This document shows positions 1 to 64,000 of a DNA stretch of 64,000 nt, piece after piece. A model generated the notes under the pieces. It saw nothing but the letters and a program-made list of their open reading frames with translations, did no database searches and was not told the DNA's origin. The stretch covers positions 1,140 to 65,139 of the forward strand of contig JAEEJO010000077.1 of the NCBI GenBank assembly GCA_016281915.1, in the 5' to 3' direction. The stretch is from Clostridiales bacterium. GTDB lineage: Bacteria > Bacillota > Clostridia > Oscillospirales > UBA644. The position numbers and the translations under genes are program-made. How positions within the stretch are numbered: the first letter of the stretch is position 1; the number at the start of each line of letters is the position of its first letter.

Positions 1-1341
1 GCGAATATCTCTTTTCGGTATTTGTTTGAGTCTTTTATCATTTTCTTCCTCGGCCAGCTTACCGGATATTTTGCGTTTAAGATATATTCGGTTTATTCCT
101 TTATTTATGAAGGTTACAAATATCTCGAAGAGCCGACGTTAAAAACAGGGCTTCTTCTCAATATAGCTTTTTATATAATTACTGCTGTAATTCTGAGTAT
201 TTGCGTAAATGTTAAATTGAGAACGTATTCTCTTGCAACGCTTATAAGAGGCAACGAGGTGAAAAGAGAAAAACGAATCCCGCTTTACAGAGTAGTTATC
301 TTCATCATGCTTGCCATAGTCGGCGTATTCGGAATGTTTATCGCGAGCTACAAAGTTGCGGACGCAAGGATAGATGTTTACTATACGGGATTTTTTACTA
401 AAAACGTAAAAAATGTGAGTGTAAACAGATACTCCGATCCCGACGCTCCCGAAGTTGTCATAAATATAGACGAGATCGGCGAAAAAGCCGATAATGCGGT
501 GATTTTCAGATTTGCCGACACGCGATACAGGGGCGACGATCTGTTGGATGAAAGAGGAATTTACTATAACGGATATATCGATTCCGTAAATATGCTCGAA
601 GGCAGATTCTTTACCCCGGAGGAAACCGCTTCGGAGAATAATGATATCGCAGTCGTCGGAAAAGAAGTTTATAAATACGTAACGTTTGATGAGAAAGGAA
701 ACGCGTATTATTACAGCGATTATTTGGAAAAAAACTTCCGTGTTATAGGCGTTATGGGCAAAGAAGACCAGTCCACCTCCATAGACCTGATGGTGCTCTT
801 TCCGATAAAAACTGCGATAGGGGTATTGGGCCCGGAAGGTAATTACTACATAGACGGAAAAGACAAGCAGATCGTTGATAATCTTGAAAAAGCGTTTATC
901 AGCCATGCCGTTCCTACCGCAAACGTATCCTCTTTTAAATTCACCCCACGTATAACGGTGGAAGCCCCTGCCGACATACTTATTATGCTGCTGATAATAA
1001 TCATCATAAACTCGATGGTATTCTGTTTTTATTACGTATCCAAGCAGGGTCATATCCATGCGGTAAAGAAGATAATAGGATACTCTAAAACGATGATATT
1101 GACCGATACCTTTACGGACTTTCTCTTACTCTCGCTCGGCGCATTCGTAGCGGGCAACGCGTTAGTCGTTTTGCTGAAAGAAACGTTATTTGCAAACGTT
1201 CAGCTTTTCTCGATATATATGCTCGACCCATTCGTAATACTCGTTTCTCTCGCCGCGGTGATCCTCCTTACGGTGTTCCTTTCCGTAATCGCCGTAACAA
1301 AGACCTTCGCCTCCGGTAATATGAACCAATACAGATCGTAA
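1..1341 (+). CDS. FtsX-family ABC transporter permease, probably BceB-type (10-TM); the 5' end lies outside the window
   Basis: Frame 1 is open from base 1; the listed ORF 22..1341 just starts at the first TTG. It shows several TM helices, then a TM (VVIFIMLAIVGVFGMFIA), a roughly 210-aa soluble domain, and three C-terminal TM helices with an FtsX-like segment (HAVKKIIGYSKTMILTD). Confidence 0.5.
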   Translation, partial: ANISFRYLFESFIIFFLGQLTGYFAFKIYSVYSFIYEGYKYLEEPTLKTGLLLNIAFYIITAVILSICVNVKLRTYSLATLIRGNEVKREKRIPLYRVVIFIMLAIVGVFGMFIASYKVADARIDVYYTGFFTKNVKNVSVNRYSDPDAPEVVINIDEIGEKADNAVIFRFADTRYRGDDLLDERGIYYNGYIDSVNMLEGRFFTPEETASENNDIAVVGKEVYKYVTFDEKGNAYYYSDYLEKNFRVIGVMGKEDQSTSIDLMVLFPIKTAIGVLGPEGNYYIDGKDKQIVDNLEKAFISHAVPTANVSSFKFTPRITVEAPADILIMLLIIIIINSMVFCFYYVSKQGHIHAVKKIIGYSKTMILTDTFTDFLLLSLGAFVAGNALVVLLKETLFANVQLFSIYMLDPFVILVSLAAVILLTVFLSVIAVTKTFASGNMNQYRS

Positions 1342-1378
1342 ACGTAAACGACACATAAGAATAAATATTATTCCAAAA

Positions 1379-1420
1379 AGCCCCGATCGGAAAAAAGTGA
1401 TCGGGGCTCTGTTTATTTTT
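1379..1420 (+). terminator. Intrinsic terminator after the permease gene
   Basis: Stem AGCCCCGATC / GATCGGGGCT with a 10-nt loop, followed by CTGTTTATTTTT. Confidence 0.7.
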
Positions 1421-1473
1421 CACCGTCCTTTTTTGAAATAAAATAATAAAATGTAATATTTTTTTTAACTGTG

Positions 1474-1502
1474 TTGATTTTTAAGAATCGATGTGATATA
1501 AT
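1474..1502 (+). promoter_or_regulatory. Sigma-A-type promoter for the Na/Pi transporter gene
   Basis: TTGATT, 17 bp, TATAAT, with an extended TGa just upstream of the -10. Confidence 0.55.
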
Positions 1503-1561
1503 ACTGATCATAATGGGGTAATTTGAATTTAAATATAAAAAAGCGTAAAAAAGGAGAATGT

Positions 1562-3310
1562 ATGGATATTTTTTCTGTCACAACCATGCTCGGAGGACTT
1601 GCCTTTTTCCTCTACGGCATGCGATTACTTTCAGACAGTCTTGAAAAATCCTATAACGGAGACCTCAACAAAAACCTTAAAGCCGTTACAAAAAACAAGT
1701 TTTTCACAATTCTTTTCGGTATCGGACTGACTGTTGCGGTCCAGTCCTCTTCAGCCGTCACGGTAATGCTTGTCGGTCTCGTTAACTCCGGTATTATTGA
1801 GTTCGGAGATACGATCGGAGTAATGATGGGCTCAAACATCGGCACGACCCTCACCGCATGGATACTTTCTCTTGCCGGACTTCAGGGTGACGCATGGTGG
1901 ATCAATATTCTTAAGCCCGCCAATTTCTCACCGATTCTCGCTTTTGTCGGTATTCTTATTACCATGATAAGTAAAAGACAAAAGACCAGAAATATCGGTT
2001 CCGTCCTTCTCGGTTTTTCGATCCTTCTCTTCGGTATGACCGTTATGTCCGATTCCATGGCACCATTAACCGAGATCGAAGAATTCAGAAATATTCTTAC
2101 TGCTTTCAAAAATCCCGTGCTCGCTGTTTTTGTCGGAGCGATTTTTACGGGAATTATCCAGAGCTCTGCCGCATCAGTAGCTATACTCCAGGCGTTCTCC
2201 ATCTCGGGTGGTATAACATACGGTATGGCAATCCCTCTCATCATGGGGCTTAATATAGGCACCTGCGTAACAGCGCTTTTATCGAGTATAGGAGTAAGCA
2301 AAAACGCAAAAAAAGTTGCAGTAACGCATCTTAGCATTAAAATTATCGGCACGCTTATCTTCCTTATTCCTTTTTACATACTCGACGCGATATTCAACTT
2401 CGCCTTCATTGATCTTGAGATCACGCCTTTTATGATAGCCGTTATCCACAGTATATTCAACGTGGCAACCACCATTGTATTGCTTCCGTTTACTAAACAG
2501 CTTGAAGCTCTTACAAACAAGCTTGTTCCCGGCGGAGAAAAAAGCGACGGTTTCCGTATCGTACTTGACGACAGACTTCTTGCCATGCCTTCTGTTGCCG
2601 TAGAAAGGTCCCTCGAAACCGTTATAGACATGTCCGATCTTTCCATGCAGGCGTTCCTTGAATCTGTTGAGATCCTTTTTGATTACGACGATAACAAGGC
2701 TGAGCAGATCCTTGAAATGGAAGAAAAGATCGATAAATATGAAGACTATCTCGGAACGTTCATGATGAAGCTGTCTAAAATCAGTCTTTCCGATGCGGAC
2801 ACCAAAAACGTAACAAAGATCCTTCATACAATAGACGATTTCGAACGAATAGGTGACCATGCAGTTAACCTTGTTGACGTAGCCCGTGAAATACACGAGA
2901 AAAAAGTAGAGTTTTCACCCGATGCCGCAAAGGAAATCAAGGTTATAACCGCTGCAATGCGTGAAATAGTCGAGATGACTTCACAGTGCTTCAGAACGAA
3001 CGACCCGATCCTCGCATCGAATGTAGAGCCGCTTGAACAGGTAATTGACGGACTGAAACTGAATATCAAGAAAAACCATATTATGCGTCTTCAGACCGGA
3101 GCCTGCACGATAAATCACGGCTTTGTGCTCAACGATATGATAACAAATTACGGCAGAGTATCCGACCACTGCTCAAACGTTGCAGTCGCAGTCATTGAAT
3201 CAGGACACGGCACCTTCGGAACGCACGAATATCTCAATTCTGTCAAGAATCATAACAATGAGGATTTCGAAAAGAAATTCAACGATTACAGCGAACGGTT
3301 CGCTATATGA
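1562..3310 (+). CDS. Na/Pi cotransporter family protein with a C-terminal PhoU-like domain
   Basis: Duplicated QSSSA motifs (AVQSSSAVTVML, IIQSSAASVAIL) sit in a polytopic N-terminal half. The C-terminal half is soluble with PhoU-like DDFERIGDHAVNL / RVSDHCSNVA. Start moved to the ATG at 1562, which is preceded by AAAGGAG. Confidence 0.85.
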   Translation: MDIFSVTTMLGGLAFFLYGMRLLSDSLEKSYNGDLNKNLKAVTKNKFFTILFGIGLTVAVQSSSAVTVMLVGLVNSGIIEFGDTIGVMMGSNIGTTLTAWILSLAGLQGDAWWINILKPANFSPILAFVGILITMISKRQKTRNIGSVLLGFSILLFGMTVMSDSMAPLTEIEEFRNILTAFKNPVLAVFVGAIFTGIIQSSAASVAILQAFSISGGITYGMAIPLIMGLNIGTCVTALLSSIGVSKNAKKVAVTHLSIKIIGTLIFLIPFYILDAIFNFAFIDLEITPFMIAVIHSIFNVATTIVLLPFTKQLEALTNKLVPGGEKSDGFRIVLDDRLLAMPSVAVERSLETVIDMSDLSMQAFLESVEILFDYDDNKAEQILEMEEKIDKYEDYLGTFMMKLSKISLSDADTKNVTKILHTIDDFERIGDHAVNLVDVAREIHEKKVEFSPDAAKEIKVITAAMREIVEMTSQCFRTNDPILASNVEPLEQVIDGLKLNIKKNHIMRLQTGACTINHGFVLNDMITNYGRVSDHCSNVAVAVIESGHGTFGTHEYLNSVKNHNNEDFEKKFNDYSERFAI

Positions 3311-3325
3311 TATCGATCAAATAAT

Positions 3326-3361
3326 AAAACGGTGAGACCAGAAAGTCTCACCGTTTTTTTT
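3326..3361. terminator. Bidirectional intrinsic terminator between convergent genes
   Basis: AAAACGGTGAGAC / GTCTCACCGTTTT stem flanked by an A-run and a T-run. Confidence 0.8.
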
Positions 3362-3375
3362 AGAATCAAAACTGA

Positions 3376-3756
3376 TTATTCTGCTTTTTTCTCTTCTTCT
3401 GCGGGTTCTTCTTTCTTTCTGAGCGATCTTGCCTTGTTCAGCGCTTTAACAACGATGAATAGGAAGAGGGCTGTTAGAAGGAAGTTGATGATAAGCTCAA
3501 TGAGGTTGCCGTATGCGATGATTGTTGCGCCGTTTGCGGTTGCTTCCTCAAGAGTAGCTCCTTCGCCTTTGAGAAGTATAAACATCTCCTGGAAATTCGT
3601 CTTGCCTGTCAGAAGGCTTACGATCGGCATCAGTATATCGTTAACAACGCTGTTTACTATCTTTGTGAACATGCCGCCGATAACCATACCGATAGCCAGA
3701 TCCATTACGCTACCTTTTGAGATGAATTCTTTAAATTCGCCGAAAAATTTTTTCAT
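3376..3756 (-). CDS. mscL: Large-conductance mechanosensitive channel
   Basis: 126 aa, N-terminus MKKFFGEFKEFISKGSVMDLAIGMVIGGMFTKIV, two TM helices and a charged C-terminal tail. This is the typical MscL pattern. Confidence 0.95.
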   Translation of the reverse strand: MKKFFGEFKEFISKGSVMDLAIGMVIGGMFTKIVNSVVNDILMPIVSLLTGKTNFQEMFILLKGEGATLEEATANGATIIAYGNLIELIINFLLTALFLFIVVKALNKARSLRKKEEPAEEEKKAE

Positions 3757-3778
3757 GTCTGATTCTCCGTTTCTGAAT

Positions 3779-5047
3779 TTATTTTATTTTTTTTGCTTCA
3801 ACATAAAACCGTTTGTCGTCTGCTTCGCCCATCGAAAACGTCTTTCTGGGCAACACACCCACGAGCATTACCATATCAAACAGGTCGCTCTTGGATATCG
3901 ACGGCATCAGTATCGCAATGTTGCCCGGTTTTTTTCCGAGCTCTATTGCCACGCCGTCGCCGTGAATATAGTCGATCTTGGCTTCGGTATCAACGTTTTT
4001 AAGATAGTAGTCAAGAAATTCCTGAACACTCGCTATCGGAAGCTTTGAATCTGCATTGAACAGCTCATATACGTGGTCATTTTCTTCCGAAACGGTAACG
4101 AAGTCGTTGAATTCGTCAATATCGCAAACGTCCTCTTTAATCGTCTCTCCGAAATACTTGAGAAGCTCTTCTCTGAACATCGCAGTGTCTGTTCCGTAAA
4201 TAATTCTGTGGACCGGTTCAAAGTTAAGCGATGTATCGTGAATGTTTACCACTTCAGCAAGCGCAAAGCGGGCAGGGTGGCACTTTCTTTCTTCTTCCGA
4301 AAGAGTCTTTTTCAGCTCTTCCCAGCATGTTTTTGCTGTTGCGAGAGAATGGTTTCCGTCACCTACGGCAAAAAGTATCGGCGCTTTTTCTCCTGCATGT
4401 GCTTCTGTCCTTGAAAGCAGGGCGTCAAATTCTTTTTCGATAAATTCCTTCGCTGCGTCTCCTACGTCCCATCCCGAGATGTATCCGCTGTTTTTCATCA
4501 GTTTGAAATCGTATATTTTATGCATCTGTGTCTTGAATTTTTCAAGACCTGAGAAGATAACGTTGCCGGGATCGTCAAACAGGATCATGATATGCGGCAG
4601 TTCAAGCGGCGCATTCCTGCGGATCTTTACTCTCGGAGGTATCCGCTCTGTTACAGTCTTTTCCGTTGCTCTTATCATCGACGTGGAATCAGGTGCGAAG
4701 TCATATTCTTCAAGATCAACAACTCCGACAATTCCCTGTCTGACGTTGTCTGAACGCAGTGTTCTTTCAATGTAGATAAAAGTGTTTTTATATTCGTTAA
4801 AGATACCTTCGTCAAGATATCTTTGCATCGTTTCGTTTATTCTGTCAACACGGCTGTCAACGTCGTCACATTCAAGATATACTTCCGGAAGCGTTATCTT
4901 TAACGTGCTCGGAGCGTCTCCCACGATCTTTTCCGCATCCTGCCAGTAGGCAATATCGGACGTATACTGATCGCACGCTATAACACTCCATTTTTCAAGA
5001 TCCGTTTTCGGCAGCAGTATGTTTGCAGGGTAAAATGGGGCTTTCAT
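3779..5047 (-). CDS. DUF1015 domain-containing protein
   Basis: 422 aa and soluble. The N-terminal FYPANILLP...VIACDQYTS pattern and the length match my recollection of the DUF1015 family. Confidence 0.6.
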   Translation of the reverse strand: MKAPFYPANILLPKTDLEKWSVIACDQYTSDIAYWQDAEKIVGDAPSTLKITLPEVYLECDDVDSRVDRINETMQRYLDEGIFNEYKNTFIYIERTLRSDNVRQGIVGVVDLEEYDFAPDSTSMIRATEKTVTERIPPRVKIRRNAPLELPHIMILFDDPGNVIFSGLEKFKTQMHKIYDFKLMKNSGYISGWDVGDAAKEFIEKEFDALLSRTEAHAGEKAPILFAVGDGNHSLATAKTCWEELKKTLSEEERKCHPARFALAEVVNIHDTSLNFEPVHRIIYGTDTAMFREELLKYFGETIKEDVCDIDEFNDFVTVSEENDHVYELFNADSKLPIASVQEFLDYYLKNVDTEAKIDYIHGDGVAIELGKKPGNIAILMPSISKSDLFDMVMLVGVLPRKTFSMGEADDKRFYVEAKKIK

Positions 5048-5264
5048 AAAAATCTCCTGTGTTCTTTCGGTTTTCCCGATTACATTAATTATATCGTTAT
5101 TTTTTTATTCATATGTGTCATTTTAAGGAATTTTATTGAAAGAAACAGGCACAAAAGGCCTTTCCGTCCGTTTGTCCTGATTGAAACGGCATCTTTTCAT
5201 TGCAGCGTTACCGCATCGTCACTCGCATGATCCATTTGGAACAAAAAATTTACAAAGAAAAGTA

Positions 5265-5293
5265 TTGATATTTACACTCAATGATGATATAAT
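5265..5293 (+). promoter_or_regulatory. Sigma-A-type promoter
   Basis: TTGATA, 17 bp, TATAAT with an extended TGa. It lies upstream of the zinc-ribbon/flippase gene pair. Confidence 0.55.
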
Positions 5294-5338
5294 ATATTAA
5301 AATATTAAAACAATTTACAATTGAAAGGAGTCCGTTTT

Positions 5339-5731
5339 ATGGATAAAAACAACATAAATACGGAAGAGATAATCAATAAAGGTAAAGAACTTACCGATGC
5401 GGCTTATCAGAAAAGTCTTGAAGTTATAGAAAGAACAAAGATCAGGTTCAAACTTCAGGAAGCCAGAAACCGTCAGAGACGTGCGTATGCTGAACTTGGT
5501 AAAGCTGCTTTCGAGCTTATTAAATCCGGAGAGATCAAACCTGACGAAAAAATGAAGAGCATCGAATCCGAGCTTGATACCGCCAACTATACGGTCAAGC
5601 TTCTTATGCGCGAGCTTAACGAGCTTCGCGGAGCGGCAGTATGCCCGAAATGCGGCACGGTAAATCCCGAAAAAGCAAAATACTGCTCAGAATGCGCAAG
5701 TCCGCTTCATGAAGAGCCGGAAATAAACTGA
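5339..5731 (+). CDS. Coiled-coil protein with a C-terminal zinc ribbon
   Basis: CPKCG...(11 aa)...CSECA at the C-terminus, with heptad-like helical N-terminal two-thirds. Start taken at ATG 5339 after GAAAGGAG. The stop overlaps the next gene's start (TGATG). Confidence 0.7.
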   Translation: MDKNNINTEEIINKGKELTDAAYQKSLEVIERTKIRFKLQEARNRQRRAYAELGKAAFELIKSGEIKPDEKMKSIESELDTANYTVKLLMRELNELRGAAVCPKCGTVNPEKAKYCSECASPLHEEPEIN

Positions 5732-7317
5732 TGTCGGACAGAAAACAAAGCGTTGCCTACGGCGCCCTGGTCCTTTCGGTGTCGGGATTCCTTGTAAAGC
5801 TTGTCGGCGCTGTTTTCAGGATCCCACTTACAAACCTTGTCGGCGCAGCTGCAATGAGCTACTTTACGTCCGCATACAGTATCTATGTTTTTTTGCTCGC
5901 AATCGCCACCTCCGGGCTTCCAACCGGAATCGCTACCATGGTTTCGCGTTCTCTTGCTCTTGAAAAGTATAAGGACGTTCCGAGAATAATGAAAATCGCC
6001 GCTATGATCTTTGTTCCTCTCGGCATTTGCCTTGCTTTACTCGGCTTCGTGTTTGCAATGCCGCTTGCCGAAGCAATGAACAGCAAAGAAGCGTACTGGT
6101 CTGTTGCGGCAATTATGCCGGCAATAATCTGCATTTCCATCGTTTCCCTGTTTAAGGGCTTTTTCCAGGGTTATAGAAATATGACCCCGACCGCCTTATC
6201 AAATCTTATTGAAGCAATAGTAAAGCTTCTTGCAGGCTACGGTATCGCTTTTATCCTTCACGGCCGCGGTTATCCTCTTGAGATCGTGGTCGGCGGCGCA
6301 GTCCTCGGCGTTTCTGTCAGCACCCTGGTAGCTATGCTTTTTATGACCCTTCGCTACATACTTCGCGGAAAAAGCTACCGTATGCCACCGAAGGAGCTTG
6401 TGTCTGATGCGCAGACCCCGCTGAAAAAACTGACGCGCGATTTCCTTATTATTTCCCTTCCACTTATCATCAGCTCAGTCACGGCGAACCTTATGAGCCT
6501 TGTTGACGCTTTCGTTGTTATGAACCGTCTCAAGGTCTACCTTCCCGTTGAGCAGTCGAAACTTTTATGGGGCGCATACGGAAATATGGCGCTGACGATC
6601 TTCAACCTGCCGTCCTTCCTTATTACCGCTATCGGCATGAGCCTTATCCCTGCCGTCGCCGCAGCGCACGCAAAGAAGGATCATAACAGTATCCTTAAAA
6701 CATCAAACGATACCTTGAGGTTTTCGTCAATCCTAGCTTTCGGCAGCGCATTCGGACTTAACGCAGTCTCCGAACCTGTCCTTAAACTTTTTTATCCCGG
6801 AGATCCGTCTGGCGTTGCCGCAGCAACTCCGCTTTTGCAGATAATATCTTTTGCCCTTATTGCCGTAGGACTTACAAACATTACCGCATCTATCCTTCAG
6901 GCTGTCGGCAAAACATATCTTCCGGTCATTTCCGTAGCGGTAGGGGCTGTAATTAAAACCGTCAGCACACTTATTCTTGTCAGCATACCGTCTGTCAACG
7001 TTCTCGGAGCTCCGATAGCAACAAATATCGCTTATCCCGTTATGTTTATAATGAACATATTTTTCATTCGAAAACAGCTCGGTTTTGTGCCTGAATGGAA
7101 GAACGTTATCTTCAAGCCCCTCGTTTCCGGAGTGGTCTGTTGGGGCGCCGCAAAACTGTTTTTGATGCTATTTGAAATGATGCTTCCTCAGAGAATTGCG
7201 ATTTTCCCCGCAATTATATGTGCAATATTAGCATATTTTGCCTTTATGTTGATTATAAATTTGGTAAGTTTTAATGAATTTAAGGATTTTTTGCTGAAAA
7301 GAAGAAATAACGCTTGA
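5731..7317 (+). CDS. MOP-superfamily flippase (MurJ/SpoVB/YabM-like polysaccharide or lipid II flippase)
   Basis: 528 aa with about 14 TM helices. Its position upstream of the hup/S4/divIC/S1 cluster mirrors B. subtilis yabM. Confidence 0.75.
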   Translation: MSDRKQSVAYGALVLSVSGFLVKLVGAVFRIPLTNLVGAAAMSYFTSAYSIYVFLLAIATSGLPTGIATMVSRSLALEKYKDVPRIMKIAAMIFVPLGICLALLGFVFAMPLAEAMNSKEAYWSVAAIMPAIICISIVSLFKGFFQGYRNMTPTALSNLIEAIVKLLAGYGIAFILHGRGYPLEIVVGGAVLGVSVSTLVAMLFMTLRYILRGKSYRMPPKELVSDAQTPLKKLTRDFLIISLPLIISSVTANLMSLVDAFVVMNRLKVYLPVEQSKLLWGAYGNMALTIFNLPSFLITAIGMSLIPAVAAAHAKKDHNSILKTSNDTLRFSSILAFGSAFGLNAVSEPVLKLFYPGDPSGVAAATPLLQIISFALIAVGLTNITASILQAVGKTYLPVISVAVGAVIKTVSTLILVSIPSVNVLGAPIATNIAYPVMFIMNIFFIRKQLGFVPEWKNVIFKPLVSGVVCWGAAKLFLMLFEMMLPQRIAIFPAIICAILAYFAFMLIINLVSFNEFKDFLLKRRNNA

Positions 7318-7342
7318 AAAATTGCCGAAAAAGGTGTAAAAT
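7314..7342 (+). promoter_or_regulatory. Sigma-A-type promoter for hup
   Basis: TTGAAA, 17 bp, TAAAAT, located at the 3' end of the flippase gene. Confidence 0.5.
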
Positions 7343-7385
7343 AGTAAAAGAAAATATATTTCTAACAATTTTTGGAGGTACACAA

Positions 7386-7661
7386 ATGAATAAAAACGTA
7401 ATTGTCTACGAGGTAGCAGAAAAAACAGGCATGTCTAAAAAAGACACCGCCAAGGTTATCGACGCTTTCATCGACAGCATCACTGCCGCTCTCAAAGCAG
7501 GTGATAAAGTTCAGCTCGTAGGTTTCGGTTGCTTTGAAGTTCGCGAAAGAGCAGCAAGAGAAGGAAGAAATCCCCAGAAGCCCGATGAAAAGATCGCAAT
7601 CCCTGCAACAAAAGTTCCTGTATTCAAAGCAGGCAAAGTTCTTCGCGAGGAAATCAAATAA
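7386..7661 (+). CDS. hup: HU family DNA-binding protein
   Basis: 91 aa; MNKNVIVYEVAEKTGMSKKDTAKVIDAF...GFGCFEVRERAAREGRNPQ...IPATKVPVFKAGK is the canonical HU pattern. Start at ATG 7386 after GGAGG; the listed 7314 start is upstream of the RBS and overlaps the promoter. Confidence 0.95.
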   Translation: MNKNVIVYEVAEKTGMSKKDTAKVIDAFIDSITAALKAGDKVQLVGFGCFEVRERAAREGRNPQKPDEKIAIPATKVPVFKAGKVLREEIK

Positions 7662-7667
7662 TATAAA

Positions 7668-7913
7668 GTGCGGCTGGATAAGTTTCTTAAAGTATCACGT
7701 CTCATAAAGAGGCGTACCGTCGCAAACGAGGCGTGCTCCGGCTCACACGTTACCGTAAACGGCAAAACGGCTAAGCCCGCTTATGACCTTAAAGTCGGTG
7801 ATATAATCGAGCTTTACCTCGGTGGCAAAACATCGAGATTCGAAGTTCTGTCCATTTCGGAACACGCATCAAAGGAAAATGCGTCACAGATGTATCGCGC
7901 ATTGACCGATTGA
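7668..7913 (+). CDS. S4-domain RNA-binding protein (YabO/Hsp15-like)
   Basis: MRLDKFLKVSRLIKRRTVANEACSGSHVTVNGKTAKPAYDLKVGDII is an S4 fold signature; 81 aa. Confidence 0.85.
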   Translation: MRLDKFLKVSRLIKRRTVANEACSGSHVTVNGKTAKPAYDLKVGDIIELYLGGKTSRFEVLSISEHASKENASQMYRALTD

Positions 7914-7925
7914 ATCATCAATAAT

Positions 7926-7961
7926 AAAATACTCTGCATCGGCTGTATGCAGAGTATTTTT
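7926..7961 (+). terminator. Intrinsic terminator
   Basis: AAAATACTCTGCAT / ATGCAGAGTATTTT 14-bp stem with a 7-nt loop and a T tail. Confidence 0.8.
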
Positions 7962-8074
7962 AACTTCTTGCTGTTTATTCTCTGCTGAAAGTATGACAAC
8001 TCAGATATATATCGATTTATAGCTTAATTGTCAAGAAAAGTTCGCAAATGACACAAAAAAAATGGTCTAAATGC

Positions 8075-8103
8075 TTGCAATCAAGCCAAAAATATGATAT
8101 AAT
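8075..8103 (+). promoter_or_regulatory. Sigma-A-type promoter for the divIC-like gene
   Basis: TTGCAA, 17 bp, TATAAT with an extended TGa. It lies inside the longest listed ORF (8048), which argues for the 8135 start. Confidence 0.55.
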
Positions 8104-8134
8104 AGCAAAAGACGATAAAGAAGGATGGGGGATT

Positions 8135-8410
8135 ATGTCGAAAACAAGCATGTTCATAAGACTTTTGCTGTTTGTTATTGCGGCAGCATCTGTCATCAGT
8201 CTTATTTTTATGCAGCTTGATATTTACGATAAAGAGCGTGAGATCGCGCTCGTCACTGAGCGTATAAAAGAACAGCGCATTCGCAACAGTGAACTTGCCG
8301 ATCTTCTTGCAGACGGCAACGAAGACGACTTTTACCGCACGATTGCGGAAGATAACCTCGGTTTCGGTCAGAACGACGAAAAAATTTATAAAGATATCTC
8401 AGGTAACTGA
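8135..8410 (+). CDS. Septum formation initiator family protein (DivIC/FtsB-like)
   Basis: 91 aa with one N-terminal TM (FIRLLLFVIAAASVISLIFM) followed by a coiled coil. Its position between the S4 and S1 genes matches the divIC locus of Bacillota. Confidence 0.65.
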   Translation: MSKTSMFIRLLLFVIAAASVISLIFMQLDIYDKEREIALVTERIKEQRIRNSELADLLADGNEDDFYRTIAEDNLGFGQNDEKIYKDISGN

Positions 8411-8427
8411 CAGGAGGAAATTTCCAC

Positions 8428-8802
8428 ATGTCCATAGATGTCGGAAATATCTATGAAGGTACCGTTACGGGACTTTCAAAATTCGGCGCATTTGTTAAAC
8501 TGCCCGGAGGAAAAAGCGGACTGGTCCACATCTCCGAAGTTTCAGATGGGTATGTTAAGGACATAACCGAGCATCTTGCCGAAGGCAGTGCCGTTCGCGT
8601 TAAAGTCATTTCCATAGATGAAAAGGGCAGGATAAACCTTTCCATCAAAAAAGCATCTGAAGACGCTCCGGCTCCCGCCAGAAAGCCTGTTTCTTTTGAG
8701 GATATGCTTTCAAAGTTCAAACAGGAAAGCGACGATAAATTCGCTGACTTTAAAATGAGCAAAGAAAACAGACGCAACGATTACGCAAAAAGAAGAAAAT
8801 AA
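8428..8802 (+). CDS. S1 RNA-binding domain protein (YabR/YugI-like)
   Basis: GNIYEGTVTGLSKFGAFVKLPGGKSGLVHISEVSDGYVKDI is a classic S1 domain, followed by a basic tail. Confidence 0.85.
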   Translation: MSIDVGNIYEGTVTGLSKFGAFVKLPGGKSGLVHISEVSDGYVKDITEHLAEGSAVRVKVISIDEKGRINLSIKKASEDAPAPARKPVSFEDMLSKFKQESDDKFADFKMSKENRRNDYAKRRK

Positions 8803-8822
8803 CAGTATTAATTATGTATACG

Positions 8823-8852
8823 AACCGCAAAAGATTTTCTTTTGCGGTTTTT
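8823..8852 (+). terminator. Intrinsic terminator
   Basis: ACCGCAAAAG / CTTTTGCGGT stem followed by TTTT. Confidence 0.75.
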
Positions 8853-8979
8853 GTAGTTTTGGAATCGAAATAAAGGGATCCGTTTTCTTTTACCTGATTT
8901 TGAATTATTATTTATATTTACGCCACAATTTTATTGTATATTAAACGTGAATCGAATCTGAACGGAGAATCTGAAAATT

Positions 8980-10233
8980 ATGATATGTCCTGTGTGCGGC
9001 AAAAGCTTTGACGAGATAACTGCTTACTGTGATCAGTGCGGTTGGCTTTTCGGTAACGACATCACCGCTCTTTCCGACCCTCTTTGCGTAACTGCCGACG
9101 ACATACGCGCTTATGATCTCAGAGTTTATGAAGCACGAATGAAATACCACAATCACATAAATGATAATATGATTGCCGTATTTGCAAAAAAATTCAGTGA
9201 TGAGCAACTGAACCTTGCTTCAAACGAGCTTATCGCCGAAATATTCAACAGCGTTTCTCCCATGCTTGGAGATTTTATCCTCAAAAGACTCAGCGACTCA
9301 AAAAAACGCTCTTTCCTTACTGAAACAGACGGAAAATTCCTTTCCATCAAAAATGAGATAGAAAACTATTTTGCCGAAAATGAATCGGTTATGACGGGCA
9401 TGAACGGAAACACCGTAAACGACGGCCTGTTTTTTAACGGCGGCGATCTTATTTTTTTCTCAAACTCAAACGACGGCGGCTGCCTTTACAAAATGTACTC
9501 GGATTCCGGGGAAGTAAAACGCATTTGCTATGACGAATGCTTTTCGGTATACGCTTACGGCAACTATATCTACTATTGCAATCTCGGTGATAACTGCCGT
9601 ATTTACAGGATCAGAAGAGACGGCACGGCACGCAAGGTTTTGAACAATGATATGTCATGCTACATCACCGTCAGAGACAACTACGTTTATTATTCAAGCC
9701 GAAGCGACAGATACGGTCTTTACAGAATGTCGGTAGACGGTTCAGGCAGAAAACGCCTTATTGCAGACGGAGCAAGGGATCACTATATTGTCGGCGATAC
9801 GGTCTATTTCCAGAATTACAGCAGAAAAGACCGCATTTATTCCGTAAAAACAGACGGAACTTACAAGAAGCAGCTTAACGATGACGATTCTTCTTTTCTC
9901 AATTATAATGACGGCAAGCTGTATTACTGCAACGGTTCGGACAATAATTCCGTATATGTTATGAATACTGACGGAAGCGACAGAAAAAAGATATGCGACG
10001 ATTGCTGCTACTATCTCAACGTGTCCGGAGACATTGTTCTTTACAGCAATCATTCCGACGGAAACCGTCTCTATAAAATTAATAAAGACGGATCAGGCAA
10101 AACTGCCCTGAACCGTGACGACACATCGTACATCAATGTTTCCGGTGAGTGGATTTACTATAAAAACAGAAAAGATAAAAACCGCATATATAAAGTCCGC
10201 TTTGACGGTTCCGGATGGCAGCGAATGGAATAA
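8980..10233 (+). CDS. Zinc-ribbon protein with a C-terminal DUF5050-like beta-propeller repeat domain
   Basis: N-terminal CPVCG...(11 aa)...CDQCG. The C-terminal half holds about 7 tandem ~39-aa repeats of the pattern G-x-hYY-x-N-x-x-D-x-x-hY+h-x-x-DGSG-+. I see no signal peptide or TM. Confidence 0.6.
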   Translation: MICPVCGKSFDEITAYCDQCGWLFGNDITALSDPLCVTADDIRAYDLRVYEARMKYHNHINDNMIAVFAKKFSDEQLNLASNELIAEIFNSVSPMLGDFILKRLSDSKKRSFLTETDGKFLSIKNEIENYFAENESVMTGMNGNTVNDGLFFNGGDLIFFSNSNDGGCLYKMYSDSGEVKRICYDECFSVYAYGNYIYYCNLGDNCRIYRIRRDGTARKVLNNDMSCYITVRDNYVYYSSRSDRYGLYRMSVDGSGRKRLIADGARDHYIVGDTVYFQNYSRKDRIYSVKTDGTYKKQLNDDDSSFLNYNDGKLYYCNGSDNNSVYVMNTDGSDRKKICDDCCYYLNVSGDIVLYSNHSDGNRLYKINKDGSGKTALNRDDTSYINVSGEWIYYKNRKDKNRIYKVRFDGSGWQRME

Positions 10234-10360
10234 TCGGCAACAGAGATTTGCAAAATTTTATTAAAAAAGCAAAATTTTACAAGTGATGACAAAATATTGT
10301 CTTGACTTTGCATGACAAACAGTGTATAATAAACCAGATTTAATAAAGAGGTGTATTGAA

Positions 10361-10996
10361 ATGAGTGTTCTTCTTGATATTAAGGAAAATCTTATAAAAG
10401 GTAAGGCTAAAATCGTTGTAGAGCTTGTTCAGCAGGCGCTTAACGAGGGTATTTCCGCAAAACAGATACTTGAAGAGGGCCTTCTTGCAGGTATGAACGT
10501 TGTAGGCGAGAAATTCCAGAAAAACGAAGTCTATGTTCCCGAAGTTCTTGTTGCTGCAAGAGCAATGAACAAGGGTACTGAGATATTAAAGCCGCTTCTT
10601 GCCGCTTCCGGCGTTGAACCGATCGGCAAAGCATGCATTGGCACCGTAAGAGGCGACCTTCACGACATCGGTAAAAATCTCGTTAAGATGATGCTTGAAG
10701 GCAAAGGCTTTGAGGTTATCGACCTCGGTACCGACGTTGCACCCGAAACATTTGTTGAAACCGCAAAGAACGAAGGCTGTCAGATAATCTGCTGCTCCGC
10801 TCTTCTTACAACCACAATGGGCGCCATGAAAGAAGTAGTTGACTGTGCAGTAGCTGCCGGAATCCGCGATAAAGTAAAGATTATGGTCGGCGGCGCACCC
10901 CTTACCGATGCCTTCTGCAAACAGATAGGCGCAGATGCTTATACTCCCGATGCAGCAACTGCAGCTGACGTTGCGGCAGGCTTTGTAGGCAAATAA
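10361..10996 (+). CDS. Cobalamin (corrinoid)-binding protein, methyltransferase-cognate MtaC/MtbC-like
   Basis: B12-binding cap helices plus a Rossmann domain carrying the DxHxxG motif (GDLHDIGKN), then MVGGAP. Start at ATG 10361 after AAGAGG. Confidence 0.8.
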   Translation: MSVLLDIKENLIKGKAKIVVELVQQALNEGISAKQILEEGLLAGMNVVGEKFQKNEVYVPEVLVAARAMNKGTEILKPLLAASGVEPIGKACIGTVRGDLHDIGKNLVKMMLEGKGFEVIDLGTDVAPETFVETAKNEGCQIICCSALLTTTMGAMKEVVDCAVAAGIRDKVKIMVGGAPLTDAFCKQIGADAYTPDAATAADVAAGFVGK

Positions 10997-11013
10997 TTCT
11001 AATCGATAAAATG

Positions 11014-11046
11014 AAACACCGAGAGATCGGTGTTTTATTTTTTTAT
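11014..11046 (+). terminator. Intrinsic terminator
   Basis: AAACACCGA / TCGGTGTTT stem followed by TATTTTTTTAT. Confidence 0.75.
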
Positions 11047-11047
11047 A

Positions 11048-11076
11048 TTGACAAAACAATCCTCATATGGTAAAAT
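11048..11076 (+). promoter_or_regulatory. Sigma-A-type promoter for the GH35-to-hemW array
   Basis: TTGACA, 17 bp, TAAAAT with an extended TGg. Confidence 0.55.
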
Positions 11077-11111
11077 ATGATTCGGATTGAATGCTTAAGC
11101 GGAGGTATGGA

Positions 11112-12860
11112 ATGTCTGTTTTTGAGATACGCAGCGACGGTTTCTTTTTTGATAACAAAAAGATCCCCGTTCTGTCCGGCGCCGTTCATTATTTCAGAAC
11201 ACTTCCCGATTATTGGGAAGACAGACTCAAAAAGCTCAAAGCATGCGGGCTTAACACGGTCGAAACATATATCCCGTGGAATCTGCACGAAAAGAGGGAA
11301 GGGGAGTTCGATTTTTCCGGAATAGCCGATGTCGAACGTTTCATCGATATTGCCGCTTCGCTCGGTCTTTTCGTTATTCTTCGCCCAAGTCCCTATATCT
11401 GTTCCGAATGGGAATTCGGCGGCCTTCCCGCTTGGCTTCTTGCAGATAAAAACATAAATGTCAGATGCTCCTGCCCGCAATATCTCGAAAAGGTCCGAAA
11501 CTATTACCGCGTCCTTATTCCGCGTCTCGCAAAACATCAGTGCATTTACGGCGGACCCGTAATAATGATGCAGATCGAAAATGAATACGGCAGTTACGGC
11601 AATGATAAAAAATATCTGCGTTATCTTAAAGACCTTATGACCGATCTCGGAGTCAAGGTGCCGTTTTTCACTTCTGACGGTGGCACGGATACTCACCTTA
11701 ACGGCGGAACGCTTCCTGACGTTTTCAAAGTAGCCAATTTCGGCGGATGGCCTGATGAAGATATAAACTGTCTGAAAGCATTTCAGCCCGATTTTCCGCT
11801 TATGTGCGGGGAATTCTGGAACGGCTGGTTCGATCATTTCGGTGAAGAACATCATGTCCGGGATCTGCAGGATTACGAAAAATGCCTTGATCGCCTATTT
11901 GAGCTCGGCGCAAGCGTAAATATTTATATGTTTCACGGCGGTACGTCCTTCGGCTGGATGGCTGGCGCAAACCACGGCGGAAAATATGAGCCTGACGTTT
12001 CAAGCTACGATTACGACGCGCTTCTTGACGAGGCGGGCAATATCACCGAAAAATACCGTATAACACAGCGACTTATAAAAAAGCATTTCGGCGATTTTCA
12101 ATCCGAAGAGTTCCCTTATACGCCGGCAAGGGCATATGGTGACGTTCTTTTTACGTCGGCAGTCTCACTTTTTGAATGTCTTGATAAAACATCTGTCAGA
12201 CATCATTCATCATCCGCTCTTCCCATGGAAATGTACGGGCAAAATTACGGTTATATCCTCTATAAAACGAAAGTTCCATTCTATGAAAATGTAGCATTGA
12301 CAATACAAGCGCCTCACGACCGCGCGCATATTTTCATAAACGGAAAAAAACAGGGCGTTATTTACAGAAACGATGCCGATAAAACAGTCAACGTTTCTTT
12401 CCCCGAAAAAGAAAATACGCTCGAAATACTTGTAGACACCTTCGGCAGAGTCAATTTCGGACATCCTCTTTTAGACAGAAAGGGGCTTGACGGTCCGGTG
12501 CTTCTCAACTCGTTTCAGGAGCTTTTCGACTGGGACGTCTATTGCATAGAACCTGATGATCTGTCCTCTTTACCGTTTGAAGACGTTAAAGACAATATTT
12601 CATTCCCGTCCTTTTTGCGTGCATACATCGATATTGACTCCATTATTGAAGATACTTATCTTAAGCTTGACAATTTTTCGCGCGGTCAGATCTGGGTCAA
12701 CGGCTTTAATCTTGCTCGCTACTGGGTAACGGCAGGTCCGCAGAAATCATTCTATATTCCATCAAAACTTCTTCATGAAGGAAAAAATGAGATAGTTTTA
12801 CTCGAAACCGATTATTCCAAAGAACTTACGGCGTCGTTTACCGATACGCCCGAATTATAA
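11112..12860 (+). CDS. Glycoside hydrolase family 35 beta-galactosidase
   Basis: GAVHYFR...YWEDRL.K.KACGLNTVETYIPWNLHE and MMQIENEYGSYG (the GH35 acid/base region). Start at ATG 11112 after GGAGG. Confidence 0.9.
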   Translation: MSVFEIRSDGFFFDNKKIPVLSGAVHYFRTLPDYWEDRLKKLKACGLNTVETYIPWNLHEKREGEFDFSGIADVERFIDIAASLGLFVILRPSPYICSEWEFGGLPAWLLADKNINVRCSCPQYLEKVRNYYRVLIPRLAKHQCIYGGPVIMMQIENEYGSYGNDKKYLRYLKDLMTDLGVKVPFFTSDGGTDTHLNGGTLPDVFKVANFGGWPDEDINCLKAFQPDFPLMCGEFWNGWFDHFGEEHHVRDLQDYEKCLDRLFELGASVNIYMFHGGTSFGWMAGANHGGKYEPDVSSYDYDALLDEAGNITEKYRITQRLIKKHFGDFQSEEFPYTPARAYGDVLFTSAVSLFECLDKTSVRHHSSSALPMEMYGQNYGYILYKTKVPFYENVALTIQAPHDRAHIFINGKKQGVIYRNDADKTVNVSFPEKENTLEILVDTFGRVNFGHPLLDRKGLDGPVLLNSFQELFDWDVYCIEPDDLSSLPFEDVKDNISFPSFLRAYIDIDSIIEDTYLKLDNFSRGQIWVNGFNLARYWVTAGPQKSFYIPSKLLHEGKNEIVLLETDYSKELTASFTDTPEL

Positions 12861-12880
12861 ACGATCACAAGGAGATTATC

Positions 12881-13381
12881 ATGAAAAGAATTATCGTATC
12901 ATTACTTACTGTTGTTTTGTTTGCAGCTATACTTTTTTCCTGCTCATCGGCTTCTTCCGAAAAACTCGGTGCGCTTGATAAAACAGTTGAAAAAGCGTGT
13001 GCTGCAGCTGATTTTTCAAACGTTGAATTCACTTATAAGAGCGATGAATATTCCGAAGAGATACTTATGTTTATGTACGGTATCGAAGACGAAAACGTCA
13101 TTGATCAGATCGACGACTTCGTTCTTTCCGAACGTTCAGGAATGTCCGCGTCAACTTTCGCGATTATAAGATTTAAGGATGACACCGCAAAGTTTATCAT
13201 TGAATCCGCAAAAAGCGCGGTAGAAGAAACTTACGTTCAGGCGCTTATGAATGCCCTCATGCCGTATGATCCAACAGAATACGGTATTTCCCAAAATTAT
13301 AAATTCAAAACAATAGGCAATGACCTCGTTCTCGTTATCAGCAAAGATGCAGATGCGGTATTGGAAGCAATAGTAAAATAA
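12881..13381 (+). CDS. Small lipoprotein (DUF4358-like)
   Basis: Signal peptide with lipobox ILFSC; 166 aa. The family assignment is from memory only. Confidence 0.45.
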   Translation: MKRIIVSLLTVVLFAAILFSCSSASSEKLGALDKTVEKACAAADFSNVEFTYKSDEYSEEILMFMYGIEDENVIDQIDDFVLSERSGMSASTFAIIRFKDDTAKFIIESAKSAVEETYVQALMNALMPYDPTEYGISQNYKFKTIGNDLVLVISKDADAVLEAIVK

Positions 13382-13413
13382 ATCATCGGTAATATTGACT
13401 GTAAGGAACAACC

Positions 13414-14679
13414 ATGTACAGATTTGAAAAAACAGACGTCAGCATAACTGACAAAATGGCGATAGAAAACGGCATCTTTCAACAAACTTCATTCTGGGCT
13501 TCTTTCCGTTCGTTTATGAAGCCTCACGCTATAGTTGGCTATAACGACAGCGGGGAAACCGTTCTCAGCTGTCTGATGCTCTGTCTGCCCGTTTATTTAA
13601 CACCTTACTCCATCGGCTATATCACAAGGGGCTGTGTGTGCGATTACAAAAACCGTGATCTGCTTTCGGAATTTACCGCGTTTTTAAAAGAATACTGCAA
13701 AAAGCACTGCATAGTTTATGTGATATTCGATCCTTTTTGCGATTACAGAGTGGATTTTGAAGAGGTGACAGATGATAATATCATCTCATTCTTCGAAAAA
13801 CTCGGATTTGAAAAAAACACAACGGGCGTATTGCAGCCTAAAACAAATTACCGCCTTTTGTTTTCCGATACTTCAAGTCCCGAGGAAGAACGCAAAAAAA
13901 TGTATGAAAACTTTACCGTTCATCTTAAAAATGATATCAGGTTTTCTCATGACAGAGGCGTAACTCTCGATCTGTGCAAAGGGGACGATCTTCACCGCGG
14001 AGTCCGTGTATTTTATGACCTTCTTGTTGAAACGACTGAAAAAAAAGGTTTCGGCAGAAGAAATCTTGACTATTATATAAAGTTTGCCGATTCATTAAAG
14101 GACTTCGTATCGATTTATCTTTATAAGTATGATTATGAAAAAGATAAATCGTATACAGACGATGTCCTCAAACAGGCAACGCTCCGTCTCAAAACCCTTA
14201 CTGATGAGTATGACAGTCCTGAGACGACTGAGCAGAAAAGAGGTCGTCTCGAGCCTAAAATACGCGAGGCAAAAAAGCAGATTTCCGCAACCATAAAACG
14301 TGCCGAAATCGCCGCAAAGTATAAAAACAATCCGTACCTGAGCGCTTCGTTCTTTATTAAGATGGGCAACAAGGCTTATAACTTTTACGGGGCAAACTCG
14401 GGCGCGTTACGCGAGCTTAAACTGACCGCAAATTATGCCGATATGCTTGAAGATTCTCTTGACGGCAAAGTTACGTCGTTCAATATGGGCGGAACGCTTC
14501 GCCTTGATACGGTAAATATAAAAGACGATAAAATGTATGAGCTTTATCAGTATAAAAAACAGTATGGCGGCGAATTCGTGGAAATGCCTGGCGAGTTCTT
14601 CCTCGTAATCAACCGTAAAATGTTCAATTTCCTGAACGGTAAGCTCAATTATTTCAGAAGAATTATATACAGGAGATAA
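13414..14679 (+). CDS. FemAB-family peptidoglycan bridge-forming aminoacyltransferase
   Basis: 421 aa with two GNAT-like halves separated by a long charged coiled-coil insertion (KQATLRLKTLTDEY...KQISATIKRAEIAAKY), as in FemA/FemX. The N-terminal FQQTSFWASF pattern also fits. Confidence 0.7.
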   Translation: MYRFEKTDVSITDKMAIENGIFQQTSFWASFRSFMKPHAIVGYNDSGETVLSCLMLCLPVYLTPYSIGYITRGCVCDYKNRDLLSEFTAFLKEYCKKHCIVYVIFDPFCDYRVDFEEVTDDNIISFFEKLGFEKNTTGVLQPKTNYRLLFSDTSSPEEERKKMYENFTVHLKNDIRFSHDRGVTLDLCKGDDLHRGVRVFYDLLVETTEKKGFGRRNLDYYIKFADSLKDFVSIYLYKYDYEKDKSYTDDVLKQATLRLKTLTDEYDSPETTEQKRGRLEPKIREAKKQISATIKRAEIAAKYKNNPYLSASFFIKMGNKAYNFYGANSGALRELKLTANYADMLEDSLDGKVTSFNMGGTLRLDTVNIKDDKMYELYQYKKQYGGEFVEMPGEFFLVINRKMFNFLNGKLNYFRRIIYRR

Positions 14680-14681
14680 CA

Positions 14682-15524
14682 ATGCCAAAAAACAAAATTA
14701 CGGAGCATGCGCTTTACGCTCTGAAAGGCTTTGCTATCGGCTCCCTTATGACTGTTCCGGGCGTCAGCGGCGGCACCCTTGCCATAATTCTTAATATTTA
14801 CGATAAGCTTGTCTCGGCGGTCGCAACACTGTTTTCCGATTTTAAACGAAATTTCATTTTTCTTCTTACGGTAGGAGTTTCGCTTCTTATCGGTATGGTA
14901 TCGCTTTCAAAGCTCATCCTTCTTGCTCTTAACTTTGCGCCGATCCCAGTCAGCTTTTTCTTTATAGGCGCGATTGCGGGCAGTATACCGATGCTTTTCA
15001 AAAAAACGGGATTGAAAAAATTCAGCTTATCAGCTCTTCTCTGCGCGGCAGGAGGCATTGCCTGCGTCTTTTTGCTGGATTTGATTCCCGAAGGTATACT
15101 TGAACTTACAGACGGTCTGCACCTGTCTCAGCTTCCTGCCTTTATCGTCTGCGGTATAGCCCTTGCGGTTGCAGTGATCGTTCCCGGCGTCAGTTTTTCG
15201 CACATGCTGATGATATTCGGCATCTATGAGCGTTTTTATCAGGCACTTTCATCTCTTGACGTCGTTTTCCTTCTTTGCATAGGAATACCTACGGCGATTG
15301 CTCTGCTTGCGCTGATACGTCTTTTTGATTATCTTCTGAAGAAATTTCCCGCACAGTCCTATTCTGCCATTCTTGGCTTTGTAGTCGCTTCCGTCAAGGA
15401 TATTTTTAAGAGCATGCCCGCAGACGTCCTCACGGCACTTTTTTCTCTTGCGGCATTGCTTATCGGAATTGCCGTCGTATTCGCGGTTACAGGATTTTTT
15501 AATAAAAAACAGGATATAAAATGA
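14682..15524 (+). CDS. DUF368 family membrane protein (PopT-like candidate polyprenyl-phosphate transporter)
   Basis: VPGVSGGTLAIILNIYDKL near the N-terminus and a second PGVSFSHMLMIFG repeat; polytopic. Confidence 0.8.
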   Translation: MPKNKITEHALYALKGFAIGSLMTVPGVSGGTLAIILNIYDKLVSAVATLFSDFKRNFIFLLTVGVSLLIGMVSLSKLILLALNFAPIPVSFFFIGAIAGSIPMLFKKTGLKKFSLSALLCAAGGIACVFLLDLIPEGILELTDGLHLSQLPAFIVCGIALAVAVIVPGVSFSHMLMIFGIYERFYQALSSLDVVFLLCIGIPTAIALLALIRLFDYLLKKFPAQSYSAILGFVVASVKDIFKSMPADVLTALFSLAALLIGIAVVFAVTGFFNKKQDIK

Positions 15525-17434
15525 GTATTCTTACAGTTTCCGGTCTTTCAAAGTCGTTTTCTTCACGAACGATCTTTTCAGACATCTCGTTTCGTGTCGA
15601 AAACAATGATAAAATTGGCGTTGTCGGCGTTAACGGCTGCGGAAAAACCACATTGTTTCGGACCCTGATGGGACTTGAAGACTTTGAAAACGGTTCCGTC
15701 ATCAAGGAGCGCCGTCTTTCAGTATCATATATGGCTCAGCACAGCGACTATACTTCGCAAAAAAATCCGATGGAAGAGGTATTGTCGCTTTTTTCCCATT
15801 TTGAAGAAATGGAAAATGAGCTTGAAAAACTAAATGAAAAACTTGAGCTATACCCGGACAGATCATGGCTTGAAGCTCAGCATAAACTTACGGAACGTTA
15901 TATCTCCGAAGGCGGAATGACTTATAAAAGCCGTTGCCGCGCTACGCTCCTCGGTCTCGGCTTTCTTGAGAGCGAACTTTCCCTACCGCTCGAAAAGCTT
16001 TCCGGCGGACAAAGAACAAGGGTCCTGCTTGCAAAGATCCTTCTTTCAGGTTCCGATCTCTTGCTCCTTGACGAACCTACAAACCATCTTGACGTTCACG
16101 CCATACAATGGCTGGAAGATTTTCTTTCTTCATATAAAGGCGCAGTAATGGTAATATCGCACGACAGATATTTCCTTGATAAGATCTGCAATAAAATTTA
16201 TGAGCTTGAAAACGAGACACTTCGCGAATATAAGGGCAACTATACTAAATTCAAAGAACAGAAAGCCCTTGACAGACTGTCTGCTCAAAGAGAATACGAT
16301 AAAAAGCAAAAAGAAATCGAACGTATAGAGGGCATAATAGAGCAGCAGAAACGTTTCGGACAGGAAAGAAACTTCGTTACTATCAAATCCAAACAGAAGC
16401 AGATCGAGCATATAAAAGCTACGGTAGTTGAACCCGAAAAAGATCCGGATGAAGTTTCTTTTGCATTCAAGGCATGCTCCGAAACAGGACAGGATGCGCT
16501 TATAGTTGAAAACGTCACACAGAAATTCGGCGACAGAACACTTTTTTCAAACGTCAATATGCTCATAAAAGCGAAAGACCGTGCATTCATCGTCGGACCG
16601 AACGGCAGCGGAAAAACCACGCTTTTCAGAATCATTCTCGGCGAGCAGATACCTACTGGCGGCATCTGCAAAAACGGCGCGCGTGTAAAATACGGCTATT
16701 ATGATCAGAATATCAGCGGACTTGATATGTCCAAAACTATCTTTGACGAAATATCAGACAGCTTTCCGACTATGACGAACGGGCAGATACGCTCCGCCCT
16801 TGGCACATTCCTTTTCAGGGGAGACGAGGTCTTCAAGGAAATCTCCAAACTCAGCGGGGGCGAAAGAGCCCGTGTTGAACTTGCCAAACTAATGCTTTGC
16901 AAAACCAATTTCCTTATACTCGACGAGCCTACAAACCACCTTGATATCGCTTCAAAAGAGGCTCTTGAAGATGCCCTGCTTGAATATGACGGAACCATGC
17001 TTGTCGTTTCACACGACAGATACTTTATCAATAAGCTCGCAACTCAGATATATGCAATGGAGGACTCTCCGCAAGGGCAGGGGAGCATCGTTGTTCATTA
17101 TCCTGGCGGATATGAAAACTACCTTGCCGAGCTTGAAAAGAAAAACCAGACTGTCAGACCCGAAACGTCAAAACAGTCAAAAGAAAACGAATATTACAAA
17201 AAGAAGGCAGAAGATTCAGACCGAAGAAAGCGAAAATCAAAAATAGCAAAAATCGAAACCGAGCTTGAAACTCTCGATTCCGAAAAACACATGCTTGAAC
17301 AAAAGCTGTCAGACGGTTCTCTTGCCGATGATTATGAAAAAATGCTTGAGATATCAGAAAGAATCGCAGCTCTTACTGAAAGTTACGGTAATCTGTATTC
17401 CGAATGGGAAAAACTTGTTGAGGAGGATACGTAG
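15521..17434 (+). CDS. ABC-F family ATPase (translation-associated)
   Basis: Two NBDs (GVNGCGKTT, GPNGSGKTT; LSGGQ / LSGGE signatures) with no TM, an inter-domain linker and a charged coiled-coil C-terminal extension. The start overlaps the upstream stop (ATGA). Confidence 0.9.
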   Translation: MSILTVSGLSKSFSSRTIFSDISFRVENNDKIGVVGVNGCGKTTLFRTLMGLEDFENGSVIKERRLSVSYMAQHSDYTSQKNPMEEVLSLFSHFEEMENELEKLNEKLELYPDRSWLEAQHKLTERYISEGGMTYKSRCRATLLGLGFLESELSLPLEKLSGGQRTRVLLAKILLSGSDLLLLDEPTNHLDVHAIQWLEDFLSSYKGAVMVISHDRYFLDKICNKIYELENETLREYKGNYTKFKEQKALDRLSAQREYDKKQKEIERIEGIIEQQKRFGQERNFVTIKSKQKQIEHIKATVVEPEKDPDEVSFAFKACSETGQDALIVENVTQKFGDRTLFSNVNMLIKAKDRAFIVGPNGSGKTTLFRIILGEQIPTGGICKNGARVKYGYYDQNISGLDMSKTIFDEISDSFPTMTNGQIRSALGTFLFRGDEVFKEISKLSGGERARVELAKLMLCKTNFLILDEPTNHLDIASKEALEDALLEYDGTMLVVSHDRYFINKLATQIYAMEDSPQGQGSIVVHYPGGYENYLAELEKKNQTVRPETSKQSKENEYYKKKAEDSDRRKRKSKIAKIETELETLDSEKHMLEQKLSDGSLADDYEKMLEISERIAALTESYGNLYSEWEKLVEEDT

Positions 17435-18528
17435 TGTCTCTTTCGGCATATATCCACATTCCGTTCTGCAAAAGAAAATGTTACTACTGCGCCTTTTACT
17501 CGTATCAGGCATTCCCGGATACCATCAACGCGTTTGTCTCTGCTCTTGAAAATCAGATAAGACGGTCCCCTTATGCCGGATCACAACTCAGATCAGTTTT
17601 TTTCGGGGGCGGAACGCCTTCTGTTCTGCCGCTTGAATGCTATCTGCGTCTTCTCGACGCACTGAATGACGTATTTGACCTTTCCAATGCAGAGGTAACA
17701 ACAGAGCTTAACCCTGAAAGCGTGCGAAATCTGCTCAATTCAGAGCTTATCGGAAGGTTTACGCGTTTCAGCATAGGGGTCCAATCATTTGACGATGAAG
17801 AGCTTTCGCTTTTGGGCAGACTTCATAACAGCTCTCAGGCAAAGGACGCTTATTTTGCTCTTAGAGATGCCGGTGCGAAGAATATTAATATAGATCTTAT
17901 GATCGCACTTCCCGGACCAGAGCATCTTAAAAAGCTCGAAAATACACTTGAAACCGCAATCTCACTTGATCCCGACCATATATCCGCGTATATTTTAACC
18001 CCAGAAGAGGGAACACCGCTTTATAAGAAATACGGTGATTTCAACGAGGATTCATCGTCCGAACCGTATATCATGGTATGTGAAAAGCTGAAACAGGCGG
18101 GATATGAGCATTACGAAATATCAAACTTCGCCAAAAAAGACAGAAGATGCGTCCATAACATGTGTTACTGGACACAACAGCAATATTTTGCATTCGGTCC
18201 GAGCGCATGCGGGTTTGACGGTATTCACAGATACAGAATCAACTGCTCCGCGAAAGATTATATCTCAAAAAACGGCATTATCACGCCCTCAGTAGAAGAA
18301 ACGCTTGACACCGACCAGCTTTTTTCGGAAAAAGTCATGCTTTCTCTTCGGCTGTCAGACGGAACCGATGCCGAAACTCTCGCTAAGATCTGCGAAAACG
18401 AAACAAAGCAACGGTTTGTTGATCAGCTTATTTCCTCTTTTCTTGCAAGAATAAACGAATCGGGAGGACTTTCGCTGACCGATCGCGGCTTCCTTGTTTC
18501 AAACAGTATAATTTCCGAACTAATGTAA
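17434..18528 (+). CDS. hemW: Radical SAM heme chaperone HemW (coproporphyrinogen III oxidase-like)
   Basis: IHIPFCKRKCYYCAF CxxxCxxC radical-SAM motif, GGGTPS, and a HemN_C-like tail. The GTG start overlaps the upstream stop. Confidence 0.85.
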   Translation: MSLSAYIHIPFCKRKCYYCAFYSYQAFPDTINAFVSALENQIRRSPYAGSQLRSVFFGGGTPSVLPLECYLRLLDALNDVFDLSNAEVTTELNPESVRNLLNSELIGRFTRFSIGVQSFDDEELSLLGRLHNSSQAKDAYFALRDAGAKNINIDLMIALPGPEHLKKLENTLETAISLDPDHISAYILTPEEGTPLYKKYGDFNEDSSSEPYIMVCEKLKQAGYEHYEISNFAKKDRRCVHNMCYWTQQQYFAFGPSACGFDGIHRYRINCSAKDYISKNGIITPSVEETLDTDQLFSEKVMLSLRLSDGTDAETLAKICENETKQRFVDQLISSFLARINESGGLSLTDRGFLVSNSIISELM

Positions 18529-18555
18529 AAGCATAGCGATGATTCCGCTATGCTT

Positions 18556-19326
18556 TTATATTTTTATTCTTATTTCTCCAGAGGACAACGCTTTTCTGTT
18601 GCCGAAACTGTCTTTTATTACAAGACGGCATTCGTCGTCTATATCTTCAACATCAGCCCGGTACGAATCACCGGTGGCTGTATTTATTATGTCAACCGTT
18701 TTACCGATTACTGCGCTTCTTTTTTTATACTCACGAGAAATATCCGCAATTTCATGACATTCAGAAAACCTGTTCAAGAATTCCGCTGCTATCTCTTCCC
18801 GAAGCCGGTCTTGTTTATCACTGCAAATCGCTCCTGCGATATCGCTGATCTCATTCGGGAAACCACCGTCGGGCGGATACACGTTGAATCCTATGCCCAT
18901 TACGGCATATTTTATCTTCCCGCTGTCAAATACTGCCTCCGTAAGTATACCGCATACCTTTTTTCCGTCAATGAATATGTCGTTTACCCACTTTATCTGC
19001 GGAATTCTGTCTGTTGTTTTTTCTATAGCCATGCATGCAGAAACGGCGGCGTGAGTAGTGATATAGATTGCATTTTTAATATCTGTGTCGGGATGAAGCA
19101 GCACGCTTATATAAATTCCCGTGTCAGAGGGAGAATAAAACCTTCTCCCCATCCGTCCTCTGCCTGCCGTCTGGTGTCCCGCTATAATAACAGTGCCATC
19201 ATCAGCGCCATCTTTTGCCATTTCACGCAGAAGCGTATTTGTTGAAGTCACGGTGTCAAATACTGAAACTTTGTATCCGCACGCCGCTCCGCGGAGTTTA
19301 TTAATTAGAATTTTTTCACTTATCAT
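18556..19326 (-). CDS. birA: Biotin--[acetyl-CoA-carboxylase] ligase (group I, no N-terminal HTH)
   Basis: GHQTAGRGRMGRRFYS (GRGRxGRxW-type motif), KWVNDI, 256 aa. Confidence 0.85.
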   Translation of the reverse strand: MISEKILINKLRGAACGYKVSVFDTVTSTNTLLREMAKDGADDGTVIIAGHQTAGRGRMGRRFYSPSDTGIYISVLLHPDTDIKNAIYITTHAAVSACMAIEKTTDRIPQIKWVNDIFIDGKKVCGILTEAVFDSGKIKYAVMGIGFNVYPPDGGFPNEISDIAGAICSDKQDRLREEIAAEFLNRFSECHEIADISREYKKRSAVIGKTVDIINTATGDSYRADVEDIDDECRLVIKDSFGNRKALSSGEIRIKI

Positions 19327-20195
19327 CTGTAAAATCCGCTTTCGATAAGCTTTTCGTAATCTTTCAGTATTTTATAAGGCGCTTCGGGGTCTATCAGAGA
19401 TGCAGTGCCTATCATTACCGCTTTTGCTCCCGCATACATAAACTCGATAACGTTTTCTGCGCTCATAATGCCGCCCATACCTATTACGGGGATTTTTACT
19501 GCGTGTGAGACTTGATATACCATCCGTAACGCAACAGGCATAACGGCAGGTCCGGAAAGTCCTCCGAAAACGTTTGCCAGAACGGGCTTCCCCGTTTTTA
19601 TATCGATACGCATGCCAAGCAGTGTGTTTATCAGTGAAACGGCATCTGCTCCGCCGCTTTCTGCCGCAAGAGCCATATCCGTGATGCTCGTAACGTTGGG
19701 CGACAGCTTAACTATCAGAGGCTGACGAAGAACAGCCTTAACTTTTTTTGTTATCTCTTCTATCGTTCCTGCATCAGTCCCGAACGCAAGACCTCCGTTT
19801 TTAACGTTCGGACATGATATATTCAGCTCAACCATATCTGTTTCGGTCAGCGAAATTTTAGCTGCTGTGGCAACGTAGTCTTCTATCGTTTTTCCTGCGA
19901 TATTGGCTATAACCGTTGCGCCTGCGCCCTTCAAAAACGGAAGTTCTTTCTCGATGAAACTGTCAACACCGGGGTTCTGTAGCCCTACGGAATTAAGCAT
20001 TCCCGAAGGTGTCTCCGCAATTCTCGGCGAATCGTTCCCGTCTCTCGGCTCAAGCGTGGTGCCCTTGGTAGCTATCGCTCCCAATGCTGAAATCGGGAAT
20101 ATCTCATTCATTTCACGTCCAAAACCGCAAGTTCCCGAAGCGGTAATTATCGGGTTTTTAAGCGTTATTCCTGCAATATTAACCGATAAATCCAT
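19323..20195 (-). CDS. pyrD: Dihydroorotate dehydrogenase, class 1 (1B-like catalytic subunit)
   Basis: NPIITASGTCGFG, NISCPNVKNGG (Cys catalytic base, 1B-like loop), GMGGI. It overlaps the birA start by 4 nt. Confidence 0.8.
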   Translation of the reverse strand: MDLSVNIAGITLKNPIITASGTCGFGREMNEIFPISALGAIATKGTTLEPRDGNDSPRIAETPSGMLNSVGLQNPGVDSFIEKELPFLKGAGATVIANIAGKTIEDYVATAAKISLTETDMVELNISCPNVKNGGLAFGTDAGTIEEITKKVKAVLRQPLIVKLSPNVTSITDMALAAESGGADAVSLINTLLGMRIDIKTGKPVLANVFGGLSGPAVMPVALRMVYQVSHAVKIPVIGMGGIMSAENVIEFMYAGAKAVMIGTASLIDPEAPYKILKDYEKLIESGFYR

Positions 20196-20198
20196 GTT

Positions 20199-21272
20199 TT
20201 AACCCTCATATTTCTCTGCAAAATTCAAAATGTATTCCATCGCTGACTGCCTGTCTGCATCCTTGAGCACTACGGATGTTCCGCCGCATTCTTTTTTGAA
20301 TACAACGTATTTTCCCGCTGCGCCTGTTACTCCTATATCCGCCTCGGCAGCCTCGCCGGGACCGTTTACAACACATCCCATGACGGCGATTTTCAAGTGT
20401 TTTTTTATCCCTGCAAGCTTTTTTTCGAGCTCTGAGGCAAGACCTGAAACGTCAATCGTCGTTCTTCCGCATGTGGGACAAGCTACGATCTCTGCACCGT
20501 CATTTCTCAGACCGAGTGAACGTAAAAGTGCTTTTGCCGCGGTAACTTCTTCAACAGGCGGGGCGGAAAGCGAATAGCGGATGGTGCTTCCTATACCGTC
20601 AAGCAGCAGCGCGCCAATACCTGCGGAATTTTTGATCAATCCCGATTTTAGCGTTCCTGCTTCCGTTACTCCTATATGAAGAGGATACCTTTCTGTGTTA
20701 TTTCTATCGAATATCCTGTATGCCTGAACGGTTTTTCTTACGTCAGAGCTTTTTATTGATACTATTATATCTCCAAAATCAAGTTTTTCAAGAATCTCAA
20801 CGTTTTTCTTCGCGCTTTCCGCAAGTGCCTCGGGAAGGGGAGAAGAGTATTTTTTGAGTATGTCTTTTTCAAGAGAACCGCTGTTTACGCCTATCCTTAT
20901 CGGTATTCCGTGCTCTTTTGCCTTTTTAACAACCTGTTTAATGTTTTCTGTTCCGATATTCCCGGGATTTATTCTTATTTTGTCTGCTCCGGCATCAATT
21001 GCGGCAAGAGCCATTCTGTAATCAAAATGGATGTCTGCAACAAGGGGTATATTCAGCTCTTTTTTCAGCGAAGCAAATAGTTCTGCGCTTTCACTGTCAG
21101 GGACTGAAACTCTCAATATTTCGCATCCCGCCTCCTCAAGCTCCTTTGCCTGAAAAACAAGCTCTCTGAACCGTGAGAACGGAATCGAGCACATCGACTG
21201 TATTGATACGGGAAAAGCGCCGCCTACCGGGACGGCGCCGACTTTTACGGTTTTATAATCCATCTGAAACAC
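20199..21272 (-). CDS. ispG: 4-hydroxy-3-methylbut-2-enyl diphosphate synthase
   Basis: PVSIQSM, ADIHFDYRMAL, CPTCGRT ... MGCVVNGPGE. These are canonical IspG/GcpE motifs. Confidence 0.95.
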   Translation of the reverse strand: MFQMDYKTVKVGAVPVGGAFPVSIQSMCSIPFSRFRELVFQAKELEEAGCEILRVSVPDSESAELFASLKKELNIPLVADIHFDYRMALAAIDAGADKIRINPGNIGTENIKQVVKKAKEHGIPIRIGVNSGSLEKDILKKYSSPLPEALAESAKKNVEILEKLDFGDIIVSIKSSDVRKTVQAYRIFDRNNTERYPLHIGVTEAGTLKSGLIKNSAGIGALLLDGIGSTIRYSLSAPPVEEVTAAKALLRSLGLRNDGAEIVACPTCGRTTIDVSGLASELEKKLAGIKKHLKIAVMGCVVNGPGEAAEADIGVTGAAGKYVVFKKECGGTSVVLKDADRQSAMEYILNFAEKYEG

Positions 21273-22580
21273 CTATACTATCGGGAAAAATATATCCTTG
21301 AACACAATTACCGCCATAAGAATCATCAAAGCCACGATTCCTGCAAAACTGATCGCAGCTTCCACCTTCTGCGGCACCCTTTTTCTGAAAATAAGCTCAA
21401 TGAGAAGAAAAACAAACTTTCCTCCGTCAAGAGCGGGGAGGGGAAGAAGATTTACTACCGCAAGGTTGATCGAAATCAGCGCAACAAGAGACAGAAGCGT
21501 TTCAAATCCGGATTTTGCCGCCTGATAAATAACGGTTGATGTTCCGACAGGTCCCGAAACGTATTTTACCGAAAGCTTGCCCGTAACCATGTCGATTATC
21601 GTGTCATACATAAGTGTAACAAACGATCCTGTTCTGAATACGGAATGCTTAAGTATATTGATAAACGTCTTTTCCTCAGCCTTGACCTTGAAGTCGATAT
21701 CAGGTGACGAGAGATCGTCGGCAGCCTGAAAAACAGGGAATTTCACGTCGTTCAATACGATCGTTTCTCCGTCGCGTTCAACGGTCAGATCAAGCGTGTC
21801 TTTATTGTAAGCCACAGAAAATGCGGTTGCGATATCTGTATATATTCCAATGTTTCTGCCGTTGACCTTTAATATTCTGTCTCCTGCCTGTAGTCCGCTT
21901 TTATCTGAAAGCGAGCCGTCAATAAACCCGCCTACAACTGTTGAGGGAAGACCGGAAGAAACCTTGAAATCTATTGACGCCACTTTTTTTCCGTTTTTCG
22001 TTCCCGTAGAAAAGGCAACGTCTTCAAGATATATCTCTTCACCTTTTCTTATAACTTTTATATCAAAAACGTTTTCTTCTCCGGAACGGGAAACGACTCT
22101 TTTGATGTCTCCTAAACTGTCAACCACAATGTCGTTTATCTCAATTATTCTGTCGCCGGCTGCAAGCCCTGTCTGCGAAGACAGCGCGTCCGGTTCAAAT
22201 CCCAGAACCGTTGTTGATGCCGAGACTGTTGACATTATAACAAGCGCCGTTGTTATTGCAAAGCCGAGGATCAGGTTCATTGCGGCGCCCGCCACAACTA
22301 TTATCATTCTTTTCCAGACGCTTTTTTTATTGAAAGCCCTGTCGTCGTCGCTGTCCTCTTCCTCGCCTTCCATCGCAACAAATCCGCCGATAGGCAAAAG
22401 CCTGATTGCATAGGTGGTTTCTTTGCCTTTGATTTTAAACAGGGTAGGACCCATACCTATCGCAAATTCGTTGACTCTCACGCCCGAAAGTTTTGCCGTA
22501 ATGAAATGTCCGAGTTCATGTATAAGAATAAGCGCTCCAAGAACAAGAACCGTATATATTATCTGTAAAAGAATATCCAT
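21273..22580 (-). CDS. rseP: RIP metalloprotease RseP (site-2 protease)
   Basis: HELGHF in TM1, two PDZ-like segments, and NLLPLPALDGG in the C-terminal TM region. Confidence 0.9.
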   Translation of the reverse strand: MDILLQIIYTVLVLGALILIHELGHFITAKLSGVRVNEFAIGMGPTLFKIKGKETTYAIRLLPIGGFVAMEGEEEDSDDDRAFNKKSVWKRMIIVVAGAAMNLILGFAITTALVIMSTVSASTTVLGFEPDALSSQTGLAAGDRIIEINDIVVDSLGDIKRVVSRSGEENVFDIKVIRKGEEIYLEDVAFSTGTKNGKKVASIDFKVSSGLPSTVVGGFIDGSLSDKSGLQAGDRILKVNGRNIGIYTDIATAFSVAYNKDTLDLTVERDGETIVLNDVKFPVFQAADDLSSPDIDFKVKAEEKTFINILKHSVFRTGSFVTLMYDTIIDMVTGKLSVKYVSGPVGTSTVIYQAAKSGFETLLSLVALISINLAVVNLLPLPALDGGKFVFLLIELIFRKRVPQKVEAAISFAGIVALMILMAVIVFKDIFFPIV

Positions 22581-22615
22581 TTATTCTCCGGTGAAAATTG
22601 AATTTAAAAAGATTT

Positions 22616-22924
22616 TTATTTTTCCTGATCTTCTTTTATCTTGCGTATAACCTTCTGATACCCGTCTGCTCCGTACATGAGAGCTCTGTTGACACGGGAT
22701 ATCGTTGCCGTAGATGCTCCGGTTTTGCCTACTATCTCTGAATACTGCTTGCCTTCTAAAAGCATACGCGCAACAGTAAATCTCTGTTCCATGCTTTTTA
22801 ATTCGGTAACTGTGCAGAGATCTTCCAGAAAAGCATAGCAATCGTCGGGTGTTTTTAAGGAAAGGATCCCGCGAACGAGAATATCCATTTGTTCATTTCT
22901 TAGTTTATCTATCATAACGGCCAT
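22616..22924 (-). CDS. YerC/YecD family TrpR-related protein
   Basis: 102 aa; FLEDLCTVTELKSMEQRFTVARML..G..YSEI...TGASTATISRVNRAL. Confidence 0.8.
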   Translation of the reverse strand: MAVMIDKLRNEQMDILVRGILSLKTPDDCYAFLEDLCTVTELKSMEQRFTVARMLLEGKQYSEIVGKTGASTATISRVNRALMYGADGYQKVIRKIKEDQEK

Positions 22925-22950
22925 CCTGTTAATATGTCTGATAAGTGAAT

Positions 22951-24369
22951 TTATTCGTCTCTTCTCCTCGAAGCCAGAATCTCTCTTCTTGACTGCTCAT
23001 ACATTTCCTGTCTTCTGAGCCTTCTGAGCTTGTCGCGTTTCCTTCTTCTTGCATTTGAGATAAAGAACAGAAGGACGAGCGCTCCGATAGCGATCAGTAT
23101 AATCGCAAGAATGATAAGAAATACTTTCAAACCCGTGGGCATACCCTTTTTAACTTCTGTTTCAGCCTTCGGTTCAGATTCTTCATTTGCTGCCTCGGGT
23201 GTCGTTCCTGCGGCTACCGGAATGGGGTTCGTCAGCTGCTTCTCTGTGTGATTGAGTGAAAACGTGCCTATGTTCGGATACATATATGTTCCGTCTGCAA
23301 CAGACAAAGTAACTGAAGGAGCGATGTCATACCAGCTGTAAGTGTCGTTAATGTTAGTCTTAAATACTACATCTGACTCCGCAACTGAATTATGCCTCAG
23401 ATAATACATATCGCTTGCGGGACTTACAGCGACCGTAGCAACAACACTGTCGTTTTCCACCACCTTCGATACTGTGGGCTTGACTTCTGCTGTCGTGATC
23501 GGTGTTTTAACAAAATTGTCGAATCCATAGTCAAGCAGAGCTCTCAGATCGCTGAATCGGTTAACTCCTGATGTCGAACCGAGAACGACTGCCACAAGAG
23601 TTTTATCTCCTCTTCTCGCAACGGCAACGCCGGTATAGCCTGCCGGGACCGTATATCCGGTCTTACCGCCGATTATGCCCTCATAGTATTGAGGATCTGC
23701 GCCTTTAAGCATCGAAAAACCTGTGGAAATAGTCAATACTTCCGTTTTTTTGTTATCCGGCGGAACTTCATAGATTATGGTCGAAAAAATCTTCAGGAAT
23801 TTTTCGTTCGTAATGGCAAATCTTGTTATCTGAGCCATATCAAAAGCGGTGGTCAAGTGGTTTTCATCGGGAAGTCCGTGCGGATTCGTAAAGTGCGTGT
23901 TTTTTGCCCCGAGTTCTTCTGCTCTCTTATTCATCAGCTCGGCAAAAGCTTCAACAGAACCGGAAACAGCTTCCGCAATACAGTTTGCAGCATCGTTTGC
24001 CGACTCTATTATCGTTGCATACATCAGGTCTTCCATCCTGATGTTCTCTCCTGCGGTCAGCGCAATGTGCATGCTGTCAGAATAATCGGGTTTGTCCATG
24101 ATCGTTGCGTTTGCAGATACGGTAACCACTTCATCCGGATTTGCGTTTTCAACGGCGAGAAGAACTGTCATTATTTTCGTTATGCTTGCAGGATAAAGCT
24201 GCTGATCCATATTCTTTTCGATCAGCACCTGCCCGGTAGTCGCATCCATAAGAACATATGCTCCGGCTGTGATTCCTTCGGGCATTGCAAATACACCCGC
24301 AGGGACCAGAGTAAATATCATGGCAAGTATCGTCAAAGTGCAAAGCAGTTTGATTATCTGTCTGTGCAT
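22951..24369 (-). CDS. D-alanyl-D-alanine carboxypeptidase (PBP5/DacB-like) with a C-terminal TM and basic tail
   Basis: Signal peptide, SxxK (PASITK), SAND (SxN-type), KTGYT (KTG box). The C-terminus has a TM (VFLIILAIILIAIGALVLLFFI) and an Arg/Lys-rich tail. Confidence 0.85.
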   Translation of the reverse strand: MHRQIIKLLCTLTILAMIFTLVPAGVFAMPEGITAGAYVLMDATTGQVLIEKNMDQQLYPASITKIMTVLLAVENANPDEVVTVSANATIMDKPDYSDSMHIALTAGENIRMEDLMYATIIESANDAANCIAEAVSGSVEAFAELMNKRAEELGAKNTHFTNPHGLPDENHLTTAFDMAQITRFAITNEKFLKIFSTIIYEVPPDNKKTEVLTISTGFSMLKGADPQYYEGIIGGKTGYTVPAGYTGVAVARRGDKTLVAVVLGSTSGVNRFSDLRALLDYGFDNFVKTPITTAEVKPTVSKVVENDSVVATVAVSPASDMYYLRHNSVAESDVVFKTNINDTYSWYDIAPSVTLSVADGTYMYPNIGTFSLNHTEKQLTNPIPVAAGTTPEAANEESEPKAETEVKKGMPTGLKVFLIILAIILIAIGALVLLFFISNARRRKRDKLRRLRRQEMYEQSRREILASRRRDE

Positions 24370-24447
24370 TTCCTATCGTCTCCTGTCGTATTATCCGCTC
24401 TGCGCATAATTTACGCAGGGTCGGCTTTTATTTGTGTATACATTGAT

Positions 24448-24476
24448 ATTATATAATATTTTATCACATTAGTCAA
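24448..24476 (-). promoter_or_regulatory. Sigma-A-type promoter for the dac-to-birA array
   Basis: On the minus strand: TTGACT, 17 bp, TATAAT. Confidence 0.55.
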
Positions 24477-24501
24477 GTAGCAAAATTAATAAATTTACCG
24501 C

Positions 24502-24530
24502 TTGACAATAATCGTATTATGTTGTATAAT
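24502..24530 (+). promoter_or_regulatory. Perfect-consensus sigma-A promoter
   Basis: TTGACA, 17 bp, TATAAT. Confidence 0.6.
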
Positions 24531-24580
24531 GATAAATGTGGAATTGTAAACAGTATTTTTTCGTGTTTCGGAGAATTATT

Positions 24581-25186
24581 ATGAAAAACAGATTTGCCGT
24601 ATATCTTGTTCTCGGTATCTTTCAGATAATATCGGGGCTTTTGGGCTCATATTTTGTTTTTGTCGTTTCCGGCGCATTCATGCTTTTCAAAGCTCTCTCC
24701 GAATTTGCTCGCAGCGCAAAAACACCTCTCAGGATCATTATTTGTTCCGTTTTTGCCCTCCTTGATCTTTATTGCCTTTATTATTCGTTTATAATGCTCA
24801 TTTCTCAGATAGATTACGCCGCATTCCGTCCAGCAACATGGATCGTTATTCCCATTGCGGTAACACTGATAACGTTGATAGCACTGTTTGTCTTTTCTAA
24901 AGACGCTGCATCCGACCCTGATACGACCGATAACTCGGCTGCAATAATTCAGACTGAGAGCTCGATTGAAGACCTTACTGTTTTTGTCCTCATCTTCATC
25001 GGATGGATCGGCACCTTCGTTTTTGAGTTTTTCTTTGAATATTCCGCCGCATTCTGCATCGCGGTATGCCTGCTGAAAAACGTATATAAAACACTTTTTC
25101 CCAAACAAACAAAAACCACAACAACACAGTTATCCGAACAGCAGACTATTTCACCTGTTTCGGATCAGCCCGTAAAGGAAACATGA
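24581..25186 (+). CDS. Polytopic membrane protein of unknown function
   Basis: About 5-6 hydrophobic helices and a Thr/Gln-rich C-terminal tail. Start at ATG 24581, downstream of the promoter. The stop lies 1 nt before the mreB ATG. Confidence 0.55.
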   Translation: MKNRFAVYLVLGIFQIISGLLGSYFVFVVSGAFMLFKALSEFARSAKTPLRIIICSVFALLDLYCLYYSFIMLISQIDYAAFRPATWIVIPIAVTLITLIALFVFSKDAASDPDTTDNSAAIIQTESSIEDLTVFVLIFIGWIGTFVFEFFFEYSAAFCIAVCLLKNVYKTLFPKQTKTTTTQLSEQQTISPVSDQPVKET

Positions 25187-25187
25187 T

Positions 25188-26210
25188 ATGTTTGAAAAAA
25201 ATATAGGTATAGATCTCGGAACAGCCTCTGTCCTTATCTACGTTAAGGGCAAAGGTATCGTATTGCGCGAACCTTCCGTAGTTGCAATAGACAGAACGAC
25301 CGGCAAGATACTCAAGGTAGGCGTTGAAGCACAGGAAATGCTAGGAAGAACTCCGGGCAACATCCTTGCTATCAGACCGCTGCGCGACGGCGTTATCTCG
25401 GATTATGAAACAACTGAGAGAATGCTTAAATATTTTATAAAACGCGTAAACGGCCATTCCATTTTCAGACCCAACATCGTCGTTTGCATCCCTTCCAGGA
25501 TCAATGAAGTTGAAGAGCGTGCTGTTCGTGACGCCGCCCTCAATGCGGGTGCAAAATCTGTCGAGCTTATTGAAGAACCGATGGCAGCTGCGATAGGGGC
25601 GGGTATAGATATATCAAAACCCCGCGGTGTCATGGTTATAGATATAGGCGGCGGCACTGCCGATATTGCTGTTATCTCCCTCGGCGACGTAGTCGTTTCC
25701 GAAAGCGTCAAAGTTGCAGGCGACAGATTTGACGAAGCGCTTGTGAAATTCATAAGAAAAGAATGGGGAATCCTTATAGGCGAGCGCACCGCTGAAGACA
25801 TCAAGATCCGCATAGGCTGCGTTTCTCCCCGTCCTGAGAAACTATCCATGACCGTTCGCGGCAGAGACCTTACGTCCGGTCTTCCGCGTGAATTTACCAT
25901 TACTTCCGAAGATACTATGGAAGCATACCAGGAACCCGGAAGAAGCGTCGCAGAAGCCACACATGACGTTCTTTCACGCACTCCTCCCGAACTTATCGGA
26001 GATATATCTCTCGACGGTATTATTATGACCGGAGGCGGAAGTCTTCTTTACGGATTTGACAAAATGATCGCCGAATACGTCGGTATCCGCGTTTCTGTTG
26101 CCGAAGACGCGGTATCATGCGTAGCGAAGGGAACCGGCGCTGCTCTTGAGCTTGTCAGCGATCTTTCTTCCATCAAAGCCAATTCTCCGAATAAAAAGCT
26201 TTGGGGCTGA
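25188..26210 (+). CDS. mreB: Rod shape-determining protein MreB/Mbl
   Basis: IGIDLGTASVLIYVKGKGIVLREPSVVA, DIGGGTADIAV, MTGGGSLL; an actin-fold MreB family member. Confidence 0.95.
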   Translation: MFEKNIGIDLGTASVLIYVKGKGIVLREPSVVAIDRTTGKILKVGVEAQEMLGRTPGNILAIRPLRDGVISDYETTERMLKYFIKRVNGHSIFRPNIVVCIPSRINEVEERAVRDAALNAGAKSVELIEEPMAAAIGAGIDISKPRGVMVIDIGGGTADIAVISLGDVVVSESVKVAGDRFDEALVKFIRKEWGILIGERTAEDIKIRIGCVSPRPEKLSMTVRGRDLTSGLPREFTITSEDTMEAYQEPGRSVAEATHDVLSRTPPELIGDISLDGIIMTGGGSLLYGFDKMIAEYVGIRVSVAEDAVSCVAKGTGAALELVSDLSSIKANSPNKKLWG

Positions 26211-26248
26211 TTATTCTTTTGGGACAATACTTATAATAAACATAAAGC

Positions 26249-26281
26249 AATATCCCGAAAGCGTTCGGCTTTCGGGATATT
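26249..26281. terminator. Bidirectional intrinsic terminator
   Basis: AATATCCCGAAAGC / GCTTTCGGGATATT 14-bp perfect stem with a 5-nt loop. Confidence 0.8.
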
Positions 26282-26288
26282 CTTATCT

Positions 26289-26957
26289 TTATCTTCTTGC
26301 TTTTCTCTTTTTTTCGTCTCGAACTTCAAAATCATCTTCAATTTCTTTTTTCCAGTTTGCCTGCAGCGGAGCGCATCCTCTTACGGTTTCGATCGCTTCG
26401 CTCAATACCTTGAAGTTGAGCCTTGTTCCGCACCTGTCTGCCCTGTAATTTACTGCTCTGTCTTCATTTATTCCGAAATGCCTTGCAGTTTCTACGGCGT
26501 CTATGTTTGCTCCGAGGAACAAAAATTCCCATCCGTTTTTATCTTTTTGCTTCTCTATCATACTTTTTACCGTTTTACTGTCATATTCTCTGCTCGCATT
26601 TTCCATTCCGTCTGTCGTAATTATAAATATCGTGTGCTCCGGAACGTCTTCTTCTCTTGCGTATTTATGAACATTCTGAATATGATGTATCGCTCCGCCT
26701 ATAGCGTCTATCAGAGCAGTACATCCGCCTACTGTGTAATCTCTGTCTGTCATCGGTTCCAGCTTTTTGATATCGACTCTGTCATGCAGCACTTCGCTTT
26801 TGTTGTCAAAAAGAACCGTTGATACGATCGCCTCTCCGTCGGCTTTTTTCTGCCTTTCAAGCATAGAATTGAAGCCTCCTATAGTATCGCTTTCAAGTCC
26901 GCTCATCGATCCGCTTCTGTCCAGAATAAATACGATTTCAGTTAACCCTTTTTTCAT
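26289..26957 (-). CDS. Cytoplasmic von Willebrand factor A domain protein (TerY-like size)
   Basis: MIDAS DxSxS (LDRSGSM), a downstream T (GGCTAL) and D (TTDGMEN). 222 aa with no signal peptide. Confidence 0.8.
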   Translation of the reverse strand: MKKGLTEIVFILDRSGSMSGLESDTIGGFNSMLERQKKADGEAIVSTVLFDNKSEVLHDRVDIKKLEPMTDRDYTVGGCTALIDAIGGAIHHIQNVHKYAREEDVPEHTIFIITTDGMENASREYDSKTVKSMIEKQKDKNGWEFLFLGANIDAVETARHFGINEDRAVNYRADRCGTRLNFKVLSEAIETVRGCAPLQANWKKEIEDDFEVRDEKKRKARR

Positions 26958-26971
26958 TTCAATATCCTCCG

Positions 26972-27014
26972 TAAAATAAATATAGCTGTTCGGTTGATCA
27001 CCTTACAGCTATAT
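26972..27014 (-). terminator. Intrinsic terminator after the CDF gene
   Basis: ATATAGCTGT / ACAGCTATAT stem with a 15-nt loop and a T-rich tail on the minus strand. Confidence 0.55.
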
Positions 27015-27058
27015 TATATCTTATTCGGTTTTCATTTTGGTCGCATAAAAAGCGACAA

Positions 27059-28189
27059 TTAAATATCGGATATATCTGAGTCCGGTATAATATAGAATTT
27101 ATAATCCGGGTATTCCGCCGTGATCTCTTTCATAAGCGTCGATATCGCTTCATCTTTTTTTATATCATAGCTTAATACTACGTCAAACCTTGCGGACTTT
27201 TCTGCCGTGTCCGCGTGAAATCCGTGAAGCTGCAGTGCCCAGTCGTGAGACAGAACGATTTTCTGTATGTTGTTTCTCATTTTTGCGATATCATCGTCGC
27301 CCGTATTATAAGAATACACACCTACGCCCATCAGAATAACGCCTGTTTCCTTATAAACGCTCATTTCTATTTTCCTTGTCAGCTTGTCGACCTCTTCAAC
27401 CGTCATAACGTCGGGCAGTTCGATATGGACAGAGGCATAGTTTTTGTCCGGTCCGTAGTTGTTTATCAAAAGGTCATATGCTCCTCGTACCTGCGGTTCG
27501 GCGGTTATAATCCTTTTTATCTCTTTTGTCAGCTCTGCATCTGCACGTCTTCCAAGTATATCGGTCAGAGTATCCGTCATCATTTCAAATCCGGATTTTA
27601 TTATCATGATCGAGATAATTATTCCGACGTAAGGTTCAAGTGATATATTGAATATCTTGAATATTATCGCACATGCAAGAACCGATGACGACAGGATCGC
27701 ATCATAAAGCGCGTCTGAACCCGATGCAATAAGCGCACCGGACGATACGTTCTGTCCCTGTTTTTTTACAAATGCACCGAGAATCAGCTTTGCTGCTATC
27801 GCAACCGCAATAATGACGAGCGAAATTATGGAATAATCGGGCACTTCAGGTTCGATTATCTTTTTTATCGACTCTGTCAAAGACGTTATACCTGCATATA
27901 ATACAAGTGCCGCAACGATCATAGAACTTAAATATTCTATTCTTCCGTGTCCCAGAGGATGCTTTTTATCCGGTGCTCTGCCTGCAAGCTTTGCGCCTAT
28001 GATCGTTATTACCGACGACAGCGCATCCGACAGATTGTTTACTGCGTCAAGTGTTACGGCGATGGAATTTGATATTATACCGATTATCGCCTTAAAAACA
28101 GAAAGAAGCACGTTCGTTATTATGCCTATAGCGCTTGTTCTTACTATCGCTTTCTCGCGTTCGGCTACGTTTATTGCAAAATCATCCAT
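27059..28189 (-). CDS. Cation diffusion facilitator family transporter
   Basis: Six TM helices with LDAVNNLSD (TM2) and HPLGHGRIEY, plus a C-terminal cytoplasmic dimerisation domain. Confidence 0.85.
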   Translation of the reverse strand: MDDFAINVAEREKAIVRTSAIGIITNVLLSVFKAIIGIISNSIAVTLDAVNNLSDALSSVITIIGAKLAGRAPDKKHPLGHGRIEYLSSMIVAALVLYAGITSLTESIKKIIEPEVPDYSIISLVIIAVAIAAKLILGAFVKKQGQNVSSGALIASGSDALYDAILSSSVLACAIIFKIFNISLEPYVGIIISIMIIKSGFEMMTDTLTDILGRRADAELTKEIKRIITAEPQVRGAYDLLINNYGPDKNYASVHIELPDVMTVEEVDKLTRKIEMSVYKETGVILMGVGVYSYNTGDDDIAKMRNNIQKIVLSHDWALQLHGFHADTAEKSARFDVVLSYDIKKDEAISTLMKEITAEYPDYKFYIIPDSDISDI

Positions 28190-28240
28190 ATTTATTCCTC
28201 CGTTATTACCGCTATTTGGGTAGTCTGTAATTTATCTGGT

Positions 28241-29209
28241 TTATGCCCCGAGAAGATTCTGGTCAAATGAAAACAGAGCTTCGTTTATCTCAAAAACGTC
28301 GTATATACCGTGAGAAATGAAGTATTCTATGATTATATCGAATTTGTTTGAGTGAGACAATGCAAATCCTGCCTTCATAAGCATCTCGTTCGTTTCTTCA
28401 ATAGAAAGTTCAAGCGCTACCGCAAATGCGATCGCCGTCTGTTTGCTCGGCCTGTAAAGCTTGTCGCTTCTAATCTTCGAAAACAGCTTTCTGTCAATAT
28501 TCGCTTTTTTGTAGCATTCTGCGTCACTCATTCCTGACTCGTCTATTTTGCGAAGCAGCATCTCTGAAAAGCTTTCGTCTATCTGTTCAAGCGCGGATTC
28601 CAGCGAAGAGGCTTTCTTTTCCGCTCTTCCGCTCATGCCCGAAACAGTAGTCGGGATCATTGCGCATTCGTCGTATCCTTCAAACGAATCGTTTTCCGAT
28701 ATCCTTGACATTCTCCTCTTCGGAGAATGTCTTTTCGCTTCTATCCGCTGAAAAAGGACGCTTTCTTCCGAAATCCCGAGGTCAATATACGAAAACAGCT
28801 CGTCAAAATGGGCATTTTCTTTGTTCAGGATATTTTTATCTTCAATTGTTATGAATACGGCGATATCTTCGCTTTCACTGCAATTCGATATCGCTTCTTT
28901 TGCAATGTCCAAAAGCTTTGAAGAATTCAGAAGCTTCCGTTTTTCTCCCAAAAGTGGGATCATTACCGACTCCGCATGTGCTTCCTTTGCGATTTTAAGT
29001 GATTTTTCGTAACATTCACGCAAGAGCGCTTCAATATTTACACCTGAACTTTTCGGCGGAACAGTCGTCGTTATTAAAACAGGTGAATTTGTGCCTCCGG
29101 ATAAATACGTATCGCCTGCTTTATGCTTTTTTAATATGTTCTGCCGTTTTTCTGTTACAACAGCATCGATTTTATGCTCTGTCCGTTTATCCGTAAAAAA
29201 TAACGGCAT
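28241..29209 (-). CDS. Degenerate macro-like domain fused to a C-terminal HTH domain
   Basis: The N-terminal ~130 aa align by eye to the macro fold (IDAVV..., GDTYLSGGTNSPVLITTTVPP, ESVMIPLLG). The NAAN/Gly-rich loop is missing. The C-terminal ~100 aa (ANIDRKLFSKIRSDKLYRPSKQTAIAFAVALELSIEETNEMLMKAGFAL) is an XRE-like HTH module common in Clostridia. Confidence 0.5.
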   Translation of the reverse strand: MPLFFTDKRTEHKIDAVVTEKRQNILKKHKAGDTYLSGGTNSPVLITTTVPPKSSGVNIEALLRECYEKSLKIAKEAHAESVMIPLLGEKRKLLNSSKLLDIAKEAISNCSESEDIAVFITIEDKNILNKENAHFDELFSYIDLGISEESVLFQRIEAKRHSPKRRMSRISENDSFEGYDECAMIPTTVSGMSGRAEKKASSLESALEQIDESFSEMLLRKIDESGMSDAECYKKANIDRKLFSKIRSDKLYRPSKQTAIAFAVALELSIEETNEMLMKAGFALSHSNKFDIIIEYFISHGIYDVFEINEALFSFDQNLLGA

Positions 29210-29319
29210 ATTCTCATCTCTCCTGCCGTAAAATATTTATATTGTTAAGGTATTAACTTATATAATACCACTTTTATTTAGTAATGTCAAGTCATTCTCA
29301 AACAACGGATAAATGCCCC

Positions 29320-29348
29320 AAAAAAAACGGACTCCCGAAGGAGCCCGT
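29320..29348 (-). terminator. Intrinsic terminator after the zinc-ribbon membrane protein gene
   Basis: Minus strand: ACGGGCTCC-ttcg-GGAGTCCGT followed by TTTTTTTT. Confidence 0.75.
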
Positions 29349-29363
29349 ATGGTCATGGCATGG

Positions 29364-29921
29364 TTACTTCCTGAGAATTTCGTAAACAGTCGCGTTTATT
29401 CTTTCTGCGGTGTTTTTACTGTCTGCCGTGATCGTAATGAGCTCTGCAAGGTTATCATTTATGCTGATAAGGTTCGTGCAGGCGTCAAGCAGAATGAAAC
29501 CGTAGCATACGGATACAAAAGCGAGTATTACGCCGCCGATCATTATAAAGATACCTGCTATTACAGCTGCAGCACCGCTTATCGCAGGAACAATGATATC
29601 TCCGGCTGCCTGGTTTGCTATGGATGCAAGTGAACCGGCGGACATTACCGTGATTCCGAGTATTATTCCCATAAGCACGATCGTTGCGAATGAGAACCAC
29701 AAAAGAACTTTAGCGAACGTTATCCATCCGCCGCCTTTGCCCTTTTTAACGGTATATGTTTTATTCTGACCGAGATTCGGCGGGGGAATCACTACCGTTC
29801 TCTGAGCAGGGGCGGTATATCCGTTCTGCGGCTGAGAAACAGGAGCATTTACGGGCGCTCCGCATGAAGGACAAACGTTTGCTCCGTTTTCGATATTGGC
29901 TCCGCAATTGTTACAAATCAT
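29364..29921 (-). CDS. Zinc-ribbon membrane protein
   Basis: N-terminal CNNCG...(9 aa)...CPSCG, a Pro/Gln-rich linker, then three hydrophobic helices. Start at 29921 after AAGAGGT; the longer 29960 start overlaps the thiT promoter. Confidence 0.6.
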   Translation of the reverse strand: MICNNCGANIENGANVCPSCGAPVNAPVSQPQNGYTAPAQRTVVIPPPNLGQNKTYTVKKGKGGGWITFAKVLLWFSFATIVLMGIILGITVMSAGSLASIANQAAGDIIVPAISGAAAVIAGIFIMIGGVILAFVSVCYGFILLDACTNLISINDNLAELITITADSKNTAERINATVYEILRK

Positions 29922-29953
29922 TTTTTTTACCTCTTTCTTTATGAAATATGTTA

Positions 29954-29982
29954 TTGACAAAGCATAAAAACTGTGCTATAAT
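29954..29982 (+). promoter_or_regulatory. Perfect-consensus sigma-A promoter for the TPP riboswitch-thiT unit
   Basis: TTGACA, 17 bp, TATAAT. Confidence 0.65.
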
Positions 29983-29999
29983 CATCCAAAAGTCAATAT

Positions 30000-30079
30000 T
30001 GCTTTGGGGTACCGGAATTATTGAAGGTTGAGAAACACCCATTGAACCTGATGAGGTTAATACCTCCGTAGGAAAAGCA
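30000..30079 (+). promoter_or_regulatory. TPP (THI-box) riboswitch aptamer
   Basis: TGCTTTGGGGTACC...GGTTGAGAAACACCCATTGAACCTGATGAGGTTAATACCTCCGTAGGAAAAGCA matches the conserved THI-element cores (GGGG..., TGAGA, ACCC..GAACCTGAT..GTTAATAC..CGTAGGAA). P1 closes as TGCTTT/AAAGCA. It lies upstream of thiT. Confidence 0.85.
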
Positions 30080-30099
30080 GATAATACGTCGTTTCATGT

Positions 30100-30126
30100 T
30101 CGCGGTATTTCTGCCGCGGATTTTTT
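30100..30126 (+). terminator. Riboswitch expression-platform terminator
   Basis: TCGCGG-tatttct-GCCGCGGA region (CGCGG/CCGCG stem) followed by TTTTTT, 40 nt before the thiT start. Confidence 0.7.
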
Positions 30127-30169
30127 GCTTTAATATTGATTTTAATTCTTTATAAAGGAGTTGCTTTTT

Positions 30170-30763
30170 ATGGAAAGCACAAACAAGGCTTCGTCCTCTC
30201 AAAAAAACGGAAATACAAAAATCAAACGTCTTGTCCTATGCGCAATAATGATCGCGCTTGCAACGGTCCTTAGCATTTTTCCGACAATTAAGGCTCCACT
30301 CGGCGGTTCGATCACTCTGGGCAGTATGGTGCCCATAATGCTCGTCTCTTTCGTTTACGGACCCAAATGGGGTATTCCCGTTGCCGTTGGTTACTCCGTC
30401 ATTCAACTGCTTCTTGATATTGCGGCTGTTGCGACATGGGGACTTACTCCGGCAGTTTTTGTCGGTTGCCTCATTATTGACTATATCCTTGCTTTTTCCG
30501 TTCTTTCGGTCTGCGGATTTTTCACAATGGGAAAAACCACTCTTCCCCGCGTAATACTCGGAACTTTGACGGCCGGTCTTCTGCGGTATCTTTTCCACAT
30601 TATTTCCGGGTATCTCTTCTTCGGCGCGTGGGCGGAAGAAGGCTTCACTCCGCTAACGTGGGCATTCGCTTATAACGGTGCATATATGATTCCCGATATC
30701 GCTATTTGTATCGTTATCATGTGCGCCCTCTATAAACTTTTGCCGAAATTCAAAGAAATGTAA
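30170..30763 (+). CDS. thiT: Energy-coupling factor transporter S component ThiT (thiamine)
   Basis: About 197 aa with 6 TM. The pattern LVLCAIMIALATVLS...LGGSITLGSMVPIML fits, and it sits directly behind a TPP riboswitch. ATG 30170 is 9 nt after AAAGGAG. Confidence 0.8.
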   Translation: MESTNKASSSQKNGNTKIKRLVLCAIMIALATVLSIFPTIKAPLGGSITLGSMVPIMLVSFVYGPKWGIPVAVGYSVIQLLLDIAAVATWGLTPAVFVGCLIIDYILAFSVLSVCGFFTMGKTTLPRVILGTLTAGLLRYLFHIISGYLFFGAWAEEGFTPLTWAFAYNGAYMIPDIAICIVIMCALYKLLPKFKEM

Positions 30764-30834
30764 TCATTTTCGGTATATACCGGACGGCGAAGAGCGCTGG
30801 TTACCGTATCGCGTCAGTGTTTGTCAATGAAACG

Positions 30835-30884
30835 ACGGCAGACTTTGCACGAATGCGAGAACAGACTCTTTCGCCGTTTTTTTA
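30835..30884 (+). terminator. Probable intrinsic terminator after thiT
   Basis: ACGGC/GCCGT outer stem with an inner GCA/TGC hairpin, then a TTTTTTT run. The stem is irregular. Confidence 0.35.
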
Positions 30885-30889
30885 TTTAT

Positions 30890-31411
30890 TCAGTCGTCTC
30901 TTTTCGACAGACTGGCTATCACGTCTCTGTAAACTCTGTAAGGATCGTTTCTGAATCCCGATATCATTATATCAGCCTGTGCTTTTGTCGGGGCGAACAT
31001 AGTTACTTCAAAAAGCGGCGATCCTTCGTCCGTAAGTGCAAAATATACGTCAAAACCTCCGTCGGACCTTTCTTTGCATGATGAAGATATTCCCAGATCT
31101 TTTCTCAGCTTTGCCACTTCTTTAGCCGTCGTCAGAATAAGCTTTTCCCGCAGAGTAGGGGAAAGGTCTCTTCCCAGCGCGTCAACTATTTCTATGCCTG
31201 TTTTTTGAAGCACAGCATATTCCGTGTCTTCGTCTGTTATCAGCGCTACGTGCCCTCTGTCTCGAAGCTCATAAAGCTCTCCCGAGGTCCCAAGCTGACC
31301 GACACCGCATTCGTTCAGTATCTGAGCAACGGTTGAGCTCGGAAGGGGACATCCCGCAGAACGCAGGGAAAACAGGATCATCATTTTTATCTGCTGATTG
31401 TCGTCTATCAT
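30890..31411 (-). CDS. DUF4364-like protein with an N-terminal PadR-like winged helix
   Basis: IKMMILFSLRSAG.PLPSSTVAQIL...GELYELRDRGHVAL resembles a PadR-type wHTH; 173 aa. The start is 10 nt after the upstream lipoprotein's stop. Confidence 0.5.
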   Translation of the reverse strand: MIDDNQQIKMMILFSLRSAGCPLPSSTVAQILNECGVGQLGTSGELYELRDRGHVALITDEDTEYAVLQKTGIEIVDALGRDLSPTLREKLILTTAKEVAKLRKDLGISSSCKERSDGGFDVYFALTDEGSPLFEVTMFAPTKAQADIMISGFRNDPYRVYRDVIASLSKRDD

Positions 31412-31421
31412 TTTTTATCCT

Positions 31422-32846
31422 TTATTTATATGTTTCATCGCCCGAAAGTCTGCGAACGGTGAAAATAGACGGGATCATCTGCTCTATTATACACTTGTCG
31501 CTTGAAGTTCCGTATGATTCCAATACTTCTACGGGAGACATGTTTGACAGATTTGAGTAAAGACTGTTGAGTACCGCGTCTCCGCCGTCAGGCCAGAAGC
31601 TGTATTTGCAGTTCTTGCTCATTTCCATCAGTATCTGATAATCTCTTTCGTCGCTGAAAACGTTTGTTTCATAATATCTTGCTATCGATTCCGCATCGGG
31701 GTATTCCTCGAGAGGAGACCATATCTCGTCTATCAGTATTGCAGAGCATTCTATCTCTTTTGCGTAGACGGGAATAGAAAGCGTTTCTGCTTTTTCGTAA
31801 AATCCGACGTATTTCGTCGCGTCACCGTAGGGACCCGAAGGGAACGGAAGAAGACCGAAATTGTTTACTTTATATGCGATCTTATCAAATATCTCTCCGG
31901 ACGATGTGAGAAGCATAGCCGCTTCGTTATTCATAAACTGATTCGTATAGTTCCAGTCACCGTATCCTGTGTCGGTAAATTTGAACATATACTCGTCATA
32001 GTTTGCAATAACGTCTTTGACCCATGTAAGAGCTTCGATTCCTGCCTCAGACGTCCAGCCGCAGTGGTATTCCGAAACGTCGTCATTGAATTCTGCAAAC
32101 GTTGTTCCGTTATTCAGAAGCGCGGAACGAATAAAATGCTTCAGGCACGCCGCAAGCCCGTATATAGGCGTCGCGCGCGTTTTGTCCGTGCAGTCTACCG
32201 CGACTTCCATCATCTTTTCGCGGGTCCATTCTCCCTGTTCATATAATTCACGCAGGTCGTAATAGCCGAACATTCCTGTTATATCGGAATTGAATACCAT
32301 CGGGTAGAATATTGCAGGTCCCATATTCATCCATGATACGGGAACAACACCGCACATTTTACCTTTGCACATAAGAAATTCCCATACGTTCGGTGCGCCC
32401 CACTTTGACTCATCATAAATATTAATGTAGTCTGAAACGTATTCCATATCCAGCAGTCCGCCGAGGTTGCCAAACTCTCGTATCTGAGCAGGATCGGTAA
32501 ATATGATGTCCGCAAGAGAGTCTCCCGTGGCGAGTGTTGCTGCAAGAAGCGTTTTGAACGTGGTGTCTGCGCCTATATACTTAAGATTGATTGTGCAGTT
32601 ATGGCTGTCCGCAACGTTTTTCACTCTTGTGAGCGCGTTGTCAGCAAGGTTTGTGTCTCGAAGATAATACAGCGGGTGCTCGTCTATAACTGAAGTCTGC
32701 AGAATATAAAAGTCGTGTCCTGTCCAGTCTGCGTTATCCGTCGCTCCGAGGCTCTGTTCAAAAACCTCCTCGTTATTTCCGGCAGAGCAGGAAACAAGAA
32801 GTGTGAGTATCATTAATACGGCAATCAGAAATGCTGTTTTTTTCAT
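31422..32846 (-). CDS. Extracellular solute-binding-protein-like lipoprotein (orphan; paralog of 50633..52051)
   Basis: Signal peptide with lipobox LLVSC; 474 aa. It shares blocks with the 50633 protein (NHNCTI, KWG...GVVP, YE.G.W, N.G..P.P.GP). Confidence 0.65.
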   Translation of the reverse strand: MKKTAFLIAVLMILTLLVSCSAGNNEEVFEQSLGATDNADWTGHDFYILQTSVIDEHPLYYLRDTNLADNALTRVKNVADSHNCTINLKYIGADTTFKTLLAATLATGDSLADIIFTDPAQIREFGNLGGLLDMEYVSDYINIYDESKWGAPNVWEFLMCKGKMCGVVPVSWMNMGPAIFYPMVFNSDITGMFGYYDLRELYEQGEWTREKMMEVAVDCTDKTRATPIYGLAACLKHFIRSALLNNGTTFAEFNDDVSEYHCGWTSEAGIEALTWVKDVIANYDEYMFKFTDTGYGDWNYTNQFMNNEAAMLLTSSGEIFDKIAYKVNNFGLLPFPSGPYGDATKYVGFYEKAETLSIPVYAKEIECSAILIDEIWSPLEEYPDAESIARYYETNVFSDERDYQILMEMSKNCKYSFWPDGGDAVLNSLYSNLSNMSPVEVLESYGTSSDKCIIEQMIPSIFTVRRLSGDETYK

Positions 32847-32885
32847 ACCGGAAATCCTCCCGAAATAATTTTGATCTGTGTATTG

Positions 32886-32914
32886 ATTATACTATAAATA
32901 TTATAAAATGTCAA
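32886..32914 (-). promoter_or_regulatory. Perfect-consensus sigma-A promoter for the lipoprotein gene
   Basis: Minus strand: TTGACA, 17 bp, TATAAT. Confidence 0.6.
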
Positions 32915-32945
32915 CATAAAACACGTGTAACAGACTGCTAAATCT

Positions 32946-34838
32946 TTACTTGACCGGAATCCATACCCTCATCTGATTCCTGCCTCTGTTGGCCCACAAG
33001 CTGTAGGGTATTCCGAAAAGCTCGGTTTTTGCCATTTCAGGCGCCTTATCACTGTAAAGAGCTGTCTGAGCTTCTCTTCTGAAGCCGGGAACGGTCATCG
33101 TCCTTGTTCCACCCAGTAACGATGGATCGTATCCGTTGAGAGAAGGACTCTTTTCTGTGTCGATATAAAGCGAAAGAACGTCTCCCTTATTGTCCACACC
33201 TTCAAAACAGTAAACAAGAGGCCCTGCGCATACAGCAGCCTTGCCCGAGAGCGCGGGAACTTTTTCTGAAGCATAAACATATCTCGGTGAAATATCAAGA
33301 GTCAGCGATATCTCGTCTCCGTCATTCACCTTAACGGTTACGTAGCCTTTTTCGAACGCCGCTTTGATTCCCGCACCATTTTTTGAAATTTCGTATTTTC
33401 TGCTCCAGCCCGGTATTCTTACAGACAGATTGCCGCTTCCGGTTACAGAATATTTAATATTGCCGGAATACGGATATTCCGTGCTGCAAATAACTTTCAT
33501 TCCGTTGTCGAAAGATACTTCACCAGCAGCATAAAGGTTGCAGAAGACGGTATCGTCATTTTCTCCGTATGCGTATTTTCCTATCGAAGATATGAGCCGT
33601 GCAGCATTCGGGGGACAGCATGCGCACGCGTGCCATCCGAAACGTGTCAGCCTGATATGACGCTGTGTCTGAGCAACTTCTGAAATGCCGGGCACCGCTT
33701 CAAGAGGATTTACGTAGAAAAACTCCTTGCCGTCTGTCTGAATACCCGCAAGAACGGTATTGTAAAAGGCGGTCTCCATCACGTCCGCATACTCTCCGTT
33801 GATATCGTCTTTGAGCATTCTTTGTGCAAACATCATAAGTGCGATAGATGCGCACGTCTCGGCGTATACTGTGTCGGACGGCAGATCATAATCAGCAGAA
33901 AAAGCTTCTCCGTGACATGTGGAGCCTATTCCTCCGGTTATATACATGCGTTTTTGGGTAATACTTTCCCATAATCTTCTGCATGCATCCGACAGCTCTT
34001 TGTCATCCGTTTCATTCGCAACGTCTTTCATACCCGAATAAAGATACGCCGCCCTTACGGCGTGCCCTTTCGCGTCAGAAAGCTTCCTCAGAGGCATATC
34101 CGATTGCTGGTATTCATAATTCGACGGATTGTTTCCCCAGATATACCAGTTGCGGTTTTTTATCTCTTTTTCATAATAGTGGGGGTCTTCTCCGCGGCAG
34201 TCGATAAAATGTTTTGCAAGTTCAAGACAGTGCTTATTACCTGTTAAGTAATATAATTTCATCAGCGCAAGCTCAACTTCGGGATGTCCCGGATAACCCT
34301 CTGCTTTTTCCGAAATGAAATGATTGTAGATGTGCTCCGCATTCTTTAGCATAACGTCAAGAAGCTTCCTTTTTCCGGTCGCTTCATAATATGCGCATGC
34401 GGCTTCCATCATATGTCCTGCGCAGTAAAGCTCGTGCGCTTCAAGAAGATTCTGCCAGCGACGATCGTTCTGCAAAACGGTAAATCTCGTGTCCAGATAT
34501 CCGTCGGAGTCCTGTGCGGCGGCAACTATGTCTACTACTTCATCGATCTTCTCTTCGATCTCTCTGTCATGAAATACCGCAATCGAATAAGACGCGGCTT
34601 CTATCCATTTCGCAACGTCGCTGTCCTGAAAGACCATGCCGTAAAAGTCGCCGTGTTCTTCTCCTTTGAGCGCTTTTGCCGCATTTATGAAATTTTCAAT
34701 TGCTCCGCTTTTTTCTACGCCCTTGATCTCATCTTTTAAAACGTGGTACTGGTAAGGTATCATCTCGTCGTGAATGAGTTTCTGATAGCGAAGCATGAAT
34801 CCTGCAGGATGATAGCTTTTGATTGATATATTTTTCAT
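32946..34838 (-). CDS. Glycoside hydrolase family 127 (beta-L-arabinofuranosidase, DUF1680)
   Basis: 630 aa; AIENF..AA, FQDSDVAKWIEA, and the Cys-rich catalytic region WHACACCPPNAARL typical of HypBA1-type enzymes. No signal peptide. Confidence 0.85.
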   Translation of the reverse strand: MKNISIKSYHPAGFMLRYQKLIHDEMIPYQYHVLKDEIKGVEKSGAIENFINAAKALKGEEHGDFYGMVFQDSDVAKWIEAASYSIAVFHDREIEEKIDEVVDIVAAAQDSDGYLDTRFTVLQNDRRWQNLLEAHELYCAGHMMEAACAYYEATGKRKLLDVMLKNAEHIYNHFISEKAEGYPGHPEVELALMKLYYLTGNKHCLELAKHFIDCRGEDPHYYEKEIKNRNWYIWGNNPSNYEYQQSDMPLRKLSDAKGHAVRAAYLYSGMKDVANETDDKELSDACRRLWESITQKRMYITGGIGSTCHGEAFSADYDLPSDTVYAETCASIALMMFAQRMLKDDINGEYADVMETAFYNTVLAGIQTDGKEFFYVNPLEAVPGISEVAQTQRHIRLTRFGWHACACCPPNAARLISSIGKYAYGENDDTVFCNLYAAGEVSFDNGMKVICSTEYPYSGNIKYSVTGSGNLSVRIPGWSRKYEISKNGAGIKAAFEKGYVTVKVNDGDEISLTLDISPRYVYASEKVPALSGKAAVCAGPLVYCFEGVDNKGDVLSLYIDTEKSPSLNGYDPSLLGGTRTMTVPGFRREAQTALYSDKAPEMAKTELFGIPYSLWANRGRNQMRVWIPVK

Positions 34839-34853
34839 CGGTTAACCCCCACA

Positions 34854-36521
34854 TTACCTGTCTTTCAGCTTTTTCAGCCTCTTCATTACGTCGTTTTCAC
34901 CGCGTCCGAAATAATCGTGAAGTCTCTTGTATTCTTCAAAAAGCTCATCGTAAACCGCTTTTGCTTCTTTATTCGGAACATACTTCACGTCGCTTATCGA
35001 TCCCATCTCATCCGCCGCTTCGAAAACAGAATCGTATCCGCCTCTTTCTTTGCCGGCAGCAACAGCTCCGAATATCGCCGAGCCCAGCGCAGGCGCCTGA
35101 GAAGATCCGCTGATCCTTATTTCAAGACCGGTAACGTCGGCATATATCTGCATCGTTTCGGGACTTTTTGCCGCTATTCCTCCTGCAGCATATAATCCTG
35201 TAACGGGAACACCGTGATTTTCATAGTTTTCGATTATCATTCTCGTGCCGTATGCGGTCGATTCAACGATCGCTTTATATATCTCTTCCGGCTTTGTTGC
35301 AAGCGTAAGACCGAGTATCATGCCCGAAAGATCGACGTCAACAAGTATTGAACGGTTTCCGTTCCACCAGTCAAGCGCTAAAAGTCCGCTTTTGCCCGCG
35401 GGTATCATAGCTGCTTTTTCCGCAAGGAGCTGCTGCGCGGAAAGCCCTTTTTCTTTAGCCTCTGCGGCATATTCGGCATTAAGAAGATTATCAGTAAACC
35501 ACGCAAAACTGTCGCCTACACAGCTTTGTCCCGCTTCATATCCTATCATTCCGGGAAGAATTCCGTCTTCCACAGATCCGCATATTCCAGGCACATATCT
35601 GTCTTCGTCCGAAACAAGCATATGACATGTTGATGTTCCCATGATCATAAGCATATTTCCTTTTTCTTTCATGCCAAGCGCGGGAACCGTAACGTGTGCG
35701 TCAACGTTTGCTACAGCAACGGCTGTTCCTTCGCAAAGTCCTGTCAGCATCGATGCATCTTTCGTTATCTCTCCCGCTTTGGATCCGATCGCGGTAACGG
35801 GACAGGAAAGCTTTTCTTCTATAACGTTTTCAAGCCTTTTGTCAAGCGCTGCAAAGAATTCTTTTGAAGGAAATCCGTCCCTTTTGTTCCACATCGCCTT
35901 ATATCCGGCAGTGCAGGAATTCCTCGTCTCTTTGCCGCAAAGTCTGCTTATTACCCAGTCTGCCGCTTCAACAAAAGAATCCGCAGCATCATAAACGTCC
36001 GGAGCCTTGTCAAGCGTCTCCCATATTTTCGGAAACATCCACTCAGAGGATATCTTGCCTCCGTAAGCATTTATCCACTTCTCGCCGCGCGCATGCGCCG
36101 TTTCGTTCAGCCTGTTTGCTTTATCCTGAGCTGCATGGTGCTTCCACAGCTTTACATAAGAATAAGGGTTGCACCTGAATTTATCGGTAAAGCAGAGAGG
36201 CGTTCCGTCTTTATATACCGGCAGCATCGTGCACGCCGTAAAATCGATACCGATACCGATTATATCTTTCGGGTCAACTCCGCTTTTATTGATAACGTCA
36301 GGTATCGTCACGCTCAATACGTCAAGGTAATCCTGCGGATGCTGAAGAGCGAAATCCTGCGGCAGCTCACCGAAAAGTTTTTTTGCAAAATCGGAATCTG
36401 CGGTAATTACCGCGTGAGGATACTCATATACCGAACAGCATATTTCATCCGGTGAACCTACTTTGAAAAGAGCGGTCCTTCCTGAAAGAGTTCCGAAGTC
36501 GGTGCCGAGAGTGTATTTCAT
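34854..36521 (-). CDS. araB: Ribulokinase (FGGY family)
   Basis: 555 aa; N-terminal YTLGTDFGTLSGR, and FGGY C-terminal motifs (GGIA.KS). Length and pattern match AraB of Bacillota. Confidence 0.85.
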   Translation of the reverse strand: MKYTLGTDFGTLSGRTALFKVGSPDEICCSVYEYPHAVITADSDFAKKLFGELPQDFALQHPQDYLDVLSVTIPDVINKSGVDPKDIIGIGIDFTACTMLPVYKDGTPLCFTDKFRCNPYSYVKLWKHHAAQDKANRLNETAHARGEKWINAYGGKISSEWMFPKIWETLDKAPDVYDAADSFVEAADWVISRLCGKETRNSCTAGYKAMWNKRDGFPSKEFFAALDKRLENVIEEKLSCPVTAIGSKAGEITKDASMLTGLCEGTAVAVANVDAHVTVPALGMKEKGNMLMIMGTSTCHMLVSDEDRYVPGICGSVEDGILPGMIGYEAGQSCVGDSFAWFTDNLLNAEYAAEAKEKGLSAQQLLAEKAAMIPAGKSGLLALDWWNGNRSILVDVDLSGMILGLTLATKPEEIYKAIVESTAYGTRMIIENYENHGVPVTGLYAAGGIAAKSPETMQIYADVTGLEIRISGSSQAPALGSAIFGAVAAGKERGGYDSVFEAADEMGSISDVKYVPNKEAKAVYDELFEEYKRLHDYFGRGENDVMKRLKKLKDR

Positions 36522-36564
36522 AAAAACCTCCGAATTAGTGACTGTCTGTATTTCTTATGATATA

Positions 36565-36592
36565 ATTATATCGTATTTTAAAAAAATGTCAA
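36565..36592 (-). promoter_or_regulatory. Sigma-A-type promoter for araB
   Basis: Minus strand: TTGACA, 16 bp, TATAAT. The -10 is embedded in the 14-bp palindrome GATATAATTATATC. Confidence 0.5.
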
Positions 36593-36704
36593 TAGGAAAA
36601 AGCAGACAGGGGAAACATGCGTAAAAGTTTTGCATCCCTGAACTCCTCAATCCGTCCGATTAGGGTCAGATTTTAAATTTTTCTTTAATATCCTTAATAT
36701 GCAC

Positions 36705-36733
36705 TTGCTTTTTTCGGATTTTTATAGTATAAT
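36705..36733 (+). promoter_or_regulatory. Sigma-A-type promoter for galK
   Basis: TTGCTT, 17 bp, TATAAT. Confidence 0.5.
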
Positions 36734-36792
36734 ATGTATAATCGGGTTTATGTGTATTTTTAATATCCTTAATTTGAAAGGCGTTCGGTGTT

Positions 36793-37975
<1,183 letters not shown>

Positions 37976-37977
<2 letters not shown>

Positions 37978-38011
37978 AAAAACGGCGACCGTATTAACGG
38001 TTGCCGTCTTT
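37976..38011. terminator. Bidirectional intrinsic terminator
   Basis: ACGGCGACCGT / ACGGTTGCCGT stem (one G-U pair) flanked by an A-run and T-rich sequence, between convergent genes. Confidence 0.7.
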
Positions 38012-38018
38012 ATACCTT

Positions 38019-39155
38019 TTATTCTGTTTTTGATATCTCGATCAGAGAAAAATATTTGTTTATACCTGCAACTATACCGCTGACTATCTTTTCCTGAAAA
38101 CCCGGGTCATTCATCGCCTTGTCGTCTGAAGGACACGACGAAAAACCCATTTCCAGCAGAATTATCGGTACTTTGCAGAACGCAAACATCGACGATCTGT
38201 CTATCGGGTCGATACCTCTGTTTTTAAGCCCGGTAGCGTTTGAATATTCGCGCAATATTACCGTAGCGGCATGCTTTGAAAGATATTCAAGCCTTTCGCT
38301 TGGGTATCCGCTCCATATTTTAGGAACGAGCGCAAGCGCTCCGCTTTGCTTTGGATCTTCATCATATGAATTGCAGTGAAGCGATATCATAAGATCGGCA
38401 TTGTTTCGGTTTGCTACCGCTGCTCTTTGTGATCCGGACAGCTTTTCCTCAATATCGGGATGGCTAAGATAAACAGTATATCCCAGTTTTTCAAGCGCCG
38501 CTTTCAGCTTGTCCGCTATCTCGTGAGTAGTCTGGTACTCCGGGATTTTCGTTTTGCTTCCTTCCGTACCTATTGTCAGCAGTGAATTGTGGACCCACGA
38601 AGAATTGTTTGCAGGATCAAGATACGGCGATAGCCATACGTCCGATTTTCGTGTATCTGTCTGATGCCCCGCATCTATTACGATCACTCTGTCTGTCCTG
38701 TTTGAGCCCAGAACAGGGTTGTCATCTGCAAATGATTTATACGGCGTGTTTTCGGTATAATAAACTTGCGGCAATACCTGATCTGCTTTATAATTCAGAT
38801 CTATACTGTCGTTCGGGTCAAGTGTCGAAGGATCGATCAGAGCAGACAGATCGAATATGTCTACATTCTCGTTGCCTGTCTCTTCGTTTGATGTCGCTTC
38901 TTCGCCGTTCCATTCATTCGTGATAGGTTCGTCGGTTTTTGTGAGTTCTTTGGAATTGCGATCTATAAAGCTCATTATCATCCAGACAAGCAAAACGGCT
39001 ATTATTGCAATCACAGCAAAAAATGCTATCTGTTTTATTCTCTGTTCCCGTCTGCGCTTTTTCAGCTGCCTTTGCCTTTCGGCATATTGCCTTCTCTGCC
39101 GTTCAAGCTGCTGTTGCCGTTGACCGGGAAGAGGAATACGTGTTCTTGTGTTCAA
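38019..39155 (-). CDS. N-acetylmuramoyl-L-alanine amidase (Amidase_3) with an N-terminal basic tail and TM
   Basis: IDAGHQT, ADLMISLHCNS, and ILLEMGFSSCPSD match Amidase_3 blocks. The N-terminus has an Arg/Gln-rich segment followed by a TM helix. Confidence 0.8.
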   Translation of the reverse strand: MNTRTRIPLPGQRQQQLERQRRQYAERQRQLKKRRREQRIKQIAFFAVIAIIAVLLVWMIMSFIDRNSKELTKTDEPITNEWNGEEATSNEETGNENVDIFDLSALIDPSTLDPNDSIDLNYKADQVLPQVYYTENTPYKSFADDNPVLGSNRTDRVIVIDAGHQTDTRKSDVWLSPYLDPANNSSWVHNSLLTIGTEGSKTKIPEYQTTHEIADKLKAALEKLGYTVYLSHPDIEEKLSGSQRAAVANRNNADLMISLHCNSYDEDPKQSGALALVPKIWSGYPSERLEYLSKHAATVILREYSNATGLKNRGIDPIDRSSMFAFCKVPIILLEMGFSSCPSDDKAMNDPGFQEKIVSGIVAGINKYFSLIEISKTE

Positions 39156-39285
39156 AATACAGCTTCCTTTATGACGATATATTTCTATACTGACGGTATT
39201 ATATCAAATAATGACGACAATGTCAAGTTCTGTAATACTTCAAGTTATTACTGCAATTATAATAATTTACATCGGCGGTGAAACA

Positions 39286-40458
39286 ATGGTGAAAAAATCC
39301 GATATTGTTCTTTCTTTTCTGTTTCTGATATTTATATTTGTTTTCGGCATTCTGTTTATAGCGTTACCTGATGCCGATTTTTCCGAAAGCGAAAACAGAA
39401 TTCTGGCAAAAGCTCCCGAAGTATCTCTGAAATCTGTTTTTGACGGTTCTTTTGAGGTCGGATTTGAAAACTATCTTACCGATCAGTTCCCGTTCAGGGA
39501 CTTCTGGGTCCGTTCAAATACTGCTGTTTCGATATATGCTCTCGGCAAAAAGGATATCAACGGCGTCTATCTGGGTAAAGACGGATACCTCTTTGAGAAA
39601 TTCGAAAATATCGGAAAAGACAGAATGCAAAAACAGATCGACGCACTCACTGCATTTTCTCAGAGACTTAGTGCGCCTGTTTATTTCGCTATCGCGCCCA
39701 ATTCCATAGCTATATTCAGCGATAAACTCCCTGCGTTTGCTCCGGCAGAAAAAGAATATGACGGTGAAATTCTTTCAAATCAGCGTAAATATATAAATCT
39801 TTTTTATTCGTCTCTTCCCGATACCGTCACAACCGTAGATCTTGCGTCCGCTCTTGAAAAACATAAAGACGAGTATATTTATTATCGCACCGACCATCAC
39901 TGGACAACTCTTGGCGCATTTTACGCATATGAAAAAATATGTGAGGCGCTCTGCGTTGCACAAAATTCTGTCGATGACTATACTGTCACTCCCGTCAGCG
40001 ACTCTTTTTACGGAACACTGTTTTCAAAAGGCAACTTCCCCGTATCTCCTGATACGATAACTCGCTTTGATATAAACACACCTGTAAATTATACCGTCGT
40101 ATCGGACGGAGAAGAAAAACCGTCTTTATACGATGAAAGCTTCCTTGAAAAAAAAGATAAATATTCATACTTTATGTCCGGAAATCCTGCGCATCTTACT
40201 GTAAATACAGAAGCGGGAACAGGTAAAACAGCTGTTTTTATCAAGGATTCCTATACTCACTGCCTTCTTCCTTTCTTCCTTCCGTACTTCGATACCATTC
40301 ATATGATAGACCCCAGATATATAAACGCAAATCTGACGGATTATGTTTCGGAACTGTCTCCTGACTGTGTGATCGTTATTTACAATGCAAAAACTCTTTC
40401 TGAAGATACAAGCTTTATAAAACTCGGCTATACTCCACGCGGCAGCGCTGCCGAATAA
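39286..40458 (+). CDS. DHHW family protein (AlgX/AlgJ-like SGNH O-acyltransferase-related)
   Basis: N-terminal TM followed by the signature YYRTDHHWT. Start at ATG 39286; the listed 39211 start lies upstream of a TATAAT box. Confidence 0.75.
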   Translation: MVKKSDIVLSFLFLIFIFVFGILFIALPDADFSESENRILAKAPEVSLKSVFDGSFEVGFENYLTDQFPFRDFWVRSNTAVSIYALGKKDINGVYLGKDGYLFEKFENIGKDRMQKQIDALTAFSQRLSAPVYFAIAPNSIAIFSDKLPAFAPAEKEYDGEILSNQRKYINLFYSSLPDTVTTVDLASALEKHKDEYIYYRTDHHWTTLGAFYAYEKICEALCVAQNSVDDYTVTPVSDSFYGTLFSKGNFPVSPDTITRFDINTPVNYTVVSDGEEKPSLYDESFLEKKDKYSYFMSGNPAHLTVNTEAGTGKTAVFIKDSYTHCLLPFFLPYFDTIHMIDPRYINANLTDYVSELSPDCVIVIYNAKTLSEDTSFIKLGYTPRGSAAE

Positions 40459-40480
40459 GAAATCGAAAGGAGATTATTAT

Positions 40481-41026
40481 ATGATAAACCGCCTCGTGTT
40501 CAGAATAGCTCTTTCCGCTATGTTTCTTGCTCTCGGTCTTGTTCTTCCCTTTCTTACAGGACAGATTCCTGAAATCGGTTCGATGCTTCTTCCGATGCAT
40601 CTTCCCGTTTTCCTTTGTGCACTGATCTGCGGATGGCACTATGCCGCAATGATCGGTTTTGTTCTTCCGCTGCTTCGTTCCCTTATCTTCACAATGCCAC
40701 CGATGTTCCCTACAGCTGTAGCAATGGCGTTTGAGCTTTGTGCTTACGGAATAATCACAGGGCTTGTTTACATCCTTTTCAAGCGGAAAAACATCATTTC
40801 TGTTTATATCGCTGTAATATCCGGTATGATAGCCGGCAGGGCGGTCTGGGGAATCGTCCAATACCTTCTTCTGTTTTCATCAGGTAGGGAATTTACGTTT
40901 TCAGCGTTTCTCGCCGGTGCGTTCGTAAACGCTGTTCCCGGCATCATCGTTCAGCTCGTTTTGATCCCGCTTATAATGTTCGTTCTTGATAAGTCAAAAC
41001 TCGTCCCCTTTAATTCAGTTAAGTAA
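40481..41026 (+). CDS. ECF transporter S component, substrate unknown
   Basis: 181 aa with about 6 TM. The pattern LSAMFLALGLVLPFLTGQIP...LLPMHLPVFL is typical of small vitamin-type S components. Confidence 0.6.
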   Translation: MINRLVFRIALSAMFLALGLVLPFLTGQIPEIGSMLLPMHLPVFLCALICGWHYAAMIGFVLPLLRSLIFTMPPMFPTAVAMAFELCAYGIITGLVYILFKRKNIISVYIAVISGMIAGRAVWGIVQYLLLFSSGREFTFSAFLAGAFVNAVPGIIVQLVLIPLIMFVLDKSKLVPFNSVK

Positions 41027-41043
41027 AAGAATAATAACAGTAT

Positions 41044-41075
41044 AAAATATCTCCCGATCATTCGGGAGATATTTT
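41044..41075. terminator. Bidirectional intrinsic terminator
   Basis: AAAATATCTCCCGA / TCGGGAGATATTTT 14-bp stem with a 4-nt loop. Confidence 0.8.
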
Positions 41076-41092
41076 TATCTGTTTATATATAT

Positions 41093-42082
41093 TTATCGTT
41101 CTTCCCTGAAATAATTCGTTCCGAGCGATGCAGGCGGCTGGTTTTCGCGTTTCTTTCTCATACTTACTATAACAAGCACGATTATCGTTACAACGTATGG
41201 CAGCATCTGCATCAACGGCAGCAGATTCATCGATACCGATACGTAATTGAAAAGAATGTAAAGTCCGCCGAAAAGGTATGAACCGAGAATACTTACGTTC
41301 GGACGCCAGATAGCAAAAATAACTATCGCAATGGCAAGCCATCCTCTGTCACCGAAAGCGTCGTTTGCCCATATACCCTTTGAGTAGTCAAGAATATAAT
41401 AAAGTCCGCCGAGACCTGCTATCATTCCGCCGATACATGTAGCGAAATATTTATATCTGTTAACATTTACGCCTGCTGCGTCTGCCGTTGCCGGACTTTC
41501 ACCGACCGAACGCAGCTGAAGTCCTACTCTTGTGCGCTTAAGCACAAACGAAACTATGAGAGCTATGATCACCGCAAGATAAACCATAAATCCGTAAGAG
41601 AAAAACAGCTGTCCGAATAATCCGAGCTTGTTTGCAAACGGCAGCGTGGTGCGGTATGCGGCTGATATTTTCGAAAGAGCGAGATAGGGGGTGTCGCTGT
41701 TTGTTATTTTAATAAGGGAGCCCCCGAAAAAGTTTCCTATGCCTACGCCGAACGTAGTAAGCGCAAGGCCCGTAACGTTCTGATTCGCCCGAAGCGTTAT
41801 CGTTAAAAATCCGTAGATCAGCGACGCAATAAGAGAACCGAGAAGACTGCTTAAAAGTGGTATGATTATCGCCAGAACGGTAATTATCTTTGCACCGGAA
41901 TTCTGATAGAAAAAGCCTCCGATAACGCCGGAAATAGCACCGATATACATTATACCCGGAATGCCGAGGTTCAGATTTCCCGATTTTTCGGTAAGTATCT
42001 CACCGGTAGAACCGAAGAGCAGGGGAGTGCCTTGCATTATTGCCCTGACTATAAGTTCAACGATCTGTTCAATTATTGCCAC
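41093..42082 (-). CDS. ABC transporter permease (BMP/nucleoside-type)
   Basis: Polytopic, 329 aa, last gene of the BMP-ABC operon. It overlaps the upstream permease gene by 14 nt. Confidence 0.8.
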   Translation of the reverse strand: MAIIEQIVELIVRAIMQGTPLLFGSTGEILTEKSGNLNLGIPGIMYIGAISGVIGGFFYQNSGAKIITVLAIIIPLLSSLLGSLIASLIYGFLTITLRANQNVTGLALTTFGVGIGNFFGGSLIKITNSDTPYLALSKISAAYRTTLPFANKLGLFGQLFFSYGFMVYLAVIIALIVSFVLKRTRVGLQLRSVGESPATADAAGVNVNRYKYFATCIGGMIAGLGGLYYILDYSKGIWANDAFGDRGWLAIAIVIFAIWRPNVSILGSYLFGGLYILFNYVSVSMNLLPLMQMLPYVVTIIVLVIVSMRKKRENQPPASLGTNYFREER

Positions 42083-43217
42083 TGTCCTCAGCCTCCTTAC
42101 CGCTCTTTGCTTTTATGTTAAAGTGAATTTTATAGTTGATGAAGAATTCGCAGCCTATTATAAAGAAGAGGATTATTCCGGTCAGGATATCCGAAAACGA
42201 CTTGTTCAGACCGAGTGTCATCGAAACGTTTTCCGCGCCTCTGCTGAGTACTACTATCAGAAGTGTTGTGAATATCATGATTATGGGGTTGAATTTTGCA
42301 AGCCATGAAACCATTATGGCGGTAAAACCATTTCCTCCCGCAAGGTTGGGGTCTATAGAATACGAAGTTGCGCCTACAAGAAGAACGCCGATCAGTCCGC
42401 ACAGCGCGCCGGATAAAGCCATTGTCCTGATAATTACCTTTTTAACGTTAATGCCTATATATTTCGCCGTGTTTTCACTTTCACCTACAACTGCGATCTC
42501 ATATCCGTGTTTGCTTCTTTTCAGGTATATATACATCATTACCGTCAGTGCGGTTACAACTATTATATTGAACATATACTGCTGACCGAAAAGAACGGGG
42601 AGTCTGCCGTAAAGAAGAAGGCTCGGACCTACAGTGCTTGAACCGCTTTTATCTGCGACTTTGAGAAAAAACTTTATCAGCTGAATGGCAACGTAGTTCA
42701 TCATCAGCGTAAAAAGCGTTTCGTTCGTTTTCCAGTATGCTTTGAATACGGCGGGAATTATTCCCCATACAGCTCCTGCGGCAACGCCCGCTACAACAAC
42801 AAGTATGCACGCAAGCCAGTGGGGAAGGGGCTGCGCATACATCATAACAAGTGCAGATGCAAGCGCGCCGATAAGAACCTGTCCTTCACCTCCGGTATTC
42901 CAGAATTTCATTTTAAATGCGGGAGTAAGGGCAAGAGCGATACCGAGAAGCATTGCCACTGCCTGTGCGGTTCCCCAGATCCTGAACTGTCCGAACGCGC
43001 CGTCAATAACCGTAGAAAACAGCTCTATCGGGTTCTCGCCCGTTATGAGAACCGTTATTATCGCCGAAAGCGCAAGCGCGGCGATTATTGCTATTACCCT
43101 GACGGCAATATTCCATTTAAGTGAGCTTGCATCACGTTTTGTTATCGTTATGAACGGAGCTGCTTTGGAATGAGTATGTTCTTTTTTTGAAATGGATATC
43201 GCTTTATTCATTTTCAC
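42069..43217 (-). CDS. ABC transporter permease (BMP/nucleoside-type)
   Basis: Polytopic, 382 aa. It overlaps the ATPase gene by 14 nt. Confidence 0.8.
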   Translation of the reverse strand: MKMNKAISISKKEHTHSKAAPFITITKRDASSLKWNIAVRVIAIIAALALSAIITVLITGENPIELFSTVIDGAFGQFRIWGTAQAVAMLLGIALALTPAFKMKFWNTGGEGQVLIGALASALVMMYAQPLPHWLACILVVVAGVAAGAVWGIIPAVFKAYWKTNETLFTLMMNYVAIQLIKFFLKVADKSGSSTVGPSLLLYGRLPVLFGQQYMFNIIVVTALTVMMYIYLKRSKHGYEIAVVGESENTAKYIGINVKKVIIRTMALSGALCGLIGVLLVGATSYSIDPNLAGGNGFTAIMVSWLAKFNPIIMIFTTLLIVVLSRGAENVSMTLGLNKSFSDILTGIILFFIIGCEFFINYKIHFNIKAKSGKEAEDSGNN

Positions 43218-44757
43218 TCACTCCATTCACTTTAGTCATTAATAATCCGATTTCTTCCTTTTTTGCAGTTCTTCCGTCAAGAACTCCAGACACTGTACCG
43301 GAACAAAGAACTAATATCCTGTCGCAAAGCTCGAGTAGAACGTCAAGGTCTTCTCCGACGTAAATTACAGCCACGCCGTTTTCTTTTTGCTTGTTAAGAA
43401 GATTATATATCGTATATGAAGAGTTTATATCAAGCCCGCGAACAGGATATGCGACCATTAGAACGGACGGGGCGGATGCGATCTCTCTTCCTACAAGCAC
43501 TTTTTGAACGTTGCCGCCTGAAAGTCTTCGTACAGGTGTCTGGGCACTCGGAGTAACAACTTCAAGGCTGTTTATGATCTCTTCTGCAAGCTGTTTAGGC
43601 GGCTGTCTGTCAACAAAAACGGATTTGCCTTTCTTATAACTCCTCAGCATCATGTTGTCAATAATATCCATATTGCCTACAAGTCCCATTCCGAGCCTGT
43701 CTTCAGGGACAAATGATAACCTTACGCCGAGTTCGCGTATCTGAAGAGGCGTTTTGCTTCTCAGCTCAACTTTTTCGGAGTCAGAAGGCTTTATATAAAG
43801 AATATTTCCGCTGTCAAGAGTTCTCAGACCTGCAATTGCTTCAAGCAATTCTCTTTGTCCGCTTCCCGCAATACCTGCTATACCGAGGATTTCGCCCGAT
43901 TTCGCGGTAAACGAGATATCTTTGAGCACTTTTACACCGTCCGGACTTGTCAGATTGATACCTGAGACTACAAGTCTGTCCTGAGCGTCTTTAGGGTCCG
44001 ATCTGCCTATATTGAGCGATACTCTTTTGCCTACCATCATCTCGGTGAGTTCGTTTTCACTGGTCTGAGCCGTGTTTACCGTTGCGATATGTTCGCCTTT
44101 TCTTAAAACCGTTACTCTGTCGGAAATAGCAAGTACTTCGTGCAGCTTATGCGTAATAATAAGAATCGATTTTCCGTCATTTCGCATATTGCGAATAACA
44201 TCAAACAGCTTCTCTGTCTCCTGCGGGGTGAGCACGGCTGTCGGTTCGTCAAGGATAAGTATGTCGGCTCCGCGGTATAATACTTTTATTATTTCAACGG
44301 TCTGTTTTTCTGAAACAGACATTTCATATATTTTCTTTTGCGGATTGAGTATGAATCCGTATTTTTCGGAGATTTTTTTGACCTCTTCTTCGGCTTTGGC
44401 AAGATTGTATTTTGTTCCGTCGTTTATGCCGAGAATGATATTTTCCGTAGCGGTAAACAGATCAACAAGCTTAAAGTGCTGGTGGACCATACCTATTCTG
44501 TATCTGAAAGCGTCTTTAGGTGAGTTGATAGATGCTTTTTCGCCGTTAACGTATATCTCTCCGCTGTCCGGATGGTATATTCCGGCGATCATGTTCATCA
44601 GCGTCGTCTTGCCGCTTCCGTTTTCACCGAGAATGGCAAGGACTTCACCGTAACGGACGTCAAGATCTACGTCTTTATTTGCAATTACCTTGCTTCCGAA
44701 GGCTTTTGTTACCTTTCGCAGCTGCAGCGCATATTTTTCGTTGACCGTTTCCGACAT
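43204..44757 (-). CDS. ABC transporter ATP-binding protein with tandem NBDs
   Basis: GENGSGKTT Walker A, LSVSEKQ signature, ILILDEPT Walker B, and a second degenerate NBD (GIAGSGQRE, LSGGNVQK). Confidence 0.9.
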   Translation of the reverse strand: MSETVNEKYALQLRKVTKAFGSKVIANKDVDLDVRYGEVLAILGENGSGKTTLMNMIAGIYHPDSGEIYVNGEKASINSPKDAFRYRIGMVHQHFKLVDLFTATENIILGINDGTKYNLAKAEEEVKKISEKYGFILNPQKKIYEMSVSEKQTVEIIKVLYRGADILILDEPTAVLTPQETEKLFDVIRNMRNDGKSILIITHKLHEVLAISDRVTVLRKGEHIATVNTAQTSENELTEMMVGKRVSLNIGRSDPKDAQDRLVVSGINLTSPDGVKVLKDISFTAKSGEILGIAGIAGSGQRELLEAIAGLRTLDSGNILYIKPSDSEKVELRSKTPLQIRELGVRLSFVPEDRLGMGLVGNMDIIDNMMLRSYKKGKSVFVDRQPPKQLAEEIINSLEVVTPSAQTPVRRLSGGNVQKVLVGREIASAPSVLMVAYPVRGLDINSSYTIYNLLNKQKENGVAVIYVGEDLDVLLELCDRILVLCSGTVSGVLDGRTAKKEEIGLLMTKVNGVSENE

Positions 44758-44776
44758 ATGCTCAGATCCTCCATAT

Positions 44777-44809
44777 TATAAAAAAGGCGGGGCAGATGTG
44801 CCCCGCCTT
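44777..44809 (-). terminator. Intra-operon intrinsic terminator/attenuator after the binding-protein gene
   Basis: Minus strand: AAGGCGGGGCA-catc-TGCCCCGCCTT followed by TTTTAT, between the BMP lipoprotein and ATPase genes. Confidence 0.75.
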
Positions 44810-44836
44810 GATGGGGTTTTATTCAATTGCTGTAAA

Positions 44837-46108
44837 TTAATACATCTCGTTGATGAATTCAATACCGTCTATTCTCAGATCGAAATAAGGAGCAGAACGG
44901 AATTCGGATTCATGGAAATAACCGTCGGATACAACTTCGGTATCGGGTGTGAACTCTGTGTCATATTCAACGTCTGCAAGGTAAGAGGTGAGGGTTTCTC
45001 CGCCTACCGTGAATGCGGATGTATCGAAAACATGAAGTGTTCCTGCTTTGAAGCCTGCGATAGCAGAGTCAACAGCGGGTTTCATCTTGTCGTTCATCGT
45101 TGCGGAGTTGAGACCTGTAAGGATTACAGAACCGGTTGCAATGTCGCCTGTCCAGTTTGCATCGATTGCGTTGCCGTCCTGAACCTGTTTGATGATGTAA
45201 GCAAAATAGGGAGCCCAGTCGATAGCGGAGGAGATAAGGAATGTGTTTTCGCCTGCGCTTATTGTGCTTCCGTTATAAGAAACATTGGGAACGCCTTCTG
45301 CTTCGCATGCGCTCGGTGCGCCGAGAGAGTCTGCGTGCTGGCTGATAAGAACGCATTTATCTGTCTTGATAAGAGCGTTTGCAGCTTCCTGTTCGGTAGC
45401 CTGATCATACCAGGAACCTGTGTATCTTACTTTCATTGTAACGGACGGGCAAACGGATTTTGCACCGAGGTAGAAAGAAGTAAGACCGGATATAACTTCA
45501 GCGTATGTAAATGCGCCTACGTAACCCATAACAGCTTCTTCAGCGGTGATTTTGCCTGCGTCGATCATTTCGTTGAGTTTGAGACCTGCAACGATACCTG
45601 CAAGGTAACGTCCTTCGTAGATAGCTGCGAATGCGTTGTGGAAGTTTGCAAGACCTTCGGTTGCTGCTCTTGTACCTGTTGCGTGGCAGAATTCAACGTC
45701 CGGATATGCCTTTGCAGCTGCGATCATATGTTCTTCATGTCCGAAGCTGTCAGCAAAAACTATGCTGCATCCGTTTTCGGCAAGCTCTTTTGCTGCGTCT
45801 TCGCATGCAGAGCTTTCGGGAATGTTGGTCTTTATAAGAACCTGAGAGTCGGAAAGACCGAGAGCTTCCTGAGTTCTCTTGATGGACTTGATGAAGTTAT
45901 TGTCGTAAGTGGAGTTTTCATCATGCAGGCAGATAACGCCGATTTTGAAATCTTCGGATACGTCAAACTTCTCAATGTTGATTGCAGGAAGAAGGGAAGC
46001 GGTTTCAACTGCTTCAGCAGCGTCTTCACCGTTACAGCCTGCAAGTACAGCTACTGCGGAAAACATCATAGCGATGGCTATAACCGCAGCAATGATTTTT
46101 CTGTTCAT
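44837..46108 (-). CDS. BMP family (Med/PnrA-like) ABC substrate-binding lipoprotein
   Basis: Lipobox VLAGC and a BMP-type fold pattern (YVGAFTYAEV, GYVG). Start at ATG 46108, 8 nt after AGGAGG. Codon bias is strong. Confidence 0.85.
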   Translation of the reverse strand: MNRKIIAAVIAIAMMFSAVAVLAGCNGEDAAEAVETASLLPAINIEKFDVSEDFKIGVICLHDENSTYDNNFIKSIKRTQEALGLSDSQVLIKTNIPESSACEDAAKELAENGCSIVFADSFGHEEHMIAAAKAYPDVEFCHATGTRAATEGLANFHNAFAAIYEGRYLAGIVAGLKLNEMIDAGKITAEEAVMGYVGAFTYAEVISGLTSFYLGAKSVCPSVTMKVRYTGSWYDQATEQEAANALIKTDKCVLISQHADSLGAPSACEAEGVPNVSYNGSTISAGENTFLISSAIDWAPYFAYIIKQVQDGNAIDANWTGDIATGSVILTGLNSATMNDKMKPAVDSAIAGFKAGTLHVFDTSAFTVGGETLTSYLADVEYDTEFTPDTEVVSDGYFHESEFRSAPYFDLRIDGIEFINEMY

Positions 46109-46177
46109 GGGTTTGTACCTCCTGAAATTTATTTCTCTTTTTTTATAAAAACACACAAGGCGTTTTCTTACAAATGA

Positions 46178-46747
46178 TCATTCGAAAACAATACCGTTTT
46201 CATCCATGGAGCTGATCTTGGCAAGTGATTCAACTCTTATGCCCATATCACGGATGATTTTTCCTCCGTCCTGATACGTTTTTTCTATAATGATCCCTGC
46301 TCCGACAACAGTAGCTCCCGCTTCGTTTACAAGTGAAAGCAATGCAGTCAGTGCGCTGCCTTTTGCGAGAAAATCGTCAATAATAAGGATTCTATCGGAA
46401 GGATCAAGAAACTCTTTTGAGATCCTTATCGTATAATTCCGTTCATGTGTATAGCTGTAGACCTGAGCGGTGTAAACGTCTCCTGAAATATTGTTTGTGG
46501 GCGTTTTTTTCGCAAAAACAACGGGTACACCGAAATGAACTGCTGCAAGGCAAGCAATTCCGATGCCGGAAGCTTCTATCGTTACTATCTTTGTGACGTT
46601 TTCGTCCTTGAAAAGCCGGTAAAACTCTTTTGTTACCTCATTCATAAAAGGTACGTCTATCTGATGGTTGACAAAGCAGTCAACTTTCAGCACGTTTCCC
46701 GCACCTATCTTGCCGTCTTTAAGAATTCTGTCTTCAAGAATCTTCAT
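46178..46747 (-). CDS. xpt: Xanthine phosphoribosyltransferase
   Basis: MKILEDRILKDGKI..GNVLKVD.F.NHQID, and the PRPP motif ILIIDDFLAKGSA; 189 aa. Confidence 0.9.
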   Translation of the reverse strand: MKILEDRILKDGKIGAGNVLKVDCFVNHQIDVPFMNEVTKEFYRLFKDENVTKIVTIEASGIGIACLAAVHFGVPVVFAKKTPTNNISGDVYTAQVYSYTHERNYTIRISKEFLDPSDRILIIDDFLAKGSALTALLSLVNEAGATVVGAGIIIEKTYQDGGKIIRDMGIRVESLAKISSMDENGIVFE

Positions 46748-46776
46748 TCCGTTCCACCCGTAAATAAATATATACC

Positions 46777-46805
46777 ATTATATAATATTTCTCTGTAAAA
46801 ATCAA
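46777..46805 (-). promoter_or_regulatory. Sigma-A-type promoter for the xpt-BMP operon
   Basis: Minus strand: TTGATT, 17 bp, TATAAT. The leader is only about 30 nt. Confidence 0.55.
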
Positions 46806-46890
46806 CAGTAGAAATGTCTAAATAAAATCGTCAACTTTGTGTCGTATTTATGACATTTATAAAGGATACGAATAAACACTCAGGATTCGA

Positions 46891-46928
46891 AGTAAACAAC
46901 CGCTGCCGCGAATAAAACCGCGGCAGCG
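46891..46928 (-). terminator. Intrinsic terminator after fucI
   Basis: CGCTGCCGCG / CGCGGCAGCG 10-bp GC stem with an 8-nt loop and a GTTGTTTACTT tail on the minus strand. Confidence 0.7.
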
Positions 46929-46938
46929 TGTATTGTTT

Positions 46939-48711
46939 TTATCTGTATATCGGACCGTAAGCCTGGCAGTATCTGTAATCGGCTCCTTCTTTGTCCATGC
47001 CGAACGCAGCTACCGTTGAGGGACGGAATATCTTGTCGTCGTCAACGTTATGCATGCATACGGGAATACGGAGCATGGAAGCGAGCGTGATAAGATCTGC
47101 GCCTATATGACCGTATGTAAATGCGCAGTGGTTTGCACCCCAGTTTGCCATAACGGAATAAGCGTCCTTGAACGCTCCTGTTCCGGTAAGACGGGGAGAG
47201 AACCACGTCTGAGGCCACTGCGGGTCTGTTCTGTTCGCAAGAATTTCCTGAACGTCGTCGGGAAGCGCTACGGACCAGCCTTCTGCTATCTGAATTACAG
47301 GACCGAGGTTTTTGATATAGTTTACTCTTACCATCGTCATCGGCATGCCGTCTTTTGTCTTGAAGTTAGAGCAGAAACCGCCTGCACGGAAGTATTCGAG
47401 GTTTGCATTTGCAAACGGAGTTGCTGCCATGCATTTTTCTACTTCTTCATCGGTTATTTCCCAGAAAGGTTTGCATACGGGTTTGCCGTTTTCGGTCTGT
47501 TCGCCTGAAAGGTCAAGAGAGCATGCGCCTGAGTTTGTCAGATGGATTATACCTGTTGCAGCTCTGCCTTCGGGCTTCCATTTTGTTACTCTTTCGATCG
47601 ATTCCGCATTCCAGAAAGTTCTTACGTCAGCAAATCCTGCCGCTCTGTCTGAAACAAGGTGAGAAAGAAGCATTGCAACGCCGTTGAGCGCATCGTTTTC
47701 GGTCGCTACAACGAAGGGTTCGCGGGTTCCGTTCCAGTCAAACGAAGAACAGAGCATAGCCTCAAGGAAGTCTCCGTTGGGCATATGGTCGGTCCACTGT
47801 CTCTGTCCCTGGAATCCTGCAGCAATAGCGTTGTGGCCGTTGCTTTCTTCTATCCAGCCGATCTCTGCGAGCTTGGGATTGCCTATCATAAGGTCTCTTG
47901 CAATAAGAAACATTTTTACGCAAGTTTCCCAGTTTTTATCCTTCTGCTCTCTTGTCAGCGGTTTTGCATTGATCTCAATGCCTTCCTTGCAGTGCTTTTT
48001 AACCCATACCATAGCTTTGTCGAATTCTTCGTGATCGTATATCTCAAGATCGATCCTTCTTCTGAATTCAACCATATCTATATATTCGTTTCTCATACCG
48101 AGATAGTTCTGGAATACTTCTTCGTTCGGTATGGAACCGCCGATACCCATGGCAACGTTGCCCATTGCAAGATAACTCTTGCCTTTAAGCGTTGCAACCG
48201 CAAGACCGGCTTTTACAAAACGGAGTATTTTTTCCTGAACGTCTTCGGGGATTGACGTGTCGTCCTTATCTTTAACGTCTTTTCCATAGATACCGAATGC
48301 GGGAAGTCCCTTCTGGCTATGGCTTGCAAGGGCCGAAGCGAGATATACCGCGCCCGGTCTTTCTGTTCCGTTAAAGCCCCAGATAGCCGTAGGAACTCCG
48401 GGGACCTGATGAGTCGTTTCCGTTCCGTAGCACCAGCACGGGGTAACCGTGAGAACAACGCCTACTCCTTCTCTGTCAAATTTATCCTGACATGCCGCAG
48501 CTTCCGCTACGCCGCCAATGCAGGTATCGGCAATTACGCATTCAACCTTTTCACCTGAAGCATGATGAAGATTAGACGTAATCAGATCGGCTGCGCTTTT
48601 GGCCATATTCATGGTTTGATCTTCAAGCGATTCACGCGGTCCGAAACGTCTGCCGTCTATACAGGGACGGATACCTACTTTGGGCAATCTGCCTTTAAGT
48701 CTGTTTGCCAT
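46939..48711 (-). CDS. fucI: L-fucose isomerase
   Basis: 590 aa; N-terminal [14 protein letters not shown], consistent with FucI length and pattern. Confidence 0.9.
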
Positions 48712-48756
48712 AGCAGTAATCTCCTTAAATATAATATAATTTTATTTTCTTGTTTT

Positions 48757-48785
48757 ATTATATCATCGTCAAAATTATTTGTCAA
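48757..48785 (-). promoter_or_regulatory. Perfect-consensus sigma-A promoter for fucI
   Basis: Minus strand: TTGACA, 17 bp, TATAAT with an extended TGa. Confidence 0.6.
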
Positions 48786-48849
48786 GCACTTTTGAAAATA
48801 TAGTCCGATTTTTATATTTTGTTTTTTGTCGGTTCAATAAAAATTACAC

Positions 48850-48878
48850 TTGAATTTTGGTTTGCGGTATGCTATAAT
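48850..48878 (+). promoter_or_regulatory. Sigma-A-type promoter for DUF4838/lipoprotein pair
   Basis: TTGAAT, 17 bp, TATAAT. Confidence 0.55.
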
Positions 48879-48920
48879 AATATAAAATCTAAATGTGGAT
48901 ATTAATAAAGGAGCGGAAGT

Positions 48921-50600
48921 ATGAAGATTATAGACAGACATTCCTCCGTTATGGAAATAGCGGTCCCAAAGAAAAACGATACCACCGAAAGAGCTGCGCA
49001 AATTCTGCAAAAGTATATTTCTGATGTTTCAGACTGTATGCTGCCTGTCGCAGAAAGAATATGCGAAAAATGCCTTAAAAACAAAATAGTGCTTGACTTT
49101 GAGCCTTTTATGTTTACACCGTGCGATTATCCCGATCTCGGCGAAGAGGGCTTTATTATCTGTGAAAAAGAATCTTCCGTGTTTATTCTCGCGGCAGGGG
49201 AATCTTCCCTTATTTACGGATGCTACGAATTTCTTGAGAAATATTTCGGCTGCTTATGGCTGACGTCTTCCGTTGACTATATTCCGCACCGCTGTACGGT
49301 CGAGATACCCGACGGAATGTTTGAAATCCACACCCCCGCAATAAACTACAGGGAGGTCTTTTATCGTGATGCATGGGATCCCGCCTTTGCCGAAAAACAA
49401 AAGCTCAACGGACAGTTTTCATACGTTAAAGGTAAAAAAATCCGTGAGGGACATAAAAACTGGGGTTTCTGGTGCCATTCCTTTTTCAGTCTTGTTCCTC
49501 CCGAAGATTATTTTGACGATCATCCCGAATATTTCTCTCTGGTCGACGGCGAAAGGGTCAATAACGGACAGCTTTGCTGCACAAATGACGAAATGATAAA
49601 TGTCGCAATCGAAAATCTCAGAAAATTCATTGCGCAAAAGCCGGACGCTAAATACTGGTCTGTATCGCAAAACGACAACGGGCGTTTCTGCACTTGCGAA
49701 AAATGCAGAAAACTTGACGAAGAAGCAGGATCTCACATCGGCTCGATCATGTATTTTGTCAACAAGGTCGCAGAAGCTTTCCCCGAAAAGATCATTTCAA
49801 CGCTCTCTTACTGGTATAGCAGAACTGCTCCTAAAAAAATAGAAATGCGCGATAATGTTCATATTATGCTTTGCAACATCGAGTGCGACAGGTCAAAACC
49901 TATTCCGGAAAACCCGCAGTGCGAAAGCTTCGTAAAAGATATGGCTGTGTGGCATAAATACTGCGGCAACATTTTCTTATGGGATTACGATATTCAGTTC
50001 TCAAACCTTATCTCTCCGTTCCCGAATTTCAGAGTTATAGGACCGAATATGCGATATTTTTATGAGAACAACGTCCGCTCGATCTTCAATCAGGGCAATC
50101 GCGAACAAAACGGTGATTTCTGGGCTCTTCGAGCATATCTTCTTGCAAAACTGTCGTGGGATCCATACTGTGATGTTGAAAAACTGAAGCATGACTTTAT
50201 CTGCGCGTATTACGGCGCCGCTGCACCCTATATAGAAAGATATCTCGACCTTATGGCAGATGAGCTTGAAAAGTCAGGAGAAAGCTTGTCTATTTTCGGT
50301 CAGCCGCAGGACGAGAAATTCCTTTCAAAAGAGCTGATTCCCGCATATCTTTCTCTTTTCAACGACGCTGAAAATGCTGTTAAAGACGATAAAACCCTTC
50401 TTTTGCGCGTCGAAGAGGACAAGCTGGGTCTTGTTTATGTTATCCTGAAGGCAAAACTATACGACAGCGAGGAAGAGAAACAAGCATTGATGTCATTTTT
50501 CAGAAGAGTTGCCGATGAAACAGGTCTTGAAAAAGTAGAAGAGTGGACTGTCACGGTTGATATGTTCCTTGAATCAGTTGACAAAACCGGTAATATATGA
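48921..50600 (+). CDS. DUF4838 domain protein (glycoside-hydrolase-like)
   Basis: 559 aa with no signal peptide. It has a CTCEKCRKLDEEAG Cys cluster, and the overall pattern is recalled from the DUF4838 family. Confidence 0.5.
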   Translation: MKIIDRHSSVMEIAVPKKNDTTERAAQILQKYISDVSDCMLPVAERICEKCLKNKIVLDFEPFMFTPCDYPDLGEEGFIICEKESSVFILAAGESSLIYGCYEFLEKYFGCLWLTSSVDYIPHRCTVEIPDGMFEIHTPAINYREVFYRDAWDPAFAEKQKLNGQFSYVKGKKIREGHKNWGFWCHSFFSLVPPEDYFDDHPEYFSLVDGERVNNGQLCCTNDEMINVAIENLRKFIAQKPDAKYWSVSQNDNGRFCTCEKCRKLDEEAGSHIGSIMYFVNKVAEAFPEKIISTLSYWYSRTAPKKIEMRDNVHIMLCNIECDRSKPIPENPQCESFVKDMAVWHKYCGNIFLWDYDIQFSNLISPFPNFRVIGPNMRYFYENNVRSIFNQGNREQNGDFWALRAYLLAKLSWDPYCDVEKLKHDFICAYYGAAAPYIERYLDLMADELEKSGESLSIFGQPQDEKFLSKELIPAYLSLFNDAENAVKDDKTLLLRVEEDKLGLVYVILKAKLYDSEEEKQALMSFFRRVADETGLEKVEEWTVTVDMFLESVDKTGNI

Positions 50601-50632
50601 TTTAAATAATATTTTAAGTTTAGAGGTGGATT

Positions 50633-52051
50633 ATGAAAAACAGACGTGTGTTAAATATCGTTTCCCTGGTTCTGTGCGCCCTGATGATCTTTCTTGTTTC
50701 ATGCTCAGCACAACAGGCAGAGGAAATAATACCCGAATACTCTTCAGATATTACGGGCGATCTTGATCTTAACGGCAAAAACTTTGTTTTCGGTATGGTA
50801 AAGGATTATTTCTTTGAAGGTAAAGATTCCGTCCTTACTTTTATTTACAATACCGAATTCGGCGATCTTGCTCTTAAACGACTCCGTGACGTTGAAAACA
50901 AACACAACTGCACGATCGAATTCCGTTATGTTCCGAGAGCCGGAGAAGCTGCATATCTTGATGCGATGTCTGGTACGTATTCTCTCGATCTTATACAGGA
51001 AGAGTCATACTGGCTTGTCGGCTATATCCCTACCGGAATTTTTACCGATCTTGCTCTTCTTGAAAATATTGACGTTACAGACCAGGCAAAATGGGGAAAC
51101 AAACAGCTCCTTCTTTCCACAATGTGGAACGGGGCGGTTTACGGAGTCGTTCCCGCCCTTCATCCGCTCAGAACTCAAAACTCGGTTGCCGGAATAATAG
51201 GTATAAACGAAGATTTTATATCTACCCTTGGTGTAACGGACCCGCGCGATTTCTATGAAAACGGTACGTGGAACTGGGATACTTTTACCGACGTCCTCAA
51301 CAATTACACGTTCAGCGCAATGAGCGGAGACAAGGTTTACTCATTTGCATGCGATGCAAGCCGCTTTGTCAGGTCTGTCGCATTTTCTAACGGTGACGAG
51401 TATATTACATATAACAGTAAGGAAGATTCTTTCGAACTCGGTCTTTATACCGATACCGCGCTGCTTGCTCTTAACCAGTGGTATGAATGGATGAACGGAC
51501 CGACGTCATATAACATCCTCAATGAGCCCGGACTCGACCCCCTTATAACGGGACGTGCGGTCCTCGGCAATCTTGATGCATTTGAGGTCCTTTCAAATAC
51601 AGATTCCGTTGCGTATAATCTGGACAATTACGGCATAGTTCCTTATCCCAACGGACCTGACGCCGCTCCCGGATGGTATCAGGCATATAATGAATCTACC
51701 GATTTTACTATCTGTATTCCCGTAACGTCTCCCGATCCCGAGGCAACCGCCGTTGTTATGGACAGCCTTTATGAACCGTTCGAAGGATATACTACAAAAG
51801 AGGATATCATAGACTACCTCGATAAAAATTATTTCCTCGATCCCCGTGATTCAGCATTGTTCTATGAGCTTTCAGACGTAAAAAACACGTATTTCTTCGC
51901 AACTATGGACGGACTTTTCGATATCTGGAACGACTTCCTTGTCCGAACACCCTCTGAAACACTTGGAAAGTTCCACGATATCCAGTATGAAAAATCAGAG
52001 AAAAATCTTCTTCCGCGTCTCAGAACTGCATACGAAATATACGGAGAATAA
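50633..52051 (+). CDS. Extracellular solute-binding-protein-like lipoprotein (orphan; paralog of 31422..32846)
   Basis: Signal peptide with lipobox FLVSC; 472 aa. Its start is 32 nt after the DUF4838 stop and has a GAGGTGG RBS. Confidence 0.65.
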   Translation: MKNRRVLNIVSLVLCALMIFLVSCSAQQAEEIIPEYSSDITGDLDLNGKNFVFGMVKDYFFEGKDSVLTFIYNTEFGDLALKRLRDVENKHNCTIEFRYVPRAGEAAYLDAMSGTYSLDLIQEESYWLVGYIPTGIFTDLALLENIDVTDQAKWGNKQLLLSTMWNGAVYGVVPALHPLRTQNSVAGIIGINEDFISTLGVTDPRDFYENGTWNWDTFTDVLNNYTFSAMSGDKVYSFACDASRFVRSVAFSNGDEYITYNSKEDSFELGLYTDTALLALNQWYEWMNGPTSYNILNEPGLDPLITGRAVLGNLDAFEVLSNTDSVAYNLDNYGIVPYPNGPDAAPGWYQAYNESTDFTICIPVTSPDPEATAVVMDSLYEPFEGYTTKEDIIDYLDKNYFLDPRDSALFYELSDVKNTYFFATMDGLFDIWNDFLVRTPSETLGKFHDIQYEKSEKNLLPRLRTAYEIYGE

Positions 52052-52068
52052 ACGAATAACAGCATAAT

Positions 52069-52103
52069 AAAAGGTCCTCTTATACGTTGAATAAGAGGAC
52101 TTT
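52069..52103. terminator. Bidirectional intrinsic terminator
   Basis: GTCCTCTTAT / ATAAGAGGAC perfect stem with a 7-nt loop, flanked by AAAAG and CTTTAA. Confidence 0.8.
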
Positions 52104-52125
52104 AATTATCAGATTATTACAACTT

Positions 52126-53061
52126 TCATTTGCCGCGTTTAAAACAAAGAAGGGTTCCCGTAAAAGATATGCTCAGAATAAGAGGGAAAAGAACGGAGAG
52201 ATCGGAAGTTGACGGATTTTTTTCTGCCGTTGCTTTTTTATCATACGTTTCGAAGTAAAATAACTCATAATCATTTTTAAAGGTGGTTTGAGCTATTCTC
52301 CAGCCGTTTTCCGTGTAAAAAAAGCCTACGTAGAAATCATCATACGCTCCCACACCATCAAGGTCGTGCATATCGTTATCAAATTGAATAGTAACACGGT
52401 ATAAATGCCATAATCCGTTTTCGGAAGCAAAAACCTCGGTAACAGCAAAATTTTCGGAGTCAAATGTGAACTGCGCAACTTTTCCGCCAATATCATAAAG
52501 CTCATTTCCGAATGAAGTGATAGTTGTGTCTTGAAGATAATGTTCGGCGATGTTTTTCGTAAATACTGTTTTCAGATAATCCGTAAATTTAGCGGCTGTT
52601 GAAAAATCATCAAGCAGGGGGTATTTTTCGATTCCGTAATCATTTATCGGAGTTTTTGTATAATCAAGTATTTCGGTGTTGTCGTAAAGGTCTGTTTTAA
52701 AAAGCCATAACCTTTTTGATATCATTGTTCTTGCTTCGTCCAAAGACAGGCCGGACGGTGTCTTCTCTGGAAGATAATTCATTATTCCGTCTTCGGAAAT
52801 CTTAACTTTTACGCAGACGTCGATATAATCAATAGGTTCATTTCCTATATCCAGGCTTTTTATGGAAACTACGGTAAGAACGGCGTTCTCTGCATCATAG
52901 TAAAACTTGATTCTTTCGGCATTTTCAAATTGCCTGGAATTCGATACTACTTTTGATACGGTATCATTCATTGTTTCCGCGCAGAAAAACGAGGTGAACA
53001 GGAAAACAGAAAGCATTGCAACCGATACTGTCAGAGCAATGGTTTTAAGAATTTGTTTCAT
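52126..53061 (-). CDS. Secreted protein of unknown function with a C-terminal NPSTSD-SVLF-TM-KRGK anchor
   Basis: N-terminal signal/TM (IALTVSVAMLSVFLFTSFFCA), a roughly 250-aa domain I do not recognise, and the C-terminal 30 aa NPSTSDLSVLFPLILSISFTGTLLCFKRGK. Confidence 0.6.
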   Translation of the reverse strand: MKQILKTIALTVSVAMLSVFLFTSFFCAETMNDTVSKVVSNSRQFENAERIKFYYDAENAVLTVVSIKSLDIGNEPIDYIDVCVKVKISEDGIMNYLPEKTPSGLSLDEARTMISKRLWLFKTDLYDNTEILDYTKTPINDYGIEKYPLLDDFSTAAKFTDYLKTVFTKNIAEHYLQDTTITSFGNELYDIGGKVAQFTFDSENFAVTEVFASENGLWHLYRVTIQFDNDMHDLDGVGAYDDFYVGFFYTENGWRIAQTTFKNDYELFYFETYDKKATAEKNPSTSDLSVLFPLILSISFTGTLLCFKRGK

Positions 53062-53085
53062 TTTTCCCTCCTTGTTATAAAATGA

Positions 53086-54225
<1,140 letters not shown>

Positions 54226-54239
54226 TCAGATCAATGAAT

Positions 54240-55280
54240 TCATCCTATAAACATCGCATCTCCGAAAGAGAAAAACCTGTATTTTTCTTTTACAGCTTCG
54301 TTATAGGCATTAAGGACGTTTTCGCGGCCTGCAAGAGCCGATACCAGCATTATCAGCGTGCTTTCAGGAAGGTGAAAATTCGTTATAAGTCTGTCTATGA
54401 CTTTAAATTCATAGGGAGGATAAATAAAAATATCCGTTTCTCCCGACATTTCGGAAAGATTGAAATTGTCTTTTGTAAAACCAAGCCTGCTGCCGGCTGT
54501 TTCAAGCGTTCTTGTGCAGGTCGTTCCTACTGCGGTAACTCTGTGTCCGTTTCTTTTGGCTCTGTTTATTATCTCAGCGGTCTTTTCCGGCAGGATGAAA
54601 AACTCGGAATGCATCTTATGCTCTTCGATTTTTTCGGTTTTTACCGGTCTGAACGTTCCGAGACCGACGTGAAGAGTTACAAACCCGATTTCAACACCCT
54701 TTGAGCGAAGTTCGTCAAGCAGTTCCTCGGTAAAATGAAGCCCCGCCGTGGGTGCTGCGACAGAACCGTCGTATTTTGCATAAACTGTCTGATATCTCCC
54801 GTAATCATCCTGTTTTTCATGTATATACGGCGGAAGCGGGATCTCTCCTATATCATTCAGCTTGTCCCTGAAATCTCCTTCAAAATTAAAACGTACAGCC
54901 CTGTTTCCGCTTTCGAATACTTCCGTTACTTCTCCGGAGATCCCTTTAACGTCGATCTCCGTTCCCTTTTTCATTTTCCTTCCGGGTTTTACAAGACATT
55001 CCCATGTGTTCGAATTGTCAAGAGGTCTGAGAAGAAAAACCTCGATCTCCGCGCCGTCTTCCTTCCTTTTTGCAAACAGTCTGGCAGGTATTACGCGTGA
55101 GTCGTTGAGTATGAGACAATCTCCGGGAACAAATTCACCAAGTATATCTCTGAATGTTCCGTGCCTTATTGCGCCTGTTTCTTTATCGAGAAACATTAGT
55201 CTTGACATATCTCTCTTCTCAGCAGGATGCTGCGCTATAAGCTCCTGCGGAAGATCATAATAAAAATCTTTAAGATCCAT
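54240..55280 (-). CDS. queA: S-adenosylmethionine:tRNA ribosyltransferase-isomerase
   Basis: [35 protein letters not shown]. Start moved to ATG 55280 (GAGGA RBS), because the listed start at 55343 overlaps the asd promoter -35. Confidence 0.9.
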
Positions 55281-55336
55281 TATATCCTCAGTTTCGGTTA
55301 GCTTTATGTCATTTGTTAAAATTTTTATTTTCGGTG

Positions 55337-55365
55337 TTGACATATCACTTAAAATCTGTTATACT
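55337..55365 (+). promoter_or_regulatory. Sigma-A-type promoter for the L-box/asd operon
   Basis: TTGACA, 17 bp, TATACT, 13 nt upstream of the riboswitch P1. Confidence 0.55.
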
Positions 55366-55367
55366 TA

Positions 55368-55396
55368 ATTATAACTTGATAGAGGCGCGTTGTCAA
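55368..55396 (-). promoter_or_regulatory. Perfect-consensus sigma-A promoter for queA-tgt
   Basis: Minus strand: TTGACA, 17 bp, TATAAT. The -35 lies within DNA encoding the first nucleotides of the L-box. Confidence 0.55.
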
Positions 55397-55556
55397 TAAG
55401 TATTTCGCTAAATTTCGATAAAATTCGGATTGTTGTCCCTGTCAGCAGCGAAAGAAAGGTGCCATCGCCGAGGAGATGACTTAGCGGGAAAAGTCATTGT
55501 CCGGACGAGCAGTGAATAACTGCCCGGCTGTTACCGTAATCCGGTATTGAGCTATC
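55378..55556 (+). promoter_or_regulatory. Lysine riboswitch (L-box)
   Basis: It starts GATAGAGGCGC (conserved AGAGGCGC), has internal GCCGAGGAG, and ends TTGAGCTATC, which pairs back to GATAG (P1). It is about 180 nt long and lies upstream of lysine/DAP biosynthesis genes. Confidence 0.8.
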
Positions 55557-55584
55557 TGTTGCAATATAATTTATGATTTTATTG

Positions 55585-55620
55585 ACGACGGAGCTTTTTC
55601 CGTCGTTTTGCATATTTTGA
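55585..55620 (+). terminator. L-box expression-platform terminator
   Basis: ACGACGGA / TCCGTCGT stem with a 6-nt loop, then TTTGCATATTTT, ending 15 nt before the asd ATG. Confidence 0.75.
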
Positions 55621-55635
55621 AGTGGAGAAAATGGA

Positions 55636-56715
55636 ATGAAAAATTATAAAGTAGGAATAATCGGTGCGACCGGCATGGTAGGACAGCGCTTTGCCGTTTT
55701 GCTCGAAAATCATCCGTGGTTTACAGTCACCGCGCTTGCAGCATCTGCAAGATCAGCCGGTAAAAAATACGAAGATGCCGTCAGCGGAAAATGGCTGATG
55801 TCATCGCCGATCCCGGAAAAGCTGAAAGATCTCGTTGTTATGGACGCTTCAGCTGATAAAGAAAAAATCGCGTCATCAGTCGATTTCGTTTTCTGTGCGG
55901 TCGATATGAAAAAAGAAGAGATCAAGGCTCTTGAAGAATCTTACGCAAAACTTGAATGTCCCGTAATGTCCAACAATTCGGCAAACAGATTTACAGACGA
56001 TGTGCCCATGATAATTCCCGAAGTCAATCCTGATCATATTCAGATCGTAGAAGCGCAGAAAAAAAGACTCGGAACGAAACGCGGCTTTATTTCAGTCAAA
56101 TCCAACTGCTCCATACAAAGCTATGTTCCCGCGCTCCAGCCGCTAAGGAAATTCGGAATATCAAGAATACTTGCATGCACGTATCAGGCAATTTCGGGAG
56201 CAGGAAAAAATTTCGATACGTGGCCGGAAATGCAGGATAATCTTATTCCGTATATAGCCGGCGAAGAAGAAAAATCCGAAAAAGAACCGCTCAAGGTCTG
56301 GGGCAGAGTTGAGGGAAACAGAATCGTTAGCGCAAGCGCCCCGCTTATTACCACGCAATGTCTGCGTGTTCCCGTTTCGGACGGACATTTTGCCGCAGTA
56401 TTCGTCTCATTTGATAAAAAACCTTCCAAAGATGAGATAATTTCGCTGTGGAACGATTATAAGGGAGAGCCTCAGCTGCTTTCTCTTCCGTCCGCACCTA
56501 AACAGTTCATCCATTATTTTGAAGAGGACAATTACCCTCAGGCAAAGCTTCACAGAAACCTTGAAAACGGAATGGCTGTTTCAGTCGGCAGACTTCGCGA
56601 AGATACTCAGTATGATTATAAATTCGTATCACTGTCTCACAATACTGTTCGGGGCGCTGCCGGAGGAGCTATCGAAATGGCTGAGCTTTACGCTGCAAAA
56701 GGTTATTTTGACTGA
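55636..56715 (+). CDS. asd: Aspartate-semialdehyde dehydrogenase
   Basis: VGIIGATGMVGQRF, SNCS active-site Cys region, VRVPVSDGH, 359 aa. Confidence 0.9.
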   Translation: MKNYKVGIIGATGMVGQRFAVLLENHPWFTVTALAASARSAGKKYEDAVSGKWLMSSPIPEKLKDLVVMDASADKEKIASSVDFVFCAVDMKKEEIKALEESYAKLECPVMSNNSANRFTDDVPMIIPEVNPDHIQIVEAQKKRLGTKRGFISVKSNCSIQSYVPALQPLRKFGISRILACTYQAISGAGKNFDTWPEMQDNLIPYIAGEEEKSEKEPLKVWGRVEGNRIVSASAPLITTQCLRVPVSDGHFAAVFVSFDKKPSKDEIISLWNDYKGEPQLLSLPSAPKQFIHYFEEDNYPQAKLHRNLENGMAVSVGRLREDTQYDYKFVSLSHNTVRGAAGGAIEMAELYAAKGYFD

Positions 56716-56731
56716 TATCGGAGAATGAATT

Positions 56732-57610
56732 ATGAAAAAAACAGTATTTACCGGCGCAGGTGTTGCGATCGTCACACCTTTCAACAAAGATCTGTCCGTC
56801 AATTATAAAAAACTCGAAGAGCTCATAGAGTATCAGATAGCGAATAAAACCGATGCGATCATTATCTGCGGCACAACAGGAGAAGCATCCACTCTTACCG
56901 ATGACGAACACAAAGACGTTATCCGTTTCGCGGTGGAAAAAACTGCGGGCAGGATCCCTGTTATTGCCGGTACGGGCAGCAATGATACCGCATATGCCAT
57001 CGAGCTTACAAGATTTGCAAAGGAAGCCGGAGCAGACGCATATCTTAACGTCACTCCTTACTATAACAAAACAACTCAGCTCGGCCTTATCAGACATTTT
57101 ACCGCAATTGCCGATGCTGTCGACCTTCCATGCATTCTTTACAATGTTCCGGGCAGGACGGGTATGACCATTAAGCCTGAAACGTATAAAGAGCTTTCAA
57201 TGCACCCCAATATAGTTGCAACAAAAGAAGCAAGCGGAAACGTTGCGGATATAGTGCATATCCGTTCGCTTTGCGGAGACGACCTTGATATTTATTCCGG
57301 AGAAGACGGCCTCATCACTCCGATCCTTTCGCTCGGCGCCAAGGGCGTTATCTCCGTTCTTTCGAATGTCATTCCGAGAGAAACACATGATATATGCGAG
57401 AAATTCTTTAAAGGCGATACCAAAGCCTCCGCAGATCTTCAGATAAAATACAGTAAACTCATCGATGCTTTGTTTATCGAAACAAATCCCATCCCCGTAA
57501 AAGCTGCTTTGAATATTCTCGGTTTTGATGTCGGCGAATGCCGTCTTCCGTTATGTGAAATGAGCCCATCAAATCTTGAAACGCTGAAAAAAGCGCTTGA
57601 AATAATATAA
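56732..57610 (+). CDS. dapA: 4-hydroxy-tetrahydrodipicolinate synthase
   Basis: GVAIVTPF, GTTGEASTL, TPYYNK, YNVPGRTG, and the active-site Lys region ATKEASG. Confidence 0.95.
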   Translation: MKKTVFTGAGVAIVTPFNKDLSVNYKKLEELIEYQIANKTDAIIICGTTGEASTLTDDEHKDVIRFAVEKTAGRIPVIAGTGSNDTAYAIELTRFAKEAGADAYLNVTPYYNKTTQLGLIRHFTAIADAVDLPCILYNVPGRTGMTIKPETYKELSMHPNIVATKEASGNVADIVHIRSLCGDDLDIYSGEDGLITPILSLGAKGVISVLSNVIPRETHDICEKFFKGDTKASADLQIKYSKLIDALFIETNPIPVKAALNILGFDVGECRLPLCEMSPSNLETLKKALEII

Positions 57611-57632
57611 ATACCGATAGTGAGGAATAGAT

Positions 57633-58394
57633 ATGACTGATATTTTGCTGTGCGGATGCCTCGGTGTTATGGGAAAAATGATAACCGAAGCTTCTTTATC
57701 GACACGTTTTTCCGATAAATTGCGTATATGCGCCGGCGTAGACGTTAAAGACGGCGGAACAGATTCTTTTCCCGTTTTCAGATCCATATCCGATGTTGAT
57801 TTTCCTGAAGGTGCGCTTATTGATTTCTCTCATCCGTCACTTCTTTCCGATATTCTCGGTTATGCCGTCAGATATTCCGTTCCGGCAGTTCTTGCAACAA
57901 CCGGTTATACAGAAGAGCAGAAAACAGAGATCAGAAAAGCGTCCGAGAAGATACCGGTATTCTTTTCGCCCAATATGTCTCTTGGTGTAAACGTCCTTGC
58001 AGAGCTCGTCAAAATGGCTGCGGAAGCTTTCGGCGAGGATTTTGACGTAGAAATCATCGAAAAGCATCATAACCGCAAACTCGATGCTCCATCAGGAACA
58101 GCGCTTATGCTTGCCGATGCCGTTACTGAGGCGGAAAACAGGCCTATGAACCGCGTTTTCGACCGCTCTTGCGAAAGAAGGGCGAGGTCTAAAAACGATA
58201 TCGGCATCCACTCCGTTCGGGGCGGAACGATAGTAGGGGAGCACGACGTTATTTTTGCAGGTGAAGACGAAGTAATAACAATAAGCCACAGCGCGGGATC
58301 AAGAAGGATCTTTGCAAACGGTGCGCTGCGCGCAGCGCTCTTTATAAACGGCAAACCCGCAGGTCTCTACACTATGCGCGATCTTATAAAATGA
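57633..58394 (+). CDS. dapB: 4-hydroxy-tetrahydrodipicolinate reductase
   Basis: EIIEKHHNRKLDAPSGTAL (the E-x-HH-x-K-x-DAPSGTA signature) and IHSVRGG.IVGEH. Confidence 0.95.
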   Translation: MTDILLCGCLGVMGKMITEASLSTRFSDKLRICAGVDVKDGGTDSFPVFRSISDVDFPEGALIDFSHPSLLSDILGYAVRYSVPAVLATTGYTEEQKTEIRKASEKIPVFFSPNMSLGVNVLAELVKMAAEAFGEDFDVEIIEKHHNRKLDAPSGTALMLADAVTEAENRPMNRVFDRSCERRARSKNDIGIHSVRGGTIVGEHDVIFAGEDEVITISHSAGSRRIFANGALRAALFINGKPAGLYTMRDLIK

Positions 58395-58398
58395 GGTA

Positions 58399-58893
58399 AT
58401 GACTATGATAGACAATATACGCGAAATAATTACTTCCGTTAACGTTGAAAACGGTATTACTCTTGTTACCGCATACAACCTTCCGAACAATTCCGAAAGC
58501 GTCGCAGATATTTTTAACTGTCTTGCTGAAAAAGACGTCAATGTCGATATGATCTCTCTGAATCCGTCGTCCGGCGTCCATCAGACGGTATCTTTTTCTG
58601 CAAACGACGATGATCTGACAAATATTCTCTCTACGCTCGGAATGCTGAAAACCACCTATGCCGATCTTCGCATCGATGTTAACACTAATAACTGCAAGCT
58701 TACATTTGCGGGCGACGCAATGCGTGAAAAATGCGGCGTTGCAGCGTTTGTGTTCAATGCGCTCGGTGAAAAGAAGATCCCCGTTAAGCTTATCACAACG
58801 TCTGAAACGAAAATATCCTGTCTTATCGACGAATCGGACTATTCAGACGTATGTGACCTTCTTGATAAAACGTTCGGTATAAATGCTGTTTGA
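58399..58893 (+). CDS. Stand-alone tandem-ACT protein resembling the aspartokinase regulatory (beta) region
   Basis: Two ACT repeats (VADIFNCLAEKDVNVDMIS...; GVAAFVFNALGEKKIPVKLITTSETKISCLIDE) align by eye with the C-terminal ACT1-ACT2 of LysC-type aspartokinases. No kinase domain is present. RBS spacing makes an alternative start at ATG 58405 more likely. Confidence 0.75.
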   Translation: MTMIDNIREIITSVNVENGITLVTAYNLPNNSESVADIFNCLAEKDVNVDMISLNPSSGVHQTVSFSANDDDLTNILSTLGMLKTTYADLRIDVNTNNCKLTFAGDAMREKCGVAAFVFNALGEKKIPVKLITTSETKISCLIDESDYSDVCDLLDKTFGINAV

Positions 58894-58915
58894 TTATTTA
58901 TAGAAAGGGAATAAC

Positions 58916-60727
58916 ATGTTCGAGTTTTATACTTCAAAAGAACTGAAGCCTAAAGGCTGGCTTCTTAAACAGCTTAAGATTCAGGCTGAGGGCATCAGCG
59001 GAAATCTCGATAAAGTCTGGCGCGATGTCCGTGACAGCGGGTGGCTTGGCGGAGACGCCGAGAGCTGGGAAAGATTTCCTTATTGGCTTGACGGCTTTAT
59101 TCCCCTTGCATATCTTCTTGAAGATGAGGAAATGATTTCGCGCGCAAAATATTACATTTCCCGTATTGTAGCCTTGCAGAGACCTGACGGATGGATCTGT
59201 CCGTGCTCGGATGAGCAAATACCTAAATACGATACGTGGGTAATATATCTTGTTTCCAAAGTTCTTATCGGTTATTATAAGTGCTCAGGTGACGAAAGCA
59301 TAATACCGGTCATTTACAAAGTCCTGAAAAACTATTACGACCTTTTGTCTTCCGGAAAAATAAGCCTTTTTTCCTGGGCTAAGTACCGTTGGTTTGAATG
59401 CTTTATAGCTCTCGACTTTCTGAGCGAACGCTACGATGAATCGTGGATAAAGGAACTGGGTCTTATACTTAAAAAGCAGGGCATCGATTACAATACACTT
59501 GTCGAAAGATGGAAAAGACCGCTTAATGCATGGAATTTCGAAACGCATATAGTAAACCTTACTATGATGCTTAAATCCGAGGCAGTGTCTCATAAGCTCC
59601 TCGGTGAAGAATATACCGATAATGCGGAATATCTTTACGATATCCTTTATAAATATAACGGCACTCCTGTCGGTCTTTTCACCGGTGATGAATGTCTTTC
59701 TGGACTTAGTCCTATTCAGGGAACCGAACTTTGCGCCGTAGTCGAAGAGATGTATTCCTTTGAAAAACTGTATGCCGCTACGGGAGATCCCAAGTGGGCA
59801 GAACGTCTTGAGTTGCTTGCTTTCAATGCTTTGCCTGCCGCAAACAGCGACGATATGTGGACTCATCAGTATGATCAGATGAGCAATCAGATAGCCTGCA
59901 TTAAATTCCCAGGCAGACCGATATTCAGAACAAACACGGCAAACGCTCATATTTTCGGACTTGAACCTCATTACGGCTGCTGCACTGCAAACCTGCATCA
60001 GGGATGGCCGAAATTCGCTCTTTCCGCATTTATGAAGAGCGGTAATACAGTCATTAACGCTCTGCTTGTCCCGTCCGAACTGAATGACAACGGTATTGAA
60101 ATAAAACTCGAAACGGAATACCCGTTTAATAACAAATTCAGCTATTTCATAAAAACAGATAAAGATTTCGTTTTCAAAATACGAATTCCTTCATTTGCAG
60201 AGAATATTCTTGTAAACGGCAACACAGCAGAAAATACCGGTGAATTATCTTTTAACGTCAATAAAGGCGAAGAAATATCGCTAGATATTTCGTATGACAC
60301 AGTCCCGTATTTCATAAACAGACCGTATGATCTTAAAACAGTCCGTTGCGGTTCATTCGTCTTCTCTCTCCCGATCAAATTCGAAAAAAAGATGTATGAA
60401 TACGTCGAAAACAAAGTCGAAAGAAAATTTCCTTATTGCGACTATGAATACATCCCGAAATCCGAATGGAGCTACGGTTTCTCCGACGGTATGCTTAAAC
60501 AGTCATATCACGGAATATCAGAAATACCGTTTTCTTCAGAAAAACCTCCCATAACAGTATCTGCTAAAATGGCTAAGATCGACTGGGGGCTTGAAGACGG
60601 ATTCGACACCGTATGCTCAAAGACGCCCCGTAATACAGAGGCGCTGGATAAAGAAGAGGAGATTCAGCTTTATCCATACGGTTGCGCAAAACTCAGAATG
60701 ACAGAAATGCCTTTTGTGAAAAAATAA
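58916..60727 (+). CDS. GH127/GH146-like (DUF1680) beta-L-arabinofuranosidase-family protein
   Basis: 603 aa with no signal peptide. It has a GWLLKQL...WLGGDAESWERFPYWLDG N-terminal pattern and a HYGCCTANLHQGWPKF Cys-Cys region analogous to the GH127 catalytic/zinc site. Confidence 0.55.
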   Translation: MFEFYTSKELKPKGWLLKQLKIQAEGISGNLDKVWRDVRDSGWLGGDAESWERFPYWLDGFIPLAYLLEDEEMISRAKYYISRIVALQRPDGWICPCSDEQIPKYDTWVIYLVSKVLIGYYKCSGDESIIPVIYKVLKNYYDLLSSGKISLFSWAKYRWFECFIALDFLSERYDESWIKELGLILKKQGIDYNTLVERWKRPLNAWNFETHIVNLTMMLKSEAVSHKLLGEEYTDNAEYLYDILYKYNGTPVGLFTGDECLSGLSPIQGTELCAVVEEMYSFEKLYAATGDPKWAERLELLAFNALPAANSDDMWTHQYDQMSNQIACIKFPGRPIFRTNTANAHIFGLEPHYGCCTANLHQGWPKFALSAFMKSGNTVINALLVPSELNDNGIEIKLETEYPFNNKFSYFIKTDKDFVFKIRIPSFAENILVNGNTAENTGELSFNVNKGEEISLDISYDTVPYFINRPYDLKTVRCGSFVFSLPIKFEKKMYEYVENKVERKFPYCDYEYIPKSEWSYGFSDGMLKQSYHGISEIPFSSEKPPITVSAKMAKIDWGLEDGFDTVCSKTPRNTEALDKEEEIQLYPYGCAKLRMTEMPFVKK

Positions 60728-60736
60728 AATAACGAC

Positions 60737-60773
60737 AAGAAGAGGGGAGACTGCCTGGTCTCTCCTCTTCTTT
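60737..60773 (+). terminator. Intrinsic terminator
   Basis: AAGAAGAGGGGAGAC / GTCTCTCCTCTTCTT stem (one G-U) followed by a T tail. Confidence 0.7.
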
Positions 60774-60786
60774 ATTAAATAAAAAG

Positions 60787-60814
60787 AAAAGGTATAGCCG
60801 AAGCTATACCTTTT
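60787..60814 (-). terminator. Intrinsic terminator after the surface protein gene
   Basis: AAAAGGTATAGC / GCTATACCTTTT perfect stem with a CGAA loop and A/T runs on both sides. Confidence 0.75.
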
Positions 60815-60835
60815 CGTATGTAGTTTAACTACAAC

Positions 60836-61858
60836 TTATTTTCTCTTGAATACAGAGATACCACCGATAGCGGAAACAGCAGCGAGAGCGTAGAAGAGAA
60901 CGCTTACGTCAGCAGTCTTCGGGTTGGTGTTGGTTGTTGTTGTGGGAGCCGGAGTTACTGTTTCAGCAGCGGGCTCTTCAGCAGCGGGTTCTTCTGCAGC
61001 GGGCTCTTCTGCAGCGGGCTCTTCAGCAGCAGGTTCTTCTGCAGCGGGCTCTTCAGCAGCGGGTTCTTCAGCAGCAGGTTCTTCAGCAGCAGCTTCAGCG
61101 AAAACGAGCATCGGAGAGTTTGTCGGGGTCTTACCAGCCCAGAGAACGCCCTGGCCCATTTCAGCGTAGAAGGAACCGTCAGAAATGAATGCTACAGAGA
61201 TGAGGTATTCGTCGTCAACAGCACCGGCAGAACCGAGAGCGTCAGCGAGGGGGATAGCGATTTCATAGCACTGGTTGAGGCCGTCAACAGCGCATTTACC
61301 CATCATGCCTTCGTTAACTGTTGCAGAGTCAGCAGCATCGGGCATAGACTGTTCGAATGTGTTGAAGTAAAGCTCGGTAGCGTCCTGGTTACCGTTGATA
61401 CCGAATCCGAGATGCGGGTCATTGTACATGTCGCCGTCACCGTCATCGAGACCAATGTAGAACTGGAAGCAGTCAGTGCCTGCAGACCAGAGGGCAGAAC
61501 CGTCAACTTCGGAAGCATAAACTTTAGCAGCTTTGATAGCTACATAAAGATATTCTTCATCCCATTTGAACCAGTAGTCAACAGTAGCGTTCATAGCGTT
61601 AGCATCATCAAGGAATGTGCCGTCAGTCGGGTGAACGAGCTGAGGATCTTCCGCACGGCTGGAACCGATTACATGGATAGAGCTTTCGCCCCATGCATCT
61701 TCGATAACACCGTCAAGAACGAGTGCATTTGTACGCTTGGGAACTTTGATGAGTTCGGGGACGATTTCGTCTGTGCCCTGCCATACTTCTGCGAAAGCAG
61801 GAACAACACAGCAAATCATCATTGCAACAGTAATAACTGCAGCTAAGATTTTTTTCAT
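60836..61858 (-). CDS. Secreted surface protein: CBM9-like domain, (EEPAA)x8 linker, C-terminal NPKTAD-SVLF-TM-KRK anchor
   Basis: Signal peptide MKKILAAVITVAMMICCVVPAFA (start 61858 after AAAGGAG). LVLDGVIEDAWGES...DYWFKWDEEYLYVAIKA resembles CBM9/DOMON-like sugar-binding modules. Then come an acidic Pro/Ala repeat, a Thr-rich stretch, and the anchor NPKTADVSVLFYALAAVSAIGGISVFKRK. Confidence 0.7.
   Translation of the reverse strand: MKKILAAVITVAMMICCVVPAFAEVWQGTDEIVPELIKVPKRTNALVLDGVIEDAWGESSIHVIGSSRAEDPQLVHPTDGTFLDDANAMNATVDYWFKWDEEYLYVAIKAAKVYASEVDGSALWSAGTDCFQFYIGLDDGDGDMYNDPHLGFGINGNQDATELYFNTFEQSMPDAADSATVNEGMMGKCAVDGLNQCYEIAIPLADALGSAGAVDDEYLISVAFISDGSFYAEMGQGVLWAGKTPTNSPMLVFAEAAAEEPAAEEPAAEEPAAEEPAAEEPAAEEPAAEEPAAEEPAAETVTPAPTTTTNTNPKTADVSVLFYALAAVSAIGGISVFKRK
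60965..61084 (-). repeat. Eight tandem 15-bp in-frame repeats encoding (EEPAA)8
   Basis: Plus-strand units are [C/T][A/T]GCAGC[G/A]GG[C/T]TCTT with period 15. All inter-copy differences fall at codon third positions (GAA/GAG, CCC/CCT, GCT/GCA). Confidence 0.95.
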
Positions 61859-61908
61859 AAGGTTTTTCACTCCTTTTAGTATTAAAGAGATTTTTCTCTT
61901 CATTGAAT

Positions 61909-61937
61909 ATTCTACACTAAAAACCTGTTTTTGTCAA
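61909..61937 (-). promoter_or_regulatory. Sigma-A-type promoter for the surface protein gene
   Basis: Minus strand: TTGACA, 17 bp, TAGAAT. Confidence 0.55.
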
Positions 61938-62258
61938 GATGTAAAAATGAACAATTATCAACAAAAAATCTGTTTTCAGAGAGCAGAAATTTGGTTTTAA
62001 TGCACAAAAATGTCTTATATTTTGTCCCGGCCGCCTCTTTTTACGTGTTTTCAGCCTGTATAAAACCGTTGATCAACTTTTTTTATTATGTTTATCGTTT
62101 TGTTTCCTGTAATGAAACATATTTTCCCGGTTTTCGTCAAAAGAGTTGCAGATCACGATTCATTATGCTTTGTTACGGTCATCTTTTCCTTATTTTGTCG
62201 GTACAGGCACATTTTCGTTGATTTGCTTCCTTAAAAATATAAATATTTAAAAAAGTAC

Positions 62259-62287
62259 TTGAAAAATTAAAAAAAATGAGTTATAAT
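62259..62287 (+). promoter_or_regulatory. Sigma-A-type promoter for the PBP gene
   Basis: TTGAAA, 17 bp, TATAAT. Confidence 0.55.
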
Positions 62288-62375
62288 ATAAAATGTATAT
62301 GTTTGTGCTCTTATCAGCATTTCGTATTTCAGATCATTTATCATTAATGTTTTACTTAAACGGGAACAGGAAATA

Positions 62376-64000
62376 ATGAGAAACATAGGAAAACACAGCT
62401 CTGATTCTGATTCGAATATCTTTTCCGGAATTGCGGACGCATTCCGTTCATTAAAAAACGGATCTGCGTCACGTTCTGTCGGCAATCAGAAAAAAGAGAA
62501 TGATTCTTCTTCGAAAGAAAACCCTGAATTTTCCGATAACTTATCCGGCAGCAATGAGCAGGACGCATCTGTCAGCTCTGATTCGGAAATTTTAAATGAC
62601 GAAAGCTTTTCATCCGATCCGTCCATTTACGAAGAATTCAGCGATGTATTCAATACCGACGATTCCTCAGACGATGATTATCGGGATGAGTTTTCGAGGG
62701 ATTACTATGCAAAAAATTCTGCTGATACCTCAGATGATAAGCCCGATCTTTCCGATTATTATTCTCCTTACGATATAGGGGACGGTGTATCGGACGGAGA
62801 TGTCTCTCTGCCATCTGAAAATGAATTGAATGATATCGCCGCTGATGACGGCCGCGAAAACATATTTACTGATTCCGCCGCGACAGACGCCTTGTCTTTA
62901 TCAGAAGCTCAGCCTCCGTTTACTGAAAACAGTTCAGCCGCTTCCGATATGACTGTCACCGCGTCTTTGGGTCCTCGCGCCGCACGACTTGCGCGTTTTA
63001 AGACCGAAACAGACTCTTCTTCGCATGACGAGATCCTGGCGTCCGAAGAGTCTTCCCGCACGTCTGAACAAAAAACTTCCGCCGCTCAGGTCGAAAATGA
63101 GAAAAAAAGACCGAATACGCGTGAATCCGTTGCCGAAAAACCGAAAAAATCCGATACACAGGTTTCTACGTCAAATAAGCAAAAGAAAAAAGGCGGAGTC
63201 GAAGTAGTGGAAGACGACCGTCCTCTGTGGGAGAAGAATCCTGAAAAATACAGAAAGAAGAAACCGTTTTTTATACGCCTTCTCGGCGGTATTTGGTCCT
63301 TTATATTTTTCTGGATCCTGACGGGCGCCGTTTTTGGAGTTATAGGCGTAGGCCTTGGCGTTACTCTCGTTTACTCGTTTACCGATCCCGAGCTTGACAT
63401 CAAACTTGCAAGTCTCGATATCGATTATACGTCACAGATCCTTGCAACCGATTCGTCGGGCGAGATCGTTGTTTATGAGGAGCTTTACAGCACCGCAAAC
63501 CGCGTCTGGGTTTCCATAAACGATATGCCCAAAGAACTTCTCGACGCCACCGTCGCGATTGAGGACAAACGTTTCTATGAACACAAGGGCGTTGACCTTG
63601 TTACAACCATCAGAGCTACTATATCTTATATTATTGACCGAATCCGAGGCAGGTCCGAGATCGGCGCCGGCGGTTCTACGCTTACTCAGCAGCTCATAAA
63701 GGTTATAACGCAGGACAATGCCGTCAAAGGAACCGCGGGACTTCAGCGAAAAGCCAAAGAGATCCTTCGTGCTTTCTATATTGAACGAAAATACAGCAAA
63801 GACCAGATACTTGAGTATTATCTCAATACCGTCAACTTCGGTTACCAGTATGAGGGCATTTATACCGCCGCAAAATCTTATTTCGGCAAGGAGCCCAAAG
63901 ATCTGACTCTTGCCGAATGTGCGACCATAGTCGCCGTTACAAACTGGCCTTCATATTATAATCCGTATGAGAGTATGGAAAACAACAGATCGAGACGTCT
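62376..64000 (+). CDS. Class A penicillin-binding protein (GT51 transglycosylase domain visible); 3' end outside the window
   Basis: This ORF is absent from the ORF track because it has no stop before the window end; I translated it by hand from ATG 62376. It has a ~297-aa Ser/Asp/Glu-rich tail, a TM (FFIRLLGGIWSFIFFWILTGAVFGVIGVGLGV), then the GT51 motifs EDKRFYEHKGVD, GGSTLTQQL, RKAKE and QILEYYLN. Confidence 0.85.
   Translation, partial: MRNIGKHSSDSDSNIFSGIADAFRSLKNGSASRSVGNQKKENDSSSKENPEFSDNLSGSNEQDASVSSDSEILNDESFSSDPSIYEEFSDVFNTDDSSDDDYRDEFSRDYYAKNSADTSDDKPDLSDYYSPYDIGDGVSDGDVSLPSENELNDIAADDGRENIFTDSAATDALSLSEAQPPFTENSSAASDMTVTASLGPRAARLARFKTETDSSSHDEILASEESSRTSEQKTSAAQVENEKKRPNTRESVAEKPKKSDTQVSTSNKQKKKGGVEVVEDDRPLWEKNPEKYRKKKPFFIRLLGGIWSFIFFWILTGAVFGVIGVGLGVTLVYSFTDPELDIKLASLDIDYTSQILATDSSGEIVVYEELYSTANRVWVSINDMPKELLDATVAIEDKRFYEHKGVDLVTTIRATISYIIDRIRGRSEIGAGGSTLTQQLIKVITQDNAVKGTAGLQRKAKEILRAFYIERKYSKDQILEYYLNTVNFGYQYEGIYTAAKSYFGKEPKDLTLAECATIVAVTNWPSYYNPYESMENNRSRR

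Follow-up and report, generated by a model that had tools for sequence, protein, structure and literature searches.

A C-terminal tail shared by CBM9-like and IseA-like secreted proteins of rumen Clostridia resembles the sorting signals of class B sortases

Two secreted proteins encoded in a 64,000-nucleotide stretch of a Clostridiales bacterium (the whole stretch that was analysed, referred to here as the window) share a C-terminal module that is probably a sortase-type cell-wall sorting signal, judging from its sequence and from model comparisons, and that appears closest to the signals of class B sortases (NPxTG/NPQTN). In the consensus suggested by the sequences, N-P-x-T-(small residue)-D precedes a hydrophobic helix of about 20 residues, and a Lys/Arg tail closes the module. 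Most probably the module departs only slightly from the known sortase-B-type anchoring signal and does not represent a new sorting pathway. A sortase-type signal is proposed because the tail recurs on different cargo together with a signal peptide, motif, helix and basic end, and the assignment to sortase B because the invariant residues N, P, T and D are those on which Bacillus anthracis SrtB depends.

The open reading frame of the first carrier (protein A) spans 60836..61903, and the protein was taken as 340 amino acids because its homologues begin at MKKIL (61858). The gene and its flanks contain the following features:

61909..61937, minus strand: promoter-like site upstream of protein A, TTGACA-17-TAGAAT (11/12 consensus matches, a consensus match only)
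60836..61858, minus strand: protein A gene (340 amino acids plus stop codon), a secreted CBM9-fold protein with a C-terminal NPKTAD tail
61790..61858, minus strand: predicted signal peptide MKKILAAVITVAMMICCVVPAFA (from the sequence; helix at residues 2-17 in the AlphaFold model)
61094..61771, minus strand: CBM9-like beta-sandwich domain, residues ~30-255 (profile and structure matches)
60926..61093, minus strand: disordered Pro/Glu/Ala/Thr-rich spacer (from the sequence; pLDDT < 50 from residue 260 on)
60908..60925, minus strand: motif N-P-K-T-A-D (positions P4-P3-P2-P1-P1'-P2'), of which N, P, T and D are conserved
60848..60907, minus strand: hydrophobic helix VSVLFYALAAVSAIGGISVF (from the sequence; AlphaFold helix at residues 318-334)
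60839..60847, minus strand: basic stop-transfer tail KRK (stop codon at 60836-60838)
60786..60815, minus strand: terminator-like hairpin and T-run directly 3' of the stop codon (from the sequence)

The CBM9-like domain is supported by a match of the orthologue P0006 to PF06452 (23.7 bits, cut-off 23.4), by an hhalign comparison with CBM9_1 carriers (98.6% probability) and by the best Foldseek matches, 7nwn and 1i82 (CBM9, E about 6e-8). The signal peptide would be cleaved before EV, and the predicted scissile bond of the tail is Thr|Ala. The spacer contains a 15-bp tandem repeat encoding EPAAE (60962-61090, 8.6 copies) and may span the cell wall. A hairpin equivalent to the terminator-like one is present in orthologous loci.

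The second carrier (protein B) is encoded directly downstream of queA-tgt and, like protein A, has an N-terminal signal peptide. Its features are:

52126..53061, minus strand: protein B gene (311 amino acids plus stop codon), a secreted IseA-like protein with a C-terminal NPSTSD tail
52288..52623, minus strand: IseA (DL-endopeptidase inhibitor)-like domain, residues 147-258 (PF16800 and Foldseek)
52201..52218, minus strand: motif N-P-S-T-S-D, residues 282-287 (N282, P283, T285 and D287 invariant in 12 homologues)
52141..52200, minus strand: hydrophobic helix LSVLFPLILSISFTGTLLCF (from the sequence; AlphaFold helix at residues 288-309)
52129..52140, minus strand: basic tail KRGK (stop codon at 52126-52128)

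Protein B itself scores 27.1 bits against PF16800, under the cut-off of 29.9; its homologues carry the PF16800 annotation in precomputed data, and Foldseek matches it to 2rsx, 8wt4 and 8i2e (E 1e-7 to 2e-6). The two carriers are thus unrelated, as an earlier, sequence-only reading of this DNA had stated, protein A having a CBM9 fold and protein B an IseA-like fold.

Both tails exist on the minus strand as that reading had described them. The tail of protein A (NPKTADVSVLFYALAAVSAIGGISVFKRK, 60836-60925, where the plus-strand translation is without meaning) consists of NPKTAD, VSVLFYALAAVSAIGGISVF and KRK, and that of protein B (NPSTSDLSVLFPLILSISFTGTLLCFKRGK) of NPSTSD, LSVLFPLILSISFTGTLLCF and KRGK. 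The three-part order typical of sorting signals (motif, helix and basic end) is also borne out, with the AlphaFold helix beginning directly after the Asp in both proteins. The proposed ungapped alignment has to be corrected by a one-residue gap in the basic part (KR-K versus KRGK), and the SVLF block is not invariant, given that orthologues read DVSVVF, DSATLL or DITLLY; SVLF was ruled out as part of the signal because of this variation. A generic scan for a motif followed by a hydrophobic stretch and a basic end returned a third match, a 193-amino-acid open reading frame nested on the opposite strand inside that at 43204..44757, which lacks NPxTxD, ends in RMARTSP and was regarded as spurious.

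Conservation within the tail was assessed across 12 homologues of protein B (36-100% identity), in which no tail column other than N, P, T and D is invariant and the sequence of the helix drifts. Of these residues, P, T and D do not vary among 11 tails drawn from both families, where N reaches at least 90% conservation. The Asp that the sequence-only reading called invariant is not a novel feature, having its counterpart in the P2' Asp that B. anthracis SrtB needs (PMC11987632). The residue at P1' is S, A, D, G, C or T among the protein B homologues, several of which read D-NPSTGD or D-NPSTTD, with Gly found at this position only in the homologue P0054. The replacement of the scissile-site Gly by A/S, claimed on the basis of the two window proteins, does apply to both of them, but since Gly also occurs (NPSTGD) in the protein B family, P1' is a relaxed position and not a fixed A/S.

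The NPxTxD tail reaches beyond the two proteins of the window: three distantly related families of CBM9-like paralogues carry it, as do a peptidase C10 and all of the IseA-like family. The CBM9-type tails of different paralogues are almost identical, in the helix and at the DNA level; within a genome, the tail and linker DNA is 97-100% identical between CBM9-like paralogues, and this identity ends at the stop codon. On the pattern of these sequences, the near-identity is best described as concerted evolution, in which gene conversion homogenises a cassette of linker and tail inside each genome. The homogenised CBM9-type tail is a separate phenomenon and not part of the recognition requirement. 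The tail DNA of protein B lies outside this cassette, and its motif is kept through an independent orthologous series. Some surface proteins in related loci end in a plain C-terminal helix with no motif (e.g., L001 939-3611).

The tail is rare. It occurs in 15 clusters among 1.84 billion representatives, and 17 tail loci were found in 185,579 species genomes; a metagenome collection yielded 15 loci, mostly copies of genomes already found. All come from a handful of MAGs of rumen and gut origin, each of which has about four carriers; the carrier assemblies include CACZQB01 (RUG12846), JAEEJJ01 (Tb.RUG.167), JAFRTE01 (RGIG2778), JAGASR01 (RGIG8738), SVMP01 (SIG516) and GCA_045637625.1. The rumen proteins are labelled “hypothetical protein” by annotation pipelines. 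A profile of the 41-amino-acid tail alignment returned nothing at E<=10 from a word-indexed database of 5.8 billion proteins, for which this query is too short, and literature searches on NPxTA/NPxTS-type tails and on Ruminococcus sortase returned nothing relevant.

When standard LPXTG, sortase-B and Firmicu-CTERM models were run on the tails, which the sequence-only reading had set apart from the canonical form, no cut-off was reached. The protein A tail scores 13.6-14.5 bits against srtB_target (TIGR03063, cut-off 18.15) in matches that cover the motif and the beginning of the helix, native tails score 13.3-15.1 against LPXTG_anchor (TIGR01167, cut-off 15.9), and the tail of protein A scores 13 against the Pfam model Gram_pos_anchor (PF00746, cut-off 20). 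The native tails gave no reported match to NF033846 Rumino_NPXTG (cut-off 23.5 bits), and the protein B tail matched no curated signal model, even with P1' changed to Gly. None of the native tails matched Firmicu-CTERM (TIGR04145), PEP-CTERM, PGF-CTERM or GlyGly-CTERM at E<=10, a threshold at which the HMMER filters may conceal very weak matches to exosortase-type signal models. The only curated C-terminal-signal models that matched at all are sortase-signal models. Setting P1' to Gly in silico in eight CBM9-type tails raised the LPXTG_anchor score to 15.6-21.2 in seven of them (six pass the cut-off of 15.9, one falls just under it and one has no match), and all eight variants align with positions 1-29 of the 30 positions of Rumino_NPXTG at 12.8-19.2 bits, below its cut-off. 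Replacing the Asn at P4 by Leu also increases the LPXTG_anchor score, indicating that the native tail is not of the Leu-P4 (class D) type.

A sortase was sought with a TLxTC-type regular expression, with phmmer (using S. aureus SrtA and SrtB as queries) and in the precomputed Pfam annotation of gene neighbourhoods. None was found in the window, in agreement with the sequence-only reading, which had reported neither a sortase nor an exosortase there, nor in 45 fetched loci around tail genes (about 510 kb in total, partly redundant), nor in the annotated neighbourhoods. The window holds twelve open reading frames with at least three predicted membrane segments. Ten of these were checked against Pfam and include transporters, a MurJ-like protein, an M50 protease and similar proteins, and the other two are ABC-transporter permeases according to the precomputed annotation of a matching locus. 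No exosortase, rhomboid or CPBP protein was found among the ten or in the annotated neighbourhoods. One membrane protein of 216 amino acids (24536..25186, four predicted segments) has no Pfam match.

Under a sortase-B-type mechanism, both proteins would be exported by the Sec pathway and lose their signal peptides, as their sequences suggest. The C-terminal helix and the KRK end would then keep the protein membrane-bound and the motif exposed on the outer side, in line with the predicted helix directly after the Asp. A membrane-bound sortase, presumably encoded elsewhere in the genome, would recognise the Asn at P4, the Pro at P3, the Thr at P1 and the Asp at P2', cut after the Thr and transfer the protein to a peptidoglycan precursor. 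In this way a spacer of roughly 55 residues, rich in Pro, Glu and Thr, would present the CBM9 proteins, and the IseA-like protein, almost without a spacer, would remain near the membrane, at the site of action of peptidoglycan hydrolases.

The evidence was weighed against explanations in which the tail is not a sortase substrate. That the resemblance within the window reflects chance, or a recent transfer of tail-cassette DNA, with no shared function is highly improbable and has been largely refuted. Exchange of tail and linker DNA up to the stop codon does occur among the CBM9-like paralogues, but the tail of protein B does not take part in it and conserves the motif independently. In addition, NP.T.D occurs twice in the 34,339 residues of the open reading frames of the window against an expectation of 0.17, and both sites lie 29-30 residues from the C-terminus, at the same position just before the helix, which argues that the match is not due to chance. 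A more serious alternative, although still an unlikely one, is that the tail is a plain uncleaved membrane anchor in which NPxTxD is a juxtamembrane or helix-capping element with no role in processing. A partner enzyme absent from the window and from the surroundings of the carriers, the motif-less helices of other surface proteins in related loci and the scores below the curated sorting-signal cut-offs are all compatible with a plain anchor, as is the fact that much of the identity among protein A-type tails is explained by gene conversion and not by selection. However, the helix of protein B drifts and yet N, P, T and D remain invariant down to 36% identity, a pattern that is hard to explain by capping; the same four residues are those on which a characterised sortase B depends, and the motif recurs on non-homologous cargo.

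It is also improbable that a dedicated, uncharacterised non-sortase enzyme (exosortase/archaeosortase-like, rhombosortase-like or of the CPBP type) uses the tail as its sorting signal. Such an enzyme could account for the failure to reach any curated sortase-signal cut-off, for carrier genes with no sortase nearby, for the very narrow distribution (15 clusters, 17 + 15 loci) and for the strong conservation of the helix in CBM9-type tails. Against it, no PEP-, PGF-, GlyGly- or Firmicu-CTERM-type model matches the native tails, no exosortase, rhomboid or CPBP gene is present among the polytopic proteins checked in the window or in the annotated neighbourhoods, the invariant residues mirror the determinants of sortase B, and gene conversion accounts for the conservation of the helix, which protein B does not share. 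In a broader form of this explanation, which is similarly doubtful, the tail would be processed by an enzyme of uncharacterised specificity, either a P1'-tolerant sortase clade or a non-sortase that only a small clade among the rumen Clostridia possesses. Such a sortase clade might tolerate G/A/S/C/T/D at P1' and demand Asn at P4 and Asp at P2', and the homogenised CBM9-type helix might then be part of the recognition. Of the two options offered by the sequence-only reading, a variant sortase specificity is thus favoured, and a dedicated uncharacterised pathway has gained no positive evidence.

If the sortase-B-type reading is confirmed, the recognised class B-type signals would extend to NPxT[A/S/C/T/D]D, which would explain the “hypothetical protein” labels on these rumen surface proteins. 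For uncultured rumen Clostridia it would also identify a few glycan-binding (CBM9) proteins that are displayed on the wall, together with an IseA-like inhibitor of peptidoglycan hydrolases that is anchored there. Users of sortase-mediated ligation could be interested in a sortase with strict demands at P4 and P2' and relaxed ones at P1'. Each unusual feature has a precedent among known sortase substrates, which limits the biological surprise.

Compared with known sorting systems, the tail shares its tripartite architecture and near-threshold scores with the canonical LPXTG anchor (TIGR01167/PF00746), but its pentapeptide is not LPXTG. Like the tail described here, the class D signals (LPNTA of B. 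anthracis SrtC, LPDTA and LPDTS of B. subtilis YhcS) place Ala or Ser right behind the scissile Thr, at P1', and are found on few substrates, but at P4 they have Leu instead of Asn. The (S/P)PxTG substrates of C. difficile SrtB differ at both P4 and P1', although one relative (P0032) ends in SPNTFD, a helix and a basic tail. Rumino_NPXTG, the model of an “NPXTG-anchored protein” for which the literature search returned no descriptive paper, may from its name be linked to Ruminococcus, a relative within the Clostridia; the CBM9-type tails align with this 30-position C-terminal model once P1' is Gly, the residue that it needs; in the window this position is taken by Ala (protein A) and Ser (protein B). 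Adjacency of srtB to its substrates is typical of class B but not universal, C. difficile being an exception, and no sortase gene is found beside the tail genes in the window, in the 45 fetched loci or in the annotated neighbourhoods. The substrate genes of C. difficile SrtB are dispersed around the genome. In S. aureus, srtB shares an operon with its substrate gene, whereas in C. difficile the class B enzyme SrtB has a housekeeping role and is encoded away from its several, functionally diverse surface protein substrates (PMC8225981). The present tail has CBM9 and IseA-like proteins as its cargo in place of NEAT/heme proteins. At P1' class B signals have G or N, the tails of the window A or S and the protein B family S/A/D/G/C/T; residues other than Gly are known at this position from NPQTN, LPNTA, LPDTA and LPDTS (PMC8225981), and together with the Asn-Pro-x-Thr core, which is that of class B, these precedents mean that the features of the tail are less non-canonical than the sequence-only reading had proposed. 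Activity of B. anthracis SrtB on D-NPKTG-DE, in which Thr is P1, requires the Asp at P2' and is abolished or strongly reduced by mutation of the enzyme's predicted contact residues for the P4 Asn or the P3 Pro (PMC11987632). The class B signals of B. anthracis IsdC (D-NPKTG-DE) and S. aureus IsdC (NPQTN) have the same Asn-Pro-x-Thr core, hydrophobic helix and basic tail as the module described here, which also has the P2' Asp that the B. anthracis enzyme requires and, like them, few substrates per genome.

Two secreted proteins encoded on the minus strand of the window, protein A (CBM9 fold) and protein B (IseA-like), carry a signal peptide at the N-terminus, as read from the sequence, and end in a common tail: an NPxTxD motif, a hydrophobic helix and a basic end (NPKTAD-VSVLFYALAAVSAIGGISVF-KRK in protein A and NPSTSD-LSVLFPLILSISFTGTLLCF-KRGK in protein B). 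Both tails are as the sequence-only reading had described them. In AlphaFold models built on family alignments the helix begins right after the Asp (residues 318-334 in protein A and 288-309 in protein B). A generic scan of the window for a motif, a hydrophobic stretch and a basic end returned proteins A and B and one 193-aa ORF nested antisense within 43204..44757, which does not have the motif and was regarded as spurious. The features discussed below are:

52126..53061, minus strand, protein B, 311 aa
60786-60815 (60815-60786), minus strand, hairpin and T-run after the protein A stop codon
60836..61903, minus strand, protein A ORF; the homologue start MKKIL at 61858 gives 340 aa
60839-61020, cassette shared by non-orthologous paralogues (compared at loci L001/L005/L007, L002/L004/L006 and L008/L011/L012)
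60962-61090, 15-bp tandem repeat, 8.6 copies, encoding the EPAAE spacer of protein A
61937-61909, minus strand, promoter-like site TTGACA-17-TAGAAT upstream of protein A

The mechanically called ORF of protein A contains 15 extra upstream codons (61859-61903, MKRKISLILKGVKNL...) that are missing in all homologues, and the best promoter-like site overlaps this extension and its in-frame ATG. The true start is therefore MKKIL, which the homologue search found in all protein A homologues. A Pfam search with protein A itself gave no match; the orthologue P0006 (55% identity) does score above the CBM9_1 threshold (23.7 bits, cut-off 23.4), the family profile matches CBM9_1-carrying relatives with 98.6% probability and the best PDB matches of the model are the CBM9 modules 7nwn and 1i82 (E ~6e-8, target TM-score 0.70). 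A disordered spacer of ~55 residues separates the CBM9 domain from the tail. Orthologues differ in the repeat units of this spacer (EPEVT, EVEVE, DTTP; acidic/Pro) and in copy number, indicating that it evolves quickly. An ORF at 62292-64000 (plus strand), which runs off the window end, encodes a highly acidic, Ser/Asp-rich disordered N-terminal region of ~400 residues, followed by a single membrane helix and the beginning of an extracellular domain; our guess is a penicillin-binding-protein-like gene.

Protein B scores 27.1 bits against the IseA DL-endopeptidase-inhibitor family, just under the threshold of 29.9, and the top PDB matches of its model are structures of Bacillus subtilis IseA, both by itself and in its complexes with LytE and CwlO. 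The CBM9 and IseA-like folds show that the two cargo proteins are unrelated in fold, in agreement with the initial claim. The protein B gene lies 25 nt downstream of tgt, after queA and on the same strand (52126-55343). Adjacency to tgt is kept in distant relatives (L043, L044 and L045), together with queA where the contig extends far enough; the gene of a cell-wall protein is thereby paired with queuosine genes.

The concern that the motif might be confined to these two proteins proved unfounded. A search for protein A homologues showed that several families bear the near-identical tail NP[KS]TADVSVLFYALAA[VI]SAIGGISVFKRK: besides the protein A family, these are two families of ~385 aa and ~400 aa and a fragment of a peptidase C10. 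The three larger carrier families are distant CBM9-like paralogues. A 30-residue tail profile compared with 1.84 billion representative proteins retrieved only 15 clusters at E<=1e-3, mostly on CBM9_1 proteins and including the divergent tails NPTTADVSVLFYALASVSAVAGLAISKRK, NPGTSDISIIFYALTAISAFGGLSILKRRK and NPSTADVTAIFYALASVSAIGGLTLIGKKK. A scan of one genome per species (185,579 species) gave 17 loci, with about four carriers per genome, nearly all in rumen/gut MAGs that carry the label Clostridia, Oscillospiraceae or Ruminococcaceae (Lachnospiraceae for one short fragment), and a metagenome collection added just 15 more. The module is therefore real, present on several cargo types and phylogenetically narrow. 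A partial protein from a Clostridia MAG (P0032, domain not assigned) ends in SPNTFD-PAIIAAVSAILSLCGFASV-KSRKH after an acidic/Pro linker, a hint that Clostridia may have a broader xPxTxD class of such tails. At three distant loci (L019 5413-7448, L037 2847-4729 and L038 1938-3821) the tailed CBM9 gene immediately follows, on its downstream side, a gene for a PocR + AraC-type regulator, a conserved pairing that suggests substrate-responsive regulation.

CBM9-like paralogues of the same genome share 97-100% DNA identity over their last 90-180 nt (linker end and tail). Right at the stop codon, and also farther upstream, this identity drops to the random level. Which variant a tail has depends on the genome and not on the gene family: Lys3/Val17 in the clade of the window, Ser3/Ile17 in that of RGIG8738 and SIG516. 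These data indicate concerted evolution of a linker and tail cassette, probably by gene conversion as the simplest explanation, and this accounts for the striking helix identity of the CBM9-type tails. Chance or pure DNA transfer as the whole origin of the shared tail is nevertheless hardly credible: NP.T.D is observed twice in the 34,339 ORF residues of the window (0.17 expected), only in the two tails and 29-30 residues from the C-terminus, and the protein B tail lies outside the CBM9 cassette and shows ordinary divergence. Among 12 protein B homologues (36-100% identity) only N282, P283, T285 and D287 are invariant in the C-terminal ~60 columns, which bears out the invariant Asp; the SVLF block that had been counted as part of the motif is not conserved, with DSATLL and DITLLY in homologues. 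The motifs read NPSTSD, NPSTAD, NPSTDD, NPATSD, NPSTGD, NPSTCD and NPSTTD (P1' S, A, D, G, C or T), and the helix drifts while a Lys/Arg-rich end is retained. This leaves N-P-x-T-[small]-D (P4 to P2'), a helix and a basic end as the functional core.

A TLxTC-type regular expression and phmmer with SrtA and SrtB found no sortase-like ORF in the window or in 45 loci around carriers (~510 kb, partly redundant), and PF04203 is absent from the precomputed neighbourhood annotation. Of the 12 window ORFs predicted to have three or more membrane segments, ten were compared with Pfam; they are transporters and MurJ-like, undecaprenyl-phosphate translocase-like and RseP-type M50 protease proteins, with no exosortase, rhomboid or CPBP enzyme among them. 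The other two correspond to ABC-transporter permeases in a matching locus; the window thus lacks a sortase or exosortase, as first noted. A 216-aa protein (24536-25186) has four predicted membrane segments, no Pfam match at E<=0.01 and no evident link to the tail. A putative sortase would be encoded elsewhere in the carrier genome, away from the tail genes, and Clostridioides difficile SrtB is a precedent for a sortase gene that does not adjoin its substrate genes. Alternatively, the tail could remain uncleaved and serve as a membrane anchor, its conserved motif being a juxtamembrane element, which we regard as unlikely. Carrier genomes do use simple C-terminal membrane anchors, since a conserved protein of ~890-900 aa near protein A orthologues (L001 939-3611, L003 1042-3756 and L011 507-3206) ends in a plain hydrophobic helix and KK; it has no NPxTxD.

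Native tails match only sortase-signal models, all below threshold: srtB_target (TIGR03063) at 13.6-14.5 bits (cut-off 18.15), LPXTG_anchor (TIGR01167) at 13.3-15.1 (cut-off 15.9) and, for one tail, Pfam Gram_pos_anchor (PF00746) at 13 (cut-off 20). No Firmicu-CTERM, PEP-CTERM or PGF-CTERM-type model matched a native tail, so that both signals named in the sequence-only reading, LPXTG and Firmicu-CTERM, leave the tails unclaimed, and the protein B tail matched no curated sorting-signal model tested. As a control, the Staphylococcus aureus IsdC tail (approximate sequence) reached 92.9 bits with the NPQTN model. By score, the CBM9-type tails belong to no curated family. Changing P1' to Gly in silico raised seven of eight CBM9-type variants to 15.6-21.2 bits on LPXTG_anchor (six pass, one is just under and one has no match), and all eight aligned end to end (positions 1-29/30) with NF033846 Rumino_NPXTG, a curated model of NCBIfam for an 'NPXTG-anchored protein', scoring 12.8-19.2 bits (cut-off 23.5); the protein B tail as NPSTGD still had no match. 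The CBM9-type tails are therefore about one residue from recognised sortase-type anchors. A dedicated non-sortase pathway is quite improbable, and of the two interpretations offered originally the variant sortase specificity is favoured and the novel pathway is not supported. The tail is probably a sortase sorting signal of a class-B-like kind in which P1' is relaxed and non-Gly. Through it, a few CBM9 glycan-binding proteins, one C10 peptidase and one IseA-like protein would be attached to the wall.

No paper describing this tail signal was found in the literature. The tested NCBIfam and Pfam models miss the signal; the features that had been called non-canonical, the P2' Asp and the non-Gly P1', are already documented in sortase substrates. 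Precedents for the latter are S. aureus NPQTN, Bacillus anthracis SrtC LPNTA and B. subtilis LPDTA/LPDTS, and C. difficile has a single housekeeping SrtB (PMC8225981). B. anthracis SrtB acting on D-NPKTG-DE requires the P2' Asp, has Thr as P1 and draws on the P5 Asp, and its activity is lost or falls strongly when enzyme residues predicted to contact P4 Asn or P3 Pro are mutated (PMC11987632). The invariant residues of the tail coincide with those on which this class B sortase depends, and in several protein B homologues the sequence is D-NPSTGD or D-NPSTTD.
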